IMG/VR virus record: IMGVR_UViG_3300020045_008547
Coordinates: 1-29,641 of that record
Direction: 5' to 3' (one strand)
Length of the DNA: 29,641 bases
Source: a virus
Taxonomy: Duplodnaviria; Caudoviricetes
The stretch's first letter is position 1. Each line of letters opens with the position of its first letter. The position numbers and the translations under genes are program-made. Positions 1 through 29,641 of this stretch are shown here, piece after piece. Below the pieces are notes generated by a model that was not told where the DNA came from, searched no databases, and saw nothing but the letters and a program-made list of their open reading frames with translations.

Positions 1-312
1 GAAGACGAGAAAAAAGCGGCACTCGCCGCATTGGACACAAAATACACAAAGGAACTGAGCGATGCGAAAACTCGAATTGACACACTTGCTTCTGACGTTC
101 GCGCTGGTACTCGGCGGTTGCGCATCGCCGCAACTTGCCCCGCCGCCACCCGCACAGAAACCACCAATGCCCCCGGCGTGGATGATGGCACCGGCCCCGA
201 ACTTACTCCAGAAGCTAGATCGGATTATTTCAGTCTCCGAGCCGACATCGAAACCGTCACCGGCCAAGTAGCGGGTTTGCAGTCATACGTGTTGAACGTC
301 TGCCAGAAGTAA
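1..312 (+). CDS. Rz: Rz-like i-spanin (5' truncated by window edge)
   Basis: Frame open from base 1; coiled-coil 'LDTKYTKELSDAK..LASDVRAGTRRLRIAATCP..LQSYVLNVC' is typical of lambda-like Rz; carries an embedded lipoprotein ORF. Confidence 0.9.
   Translation, partial: EDEKKAALAALDTKYTKELSDAKTRIDTLASDVRAGTRRLRIAATCPAATRTETTNAPGVDDGTGPELTPEARSDYFSLRADIETVTGQVAGLQSYVLNVCQK
62..271 (+). CDS. Rz1: Rz1-like o-spanin lipoprotein embedded in Rz (+1 frame)
   Basis: Signal peptide with lipobox LGGC, Pro-rich segment, 'PPAWMMAPAP'; fully nested in Rz. Confidence 0.9.
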   Translation: MRKLELTHLLLTFALVLGGCASPQLAPPPPAQKPPMPPAWMMAPAPNLLQKLDRIISVSEPTSKPSPAK

Positions 313-323
313 ACCTCGCTCAT

Positions 324-365
324 AAAAAAGCCCCGTGACCCTCAGTCGAGGATACGGGGCTTTTT
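324..365. terminator. Bidirectional intrinsic terminator between convergent operons
   Basis: AAAAAAGCCCCGT...ACGGGGCTTTTT with an inner CCTC/GAGG stem; A and T tracts on both sides. Confidence 0.9.
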
Positions 366-502
366 CACGGGTGCTGGTTCAAATGCACCCGACCAGCTTT
401 CTGAAGTTGTGAACCAAGAACCTCCAGAGTCTCAGCAACCAGCTTGCCCAGCGCCTGGTCAGCCGAAAACGAATCGGCGTGCAGGTACTGACCGCCGACG
501 AC

Positions 503-697
503 CTAGCCCTTGACCCGAACGATTGCTGCAACCAGGTTCTGCACCCGATCTGCGAAGTGGTAGACCACATGGACTAGCTTGGGGTCTTCGTCATCCTCCA
601 GCACCAGGTATTCCCCCAAGCACGGCACGCGGCTCATTTCCACCTCGACGGGTGTCCTGCCGGGGTTGCTCAAAAATTCAACTTGCACTCGTACCAT
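503..697 (-). CDS. Hypothetical protein (MVRVQVEF..., 64 aa; frame stays open past the TAG to 365)
   Basis: ATG at 697 overlapping the end of the upstream gene; operon context. Confidence 0.6.
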   Translation of the reverse strand: MVRVQVEFLSNPGRTPVEVEMSRVPCLGEYLVLEDDEDPKLVHVVYHFADRVQNLVAAIVRVKG

Positions 698-1124
698 TTT
701 TCGGCCTCCGTTTGGGCAGCGGTGCCCAGTCTGTCCAGAAAGTGTCCACGCCGTTGTACTGCCCGTAGACCGCAACCCCACTCTTGCCCAACAACTGCAC
801 CTTCACACCGCGGGGGCACTCGGCCATGTTGTCGTTCCAAAAATAGTCGTTGGCGACTGCTACGGTCTTGTCGCGGTTCAGGTGCATGACTGGCTGCGGG
901 ACGGGGGCTGCTAGGCCTAGACCGTCAAGGCTTTGTGCCAGTTCTTCGACGTTGACGGTGCCCATGTCAATCGTGCTGTCCCCCATCACCAAGTATTGCC
1001 CCAAGTCAACATTTGTTTTTGGGCGAAACTCAGCACCGCAACCCGCGCCGTGAGGCAGGTGGTCGAAAGACGGCCTACCACAGGCGTGACACCTCAGTGT
1101 TGGAACTACGTGTTGTCGGTTCAT
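678..1124 (-). CDS. Hypothetical phage protein
   Basis: ATGA overlap with upstream stop at 1121-1124; C-terminal 'CPRGVKVQLL..WAPLPK' resembles DUF551-type tails. Confidence 0.7.
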   Translation of the reverse strand: MNRQHVVPTLRCHACGRPSFDHLPHGAGCGAEFRPKTNVDLGQYLVMGDSTIDMGTVNVEELAQSLDGLGLAAPVPQPVMHLNRDKTVAVANDYFWNDNMAECPRGVKVQLLGKSGVAVYGQYNGVDTFWTDWAPLPKRRPKNGTSAS

Positions 1125-1315
1125 TTCAGCCTCTCTTCCAGCATCGCGTCTGCAATTTGGTAGCACCACGTTGCAACAGCGCTTGGCACACCACACTGGC
1201 GGTCAGCGGACATGTGACCTGTCAACGCTGCCTTGGCGAACTCGTCGCGCAAGGCCATTTCTTCAGCCGAAAGCCTCAGTGCGTTTTCTTTTTGCGCAAG
1301 CAGTTCTGCGCTCAT
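1121..1315 (-). CDS. Small conserved phage protein (LRDxFA..A..G / Y..ADAML family)
   Basis: Motif 'ALRDEFAKAALTG...CYQIADAMLEER'; coupled start/stop overlaps. Confidence 0.75.
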   Translation of the reverse strand: MSAELLAQKENALRLSAEEMALRDEFAKAALTGHMSADRQCGVPSAVATWCYQIADAMLEERLK

Positions 1316-1605
1316 TGGTCCACCTCATAAACCGGTAAGTCATAGGTCCGCGCCAGCCCAACCAGGTGCGGGTTGTGCCCCACGCAGATCAGCGCGTCTG
1401 CGTTCTGCACCAGCGTATAGTCGCGGGCGATGTGGCTGGTTTCCTTGGGCTGCATGGGGCAGATCGGCCACACCTCAGTGCTCAGGCCGCACACCGGTGG
1501 GGTGCTCAGTCCGTTGGTCACGAAGCTGGTGGGCACAATACCTTCCAGAAGGTCGGCGTCGTCCAGGTGTGCTTGCCGCACGGGACCGCTGATTATGACC
1601 CTCAT
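1312..1605 (-). CDS. Putative divergent SLOG (YspA/DUF2493-like) nucleotide-binding protein
   Basis: N-terminal 'MRVIISG', later 'RDYTLVQNADALICVG..HLVGLARTYDLPVYEV' match the SLOG pattern loosely. Confidence 0.5.
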   Translation of the reverse strand: MRVIISGPVRQAHLDDADLLEGIVPTSFVTNGLSTPPVCGLSTEVWPICPMQPKETSHIARDYTLVQNADALICVGHNPHLVGLARTYDLPVYEVDQ

Positions 1606-2027
1606 GACCGCACCACCTTGTAGGCAACAATGTCAGGCCACGACAACACGCTAGGGGCATATACACCCGCCGAGTGCTTCCGTTTCTGACGTTCATTTTT
1701 GGAAAGGGCCTGAACCAGAAGGAGGTCTGACAATTCAGGGTCAACACCGTGAGTCTCAACCCATTGCCCACCATCTGGATACCAGGGTTTTTCCTCGGCG
1801 GGCGCCACCGGGAGCCCAACTGTTCGGGCAAGGCCTGGCAGTGTCACGTCATCGTGGGGAACCACCGCAAGCATGCGAACCTCGAACTCAAGCAGGGTTC
1901 CGAGGTGGGCCACCAGCATGTCGGAAACCTGCGTACCGGCGTCCAGACCTTCCAGGTGACTCAGCGTGCTCTCGATGGCAGCGCGAACAACCGCCGCCGT
2001 TCTTTCGTGCATTTCAATTGTGTTCAT
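1602..2027 (-). CDS. Hypothetical protein
   Basis: ATG at 2027 (MNTIEMH) after an AGAAAG purine-rich RBS; ATGA coupling downstream. Confidence 0.7.
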   Translation of the reverse strand: MNTIEMHERTAAVVRAAIESTLSHLEGLDAGTQVSDMLVAHLGTLLEFEVRMLAVVPHDDVTLPGLARTVGLPVAPAEEKPWYPDGGQWVETHGVDPELSDLLLVQALSKNERQKRKHSAGVYAPSVLSWPDIVAYKVVRS

Positions 2028-2262
2028 GGGTTTCTTTCTGAGGGACAAGTTTCCGAATGGCGGTTGCAATTCGGGTTTGAGGATCGGGGGCTTTCGCGTC
2101 CCAAACCCTCGGCATGGTTTCAGCGATACGAGCGCAGACCTCAACGGTCTGATCGCGCGTCTGCCGTGAAACCTCGTTGGCGAAGTCGATTAACTTCTGC
2201 GCGTCACCGGACAGCAGCGTGATGCCGAGGTGCTGGGCCAGGTGTCGGAAGGCGGCGCTCAT
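2014..2262 (-). CDS. Hypothetical protein
   Basis: ATG at 2262 in ATGA overlap; 'CARIAE...IATAIRKL' is a common small phage protein pattern. Confidence 0.7.
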   Translation of the reverse strand: MSAAFRHLAQHLGITLLSGDAQKLIDFANEVSRQTRDQTVEVCARIAETMPRVWDAKAPDPQTRIATAIRKLVPQKETHEHN

Positions 2263-2525
2263 GGTTTGCTTATTGCTCGTATGGCGCAGGCCGCACACCA
2301 GTGCCCCCACTCGGCGGGCGAATACTTGCGCGACACACAGACATCCATGTAGTGGTTCCAAGCGACCACAGCGCACACCTCACGCGCATCAGTCACGGCT
2401 TTGTCAGCAGCAACTTCAGAGTGGATGATCGCGGCCTGGAGGCGCTTGCGGGCGTCCTCACCGCGACCCATGAAGTATTCTTTGGCGTACTGGTCTGCGA
2501 GTTCCAGAAGTGTGGGTTGGGTCAT
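2259..2525 (-). CDS. Hypothetical protein
   Basis: Coupled by ATGA overlaps at both ends. Confidence 0.7.
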   Translation of the reverse strand: MTQPTLLELADQYAKEYFMGRGEDARKRLQAAIIHSEVAADKAVTDAREVCAVVAWNHYMDVCVSRKYSPAEWGHWCAACAIRAISKP

Positions 2526-2680
2526 TTCCGCATCCAGAGTTCAACGGCCATAGACAAGCCTACTGAGTAAGACAAGGCGTTTGAGTAGCGCAGGCCCTGC
2601 TGCACAGGTACTGCAAACACGATGCAGACAATCTCTGTCAACAACAGGAGTGCCCATATGATCACGATGACGAGCCTCAT
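2522..2680 (-). CDS. Small membrane protein, 52 aa (not in the ORF track)
   Basis: Manual translation MRLVIVIIWALLLLTEIVCIVFAVPVQQGLRYSNALSYSVGLSMAVELWMRK; fills the gap exactly with ATGA overlaps on both sides. Confidence 0.7.
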   Translation of the reverse strand: MRLVIVIIWALLLLTEIVCIVFAVPVQQGLRYSNALSYSVGLSMAVELWMRK

Positions 2681-2859
2681 GATTGGAACACCTGCGCTTT
2701 ACACACTGGGCACGGCACATACACCTCGAAGCACTTTGCTTTTTGGTTGTACGCGCCCTTGCTGTCGTCCACACCTTCTTCGTTGTAAATGTCACTTGGA
2801 AACGGCAGCTTGTCTTCGTCCAAGACCACCCCGCAGTTGTCGCAGCTATTGAGTTTCAC
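2677..2859 (-). CDS. Small zinc-ribbon protein
   Basis: CDNC...CPVC; GTG start in GTGA overlap; GGAG RBS. Confidence 0.7.
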   Translation of the reverse strand: MKLNSCDNCGVVLDEDKLPFPSDIYNEEGVDDSKGAYNQKAKCFEVYVPCPVCKAQVFQS

Positions 2860-3077
2860 CGTGCTCTCCCTTGGTTGCGCATCGCAGCAGCGTGCTCTTT
2901 TTCCCACAGATCACGGCAAGCGCCACCAGGGCACCACCGCAGGTTGTCGGCGACCAGTTCCTCACACCAGTGGCACATACCGTTGGCAATCGGCCCGATG
3001 GGTTTCAGTCCACGGGTCAGGAAGCCCACGTTCTCGCGCTCGATGTGGTCTTGTGCGTTGTCTGCTTCATCAGCCAC
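2856..3077 (-). CDS. TraR/DksA-family C4 zinc-finger protein
   Basis: N-terminus MADEADNA places D3, D6, A8 as in F TraR; CHWC...C...C zinc finger; GTG start after AGGGGG. Confidence 0.75.
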   Translation of the reverse strand: MADEADNAQDHIERENVGFLTRGLKPIGPIANGMCHWCEELVADNLRWCPGGACRDLWEKEHAAAMRNQGRAR

Positions 3078-3324
3078 GGATGTGCCCCCTGGCTGCGAGC
3101 AGGGCGCCCCGCGCCGTCTCATGGCTCTGGCCGATCATTACCTGCTTGCCTTCCATGGTTTGGAAGACGGCCCACCGACCCTCGAAGTTGCTCAGGGTCA
3201 AGCGGTATTCTTCGAGGTAGTCGATACAGGCGCTGTCCTCGTCGCGCAGGCTGACAACCGCCGCGAAGATGCCCACGGCAATGCCGATGGCAAGACAGAA
3301 GATACCGATGATGAAAGGGCTCAT
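3070..3324 (-). CDS. Membrane-anchored hypothetical protein
   Basis: N-terminal hydrophobic helix; operon coupling. Confidence 0.7.
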   Translation of the reverse strand: MSPFIIGIFCLAIGIAVGIFAAVVSLRDEDSACIDYLEEYRLTLSNFEGRWAVFQTMEGKQVMIGQSHETARGALLAARGHIRG

Positions 3325-3524
3325 TTGGAACTCCAGAGATAGATCAAAGATTCAACAACGCTGACCAGCATGCTGCTGATCAACAGAAGCACCGTGCCAA
3401 CGACAATTTCCATTGTTGTCGGTTCGGGGTAGAAGGTGGTTTGGAATTTCCAAGCGCAGTATACGAACAGCCAGAAGAAGGCCGATGGGCCTGAGCGGGT
3501 CAGGATGCGGGCGAGGTTTTTCAT
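3321..3524 (-). CDS. Small two-TM membrane protein
   Basis: Two hydrophobic segments; GAGG RBS; ATGA overlaps. Confidence 0.7.
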   Translation of the reverse strand: MKNLARILTRSGPSAFFWLFVYCAWKFQTTFYPEPTTMEIVVGTVLLLISSMLVSVVESLIYLWSSK

Positions 3525-3721
3525 TTACCACCTCGATTCTGTTTTGGCGCGCAGTAGGCCAGTGAGCCGCGGCGGGATTGACTTTCGACCGGCGCAGATT
3601 CGTCGGTACGCAAAGCCTTCAACGCACGATAGCAGGCTTCTTCGTTCGGCATCGACACCGCTTCGTGCCGCCCGCAACCGCCCCAATATATCCCGATGCA
3701 AAGTACCAGTTCCCATAGCAT
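3521..3721 (-). CDS. Small putative exported protein (MLWELVLCIG..., 66 aa)
   Basis: ATG in TGATG overlap at 3721; hydrophobic N-terminus, 'EEAC..A' and terminal 'AYCAP'. Confidence 0.6.
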   Translation of the reverse strand: MLWELVLCIGIYWGGCGRHEAVSMPNEEACYRALKALRTDESAPVESQSRRGSLAYCAPKQNRGGK

Positions 3722-4236
3722 CACACACCTTCCTTCTTCACGCCGTATTGCAGTTCCAGCAGCAACTGGCAGTAGTGAATCACCTTGCGGATGTCGTCGG
3801 CGCCGTTCTTGGCGGCGTGCCGGGTGATGTACTTCACCACGTTGCCTTCGCAAAACCCCAGGTTGTTAGCATGGATGTACTCCACCGGCTGGATGGCAAA
3901 ATCCTTGTAGTGGGTACCGCCGACTTGGACAGCGAGGGCACTGGGTGTGTCTCGGCGTTCGGGGGCGATACCACCCTTTACAGACACCCCCATGAAGTCG
4001 CCAGCGGGGTCAACCACGGCGGGTGTCTCGCTCACCAGTTCAAGCAGGTCGTTAAGGGTTGGCTTCTGCTTGGAGTACGCGCCGTCGAGCGTATAGGTGA
4101 TAGTCCGACCTGAAGCGGAGCGGGCCAGGACAGGGTGACTTTCGGAGGTGTGCGTAGGCTCGTCAATGGTGACAATATCGCCCGCTTTTGTGCGCCAGGT
4201 TTGGCCCACCTCAATTTCAACTCCGTTCACTGCCAT
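3721..4236 (-). CDS. DUF3310 (SaV-like) domain protein with an extra N-terminal domain
   Basis: 'QVGGTHYK...IQPVEYI..NNLGFCEGNVVKYITR..KNG.DDIRK.IHY' signature; GGAGAG RBS. Confidence 0.85.
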   Translation of the reverse strand: MAVNGVEIEVGQTWRTKAGDIVTIDEPTHTSESHPVLARSASGRTITYTLDGAYSKQKPTLNDLLELVSETPAVVDPAGDFMGVSVKGGIAPERRDTPSALAVQVGGTHYKDFAIQPVEYIHANNLGFCEGNVVKYITRHAAKNGADDIRKVIHYCQLLLELQYGVKKEGV

Positions 4237-4269
4237 TTCATTCTCTCCAGTTGGTTAATTTGTGCTTGT

Positions 4270-4298
4270 AGTTTAGTAATCACGAAATAGATTGTCAA
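4270..4298 (-). promoter_or_regulatory. Sigma70-like leftward promoter with overlapping operator (4272-4287)
   Basis: TTGACA-17 bp-TAAACT on the minus strand. Confidence 0.8.
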
Positions 4299-4342
4299 GC
4301 GGTTTTGTTGCGAAAAACAAATATTTAAGCACTATGTGCGTT

Positions 4343-5782
4343 TCAGAACTCGTCAGGGTCTTGGTTTCGGTTCTTCATGGCTTCCATGAGCGCGTCCTGG
4401 ACGCTCGCTTTCGACTTCAGACGCGTGACAACAACCTCGTCAAGGGTGCGGCGGGCTACGATGCGGTGGACGAACACAGGGCGGTTGTAGCCGCTTTGCG
4501 CTTGCCGGGTAGGCCCCAGGCGCTCAATGGCCTGCGAATCCGTCTCTAGGCTCCAGTTGCTGGTGAAGAAACAGCATATGTTACCGCCGTGTTGGAGGGA
4601 CAAACCGTGCCCTGCGGACTGGGGGTGAGCCAGCAGCATGGGTATAGACCCGGCGTTCCACTGGTCGATGGTCTTGGGGTCTGAGCCTAAGTGCTGCGCT
4701 TTGGGGAACGCCTTGCGGATGCGCGCGAGGTCACTCTTGAAGTGGTAGAAAACCAGTACCGGCATGCCAGCGGCTTCCTCCATGACACTCTGTAGGGCGT
4801 CCAGTTTTTCGTCGTGAACTGACACCCAGCTGCCTTCGTCGTCAACGTAGGCGGCGCCCGCCGCAAGCTGGAGGCACTTCTGGCTCTTGGCACCGGCGCT
4901 GAAGGCTTCGATCGCGTGACCTTCGATCTGCGTGAAAAACTCTTTCTCGATTTCCTTGTACTGCTGGCGTGCCTTGGGAGGCAGGTCCACGTAAATCGTG
5001 TTCTCAATCAGCGGGGGTAGATCGAAGTGATCTTTGGCCTCCACAGCAATCGTGATGTCCTTGATCGCTCTGCGTATCTGAGCGTCTGCAAACGGCATGG
5101 GCTCAATGCGCGCCTGGTTTTTGTCACTGCCCGGTACCGACCGGAACCAGCGGTGTGAGAACGCCGTGAAGCTGGACCCGAGACGTACCCCGCCGTCCAA
5201 AAAGAAGCACTGCCCCCATAGTTGTTCGAGCCCGTTGGCTGCGGGCGTACCACTGAGGTTGACAAAACGCTTCACTTTGGTCAGCGCCACGCGGGCCAGC
5301 GACTTCGCACGCTTGCCACCTTGACCTGTCAAGAATTTTTTACCCGACTTGCTGGTCTGAATGCTGACTCTCAGACTGGCAAGCCTACTCGACTCGTCTG
5401 CCACGATCATGTCGAAGTTAAACGTCGCGCCATAGTTGTCAACCAACCACGTCAGGTTCTCGAAGTTCATGAACACCAACTGCGCATTCGACTCGATTGC
5501 CTTGCGGCGTTGAGCATCGGTGCCAACAGCAACAGCGTAAGTCATGTGGCCGAAACTCGCACCGAACTTTTTGATTTCACCCGGCCACGTACTCTGCGCC
5601 ACTCGCTTGGGGGCCAAGACCAGGACGCGCGTTATCTCTCCGAAAAGAAACAGAGTAGCAATGGCCTCCAGCGTGGCAGGGGTCTTGCCGACCCCCATCC
5701 CCGCATAGAGGTTCCCGCGTGGCGTATCCACCATGAATTGCGTCATAGCCCGCTGGTAGACGCGCGGGGTGTAGACTGCCAT
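4343..5782 (-). CDS. SNF2-like superfamily 2 helicase
   Basis: Walker A GMGVGKT, DESS, SGTP, HPQSAGHGLSLQ, ERLGPTRQ. Confidence 0.93.
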   Translation of the reverse strand: MAVYTPRVYQRAMTQFMVDTPRGNLYAGMGVGKTPATLEAIATLFLFGEITRVLVLAPKRVAQSTWPGEIKKFGASFGHMTYAVAVGTDAQRRKAIESNAQLVFMNFENLTWLVDNYGATFNFDMIVADESSRLASLRVSIQTSKSGKKFLTGQGGKRAKSLARVALTKVKRFVNLSGTPAANGLEQLWGQCFFLDGGVRLGSSFTAFSHRWFRSVPGSDKNQARIEPMPFADAQIRRAIKDITIAVEAKDHFDLPPLIENTIYVDLPPKARQQYKEIEKEFFTQIEGHAIEAFSAGAKSQKCLQLAAGAAYVDDEGSWVSVHDEKLDALQSVMEEAAGMPVLVFYHFKSDLARIRKAFPKAQHLGSDPKTIDQWNAGSIPMLLAHPQSAGHGLSLQHGGNICCFFTSNWSLETDSQAIERLGPTRQAQSGYNRPVFVHRIVARRTLDEVVVTRLKSKASVQDALMEAMKNRNQDPDEF

Positions 5783-6462
5783 CAGCTCAACACATGCTTG
5801 CGCAACGCTGCAACGGCCACTGGCACAACAGGTTCGATCAGCCTCAACATCGCTTCGGCGTACACCCGAATCTCGTATTGAGCGTGACTGTGCAAACGCA
5901 GGCGCAGAAAGTGCGCTAGGTTGTGGAGGTCCACCGTTGCGAACATGTGAGTGTAGGTGTTCATCGGAAGAACGCCGTGAGCTAGCTCACGCGGGACTCC
6001 TGCGTTCAACATCATCTTGTAGGTGGCGAATGCGTCTTCACACTGCTTCGTCAAGACAGCCTGGTAGAACTCAGCATCTGGATGTATGTCGTCGGTGCGC
6101 ATCTGCTTGTTGCTGGCTGACTGCGTGGTGATCTGGCGGACCTCCGGGATGTAGAACTCGGCGGGTAACTCGCTGTACCGCGCGCTGACCTCGTTGTATT
6201 TCCAGGTGCGGTGCCGATGCCACTGGCGCACGACAAAGATCGGGGCCTTGACCTCGAACGTGAACGACACGCACTCCAGCGGGGACGTGTGGTGGTTGCG
6301 CACCAGGTAGTCAATCAGCTTTGCGTCTTTTCCCTCGTCCTCGCCTGCGCGCCATTCAGCGTCATAGCTGACGCGCGCCGAGCGCACTATGGACAGGTCG
6401 GAGCCCATGTGCTCGACCAGACGAACGAGGCCATGGTTCAATACGTGGATAGCTTCGCTCAT
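5782..6462 (-). CDS. thyX: FAD-dependent thymidylate synthase
   Basis: SARVSY, HTSPLE, RQWHRHRTWKYNEVSARY (RHRx7S), LRLHSHAQYEI. Confidence 0.95.
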   Translation of the reverse strand: MSEAIHVLNHGLVRLVEHMGSDLSIVRSARVSYDAEWRAGEDEGKDAKLIDYLVRNHHTSPLECVSFTFEVKAPIFVVRQWHRHRTWKYNEVSARYSELPAEFYIPEVRQITTQSASNKQMRTDDIHPDAEFYQAVLTKQCEDAFATYKMMLNAGVPRELAHGVLPMNTYTHMFATVDLHNLAHFLRLRLHSHAQYEIRVYAEAMLRLIEPVVPVAVAALRKHVLS

Positions 6463-6464
6463 GA

Positions 6465-6890
6465 TTACTTCACACCGGTAGAACCAAAGCCGCCAACACC
6501 GCGCGCCGTAGCGGGCAGTTCGTCCACCAGGTCGAACACCACGCGGGGTACCTTGACGAGGATTGCCTGCGCGATGCGGTCACCAGCGCTCCAGGAGAAC
6601 ATTTGCGTGGTGGTGAACAGCATGAACAGTTCACCGCGGTAGTCGCTGTCAATGAGGCCGTACCCGTGTGGCACACCAGCGCCGTACTTGGCGCCGTGAC
6701 CAGAGCGCGCACTGATCAGCATGCCGTAACCCTCGGGCACCGCCACAGCGCAGCCCAACGGGACTTTGGTGACCTTGCCCCCGGTTGCAGCGCCAGCCTC
6801 GATAGCGTGCAGGTCGAAGCCCGCCGCGCCGTCTGTAGCGAAGCGAGGCATGATGAAGTTGGGGTGGAGGGCTTTGATTTTCAGTTTCAT
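6465..6890 (-). CDS. dut: Trimeric dUTPase
   Basis: AGFDL, RSG, GLIDSDYRGEL, RIAQ, RGVGGFGSTG. Confidence 0.95.
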   Translation of the reverse strand: MKLKIKALHPNFIMPRFATDGAAGFDLHAIEAGAATGGKVTKVPLGCAVAVPEGYGMLISARSGHGAKYGAGVPHGYGLIDSDYRGELFMLFTTTQMFSWSAGDRIAQAILVKVPRVVFDLVDELPATARGVGGFGSTGVK

Positions 6891-6899
6891 GGTTTGCTT

Positions 6900-7175
6900 T
6901 CAGAGTGAAGGTGGTGGGAGGATGGCGTCAATTTCGGCGGGGGTGCTGAAGACGTAGACTGTGATGCTAGAAGCACGCAACAGTTCGTGCTCGCGCGCTT
7001 GGCCGGGGCGTGGCTTTTCCCCAGGCCTCTTGCATTCGGCGTAGAAGGATCGACCGGGCAACAACACCAGGTCGTCAGGGGCGTTGTTACGACCGACCCA
7101 GTTCAGGCGCCGGTACGTGCCGCCGAGGGCTTTCACGCGGTCGTGCAGGTATTTCTCTATCTCGTTTTCCCTCAT
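6900..7175 (-). CDS. VRR-NUC domain nuclease
   Basis: MRENEIE..., APDDLVLLPG, AECKRPG..PRPGQ. Confidence 0.9.
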   Translation of the reverse strand: MRENEIEKYLHDRVKALGGTYRRLNWVGRNNAPDDLVLLPGRSFYAECKRPGEKPRPGQAREHELLRASSITVYVFSTPAEIDAILPPPSL

Positions 7176-7732
7176 TTTTTGTTCCTTTGGACGTAGTGTT
7201 TGATCTTAACCATGTGTGCAACCTGAAACTGCGCGTCGGCCAAAGCTGTGTGCGCAGAATCCCCTTTGCTCTTAAAGTCGTACTCGACCGCTGGGTACCA
7301 GTTCCGCAGGGTCCGAAAATCCCTCTCCCGGCTCCAGTTCCAGGGGCGCTTGATGCCAGCGCGGTCATAGGCCCCGCCGAGAATGGCAAGGTCGAAGTTC
7401 GGCGAGTTACACCATATGCGCACGTCTTCATGGCGGCAAGTCTCCAAGATAAAGTCTGAGAATTCTTGCAGGACAGTGTGGATGTGCCGCCCGCCGAACC
7501 GCACCGCATTGCGAGCGGCGTCCGACTGACCCAGCCAGAACAGGAACGTGCCCGGGTCGATGTTGCCTCCGTCTTCGCAAGACGACCCAAGGTGAATGGT
7601 CTGTTGAAAAGTCGGACCTGTGGTTTCGGTGGCGAGGTCAAACCAAATTGCACCTATCGACATCAGCGCGCCGTTCGGAGGCAGGCCTGCTGTTTCAGTA
7701 TCGAGCATCAGGTCAAAAAATTGTGTTGTCAC
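7172..7732 (-). CDS. DEDD-family 3'-5' exonuclease (DUF5051/Rv2179c-like)
   Basis: MLDTET, NSPNFD..IL, PW...RDFRT, HTALADA. Confidence 0.88.
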   Translation of the reverse strand: MTTQFFDLMLDTETAGLPPNGALMSIGAIWFDLATETTGPTFQQTIHLGSSCEDGGNIDPGTFLFWLGQSDAARNAVRFGGRHIHTVLQEFSDFILETCRHEDVRIWCNSPNFDLAILGGAYDRAGIKRPWNWSRERDFRTLRNWYPAVEYDFKSKGDSAHTALADAQFQVAHMVKIKHYVQRNKK

Positions 7733-8235
7733 AGTGTGTTTCCTTCGTGAAGTTTGCGTTTTGCTTTTAGGTAAGCGGCGTGCGCGAGTTCGGGGGTTTT
7801 AAATTTCCCAATGAATTGATTTTTTCCTTTTGTTTGGATTGCGGCTTTGAACCCACCCCGGCCCAAGGTTGAGACTCCTAACAAACCGGATTGGTTGTCA
7901 ACCCTCGCCTTGCGTTGGTTAGTAGTGTTCACCTGATGCGTCACATCCCGCAAGTTGCGCCACTTATTGTTGGCTCGGTTTCCGTCTTTGTGGTCAATCG
8001 TGTTGACGGGCCACGCGCCAGTTTTTATCGCCCAAATTATTCTGTGGACCAGATAGTTGCGCCCACGAAATTCCAATTGGAGGTACCCATTTCCGCGTTG
8101 CGATCCGCACTCCGATCCAGGTGCGACTCTCCCTTTTGGCTTGACCCAAATCAATACGCCCAGTCGAGGTTTATAGGCAAAGATTTCTCTTGCCTCAGCA
8201 ACCGTCATTGGTGTTTTGTCTAGTCGTTTTCCCAT
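7729..8235 (-). CDS. HNH homing endonuclease with C-terminal AP2-like domain
   Basis: YLVHRIIW, IDHKDGNRANNKWRNLR, N.SG..GV...FIGKFKTPELAHAAY. Confidence 0.9.
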   Translation of the reverse strand: MGKRLDKTPMTVAEAREIFAYKPRLGVLIWVKPKGRVAPGSECGSQRGNGYLQLEFRGRNYLVHRIIWAIKTGAWPVNTIDHKDGNRANNKWRNLRDVTHQVNTTNQRKARVDNQSGLLGVSTLGRGGFKAAIQTKGKNQFIGKFKTPELAHAAYLKAKRKLHEGNTL

Positions 8236-10214
8236 TATCTTGCCCCCAAGGATTCGAGCATGCTGTTCGTTTCACGGATGTACCAGCCGTAGTCGATGTC
8301 GCTCGGCAACTCGTCGGGCATGCTCATGAGCGGGACTGCGCCGTCACTCATGGGCACCTTACTGCGGCCACCTTTTTCATTCAGTTTGCTGTAGCGCAGT
8401 GACCCGCTTTCACCCTTACCGTAGTACCAGCGCACGACCTTCCCCAAGTAGTAGAACTGGTCCTCGCCACAATCCATTCGATACGCGGCCTCTACATCCA
8501 GCGGACCTTCTAGGTTGATGAAAGCGTGGTCGAACCGCGCCACAGCTAGTGCTCCAGGCACAACAACTTCCCAGCCATTTTTAATCAGAGCAACGCGCTT
8601 GCCACCCGGCGTCAGGCTATCGTCATACAGCGTGTGCGTCACCTTGATCGCCCCGCCGCGCACTGTTCGCACGGTTACGAACTTTCGCACATCAGTGCAA
8701 CGAAATATTGTTTCAGCAACAGGTGTGCCGTGTTCAAGCCACGCACACGCAGCCTCCACACAAATATACGTCTGCGGATTCTTGCTGATAGAAGGTTCGG
8801 CAAACGCACCCTTGCCCTTGTAGCCACCCTTTTCCTTGAGCGCGACATAGTTGTTGATGTCGCGGCTGAATAGCGCCTTGTACTGGGTTTCCTCAGTCTC
8901 AAAACCAGTCTGCTTTTCCCATGCAGCGATGATGGCGGCGAGTCCGTCTTTGCGCGAGCGCAGGCAACGTATCACGATGCCGTCGGTGTTGGCCGATACA
9001 ACCGATATACCTGCCAACTCCAATGTTTCAATCAGCATGAGCAAGACAAGCTGGCCTGTCACGGTAACTTGGATAAGCAAGTCGGGTGCGTACAGGATCG
9101 AGTATTTGCTGCCCAACTTTCCGAACGCCCCGTTAACCACAATCTTCAGCGCGTCGGCCACAACCTTGTTGCCATTCGCTTTCGCTTCAACACGGATCAG
9201 GACGATGCGCCGATAAATTTTCAGGAACGCTTCGGTCAAATGCTTGGGGAACAGTGAGCACAGCAACACGATCCACGGATAGAAGCTGACCACATCGCGG
9301 TCCAGAAGCATGTAGTCTTCGTCTGCGTAGTGAGCCACACGCGACTCGCTGCTGTGCAAGCCGCCTATGCCCATTCGGTACACGCTCTTGCCGATGCGAA
9401 CGTCTGCGTTTGCCAATGCTGGTGGTTCAACGGGTGCCCCGCTGTGGTCGATCACAAACGACGACGCCTCGATTTCTGCCAGCTTTTTCTGCAACGCCTC
9501 GGTTTGAAATTTGATGAACTTTGGCGCGACGTATTTGAACGTGGTGCCAGGTGGAATGTTAGGCTTACGAGGCTGTTCACCGAGGGCTTGAGTAAGCTGT
9601 TTTTTGATGACCGCTTCTGCGATCTGCGCATCAGATTTGGAACGCAGGTCTACGTCGTAGTCCTTGGTCATCTGTTCGCGCAATTTGATCTGTGGAGCCA
9701 AGTGATTGAACAGATCGATGGTCGCAACCAAGTCGCTGTTGCCGCAGTAGTCGCGCAAGTCAGCACGCTGTTCCACGGTGATGTCGGCGCTGGGATCGAT
9801 AGGTAAATCCTGGAGACGCTTGGAATGCAGGCGACCGGCGTATAGCTTCAGCGATCCTTGGCCGAACGCAACCTCAATCAGGTCGATGTGGTCAACGTAG
9901 CTTGGCACCTTGACATTGAACTGTTGCTCAAACTGCCAGTTGCGCAACTGACCCACGATGATCGCATCGCTGGCCTCTTTCAACTTCGCGCAGTCAGCAC
10001 CAGTCAGCGCCAACATCAGTATGCACATGTCGTAGCTGTTACCGTTGAAAGTGACAACCTTGTACTCGCGCAGGATGCGTTTTATTTCCATGATGTTCAA
10101 CTTTTGACCGTCGAACATTTCATAGTATCGCACCGCATCGCCGTCTACTTTTCGGAACATGACCAGAAAATAATTCCGGTAGCACTCGATGTCCATTGCT
10201 AAAACAGTTTTCAA
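8235..10214 (-). CDS. Phage DNA polymerase, family B-like, with 3'-5' exonuclease domain
   Basis: DIECY, TFNGNSYD, YCGNSD exonuclease motifs; DVVSFYP, KIVVNGAFG, ANTDGI polymerase motifs; TTG start. Confidence 0.9.
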   Translation of the reverse strand: MKTVLAMDIECYRNYFLVMFRKVDGDAVRYYEMFDGQKLNIMEIKRILREYKVVTFNGNSYDMCILMLALTGADCAKLKEASDAIIVGQLRNWQFEQQFNVKVPSYVDHIDLIEVAFGQGSLKLYAGRLHSKRLQDLPIDPSADITVEQRADLRDYCGNSDLVATIDLFNHLAPQIKLREQMTKDYDVDLRSKSDAQIAEAVIKKQLTQALGEQPRKPNIPPGTTFKYVAPKFIKFQTEALQKKLAEIEASSFVIDHSGAPVEPPALANADVRIGKSVYRMGIGGLHSSESRVAHYADEDYMLLDRDVVSFYPWIVLLCSLFPKHLTEAFLKIYRRIVLIRVEAKANGNKVVADALKIVVNGAFGKLGSKYSILYAPDLLIQVTVTGQLVLLMLIETLELAGISVVSANTDGIVIRCLRSRKDGLAAIIAAWEKQTGFETEETQYKALFSRDINNYVALKEKGGYKGKGAFAEPSISKNPQTYICVEAACAWLEHGTPVAETIFRCTDVRKFVTVRTVRGGAIKVTHTLYDDSLTPGGKRVALIKNGWEVVVPGALAVARFDHAFINLEGPLDVEAAYRMDCGEDQFYYLGKVVRWYYGKGESGSLRYSKLNEKGGRSKVPMSDGAVPLMSMPDELPSDIDYGWYIRETNSMLESLGAR

Positions 10215-10251
10215 TTTATTCTCTTACAAAGTTTAAAAGTTAAAGACCGTT

Positions 10252-10398
10252 GCTCTGATTCCCGAGTGTTCATGCTTGCGAACCTGCCCCCGGTTTGTGC
10301 ACCCCGTCCGCGTAGTGTTCAATCGTGCGGGCCGCGTTAGGTTAGCAATCAGAGCCTGAGTACCGCGTGGTCGAAGCGCAGTGGAAAGCGGCAGGTTC
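10252..10398. ncRNA. Candidate structured RNA upstream of the DNA polymerase gene
   Basis: GCTCTGATT(10252-10260)/AATCAGAGC(10347-10355) closes two internal hairpins; GAACCTGCC(10280-10288) is complementary to GGCAGGTTC(10390-10398). Confidence 0.5.
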
Positions 10399-10409
10399 CC
10401 GCGTGTCTT

Positions 10410-10808
10410 TTAAAAGGTGGATCGGTCCTCGCGCACAGTATAGCGGTGGGCTCGCTTAACCATGCGGCTTACCAGCGAGTGGTAGTCTTCGGGTTGGCGG
10501 TTAACCAGTCGGACGGTGGTGTTCAGTGGCAAACCACATGGCGCCGTGAAGCGCACGCCGTGACTGCGGCCATGGTGGTCTACCACACGAAAACTAGCCC
10601 CTGGAGTGACGCGGCGTAACGGCATGCTGGGTCGCTTACGATCTGCAACGGACACCGACGGCAATGCTCGAATCCTGGCGCGCTCTCGGGCAAGGTACTC
10701 GTCGTAGTCATGGGCGCCGAGGTTATACCGGTTCCAATAACTCCAACGATCACGCTTGACAATGCCAGCGCGCGGAACAACCAGTTTAGGTCCGTTGCAG
10801 ATTCGCAT
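10410..10808 (-). CDS. Basic hypothetical protein
   Basis: ATG at 10808 just after the upstream stop (10811); fills the operon gap. Confidence 0.55.
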   Translation of the reverse strand: MRICNGPKLVVPRAGIVKRDRWSYWNRYNLGAHDYDEYLARERARIRALPSVSVADRKRPSMPLRRVTPGASFRVVDHHGRSHGVRFTAPCGLPLNTTVRLVNRQPEDYHSLVSRMVKRAHRYTVREDRSTF

Positions 10809-10810
10809 GG

Positions 10811-11050
10811 TCAGACTGCCTGCATTAGAGCCATGCTCTGCACGACGCTGCCCCAACCCTTGCGAGCATAGCTGCGGGCGGTGGCAACATTGAACGGGAG
10901 CACCTTGCCTTCCGCATCTTTACCCCGCTTGTGGCTGACACCGTGTGCTTCAAAAATGAAACGCAGTGGGCGAATCACCTTAGCGATAGGCAGGGCTTGG
11001 AATGCTGCGTTCTGTGCCTTGCGGCGGGGGCTAAGTTCTTTGGTTTTCAT
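10811..11050 (-). CDS. Small basic hypothetical protein
   Basis: AGGA RBS; operon context. Confidence 0.7.
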   Translation of the reverse strand: MKTKELSPRRKAQNAAFQALPIAKVIRPLRFIFEAHGVSHKRGKDAEGKVLPFNVATARSYARKGWGSVVQSMALMQAV

Positions 11051-11064
11051 CTTGATTTCCTAGG

Positions 11065-12000
11065 TTAAAAAAGGTCGTTGTTGTCACCGCTGGGTGCGGG
11101 TTTGTCGCGGGGTTCTTCACCGCCGAATGCTTGCACCAATTCTGACAGAAGACCGGTGAGTTCACCAGTCATAATTGCAAAATCTGCATCCAAGCCGGAG
11201 TCAGCGCCGTTGTCTTGCTTGCGTGAGTTGTCTTCAAACACCACGTCCAGGAACTTGATCTTTTTGATCTTGAACTGGTCGGTGATGACGAAGGACACGC
11301 GGTCGTTCCAGGTCAGCGCCAGCGAGGTGCAAACCTTGCCCTGCTTGATGTGCTCACGCAGGTTGTCGGTGTCCAACGTGCTGTTGGTGTAGCGCACCAC
11401 AGCCTTGCTCTCGTCGCACGCCTTCAACTCGCACGCACGGTTGATTGCAAAGGCCACCGGACCCTCTTGCGCCGCCAGCCACTCGGTCATCACGGACCCA
11501 GCGCTGCGTGCCAGAACCAGGGTCTGGAGGGACAGCTTGTCCAAGGCCTTGACCAGCCAGGTGATAACGCGGTCGCTCACCGACTGAGAGCCGGTGTTCA
11601 ACACGATCCAGCCGTTCTTCGGGTCGATCCAAACGGCAACCTGAGATTCGGTTGGGAGCACCTGGGGCAACAGCGCCATGCGCATGTCCTCGGTTATCTC
11701 GCGGCGCTCTTTCTTGCCGGGTTTACGGCCAGTCTGCGTGTACAGTTCGTCGCAATGCTCTTGCACACGTTTCTTGAGAACAGCACCGGGCACCTTGCGC
11801 ACCTCGGTCTTGAAGTACAGCAGCATCTGCCCGCCGACTGAGTGAGCGAACTTGTCGTCTTGCACTGGCACCCAACCAACGGAGAGTTCTTGGGACGCAC
11901 CAATGGGGCAATGTGAGTGCTGGGCCAGCGCATGCTCGACCGCGGCTACGTCCAGATGCCAGCCGCTGGTCATGCGATAGACCTGAATGTTTTTAAACAT
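11065..12000 (-). CDS. rdgC: Recombination-associated protein RdgC
   Basis: MFKNIQVYR, SVGWVP, GRKPGKKE, LALTWNDRVSFV, ADFAIMTGEL. Confidence 0.93.
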   Translation of the reverse strand: MFKNIQVYRMTSGWHLDVAAVEHALAQHSHCPIGASQELSVGWVPVQDDKFAHSVGGQMLLYFKTEVRKVPGAVLKKRVQEHCDELYTQTGRKPGKKERREITEDMRMALLPQVLPTESQVAVWIDPKNGWIVLNTGSQSVSDRVITWLVKALDKLSLQTLVLARSAGSVMTEWLAAQEGPVAFAINRACELKACDESKAVVRYTNSTLDTDNLREHIKQGKVCTSLALTWNDRVSFVITDQFKIKKIKFLDVVFEDNSRKQDNGADSGLDADFAIMTGELTGLLSELVQAFGGEEPRDKPAPSGDNNDLF

Positions 12001-12355
12001 TGCCTTCACCCTTTGCAAGTTGGATTCTTTTTTCTCGCACCTTGTCTGCGGCAACCAGCGCGCAAACTATGACCAAAAACCAAGCGACCCCGCTGACGAT
12101 GTGCCCGAACCAGAGAAGGGTAAACAACGTGATCCAGGCTTGTGCCATGCCCAGGAAAAACCGGATTGGAGTTGCAGGTTTCTTGGCTTGGTCTTCAACG
12201 CTTTTTTCCAGAATCATGGACCAGCAGAACGCAGCAGTAACCCACACCCAAAACTTCAGGACGTACATTGCCCCTTCGATGTTTTCAAAGAACGCACCGT
12301 ACAACAGTGCCCAGTGCAAAGCATGCACGAACACCCATTGCGATAACTTTTTCAT
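11993..12355 (-). CDS. Multi-pass membrane protein
   Basis: About four hydrophobic segments; AAGGA RBS. Confidence 0.75.
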   Translation of the reverse strand: MKKLSQWVFVHALHWALLYGAFFENIEGAMYVLKFWVWVTAAFCWSMILEKSVEDQAKKPATPIRFFLGMAQAWITLFTLLWFGHIVSGVAWFLVIVCALVAADKVREKRIQLAKGEGNV

Positions 12356-12370
12356 CTTGAATTCCTTGGT

Positions 12371-12401
12371 AAAAGACCCCCTGCAAAAAGCAGAGGGTCT
12401 T
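12371..12401 (-). terminator. Hairpin/terminator after the SSB gene
   Basis: Minus strand AAGACCCTCTGC-TTTTT-GCAGGGGGTCTT followed by a short T tail. Confidence 0.6.
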
Positions 12402-12408
12402 GAGGGTT

Positions 12409-13131
12409 TTAGAACAGGTCGGAGCCGCCGCCAGATGCGCTGGTGGCTTCTTCGACTTCTTCCTCGCCAAAGCCTTCAGCCGAGGTGGGTCCAGCGCCGA
12501 ACGCTTCACCGTCAGCAGCGAACTGCACGGCTTCGATCTTGCAGAAGACCTGGTTCGGGATGATTTCCTTGTTGCTGCCGGTGAACTTTTTGCCAGCCAC
12601 AAAGGTGATCTTCAGGTTCACGTAGCAACCGCGGTACGGCGGTTTGACTTCGTAGCCCAGGTCGTCGGTCACGTCCATGGCGCCGATCATCGCGCGGCCA
12701 GCTTCAGTGATGTAAGGGAACACGCCGTTAGGGTCTTTGGCGGTCACGAACTCGTTGTTGCGACCCTTGAAGCGCTTGGGGCCGATGACCTGTGGCTTGG
12801 ACTTGTTGCTGGTGGACACGAAGAACATGCCTGCGTACTCAGGACGCACGGAGCCGTCATCGGCCATCTTGTCGTCACCGTTACGCAGCGCTTTGTTGTT
12901 CGCGGCCATGCTGCGGATCATCGCAATCGCGTTGTCGCCCCACAGCTTCTTCGCGGCGGCAATCATCGCGTCAGCGCAGACCTTGTAGTTGTCGCTGTTG
13001 GGTTCGATCAGCGCGGACACCTTGTACTTGGGTGCACCGCCGTTCATGCCGTCACCAGGCTTGTAAATGTCGAGCCATGTGGCGCGGACACGCTTCAAAA
13101 ATACCGGATCAGAGTTTGCAAAGTTAGACAT
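12409..13131 (-). CDS. DUF2815-like (Enc34/T7 gp2.5-type) ssDNA-binding protein
   Basis: PKYKVSALI, LRNGD, EYAGMFFVS, YRGCYVN, VQFAADGEAFG; acidic tail ending in F. Confidence 0.88.
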   Translation of the reverse strand: MSNFANSDPVFLKRVRATWLDIYKPGDGMNGGAPKYKVSALIEPNSDNYKVCADAMIAAAKKLWGDNAIAMIRSMAANNKALRNGDDKMADDGSVRPEYAGMFFVSTSNKSKPQVIGPKRFKGRNNEFVTAKDPNGVFPYITEAGRAMIGAMDVTDDLGYEVKPPYRGCYVNLKITFVAGKKFTGSNKEIIPNQVFCKIEAVQFAADGEAFGAGPTSAEGFGEEEVEEATSASGGGSDLF

Positions 13132-13153
13132 TTAAAGGTTCCAATTTTTCAGG

Positions 13154-14092
13154 TTAAAAAAGATCGTCATTTAGGCCGGTGTTAGGGACACCTTCCGAAC
13201 CCACGTCATCAAAACCGTCAGTGCTTGACACCGCTGGTCTTGGGTCTGTTTCTAAGGCGATGACCGGTTGGCCTCGCTCTTGTTTAATCAATGCTTCCAG
13301 GCGCTTCCACTGGGTTGGACCAATCAGTGGGTCAGGCTTGGGTTCACCCTTCTTCACACGCTTAACCTTGGTGAACTTTTCCAGTTGCGCTGGGCTGCTG
13401 AGAGAGCGCTGGTACATGACACTTGCACCCAAGCGCATGCGTTCCATGTGGTCTTCAGCAACTGTCTCGTTTTCCCAGTAGCGCCGACCCATGCGCCCGT
13501 CAACGAACTTATAGCCTATGCCGTCGGGGCGCTCGACACGGTTGCCCTCACTCAGGCGCTCACGAAGGCGTTGGCTGACAGCGGAGCACCAGTCCTCCAC
13601 CATGGGTATCAGTGAGTACAGCGTGCCGAGTTGGTGGTCCTTGACCGGGGCGGGCTTTGCAGTTTCAAGGTCGTCAAAACCTTCGACTGCCAATTCCATG
13701 ACTCGCTGCGTTTGGGCAGCGCAGTCGCCCGATGCACGGCAGAAGTGGCAGGCATCTGGTGACGGCACGAACTGTGGGTTGCTGCGTGTTTCCTCGGCCT
13801 TCAGCGCCAGGTAGTCGCGTACTTCCATGAGTTCCGCAATCGTGCAGGTGTACTCACTGATATGGTTGACGAACGGCTGGATGATGGTCATTGACACAAA
13901 ATCCCAGTCGTAAAACAACCCGTATTTTTCAATGGCTCCGAGGGCATACGCTGCCATTTGCAGGTTGGCCCGACGCTTTTCGGGAATGCGCTTGCCTGTC
14001 ACGAAACAGTCGCGCTCGGGCTCAATAATGTCGTAGGCGTCAACCTTGTTGCGCCCGAATTTGAAATCAGCGATGCGGAGTGTGCGTGCCAT
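13154..14092 (-). CDS. DUF2800/Cas4-like PD-(D/E)xK exonuclease, C-terminal part
   Basis: IADFKFG, NLQMAAYALG, IIQP, CHFCRASGDC, GYKFVDGR..R.W, SPAQLEK. Confidence 0.85.
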   Translation of the reverse strand: MARTLRIADFKFGRNKVDAYDIIEPERDCFVTGKRIPEKRRANLQMAAYALGAIEKYGLFYDWDFVSMTIIQPFVNHISEYTCTIAELMEVRDYLALKAEETRSNPQFVPSPDACHFCRASGDCAAQTQRVMELAVEGFDDLETAKPAPVKDHQLGTLYSLIPMVEDWCSAVSQRLRERLSEGNRVERPDGIGYKFVDGRMGRRYWENETVAEDHMERMRLGASVMYQRSLSSPAQLEKFTKVKRVKKGEPKPDPLIGPTQWKRLEALIKQERGQPVIALETDPRPAVSSTDGFDDVGSEGVPNTGLNDDLF

Positions 14093-14541
14093 TAGAGAAT
14101 CAGTATGTCAGTCGTGCCGCTGGCACCTTCTTCGCCGGTGAAATGCCCAATGGGCACGCTTTGTTCAGCCAGCAACTCACCGCCGTGCAGCCGGTGCATT
14201 TCAAACACGTAGTCGGTGGCGGCGCCGACTGCCTCAATGTGGTCTTCGGTGACTGTGATTTCAGCCACGACCTTCGCGCTCAGAGGCATCCTGCCGTAGT
14301 CGTCGGCCCAGTTCTCACCTGAGCCATCAGTCTCATGCGTCCAAAACAGCATGATGCGCCCGAGGTAACTGGTTGGGTCTACCCCGAAGCGCACCACTTC
14401 CTCGGCCATCTGGTGACACATCGTGCCCTCCCGGCTGTCGGGGCTCGACTCATTTGGGCGACCACGCTGCGCCGCCACCGACGCGGTGCACGTAGTCCAT
14501 TGCGCCGCCCCGGAGGGCGATAGTTCAGCGTGGTAGCCCAT
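14092..14541 (-). CDS. DUF2800/Cas4-like exonuclease, N-terminal part
   Basis: HAELSPSGA.QW..C, EGTMCH, AEQSV, GTTD; joined to the C-terminal part by TAATG. Confidence 0.85.
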   Translation of the reverse strand: MGYHAELSPSGAAQWTTCTASVAAQRGRPNESSPDSREGTMCHQMAEEVVRFGVDPTSYLGRIMLFWTHETDGSGENWADDYGRMPLSAKVVAEITVTEDHIEAVGAATDYVFEMHRLHGGELLAEQSVPIGHFTGEEGASGTTDILIL

Positions 14542-14545
14542 TTGC

Positions 14546-15226
14546 TTAGATACCCAGGTCGTCGGCGTCAGCCGCTGGGTTCAACAAGCTGTTGACGAAC
14601 GCCAGAATCTCAGCGTTCTTGCCCAGTGTTGCCAGTTCAGGAACCTTGGCACCGGTCTTGTCGAACTTAGCCAGCACTGCCAGCACGCCGTCACGGCCCT
14701 GGCCCGGTGCGGTGCCCGCGTTGAGCAGCTTGATCTGCGCCATGACTGATTCCCACGGCGTATCGGACGAGGCAGTCGATGCAGCGGAGTCCTGTGCAGG
14801 GGTTTTCGCATTGTCGGTAGACTGTGCGCCCGTTGCTGGGTTCGACTTTTTTGCGAATTCGGACTTTTTGGTTGTGTAGTGAGCCGCCGATTCGATCTTG
14901 AAGGACTGGTCCTGGGGATCAGGGTTGCCAGGCGTCTGTGCGTAGACCGTTTGCAGGTTCTCGCTGACCCAATAGCGGGTACCAGCGGGGTCGCCTTCGA
15001 CCACACCCATTGCCGCCGCGGGGTCAGCGTTGGTGGAGTTGTCCTTGGCCTTGCGAGTGGTCTTCTTTTCAGTGGATGCAGGAGTGTCGGTGGGCTTGGT
15101 GGTTTCGCTGGTGCCAGCAAATTCAGCCGTTGCCATGACGCCCTGGATCACACCGGCAGATTGCATGATGGTGACCAGCAGCTTCAGGCTGGTGTCGATA
15201 CTGTCGAGTTTCGCTTCAATTGTCAT
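14546..15226 (-). CDS. Hypothetical protein with low-complexity Ala/Thr/Lys linkers
   Basis: ATG at 15226 after GGAG; first gene of the leftward replication operon. Confidence 0.8.
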   Translation of the reverse strand: MTIEAKLDSIDTSLKLLVTIMQSAGVIQGVMATAEFAGTSETTKPTDTPASTEKKTTRKAKDNSTNADPAAAMGVVEGDPAGTRYWVSENLQTVYAQTPGNPDPQDQSFKIESAAHYTTKKSEFAKKSNPATGAQSTDNAKTPAQDSAASTASSDTPWESVMAQIKLLNAGTAPGQGRDGVLAVLAKFDKTGAKVPELATLGKNAEILAFVNSLLNPAADADDLGI

Positions 15227-15277
15227 AAAAAACTCCAATAAAGGATGGTTGGGTGAATTCCGAAAACCGGAAGCAAT

Positions 15278-15306
15278 AATGTAGCAGCTATTTAGTTGTT
15301 GCGAAA
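15278..15306 (-). promoter_or_regulatory. Leftward promoter of the replication operon with overlapping operator (15291-15306)
   Basis: -10 TACATT; weak -35 TTTCGC/TTCGCA at 17/16 bp; AT-rich upstream. Confidence 0.55.
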
Positions 15307-15341
15307 TAGGTTTAATTAAAAAATTTATTTTTCACTAAACG

Positions 15342-15370
15342 TTGACAAGTGCTTAGAGTGTGTTTAAAGT
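15342..15370 (+). promoter_or_regulatory. Rightward sigma70-like promoter 1
   Basis: TTGACA-17 bp-TAAAGT; operator-like site immediately upstream (15324-15339). Confidence 0.75.
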
Positions 15371-15397
15371 TGAGTCTTCGTAACGAATTAATTCAGG

Positions 15398-15425
15398 TTG
15401 ACAATTTTAAGTTCGTGTATAGAAT
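15398..15425 (+). promoter_or_regulatory. Rightward sigma70-like promoter 2
   Basis: TTGACA-16 bp-TAGAAT. Confidence 0.7.
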
Positions 15426-15450
15426 GCAGGTTTTAAACACGATTTCCACC

Positions 15451-16098
15451 ATGAGTAAAAAACTAACCCTTGTTCCGGGAATGCAATTTGGCCGCTTCAC
15501 AGTAGTGCATGAAGCCGCCCCACGGCGGGCTAAAAATGGAAACGCAGTCCGTCATGTTTTGTGCAAATGCAGCTGTGGTGCCGTAAAAGAAGTTCGTTTG
15601 GGTAGTTTGACCGAAGGTAAAACGGTAAGTTGTGGCTGCTTCCACAAGCAACAAGCTGGTGAACAAATGAAGGCTTTGGCTAAAACCCACGGGTTGTCCA
15701 AAACACCTGTTTACCAAGTATGGTGCGGCATGAAACGCAGGTGCTTTAACCCGAAAGACAAGCGCTACAAAAACTACGGAGCTAGGGGTATTTCAGTACA
15801 CCCCCTGTGGGTGAATGATTTTGCAGCATTTGCCTCGCATATGGGACCGCGGGGGTCGGCGCTGACCGTGGAAAGGATCGACAACGACAAAGGTTATGAG
15901 CCCGGTAACGTTCGTTGGGCAACTCACACAGAGCAGGCTCGAAACAGAACCAGCAACCATATGCACACCATTGATGGGGTAACGAAGTGTTTAGCAGAGT
16001 GGTGTGAGGTTCTAAACGAGCCTTGGACCACAGTTAAAAAGCGGGTTGCAGCTGGACGCGACCCGTTCATTCGGCAACGTAAACGGAGAATCAAATGA
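15451..16098 (+). CDS. HNH-type homing endonuclease-like protein
   Basis: FGRFTV, CKCSCG, SCGC, MKRRC, YGARGISV, ERIDNDKGYEPGNVRWAT..EQARN; start assigned to ATG 15451. Confidence 0.85.
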   Translation: MSKKLTLVPGMQFGRFTVVHEAAPRRAKNGNAVRHVLCKCSCGAVKEVRLGSLTEGKTVSCGCFHKQQAGEQMKALAKTHGLSKTPVYQVWCGMKRRCFNPKDKRYKNYGARGISVHPLWVNDFAAFASHMGPRGSALTVERIDNDKGYEPGNVRWATHTEQARNRTSNHMHTIDGVTKCLAEWCEVLNEPWTTVKKRVAAGRDPFIRQRKRRIK

Positions 16099-16301
16099 GA
16101 GTTTCAAACAGCAATTACAACGGACGCATGGCTCGCACGCTAACAGAAGCGTTCGGCGCGCATACGAGCACCACAATCCACCCCATGGGCTCCGACAAGC
16201 ACAAGCTGCCCCGCCGTAAGATGGCGCAGGCCACCGTGTCGTACCTGGTCATGGTAGTAGTGTGCAGCGTTGCTGCCGTGATTACGGTGGTGATGCAATG
16301 A
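16095..16301 (+). CDS. Small protein with C-terminal TM helix
   Basis: GGAGA RBS; 'RTLTEAFG'; hydrophobic tail. Confidence 0.7.
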   Translation: MRVSNSNYNGRMARTLTEAFGAHTSTTIHPMGSDKHKLPRRKMAQATVSYLVMVVVCSVAAVITVVMQ

Positions 16302-16546
16302 GCAAGACTTGGTTTGTAGAGCGCGATCCTGCCTCAGATGGTCGTCTTGTAAAAGACACCGAAGGTGGTGGAACCGTAGCGTATGTATTCGCTGACGACG
16401 GAGGTGTGGAAGCTCGCCTGATCGCCGCCGCGCCAGAAATGCACGTTGCACTGAAAGGATTATGCGACCGGCTTGGACCACGATGGTTTCTTGAGCAAGG
16501 CTGGGCCGACCCATTGGCTGTTTTGATGAAGGTTGAACCAAAATGA
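16298..16546 (+). CDS. Small phage protein (ARLIAAAP family)
   Basis: ATGA overlap at 16298; 'EARLIAAAPEM'. Confidence 0.75.
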   Translation: MSKTWFVERDPASDGRLVKDTEGGGTVAYVFADDGGVEARLIAAAPEMHVALKGLCDRLGPRWFLEQGWADPLAVLMKVEPK

Positions 16547-16905
16547 CCTCACGCCTACGCAACACACCAGCGCGCACCGCCGCCATGGTCAACGCGCTGA
16601 TCAACGGACCACAGACCTATGACCAACTGTGCGCGGCTAGCGGGCTGAACAAGACCGCGGTAGCTACCTGGGTCAAGAGCATGCGGGCCGCCGGGCTCAT
16701 GTACATCAGCGGGTGGTCACAGGACTGCCGGGACCGCCAGATCGTGTCGGTGTTTGCATGGGGTACCGGCAAGGACGTGCCGCGCGCCGGTCTAGCGCGG
16801 ACAAGTGCCCAACGGATGGCCGCAAGCCGTGCTGCAAAAAAGATAGCTGCACAGGCAAGCGTGGCGGCGGTTAGCGACGAGTTTGGCTTGGGAGAATCGG
16901 CATGA
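16543..16905 (+). CDS. Putative winged-HTH DNA-binding protein
   Basis: GPQTYDQLCAASGLNKTAVATWVKSMRAAGLMYISGW. Confidence 0.7.
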   Translation: MTSRLRNTPARTAAMVNALINGPQTYDQLCAASGLNKTAVATWVKSMRAAGLMYISGWSQDCRDRQIVSVFAWGTGKDVPRAGLARTSAQRMAASRAAKKIAAQASVAAVSDEFGLGESA

Positions 16906-17150
16906 ACTTCAGAGATATTGACTGGGGCTTCGGGATAATCATGCTGGGCTTTGGCCTGGTTGCTACAGGCGTCTTATACGGCGGCTACCTCGAATCCCAG
17001 CGGCCAGAGTTCTGCCTGAAAAAGGACGACTGGAAATGCACAGGCACGGTGACGCGCACCCACCTGCAATCCGTAACGACCGGCACCGTCACCGCCCTGG
17101 TGCCCGTGACCGAAACCCATTGCGTGAAGTATGAGCCCAGCGCCAACTAG
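16902..17150 (+). CDS. Membrane-anchored hypothetical protein
   Basis: GGAGA RBS; N-terminal TM helix; WKC...C..Y. Confidence 0.7.
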   Translation: MNFRDIDWGFGIIMLGFGLVATGVLYGGYLESQRPEFCLKKDDWKCTGTVTRTHLQSVTTGTVTALVPVTETHCVKYEPSAN

Positions 17151-17463
17151 CCCGTGGCAGGCCCGCCTGGAGGCAATGGACCACAGCAAGGGGACCACCA
17201 ACGCCATGATCCAGAAGGCCATGCTCGCTGAAATCATGGCGCTGCGCAAACTGCTGAAGCCCGACATCGTGGAGTGGCGCAAGGCCAAGGCCTCGCAGAT
17301 ACGCGGAGGCAAGACCGAGCAGCGGCTGCAAGCGGAGTTGACCCAAGCGCTGTCGGAAGCCCGCATGTTGAAGTTCCGGGTCAAGCAGGCCCGGGTCAGC
17401 CGGGACGAGTGGAAGGCGGCGGCGTTGAGGTATCAGAAACAAATTATTGAAAGGCAATCATGA
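17131..17463 (+). CDS. Hypothetical coiled-coil protein
   Basis: Operon context; helical and basic. Confidence 0.65.
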   Translation: MSPAPTSPWQARLEAMDHSKGTTNAMIQKAMLAEIMALRKLLKPDIVEWRKAKASQIRGGKTEQRLQAELTQALSEARMLKFRVKQARVSRDEWKAAALRYQKQIIERQS

Positions 17464-17732
17464 CTATGCACAACGACGGCTTGACCAAGTTGATTGAAGA
17501 ATGTGGCGAGTTGATAACCGAATGCGCAAAGAAGGCTGCGTACCCTAATACCGACGAGCACCCTGACGGCAAAGGCTCAATGAAAAAGCGTATGGAGGAC
17601 GAAATTGCAGATGTGAAGGCCGCAATTGCGTTCGTGGAAGGGCAGTTTGGTTTGGACGCCGACGCCATATGGGTGCGGGCGTCGAAGAAGCTCGCTCTCT
17701 ACCGCCAGTGGCACGCCGATCCTGCATCATGA
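17460..17732 (+). CDS. MazG-like NTP pyrophosphohydrolase
   Basis: KLIEECGELI...K and EDEIADV motifs. Confidence 0.8.
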   Translation: MTMHNDGLTKLIEECGELITECAKKAAYPNTDEHPDGKGSMKKRMEDEIADVKAAIAFVEGQFGLDADAIWVRASKKLALYRQWHADPAS

Positions 17733-18007
17733 ACCCCAACCGCTTCCGCTGCCCAGCGTGCCGCACACGGCGCACCTCGTTCGTCAAGTTGATCGAGCAC
17801 TGCCGGGACAAGGGACACAAGCTGTGTGTCTGCGGGGGCTACCACTACGCACACCGGCCCGGGTCACCGACCTGTGTAGAGAATCCAATGAGCGACGTGC
17901 ATCTGGCCCGCCGCGACAAGGATGTGACAGAAGAACTTCTGCTTGAGATAGCAGCCCACTGCGCTTGGGAAAAACCTGGGCGTCCTTTTACTAAATGGAG
18001 AGATTGA
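17729..18007 (+). CDS. Cys/His-rich zinc-binding protein
   Basis: ATGA overlap; CPAC..H..H, CVCGGYHYAHRPGSPTC. Confidence 0.7.
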   Translation: MNPNRFRCPACRTRRTSFVKLIEHCRDKGHKLCVCGGYHYAHRPGSPTCVENPMSDVHLARRDKDVTEELLLEIAAHCAWEKPGRPFTKWRD

Positions 18008-18008
18008 T

Positions 18009-18470
18009 ATGGCTTTTATTGAAACCAACAAACACGACCCTTTGCTGCGTGTTCTGCGGGACGAACAGGTTTTAGGTAGCAATGTCAAGGGCGAGGGTTT
18101 GACCTGCGCGCAAATGACCGCAATTGAATACGCCCACCGCCGCATTCAAGAGGAAGTGCGCCAAGAGATTCACGGTGCTTTACTTGCCGACCGTGACGGC
18201 GTTTCACCGTACAACACGATCATGAACGGCAGCTTCGGGCCTCGAATGATGGAGGTCATCAAGAAATTCGCCAAGTTGCAAGCAGACGCCAGCATCAAGG
18301 TGGGCGTGGCCGACGAACAGGACACTGCGCGGTTGGACTGGGTATTACCCATCATCACTGGTGAAGACGACGACCTTGCCAACAACCGTACCATCGCGCT
18401 GGCCGGGTGCCTTGCACACGGTCGCAATGGGCGAGACACGATTGACCTTGCGCGAAAGGTGGTGGCGTAA
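18009..18470 (+). CDS. Hypothetical protein
   Basis: GGAGAG RBS; 'DTARLDW..RDTID' C-terminal motif common in phage proteins. Confidence 0.75.
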   Translation: MAFIETNKHDPLLRVLRDEQVLGSNVKGEGLTCAQMTAIEYAHRRIQEEVRQEIHGALLADRDGVSPYNTIMNGSFGPRMMEVIKKFAKLQADASIKVGVADEQDTARLDWVLPIITGEDDDLANNRTIALAGCLAHGRNGRDTIDLARKVVA

Positions 18471-19241
18471 ATGAACCTCGACCAAATCCGCTCGGAATTC
18501 GAGCAGGCTGCAATGCAGCACTTTGTTGCCCAGCGTGAAGCTGGCAAGGCAGTGGATGACAACGGGTCGCCGCCGACACCAGAGGCGCTGTTCTGGAAAG
18601 ACGAGCAGGGTAACTACGGCGTCAAGATGTTCAACGCGGCCTGGTGGGGGTGGAAGAACGCCACCGCTGTGTCGGCGGTGTACGTGCAGTCGTTGGAGAA
18701 CTTGCTGGAGGTTCAGGGTAGTTTGAAAGACAACCCTGTGGTCTCCGCAGATTTCATCCGGCGCACAAACGAGGAATACGCGGCGTGGTGCAAAACGCAA
18801 TACCAGCCCTCTGCGTTGGACGACCGCGGTTTTCCAAGCCTGTTTGGGCTGTGGGCGTGGCAGGAACAAGAGCGGAGAAAGCAATCGGCGTGCGAGGGTA
18901 TGGCGACTATACCCAACAGCCTGCTTGGCGAAATCATTGGCTGTTTTGACGCAGCCATTAGCGAGGGCCTTTATGAAGCCTTAGCGGAAACCCAAGACGC
19001 TCGGTTGAAAGACTTGCTGGAACGTCGGGTCATGCACGCCTACTTCAAAGCTGTTGGCCCCGAAAAGGCTCTAGCCCCCGTAAACATTGAGCAAGATGCT
19101 ACACAATGTGTAGCAGTTGCAAAATACACCTGCCCCCGCTGCCGTTGGACAGGTAACGAACCTGACGGCTGGTACACACCTGCCGACCAAGGCCACCGCT
19201 GCCCCGACTGCGGTGCTGAAGACTTGACTATCAACTACTGA
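18471..19241 (+). CDS. Multi-domain hypothetical protein with C-terminal zinc ribbon
   Basis: Abuts the upstream stop; 'AWWGW', 'LWAWQ'; CPRC...CPDC. Confidence 0.75.
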   Translation: MNLDQIRSEFEQAAMQHFVAQREAGKAVDDNGSPPTPEALFWKDEQGNYGVKMFNAAWWGWKNATAVSAVYVQSLENLLEVQGSLKDNPVVSADFIRRTNEEYAAWCKTQYQPSALDDRGFPSLFGLWAWQEQERRKQSACEGMATIPNSLLGEIIGCFDAAISEGLYEALAETQDARLKDLLERRVMHAYFKAVGPEKALAPVNIEQDATQCVAVAKYTCPRCRWTGNEPDGWYTPADQGHRCPDCGAEDLTINY

Positions 19242-19250
19242 AAGAAAACC

Positions 19251-20123
19251 ATGATCATTTACATCCTACTCGCCGTCGTTGCCACCATCTTGGGCGTGGC
19301 CTATTACCGCAAGCTGCACCCCAAGGGCTATGACATCGAGGTACCCCCGCCGACCACGTTGCGCACCGATCTGCTGTACGGCTACTACGGCTGCGAGACG
19401 GGCCAAGTGGCGGCGGTGAAGGGTCACACCAACCTGCACTGGGAAGCGCAGTTCAACGGGGTTGTGCGAGCCGCCGACGACATCCTGGAAATGGGCACCT
19501 TCACCGTGCTGGATGTCTCCACCCAACTGTTCGAGCGTTTCGCAGTCAGTGGGCGCAACTTCAGGATGCACCCGTTGTCGGAAGCCGCCGAGGCCCTGGT
19601 CAACCTGTTCGAGAACCTGAAGTCCCGCGGGGCCTTGCAGTATGTCAAGGTGCTGGTGCCCCTGGACGAGCCCAACACGAACTGCCGTTCTGACGCTGAC
19701 ATGCTGGACGCCATGATGGTGCTCAAGCTGACCGTTGCACGCTACCCTGAGTTGGCTGGCGTGAAGTACGGGGTCATCTATGCGGCCAAGCCCGAGCCGT
19801 TCATGTGCATCGACCTGTTCGACTGGGTGGGTGTGGACGACTACGACATGAAGTCCTCAGTCTTGCAGGGCGTCTACCAGCGCCTGGTTGCAGCCATGCG
19901 CCGTGATGCGAAGACCATTCTGCTGCCGGGTGGTGCGTTTGGGCAAGACCCCACACCCTTCGTGCGCTGGGCTCACACTGACGGCCTTGTGGCTGCGGTT
20001 GTGCCGTTCTGCTGGTTCGGCCCTCGGGAACCTGCCGATAAGTGGACGGGGATCGGTACCGGGGCGCTGCGGGAGGTGTACGAGGCGGAAGGCGCCACGA
20101 TAAAACTGTGGGGTGAAGCATGA
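19251..20123 (+). CDS. Membrane-anchored putative glycoside hydrolase (TIM barrel, clan GH-A-like)
   Basis: N-terminal TM helix; alternating beta/alpha pattern with 'VPLDEP' and 'FDWVGVDDY'. Confidence 0.6.
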   Translation: MIIYILLAVVATILGVAYYRKLHPKGYDIEVPPPTTLRTDLLYGYYGCETGQVAAVKGHTNLHWEAQFNGVVRAADDILEMGTFTVLDVSTQLFERFAVSGRNFRMHPLSEAAEALVNLFENLKSRGALQYVKVLVPLDEPNTNCRSDADMLDAMMVLKLTVARYPELAGVKYGVIYAAKPEPFMCIDLFDWVGVDDYDMKSSVLQGVYQRLVAAMRRDAKTILLPGGAFGQDPTPFVRWAHTDGLVAAVVPFCWFGPREPADKWTGIGTGALREVYEAEGATIKLWGEA

Positions 20124-20512
20124 GCCGCGTTGAATACACCTGGGCCACTACGGCCCCGCTTAAACCCGATGTCTACACAACACGCTGCAACGAGTCGAAG
20201 TACCTGACGCTGCGCTACTGGGATGGACAGACATGGTTTGAAATAGCGGCGACCACAAGCCGCGGTGGAACGCCTTTCAGTTGGCCCAAAAAGTCGCGCA
20301 GCAAGCGCCCTACGTGGGCGGTGCGTTTCCAGAACAGCCTCCGCCTGCGAAAGATAAGCGCCTACCTGGGCGAAATCCAGTGGGGCGAGCCCTTCAAGGT
20401 GTACGACGAAAAAGAAGTGCTGGCATACCTTATCAAGCGCGGCTTGCTGCGCTCGGACTGGAGGACGGCATTCCAAGAGGACATGCGTGCTAGGGCAGGT
20501 GGTGCCAAATGA
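20120..20512 (+). CDS. Hypothetical protein
   Basis: ATGA overlaps at both ends. Confidence 0.7.
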   Translation: MSRVEYTWATTAPLKPDVYTTRCNESKYLTLRYWDGQTWFEIAATTSRGGTPFSWPKKSRSKRPTWAVRFQNSLRLRKISAYLGEIQWGEPFKVYDEKEVLAYLIKRGLLRSDWRTAFQEDMRARAGGAK

Positions 20513-20868
20513 CCAAACGCGAACTGACGGCTGAAGCCGAACTGGACCGTGAGCGATTCGACCGTGACTACGGAAACCGAGGTTGCAATTGCTTCACCGG
20601 CTGTGCGCCTTGTGGCTGGTGCACCCACCCCGGCAATCCGATAAACCAAGCGGAAGACGAAGAGTGCTGGGAACGGGAACCAGCGGTGCCACCGCAGTTG
20701 CCGGTCACCATCATCGACATCGAGCGCTCACGGCGGTGCTTCGACATGCACCTGCCAATGGCCGACCCCTGCCCCCGCTGCGGTGGACACAATATGCAGG
20801 TGGGCGACTACGTGTGCTATGGGGTGTGCAGTCACTGTGAGACGGCAGACATGCTGAATTCAATATGA
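20509..20868 (+). CDS. Cys-rich hypothetical protein
   Basis: GCNCFTGCAPCGWCTHPGNP and CPRC...CSHC. Confidence 0.7.
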   Translation: MTKRELTAEAELDRERFDRDYGNRGCNCFTGCAPCGWCTHPGNPINQAEDEECWEREPAVPPQLPVTIIDIERSRRCFDMHLPMADPCPRCGGHNMQVGDYVCYGVCSHCETADMLNSI

Positions 20869-21059
20869 CAAATCAACAGCATTACCTCTGGGCACTGCTA
20901 GTCGCCTCCGTTGGAAACGCGATCATCGGTCTTTACTTCGGTTTATCCATAGGGTTGGCAGACTGCGCGAACCGCGGGTCGATGAAAACTGCCATACTCG
21001 CCAAACCGGTCAAGTGTGAATGGGTTAAGCCAGATGATGCAGCTAGTCCTACCCCTTGA
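20865..21059 (+). CDS. Small membrane protein
   Basis: ATGA overlap; one TM helix. Confidence 0.6.
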   Translation: MTNQQHYLWALLVASVGNAIIGLYFGLSIGLADCANRGSMKTAILAKPVKCEWVKPDDAASPTP

Positions 21060-21378
21060 CGGCCTGTGCAACGGCCCTCTGTTCGCACCAGCGCGCAAGA
21101 CCAGGTTGCCCAAACAGAAGGCGCGCGGTTGGCGCTGGTATCGGTCGCGCAACGCCAAGGCTACCCCCGCCTGGGCCAGCCGGTGGAAAATGGACCTGAT
21201 GTACGCCACCGCCCGCGTCCTGGGCGAGACGGTCGATCACATCGTGCCTATCAACCACCCGCTGGTCTGCGGTTTGCACACGGAGCACAACCTGCAACTG
21301 CTGCCTGCCGCCGAGAACACGGCCAAGGGCAACCTGTGGTGGCCCGACATGCCAGAGGAACAACTCACCCTCTTGTGA
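21034..21378 (+). CDS. Small HNH endonuclease
   Basis: ATPAWA, VDHIVPI..PLVCGLH..HNLQLL...N..KGN; start uncertain. Confidence 0.8.
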   Translation: MMQLVLPLDGLCNGPLFAPARKTRLPKQKARGWRWYRSRNAKATPAWASRWKMDLMYATARVLGETVDHIVPINHPLVCGLHTEHNLQLLPAAENTAKGNLWWPDMPEEQLTLL

Positions 21379-21402
21379 AACCCATTTAGTAAAGACTATA
21401 AT
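21373..21402 (+). promoter_or_regulatory. Promoter for a probable leaderless transcript, overlapped by an operator (21385-21400)
   Basis: TTGTGA-18 bp-TATAAT; ATG begins 7 nt after the -10; no SD. Confidence 0.7.
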
Positions 21403-21409
21403 ACCGTGC

Positions 21410-21673
21410 ATGTCGAAACCCGAAACCATCACCCCGCTGCTGACCATCCTACGAGCCCTGGAGAACGACGCTCGCCGGGACGAGTTTGCGGCGCTCGCTG
21501 GCACGTCTCGGATGTACCTCTACCAACTGGCCGGTTGCCACAACCAGTCGTGCCGCTCTACCCTGGCCGGAGCTATTGAGGACGCCAGCGTGAAGATGCA
21601 TACCAAGTACGGCACGCCGAAGATCACCATGCGTGAGTTGGCCACGATGTGCCCGCTGCCCAGTATAAAGTAG
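21410..21673 (+). CDS. Cro-like HTH transcriptional regulator
   Basis: RDEFAALAGTSRMYLYQLAG...LAGAIEDAS; stands alone between a promoter and a terminator. Confidence 0.8.
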   Translation: MSKPETITPLLTILRALENDARRDEFAALAGTSRMYLYQLAGCHNQSCRSTLAGAIEDASVKMHTKYGTPKITMRELATMCPLPSIK

Positions 21674-21691
21674 GGATTCAGCTTGCATTGA

Positions 21692-21716
21692 GACGGCCTT
21701 CTGGCCGTTTTTCTTT
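21692..21716 (+). terminator. Intrinsic terminator
   Basis: ACGGCC-TTCT-GGCCGT followed by TTTTCTTT. Confidence 0.8.
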
Positions 21717-21726
21717 GCAAATTCTA

Positions 21727-21756
21727 TTTAGCGATCGCTAAAAGATCGTGTACACT
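21727..21756 (+). promoter_or_regulatory. Promoter of the primase operon with a perfect palindromic operator (21727-21742)
   Basis: TTTAGCGATCGCTAAA palindrome over a weak -35 (TTAGCG), 17 bp, -10 TACACT. Confidence 0.65.
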
Positions 21757-21803
21757 TTCCCCGCCAGCCCTTCAGAAATTTCCCCATAAAACCCCGCCGC
21801 AAA

Positions 21804-21882
21804 GTTGTTAGGCGAGGGTCTGCCACTCCCTATTTTGCGTAGGGTGCGGGCTGGCGCTTTGGGCAGACTCTCACCTCACAAC
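21804..21882 (+). ncRNA. Candidate CI/C4-like antisense RNA
   Basis: Long stem 21804-21824/21862-21882 closes two hairpins (loops TTTTGCG, GGCTGG); complementary targets at 21762-21770, 21798-21803 and 21900-21907. Confidence 0.7.
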
Positions 21883-21908
21883 GCAGTGATTTGAAAGGTC
21901 GCCAGCCT

Positions 21909-22208
21909 ATGATTTCCCCAGAAAAATTCCCCTGTACCGCTTGGCTATACAACAACGGCAAGGTGCGCCAGGCGATCCTCACCGAGTTCGCAGGTCGCAA
22001 CAACATGCACGTCCGTGCGAGAGTCGATGACACTCCGTTCCACATCCTAAACCTTCAGTACCTTTTCGATTCGCCAGAGGCCGCTATTGCCGCAGAGGTC
22101 GAGACTGCGAACCTCGAGTGCCAGCGGCTTCGAGGGTTGTTGCGTGACGCTGAAGACCGGAGGCACGCGGCCATCTTGTTGCAAGCTGAAATGCAGAGCA
22201 AAGCCTGA
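21909..22208 (+). CDS. Hypothetical protein (probable paralog of the next gene)
   Basis: AAAGG RBS, ATG 21909; MISPEKFPCTAW. Confidence 0.75.
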   Translation: MISPEKFPCTAWLYNNGKVRQAILTEFAGRNNMHVRARVDDTPFHILNLQYLFDSPEAAIAAEVETANLECQRLRGLLRDAEDRRHAAILLQAEMQSKA

Positions 22209-22525
22209 TGTTCGCCCCGCGAGAATTTCCGTGCGCAGCATGGGTGTCGTATCTGGACACTGACCAAATGGAGGTTGTTGTCATGCCGGTGACTCTGCTG
22301 GGCTACGGCGGTGCCACCAAGAGCTACGTGACCATGGAAAGCGATGCACCTCTGCACGAAGACCTGATCCAAGAGACACAAGCCGCCGCTATCCAACGGG
22401 TGGTCGGCCTCCTGGCTGGGATCATTGAAGGTCGAACCCCCACTCTCCACCACCTGCGGGACGGGCTCTTGCCCGTGCATGCAGCGCTGGTTTCAAGGTT
22501 GGCAATTATGAAAGCAAAATCATGA
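22208..22525 (+). CDS. Hypothetical protein (probable paralog of the previous gene)
   Basis: TGATG coupling; MFAPREFPCAAW. Confidence 0.75.
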   Translation: MFAPREFPCAAWVSYLDTDQMEVVVMPVTLLGYGGATKSYVTMESDAPLHEDLIQETQAAAIQRVVGLLAGIIEGRTPTLHHLRDGLLPVHAALVSRLAIMKAKS

Positions 22526-22893
22526 GCATCGTGCAACTGTTCGCCCTTCGGGAACTAGCAGAAAAAGCCTACCCCAAAAAATGGCGGCACAACAAAAACA
22601 ACGAGCAGATTGGAGACGTGTCCGCTTACAACTCGGGTCACAGCGTTGCGGTGGCCCAGCCGTTGGTTGGTATCTCATGGCGACAGCGAGACGACAACGC
22701 AGCCTTCATAGCCACCGCCGACCCTTGCACCGTGATGCTGTTGGTGGACGACCTTGAAACGACCTACGTTGCGCTTCGCTCAATCAGCAATCTTCTGACA
22801 CGCACCCACGGCAACTCGGCCAATGCCGCAAGCATCGCTGCGTTGGTAAACGATGCCCTAGACAAACTGAATAAGAACTCCACCCCCACATGA
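22522..22893 (+). CDS. Ead/Ea22-like protein
   Basis: LRELAEKA..W...DNAAFIATADP.TV.LL.DDLE. Confidence 0.7.
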   Translation: MSIVQLFALRELAEKAYPKKWRHNKNNEQIGDVSAYNSGHSVAVAQPLVGISWRQRDDNAAFIATADPCTVMLLVDDLETTYVALRSISNLLTRTHGNSANAASIAALVNDALDKLNKNSTPT

Positions 22894-25109
22894 CCCCACA
22901 ACAGTTTGCCGAAGCCAAGCGGCTTCACAGTGCAGGGCTGAAGCTCTGCGAGTTGCACCCCGACAGCAAGCGGCCTCTCGGGGACGGCTGGAACAACAAG
23001 GTAGTGAGCGAGGTGCGCGAGAGCGCCGGTGGTTACGGCCTGTTGCTCGCCAAGAACGACATGTGCAGCGTGGACGTGGACAACGAGCCGCTGGCCGTGG
23101 CAGGCATGGAGCGCTGCGGGTTCTCCATATCCCGGCTGCGTTACCTCGGTGTCTGGACATCCAGCACCCGGCCAGGCAGTGGTGGGCGTGTGGCCTTCCG
23201 CGTCCCGGCTGGCGCCAACCTGCGCTGGCTGAAATTTTCCAGCAAAACGCACGGCACGATTTTGGAACTGCGGGCTGAGTCTCAGAACCTCCAGGACTGC
23301 CTACCCGGCACCACGTACCACTCCACTGACGGCTCGGGGCCGTGGGTGCAGCAGTACCACGACGACTGCCTGTTCACGCTGGACACCGCGCCCGACCTCC
23401 CGCCCGATCTGCTGGCGTGGTGGTCACGCATGGCCGAGGACGTGGAGTACCTGCGGGAGCAGCAGCGCCTGCTGGTGGGCGAGGACGCCCAGTTGTCGGT
23501 CAGTTCGGGTGACGGCAAGCTGGCCTACACCTCCGAGCACCGCGTGCCCTTCAACAGCCAGAACCAGGTGGTGGACATCCTGGAGCGCCACGGCTACACG
23601 CTGCACCGCAACGGCAGGTACGCACCCTCCACAGCCACCGGAGCCGCCGCTGTACGGCCCATACCAGGCCGGGACGACCTGTGGCAGTCTGACCATGCCT
23701 CCGACCCGCTGCACGGCACATTCGACGCCTGGACGGCCCACGTCGTGCTGGACCACAACGACGACTTCGAGCAGGCCGTGAGCCAGGCAGACAACAGCCG
23801 CGCGCTGTCGGCCAGCAGTGGGTTCGAGGAAGTCGAGGTCGTGCGCCGGATAGAGGGTAGTGCGCGCGAGGTGGAGGACGACCTGGGCCTGGACGAGCCG
23901 CTGCCGTGGCCCAACTTCGAGCGGGACAAGACCGGCAGGTGCAAGCCCATCGTCAACAACGTCGTTGCAGCGTTGCGGCGACCTGACATCAGCGGCAAGT
24001 CGCTGGGCTTCGACCAGTTCAGGGCCGAGATTATGCTGGCGAAACCCGGCACCAAGGACTGGCGCCCGTTCAGGGACAGCGACTACCTGTGGCTACGGGC
24101 ACGGCTGGAGCAAGGCGAAAACGGGTTCCTACCGATCAGTGTTGAACTCATGCGTGCGTCGGTCGCCGCCATTGCCGAGGAAAACGAGTTCGACAGCGCC
24201 ATCGACTGGATCACCGCGCTGCCTTGCGACGGCGGCAAGCGCTGCGAGACATTCCTGATCGACTACTTCGGGGTCGAAGACACACCGTACCACCGCGCGG
24301 CTAGCCTCTACATGTGGACAGCCATGGCAGCGCGTGTACTGAAGCCCGGGTGCCAGGCCGACATGAGTGTCATCCTGGTCGGCGGGCAGGGCGCACGCAA
24401 GACCACGGCGGTCAAGGCCATGGTGCCCAACAACGACCTGTTCGTGTCTATCGACTTGTCGAAGAAGGAAGATGATCTGGCCCGAATTATGCGGGGAAAA
24501 CTGATTGGGGAAATTGCCGAGTTGCGCGGCCTGATGACCAAAGACCTGGAGGCGATCAAGGACTGGCTCACGCGCACGCATGAGGAATGGACACCCAAGT
24601 TCAAGGAATTCGTCACGAAATTCGCTCGGCGCCTGTTTTTCATAGGGACCACCAACGAGCCCCAGTTCCTGGCCGACAGCACCGGCGCGCGGCGGTTCTT
24701 GCCGGTCACCGTGGGCGACATGATCGACGTAGACGGCATCCGAGCAGTGCGCGAGCAGTGTTGGGCTGAGGCCGCCCAATTGGTTTTGGCAGGTGGCGTT
24801 CAGTGGCAAGCCGCCGAAAGGCTGGCAAAAGAACAACACGACGACTATCGAGTGGTGGACGACTGGGAGCCGCTGGTCAAAGCGTTCCTGGATGACGACC
24901 TATTTGGCGAGGGGGTACGGAAACAGATGGTCACCACCACGGAAGTGCTGGTTGCCGCCTTGCGGTTTGACGAAAGGCAGATAACACAACGCGAAAGCAA
25001 ACGGGCGGCTGCTGTTCTTAAGTCTTTAGGTTATAAAAGAGACAAAGTTCGGACAGAAACGGGCATAAAGTGGGCTTATGTTACCCCGTGTTCCCTGTTG
25101 CTTAAATAG
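22890..25109 (+). CDS. Primase-helicase: N-terminal Prim-Pol-like domain and C-terminal VirE/VapE ATPase
   Basis: SKRP..GW, SVDVD; RVLKPGCQAD, GGQGARKTT, EIAEL, FIGTTN..FLADSTGARRF. Confidence 0.92.
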   Translation: MTPQQFAEAKRLHSAGLKLCELHPDSKRPLGDGWNNKVVSEVRESAGGYGLLLAKNDMCSVDVDNEPLAVAGMERCGFSISRLRYLGVWTSSTRPGSGGRVAFRVPAGANLRWLKFSSKTHGTILELRAESQNLQDCLPGTTYHSTDGSGPWVQQYHDDCLFTLDTAPDLPPDLLAWWSRMAEDVEYLREQQRLLVGEDAQLSVSSGDGKLAYTSEHRVPFNSQNQVVDILERHGYTLHRNGRYAPSTATGAAAVRPIPGRDDLWQSDHASDPLHGTFDAWTAHVVLDHNDDFEQAVSQADNSRALSASSGFEEVEVVRRIEGSAREVEDDLGLDEPLPWPNFERDKTGRCKPIVNNVVAALRRPDISGKSLGFDQFRAEIMLAKPGTKDWRPFRDSDYLWLRARLEQGENGFLPISVELMRASVAAIAEENEFDSAIDWITALPCDGGKRCETFLIDYFGVEDTPYHRAASLYMWTAMAARVLKPGCQADMSVILVGGQGARKTTAVKAMVPNNDLFVSIDLSKKEDDLARIMRGKLIGEIAELRGLMTKDLEAIKDWLTRTHEEWTPKFKEFVTKFARRLFFIGTTNEPQFLADSTGARRFLPVTVGDMIDVDGIRAVREQCWAEAAQLVLAGGVQWQAAERLAKEQHDDYRVVDDWEPLVKAFLDDDLFGEGVRKQMVTTTEVLVAALRFDERQITQRESKRAAAVLKSLGYKRDKVRTETGIKWAYVTPCSLLLK

Positions 25110-25111
25110 AC

Positions 25112-25271
25112 GGGGTACAGGTTTTTCACTCTTATGTACCCCTTGTACCCCGTGTACCCCGTTGTTTGTTATTAAAGGTCTGGATGTTGTGAGATTGTGT
25201 ATGTTGCAGTGCAGTATGTGTCCAGCCACCTCCAATAGGATTTCAGGGGGTACAACGGGGTACGGGGTACA
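25112..25271. repeat. Inverted iteron arrays (TGTACCCC / GGGGTAC[A]), putative replication origin
   Basis: TGTACCCC at 25135, 25144, 25153; GGGGTAC(A) at 25112, 25247, 25257, 25264. Confidence 0.75.
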
Positions 25272-25300
25272 GAGAGAGTTGGCACCCCGCCGGAAATTAG

Positions 25301-25410
25301 GGGAAAAAGTGGTTTTTGAGATTTTGGTGGGAAATTCCAGCCGGGAAATTTAGGTGGAAAAACTTGTATGAAATTTACAAGTTTGAGAATTTAAGGGAAA
25401 AAGTGGTTTT
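25301..25410 (+). repeat. 16-bp direct repeat GGGAAAAAGTGGTTTT (two copies) among A-tracts
   Basis: Copies at 25301-25316 and 25395-25410. Confidence 0.8.
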
Positions 25411-25462
25411 GGAATTTTCGTTGTTGGTTTGGAAATTGATAGTCAATGAAGCGAGGTGATTT

Positions 25463-26038
25463 ATGCAAGACGAGAAAAAAGCAGTTGGGGATCGGGGTGC
25501 AGCGGGAGGCAATACGGAGGTGCCGAACGGTGGTGTGGCGTCCGACGGGGCTGCTGGCCCTAAGCCATCGGGGCGTAGCATTGAACTGCGCAACACGACC
25601 CTCGACGATATTTCATCGGTAATTGGGTTCAGCGCCACGTTGCGGTTGTCAGCATGGTTTGGAGACCTGGGCAACCTCTACATCCCCGAGGTGGCCGAAG
25701 AAGGGCAACTGCTGGTCAAACTGCTGGGCATGCCCGCTGCACGCAAGTTGTCCGAGGAATGGGGCCGGGAGCGACTGAACGTACCGCGCTTGAGCGGCTA
25801 CGAGGACGACTGCCAGAGGCGTTTTATCGGCAACATGGTGTCCTTGGGTTGCTCCACCCGGGAAATAAGCCACATGGCCCGCGTAGGCGAGCGCAGGGTG
25901 CAGCAAATCTGCCGTGATCTGGAAGCCGCTGGCCTGATTCCGATTGTGATGCCCAAAAAAGTCAGCCGGGAATCGTATCGGGACAAGGATGGTGGATTTT
26001 GGGGGATCAAGGACGAGCCTGGGTGCAGTGGAACGTGA
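25463..26038 (+). CDS. Mor/C-like transcriptional activator
   Basis: GAGGTG RBS; IGFSATLRL..WFG..NLYIP, LLG..AARKLSEEWG.E.L.VP, C-terminal HTH STREISHMARVGERRVQQI. Confidence 0.75.
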   Translation: MQDEKKAVGDRGAAGGNTEVPNGGVASDGAAGPKPSGRSIELRNTTLDDISSVIGFSATLRLSAWFGDLGNLYIPEVAEEGQLLVKLLGMPAARKLSEEWGRERLNVPRLSGYEDDCQRRFIGNMVSLGCSTREISHMARVGERRVQQICRDLEAAGLIPIVMPKKVSRESYRDKDGGFWGIKDEPGCSGT

Positions 26039-26106
26039 CCGTTCGCTTGGTTGAACTGATCTGCCATCTATGGGAAAAGGCCATGGATGCCGTGCTTGGC
26101 CGCTCA

Positions 26107-26183
26107 AATTGAAAACTGGACGGGCGACCCTCCCCACCCCTAGGGGTTGAATTCAAAAATGGATGGGCGACCCCTCCCACCCC
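26107..26183 (+). repeat. Imperfect 34-bp direct repeat with a palindrome at the junction
   Basis: 26107-26140 vs 26150-26183, 29/34 identical; ACCCCTAGGGGT at 26136-26147. Confidence 0.8.
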
Positions 26184-26267
26184 CGGTGTTTTTCATGACC
26201 TGGTGGTCCGGTGGAAATTCCTGAGCGCCGGAGAAAACGGGGGAGCACTGGGCCGTGAAAATTCGAG

Positions 26268-26323
26268 TTTTCCACAGGCTATTCACAATTTCAGATTACA
26301 AAATGTGGATAACCTGTGTATAA
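26268..26323. promoter_or_regulatory. Cluster of four DnaA boxes (two inverted pairs)
   Basis: TTTTCCACA 26268, CTATTCACA 26279, TGTGGATAA 26304, TGTGTATAA 26315; AT-rich tract follows. Confidence 0.75.
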
Positions 26324-26373
26324 CTTTTGGAATGCTATTGTTTTTATAGCTGCGGTTTTAATGTTTGCGGGGG

Positions 26374-26625
26374 CTATCGGGGGTTTAAGCCAAGCTGCAA
26401 AGTCAGTGCCTCACTATCAGAGGGTTGACTACAGACCCCCAGGCTTTCCGATAGCCCCCAACAGACCGCGCGACCGTCAATGACGTGGCAAAACCCGGCA
26501 GACACTATCGTCCCCTCGACCCGATAAAGACTGCGCCCAACGTGCAGGTGCCAAAGTTGGTCACTGGTAGGCCACAGGATGAATCCGAGCGCGCTATGGC
26601 GCACATACTTATGTTCTATTGGCAT
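26374..26625 (-). CDS. Hypothetical protein
   Basis: ATG 26625 after AGAGGG; 'IVSAGFC..CWGLSESLG'. Confidence 0.7.
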   Translation of the reverse strand: MPIEHKYVRHSALGFILWPTSDQLWHLHVGRSLYRVEGTIVSAGFCHVIDGRAVCWGLSESLGVCSQPSDSEALTLQLGLNPR

Positions 26626-26656
26626 CTGAGCCCCTCTAGGTTGATTGAACAAACAC

Positions 26657-26709
26657 AAAAAAGCCTAGGGGCTATCAATCCATAACAGACTGATAGCCCC
26701 TAGGCTTTT
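26657..26709 (-). terminator. Long hairpin (19-bp perfect inverted repeat): terminator or processing site
   Basis: AAAAGCCTAGGGGCTATCA / TGATAGCCCCTAGGCTTTT; T tract on the minus strand. Confidence 0.75.
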
Positions 26710-26747
26710 CGGTTTAGCGCCCCGGTAGGCGTGTGGTTAGGTGTCGC

Positions 26748-26957
26748 TTACTTTATACCGCATGCGTCCAAAAACGCGCGTTTATCAACGCTCAAGTGTT
26801 CTGCTAAGTAACGGCCCAGGTTGACCGCCTGTTGTGCCAACGATAGCGCGGTTTGATACTGTTCAACGGTTTGATTTAGGTGTGGTCCGAATGCCGGATG
26901 TTTGTCTACATCTTCGCGGATTCGCTTTGCCAAAATTAGGTAGTCTGTTTTTCTCAT
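26748..26957 (-). CDS. Hypothetical protein
   Basis: ATGA overlap; MRKTDY..LA...FLDACG. Confidence 0.75.
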   Translation of the reverse strand: MRKTDYLILAKRIREDVDKHPAFGPHLNQTVEQYQTALSLAQQAVNLGRYLAEHLSVDKRAFLDACGIK

Positions 26958-27160
26958 TTTGTAACGTATCCGTTTTCGATCAACCAAGGGCGGACGTCTG
27001 GGCTAAGTAGAAATGCCACTTGCCCGCCCATGCGTGACCGGTACGGGAAAACGTCAATAGACACAGTGTTACGGGTTCCGTACACATGGCCGACTATCGC
27101 CCGCGCTTTTGTGACTGGGTGCCGATACGTTGAAAGTTTGTTTGCGTCTGGTTTTTTCAT
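26954..27160 (-). CDS. Hypothetical protein
   Basis: GGAGA RBS; ATG 27160. Confidence 0.7.
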   Translation of the reverse strand: MKKPDANKLSTYRHPVTKARAIVGHVYGTRNTVSIDVFPYRSRMGGQVAFLLSPDVRPWLIENGYVTK

Positions 27161-27230
27161 TTTGCAATCTCCAAAAGTAGGGCAACATTGCCCGCAATAG
27201 CGCACCATTGATGCGCTATTACTGGCCTAG

Positions 27231-27647
27231 TTACACTGTGTAGTCTTTTGACAGTGAGTGGCTACCGAATTCAACATAAGGCACCTTGATTGCTTCGCGT
27301 ATTTCAGACCCGAATGCATCCCCTAAACCTACACCGTGCCCCATAGCTTGCATGGCTGCATAGTGGCCGAAATGTTCTACAGTGTTTGGCCTATCGCCGT
27401 CTCCGTCGCGTTCAATTTGACCTAGCATATCGCCAATTGTGCGACCGTTTACGCGCTCCATATCCATGTATAACGTACGCGCGGCGTGGATGGCTGCGCT
27501 GTCAATTTCCGTTGGCATCTGGTCCATAATTTCACCGTGGAGGGCTTCGCCGTTTTCTTCCACCATATCGGCCCATGCACTAGCAAAGAAGGCGCGCGCT
27601 GCGTGCAACTGAAATTCGTTTAATTCGTCTTGAATTGTGTAGGCCAT
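27231..27647 (-). CDS. Acidic hypothetical protein
   Basis: AAGGGG RBS; 'FGHYAAMQAMGHGVG'. Confidence 0.8.
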   Translation of the reverse strand: MAYTIQDELNEFQLHAARAFFASAWADMVEENGEALHGEIMDQMPTEIDSAAIHAARTLYMDMERVNGRTIGDMLGQIERDGDGDRPNTVEHFGHYAAMQAMGHGVGLGDAFGSEIREAIKVPYVEFGSHSLSKDYTV

Positions 27648-27658
27648 GTTGTACCCCT

Positions 27659-28009
27659 TTACGCTGGAATCTCACAGGCCATTTCAGCCTCCACAACACG
27701 CCGATAGCTATCGCCCCAGGGCGTACCATCCCGCCCAAAATCGACGCCCCCTAGGCTGTCAACCGCTAAGCCATCCGGGTCACGCATAACGCAAACCCAA
27801 AGCGAATAGGCGGGGGATTCTTCCGAAAATTCAGAGCTATCCGAATATTGGTCCATGCACCACTCGAAAGCGTATCCCAAATCGCACGCGGTCTGTTCTG
27901 CTTTTGCCAACAATTGCGCGCACCGTATACGCCCTTTCATGGGTGTTTCGGTTTTTGGGTCATAGCTATAGCCCGCATTCGCTAGAAAAAAGTGATAAGG
28001 GGTTTTCAT
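27659..28009 (-). CDS. Hypothetical protein
   Basis: GGAGA RBS; ATG 28009; 'SLGGVD..YRRVVEAE'. Confidence 0.8.
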   Translation of the reverse strand: MKTPYHFFLANAGYSYDPKTETPMKGRIRCAQLLAKAEQTACDLGYAFEWCMDQYSDSSEFSEESPAYSLWVCVMRDPDGLAVDSLGGVDFGRDGTPWGDSYRRVVEAEMACEIPA

Positions 28010-28236
28010 GGTGTCATTCTCCAAAAGTTAAATTTAACGCGCGTGTTTTGTCTTTGGTCGCACAATCTCGCGTGTTTTCGGGTCAGTGTATGGAACACAC
28101 GACCGATTACCCCCGCGGTCAATCCAACCAGTTGCCCGCCCGTGAAATTCGATGTCCTGTTGGCAATATTTGCAGCTTGCACGCATGCCAAAAATGCGAC
28201 TAATTGCGGGTTTTTTCATGGTGTCATTCTCCAAAA
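28003..28236 (-). repeat. Identical 24-bp translation-initiation regions on two adjacent genes
   Basis: TTTTGGAGAATGACACCATGAAAA (minus strand) at 28003-28026 and 28213-28236. Confidence 0.9.
28034..28219 (-). CDS. Small zinc-binding hypothetical protein
   Basis: GGAGA RBS; CKYC...C...H. Confidence 0.7.
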   Translation of the reverse strand: MKKPAISRIFGMRASCKYCQQDIEFHGRATGWIDRGGNRSCVPYTDPKTREIVRPKTKHAR

Positions 28237-28305
28237 ATAAAGGGCAAAGGGTGCAGCGATAACCGCAGCAATTAGGAAGGCTTCGATTAGTTTTTGCAGC
28301 ATGGG

Positions 28306-28656
28306 TTAGACGGGAACACGCCGCACAATCAACCGATAGCACCCAGGTGCATTTTCCCGGTAGGCTTTAATGTCTTCGCGCGCTTCTTTCCGTGTTGTGG
28401 CCGCGCACAAGTCTTCCCAACCAGAACCATAGTACCCCTGCACCACAAATTCGTTTGTTTTCTCTTTCAACGCTCGCACCAGCATCGCATGGAAGTAACG
28501 CGCGCGTGAGCCATTCGCGTTTTTGGGTTGACGGTATTTCCGTTCGTCTGCGGCTGCAATGATTCGGTGCACTGTGTCGCTATCGAGGGTGAAAAAATCA
28601 ACATCCAAAGGGATATGATGCGCATTTGCAATCGATGTGGCTTCAAATTTTTTCAT
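28306..28656 (-). CDS. Hypothetical protein, possibly a two-domain fusion
   Basis: AGGA RBS; 'KNANGSRARYF' half and 'VQGYYGSGWED..YREN' half. Confidence 0.75.
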   Translation of the reverse strand: MKKFEATSIANAHHIPLDVDFFTLDSDTVHRIIAAADERKYRQPKNANGSRARYFHAMLVRALKEKTNEFVVQGYYGSGWEDLCAATTRKEAREDIKAYRENAPGCYRLIVRRVPV

Positions 28657-28658
28657 GA

Positions 28659-29204
28659 TCAATAGTCCTGCAATGCTTCGCGCAGTGCGGTTTGTGTTGC
28701 ACGGTCGATAACACGGTTCAGCTTGTCAGTGTTTTGTTGGCAATCCTCATAGGCTGCATACGCTTTACGCGAATCGGTGTCATAGCCAAAATCGCTACAC
28801 CACTCTGCGAAAGACTGACCAGACGCAACCGAATCCAATAGAAGACAATGCAGGATGTCTGCCGCGTGAGGGGCTTTTGGCTTGCGCAGTTTTTGCACAG
28901 CAGCAAGGTAGCGCCTCCCATAGCTCGTGGCGCCTTGTTTATCGCGTACGGTCAATCCCTGAAAACCGTATTCAGCCTCTCTTTTTTGCGCTGGTGTCGC
29001 TTCAGCGCGCAAACCCAGGCCGGTGAAATACGCGAACTGTTCGCTTTTTGCGTGGTTTTGGATTGTGCAACGCCATTCGTCCATGGCGTGGGTTCCGTCT
29101 AATGCCTTGTCGTTTTCACAAACATATTTGAAGCTGACCACAATCCCAAGCGTGCCAACTGCGCCTAGGATTGTTTCTACTGCGGTTTTAATCTCTTGTG
29201 ACAT
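28659..29204 (-). CDS. Hypothetical phage protein
   Basis: AAGGA RBS; 'YFTGLG..P.AADIL..L.LD..SFAEWCSDFGYDTDSRKA'. Confidence 0.8.
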   Translation of the reverse strand: MSQEIKTAVETILGAVGTLGIVVSFKYVCENDKALDGTHAMDEWRCTIQNHAKSEQFAYFTGLGLRAEATPAQKREAEYGFQGLTVRDKQGATSYGRRYLAAVQKLRKPKAPHAADILHCLLLDSVASGQSFAEWCSDFGYDTDSRKAYAAYEDCQQNTDKLNRVIDRATQTALREALQDY

Positions 29205-29216
29205 TGTGAAATTCCT

Positions 29217-29297
29217 TTAAACAAGGTTGAAAAAACGAACAATGGGGCGGGACATCGCGTAACCCAGGGTACAGATGGTAATGATTAAAAGTGTCAT
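29217..29297 (-). CDS. 26-aa hydrophobic peptide (not in the ORF track)
   Basis: MTLLIITICTLGYAMSRPIVRFFNLV; first ORF after the promoter; stop overlaps the next RBS. Confidence 0.45.
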   Translation of the reverse strand: MTLLIITICTLGYAMSRPIVRFFNLV

Positions 29298-29326
29298 TTT
29301 GTTACGTTCCGTTTGTTGATAGCTCA

Positions 29327-29355
29327 ATTGTACTGCACTTTTTTAGTTTTTGCAA
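29327..29355 (-). promoter_or_regulatory. Sigma70-like leftward promoter with operator-like site (29342-29357)
   Basis: TTGCAA-17 bp-TACAAT. Confidence 0.8.
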
Positions 29356-29376
29356 AGCATTTTCTAGGGACAAACC

Positions 29377-29640
29377 CTAGTTTTTTCGTGAAACTTCATT
29401 CAAAAAACGAATAGGGGTTTTTGCCACAGTGCATCCATTGGCATCAATAAAATGTTCTGACAATTTCCCGTCTTCAACGTATGCCCATGATCGAAATTCG
29501 TCGTTGTCCCTTACCAGAACAAAAACATACTTAAAACCCATAGGGCATGGGTTCTTTAATGACCACGCGACCACATCCAAATAACTGAACCCGTGCGAAT
29601 GATCCACACACTCACCGTCTTCAAAGTCTGCGGTTTCACC
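29377..29640 (-). CDS. Hypothetical protein (5' truncated by window edge)
   Basis: Frame is open to the window end (GETADFEDGECVDHSHG...). Confidence 0.7.
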   Translation of the reverse strand, partial: GETADFEDGECVDHSHGFSYLDVVAWSLKNPCPMGFKYVFVLVRDNDEFRSWAYVEDGKLSEHFIDANGCTVAKTPIRFLNEVSRKN

Positions 29641-29641
29641 G

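Follow-up and report, generated by a model that had tools for sequence, protein, structure and literature searches.

The window analysed here is a Caudoviricetes record of 29,641 nt, the record being 66% complete, and genes for a DNA polymerase, a helicase and nucleotide metabolism are present in it. The features discussed below are collected in Table 1. They run from the gene for an 87-residue protein, through an intergenic leader, to a chain of three small reading frames that ends in a primase-helicase gene. The 99-, 105- and 123-residue frames and the 739-residue primase overlap by 1 or 4 nt at each junction, and these overlaps suggest that translation is coupled along the chain from the first reading frame to the primase. 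The 87-residue protein gave no Pfam or PHROG match. By its position it is probably Cro-like, and in relatives its gene faces a divergent PHROG-12107 repressor gene.

Table 1 Features of the leader and of the neighbouring genes in the window (boxes A, B and A' are sites complementary to the RNA words L1 and L2; P1 and P2 are helices)
Feature	Position	Strand	Remarks
87-residue protein gene	21410..21673	+	Marker for finding relatives; 26 proteins at E<=0.001, including itself
Terminator-like hairpin, ACGGCC/GGCCGT and T-run	21693..21716	+	Identified by reading the sequence; folds at -14.3 kcal/mol
Palindrome TTAGCGATCGCTAA over the -35 region	21728..21741	.	Putatively operator-like
-10-like hexamer TACACT (leader promoter)	21751..21756	+	Predicted start near G21763
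Upstream box A, CGCCAGCCC	21762..21770	+	Complement of L2; predicted 5' end
Linker from box A to box B	21771..21797	+	G-poor: 42 G in 540 linker bases, 34 members
Upstream box B, CGCAAA	21798..21803	+	Complement of L1; abuts the stem
Predicted 79-nt RNA	21804..21882	+	21-bp stem P1 closing hairpin P2 and the junction strand
Stem P1, two arms	21804-21824 with 21862-21882	+	11-bp inner core, then single mismatches C-A and U-C, 3 bp apart
Hairpin P2	21828-21844	+	Loop UUUGC, or UUUUGCG if the closing U-G opens
Loop L1 of P2, UUUUGCG	21833..21839	+	
Junction strand L2, GGGCUGGCG	21848..21856	+	Pairs with boxes A and A'
Shine-Dalgarno (SD)-like GAAAGG	21893..21898	+	Kept in most members
Downstream box A', CGCCAGCC	21900..21907	+	Complement of L2; between SD and start codon
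First reading frame, 99 residues	21909..22208	+	Function not assigned; stop overlaps next start
Second reading frame, 105 residues	22208..22525	+	N-terminus similar to that of the first
Third reading frame, 123 residues	22522..22893	+	Ead/Ea22-like; PF13935, E 8e-7; -4 overlap on each side
Primase-helicase, 739 residues	22890..25109	+	Prim-Pol and VapE-like domains; PF09250, PF05272, PHROG 256

An earlier first-pass annotation, made from the letters of the window, had described this leader as a candidate antisense RNA switch, and the positions it assigned all agree with the sequence. It proposed a long stem closing two small hairpins. The long stem is indeed present in the fold of the 79-nt piece (-40.0 kcal/mol, z -4.5), but it is missing when the complete 185-nt leader is folded to its minimum energy (z -2.78, 0/200 shuffles), box A being paired with L2 instead. 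The two states are therefore close in energy, and in roughly half of 34 members they lie within about 5 kcal/mol of each other. Hairpin P2 is borne out, while the second hairpin (21846-21857) has only 3 bp and is better regarded as a junction strand.

The complementarities on which the proposal was built are also there. The junction word GGGCTGGCG (21848-21856) is perfectly complementary to 21762-21770, where the transcript is predicted to start, and its part 21849-21856 is the complement of 21900-21907, the site between the SD and the ATG; CGCAAA at 21798-21803 is likewise complementary to 21834-21839 in the other loop. That loop had been given ACGCA as another target. This site, which overlaps the last two bases of the stem, can form a 6-bp duplex in the window, but a similar site is found 3' of the stem (at most 25 nt away) in only 13/35 members, and in none of the loop variants. 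An 8-mer that occurs twice around its own complement arose in 5/5000 dinucleotide shuffles of the leader and in 18/2946 tiles of the window, all of the latter coming from only two places.

Relatives were gathered by means of the 87-residue marker protein together with one DNA pattern, and are cited below by locus (L) or genome (G) number. The profile gave 38 loci with 28 distinct sequences, and the alignment used for covariation (n=28) consists of 27 full-length sequences and L253, which came from the pattern scan. A strict DNA pattern found nothing, and looser patterns returned mostly chance loci, L253 being the only addition among the matches listed. A covariance model of the RNA, run over 151 genomes of one bacterial family, found only the seed itself, and a plasmid search gave no match. 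In 50,697 annotated phage records, the one match to the window leader was Acidovorax phage ACF1, with 71% identity over the RNA and the downstream box and with the same gene order; the leaders of L157, L112 and L110 had no true match there.

The covariance model matches distant relatives weakly, and a distant clade keeps the layout with different words. For this clade, 80 loci were reduced to 55 distinct marker-to-primase intervals, which were scanned with a detector that used no sequence, only architecture. It found the element in 35/55 intervals, against 0 when the complementary strand of these 60,434 bases was scanned; the members found in this way had been selected for L1:box B and L2:box A pairing. 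Applied loosely over 6.26 Mb, the detector returned 77 distinct candidates, many of them due to chance, and it was kept only in its marker-to-primase form. A profile search of 40 loci without a detector match yielded one new element, L480, in which L1:box B is kept and box A is poor. The total is 62 distinct cores, which measure 64-92 nt (median 74.5 nt). In the first set the element occurs in 23/36 marker-to-primase intervals; it is absent from 13/36 and, in the distant clade, from 20/55 (one recovered later), the absences including phage PCA1, where repressor, marker and primase are all present. Rfam has no match at the element, either in the window or in 20 loci of relatives, most of which hold the element, and no description of it was found in the open literature, taken without the supplement of PMC5737381 (c4-2) and the large files of PMC10690425. 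The element is real, conserved and uncatalogued in Rfam.

Covariation of the stem and of the loops with their targets, on which the first-pass annotation had staked its proposal, was found across the homologous leaders. Stem P1 forms 17-20 of 20 pairs in 28/28 members, with two-sided changes in 18/20 stem pairs. Its covariation score was reached by 0/500 column shuffles, its pairing is 92.5% against 34-47% in slid controls, and RNAalifold finds both P1 and P2 unaided. The 6-bp core of L1:box B is paired in 28/28, with two-sided changes in L084, L144, L094 and L089. For L2:box A, 195/196 cells are paired and G-C is replaced by A-U in 8/28; for L2:box A', 193/196 cells are paired, and C-G is replaced by U-A in five members and by U-G in two of the 28. 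The variants in this alignment were reached via the marker gene, not via complementarity. The members are related, so that the cell counts overstate the number of independent events; the change from G-C to A-U falls at several places on a short marker tree (which leaves out L253, a locus without the marker) and less clearly so on the RNA tree.

Over the 62 cores there are about a dozen unrelated L1/box B word pairs. Cognate L1:box B duplexes have -8.6 kcal/mol and swapped ones -4.3 kcal/mol, the detector-found members having been selected for this pairing. The detector ignored box A', and 24 of the 31 cores new from it have a box A' duplex at p<=0.05, as do 48/62 overall; the duplex is not significant in 14/62, including L139, L109, L110, L111 and L494. 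Box A' ends 0-5 nt 5' of the first start codon in 27/28 members and 11 nt from it in L139. A U-run of at least five follows the stem in 12/62, including L109 and L110, both of which are without the downstream box.

The promoter of the leader, which had been placed at TACACT, falls below the threshold of the promoter scan and was hence not listed by it. The placement of the hexamer is nevertheless kept in 35/35 members, where it lies 5-8 nt 5' of box A and thus sets box A at the predicted start; the T, A, A and T of the hexamer are invariant in 27 aligned leaders. Further upstream, the hairpin at 21693..21716 is likely to end the upstream transcript, and the consensus scan gave no terminator entry there. 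Many homologous promoters have palindromes similar to that over the -35 region. It is worth adding that the operator-like form TT[AC]GC...GC[GT]AA is seen at several promoters, in the window (21728-21741) and in L085, L087, L120 and L157, among them the promoters that serve the Cro-like gene and leftward operons.

The chain of genes behind the element is conserved in form. The first reading frame overlaps the next start by -1, -4 or -8 in 55/62 cores, and the chains reach a long reading frame wherever the contig permits, with breaks in L102 and L139. Eleven long frames were scanned, of which ten have primase/helicase domains or none (L087, a fragment) and one is a methylase; the type of primase at the end of the chain differs among relatives. 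The first frames belong to many unrelated families. At L110:5221, L112:6955, L184:1429, L253:5070 and about 10 other loci, the frame after the RNA has only 9-17 codons, overlaps the start of the next gene (primase where checked) and resembles a dedicated coupling peptide. An N-terminal motif, M-x-x-P-x-x-F-P-C-x-A-W, is common to the first two frames of the window (21909-21944 and 22208-22243) and is present in the first frames of ACF1, L120, L124, L157, L125 and others, the remainder of these proteins being divergent. In L085, the first frame and the primase are separated by a 929-residue frame (6850-9639), inside which is another frame bearing HNH_3.

The leader had been likened to the P4 CI, P1/P7 C4 and N15 CA RNAs. 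The covariation, and the primase operon with its overlapping stop and start codons, uphold the likeness, but the element is not a member of the C4, isrK or c4-a1b1 families. Scanning with Rfam gave the window element no C4 (or related) score, while the controls P1, P4 and N15 score as C4 (RF01695) with 69-79 bits and have isrK or c4-a1b1 upstream. A covariance model of the leader element, in turn, gives no score on the P1, P4 and N15 RNAs. Judged by its layout, the element would work like C4/CI, and it is not a member of that family.

The resemblance to P1/P7 C4 extends to a long basal stem, a three-way junction and a size of about 77 nt, the third helix of the element being weak. Of the two antisense words, the first is located in a hairpin loop and the second in the junction strand that follows this loop on its 3' side; both are single-stranded and complementary to upstream sites in their own precursor. 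The nested order is also that of P1 (a1 < b1 < loop b' < junction a' < a2), and the downstream target precedes a small reading frame, which in P1 overlaps the next gene by 4 nt. In the available text of PMC5320573, changes in the C4 words define specificity, and in that of PMC12197685 and PMC5320573 C4 blocks translation at the ribosome site. There are nonetheless clear differences. P1 c4 has an arm with a UUCG tetraloop, whereas the first hairpin of the element itself carries the variable antisense loop. The upstream boxes of C4 are structured (c4-a1b1, RF03163, or seqA/isrK), and those of P1 are 81 and 66 nt away, whereas those of the element lie in unstructured sequence that runs from the predicted +1 to the stem. 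Downstream, C4 has both a2 and b2, whereas the element has one conserved box, for the junction word, at the start codon. P1/P7 C4 precedes an antirepressor, and the element a primase. With regard to the RNase P processing of C4 at the base of its stem, the stem of the element starts with G at +1 in 25/35 members and with GGW, the reported C4 start, in 2/35, and there is no 3' RCCA.

Like the element, P4 CI belongs to the leader of an operon whose final gene encodes a primase-helicase, and it has complementary sites upstream and downstream. Rho takes part in the termination in P4. According to the accessible parts of PMC4825925 and PMC10111431, P4 CI stops the expression of replication genes by early termination, and the former describes this as occurring by pairing with seqA and seqC. 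Unlike the leader element, P4 CI scores as C4 and P4 seqA as isrK; P4 CI lies inside a gene, whereas the element lies in the intergenic leader of phages of 45-63 kb with their own DNA polymerase. The N15 CA RNA (immA) is likewise a small leader RNA before small reading frames, but it scores as C4, has an upstream isrK-type element and precedes an antirepressor operon. IsrK of Gifsy-1 (RF01394) is a short RNA that acts on its own mRNA in trans by way of a translationally coupled small reading frame (PMC4825925), as the element may do; unlike the element, it is a 5' terminated piece and an activator, and there is no isrK match at the element. ARAGORN found 0 tRNA or tmRNA genes in six loci.

Two exposed stretches of the element covary with boxes in its own message, which points to a likely small RNA that shuts off further copies of the message. 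We consider it fairly probable that the element is a C4/CI-like negative-feedback RNA that represses its own leader in trans, the 79-nt piece being likely released from the leader by processing. In a naive cell, box A would pair with L2 while the leader is being made, so that L2 is kept off the ribosome site and the operon is expressed; in 33/34 modelled transcripts cut before the 3' arm, box A:L2 has a probability of at least 0.97. Some leaders would be trimmed to the stem-closed RNA, and once this had accumulated, its L1 and L2 would capture boxes B and A of new transcripts. The L2 of the new transcript, or of free RNA, would then cover box A', the coupled chain would stay untranslated, and the transcript would end early, by Rho or, in some members, at the U-run 3' of the stem. 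The outcome would be a negative-feedback timer on the replication genes and, where the RNA comes from a prophage, immunity against phages that share its words. Box B abuts the 20-bp stem and L1 is at the opposite end of it; from this geometry, the two would pair only if the stem were open or if two molecules took part. Covariation does not fix the direction of control: the SD/box A' region is also open to pairing with the 3' end of the stem (-4 to -14 kcal/mol), so that the box A state could be the 'off' state.

The same pairings could serve a folding switch that acts only in cis, in which the boxes hold L1 and L2 co-transcriptionally and delay the long stem, no free RNA acts, and the outcome is set by transcription speed, by ribosomes or by a protein. 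Boxes A and B do form nested pairs with L2 and L1 while the 3' arm is still to be made, and the near-equal energies of the two whole-leader states fit such a switch. So does the local nature of the targets: with crude start calls, other start sites show no enrichment of the boxes, and there was no support for loops that target ribosome sites at large (77 sites against 88.6 expected for the box A type and 446 against 391 for the box B type). To such a switch, however, a dozen interchangeable address words would bring no obvious gain, whereas self/non-self recognition would gain from them; stem length and total size are held near the 77 nt of C4 (median 74.5), and no input signal is apparent. 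We therefore rate control in cis alone as rather unlikely.

The fact that the 3' arm can also cover the SD gives weight to control in the opposite direction, in the manner of Gifsy-1 IsrK, which activates its own mRNA in trans (PMC4825925, available portion). A free RNA would bind boxes A and B, the stem would close and the SD be freed, giving positive feedback towards lytic replication. In most members the arm can pair with the SD/box A' region, which is weakly folded when the stem is closed. This activation seems improbable, as the covariation of L2 with the start-codon box predicts a block once L2 is freed, the U-run after the stem in 12/62 predicts termination on stem closure, and the arm:SD hairpin differs in register and strength. 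Least probable is an element acting as DNA, such as an origin or a single-strand priming hairpin, or else a simple hairpin that serves stability or a nuclease. The element does adjoin the primase gene, and both strands fold well, but the plus strand has the more stable fold in 30/35, G-U pairs recur on the plus strand in the stem and in L1:box B, the position of the boxes follows that of the promoter and the start codon, and a separate repeat cluster 3' of the primase is a better origin candidate.

The gating of replication, or immunity, by such an RNA had been linked to the lack of a CI-type repressor in the window. That lack is confirmed, but an argument from it to immunity has little force, since the element is found both in relatives that have a CI-like gene and in relatives that do not; the RNA thus neither replaces a repressor nor depends on one. 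In ACF1 and many carriers, the marker gene stands opposite the divergent PHROG-12107 repressor gene, and the proviruses, in which L088, L087 and L253 lie, have a divergent repressor gene as well. In G004 the repressor gene is reduced to a remnant. No repressor gene was found in the window, in G003 (60,000 of 63,118 bases read) or in G005 (whole). In the window an HNH-like gene (21049-21410) stands before the Cro-like gene, where relatives have the divergent repressor, and L084:5453-5629 is a fragment of a repressor gene. The repressor missing from the window and the mere fragment in L084 suggest repeated loss.

In G003 and G005, both near-complete carriers, neither a repressor nor a tyrosine integrase was found, which argues against lysogenic immunity as the only role of the element. 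A tyrosine integrase was found in 1/5 records searched. The integrase protein search had no positive control; a serine recombinase search gave 1/5, below the cut-off, and a ParB search 0/4. ACF1 is reported to have an integrase (PMC8851203, available part). Four sequencing runs compared with L088 gave long contigs of flat depth, possibly DNA.

Phage immunity mediated by RNA is represented by a single Rfam family, C4, which covers P1, P4 and N15. In the element, the C4/CI logic would be built on another scaffold, directly 5' of a primase operon and in large phages that encode a polymerase themselves. It is conceivable, though on balance doubtful, that it represents a second, independently evolved class of self-addressed phage RNAs, in which a fixed scaffold carries two freely rewritable words and defines replication-incompatibility or immunity groups among tailed phages without a protein repressor. 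The primase would then be gated by ribosome blocking or by termination, and the RNA would be a clock or a superinfection brake in phages without a repressor. If the RNA acts in trans, the dozen or so natural address words would provide a test of loop-box self/non-self recognition between phages and could serve as a collection of small, mutually orthogonal switches of translation. Such action would also explain how primase expression is limited in phages that have lost their repressor.

Several other features were noted in passing. Just 3' of the primase gene, at 25110-25275 of the window, direct and inverted GGGGTAC/GTACCCC repeats are clustered, forming a candidate replication origin; long inverted repeats also occur in L095, L103-L105, L110, L161 and L184. 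A direct repeat (ATGGGCGACCCCTCCCACCCC-like) lies at 26112-26195 of the window, 3' of the late-activator gene, and L431:6930-7330 (provirus G001) holds a tandem array of units of about 24 nt. At 13154-14541 of the window, a PHROG-69 exonuclease is split over two consecutive minus-strand reading frames (14092-14541 and 13154-14092), which overlap by stop and start.
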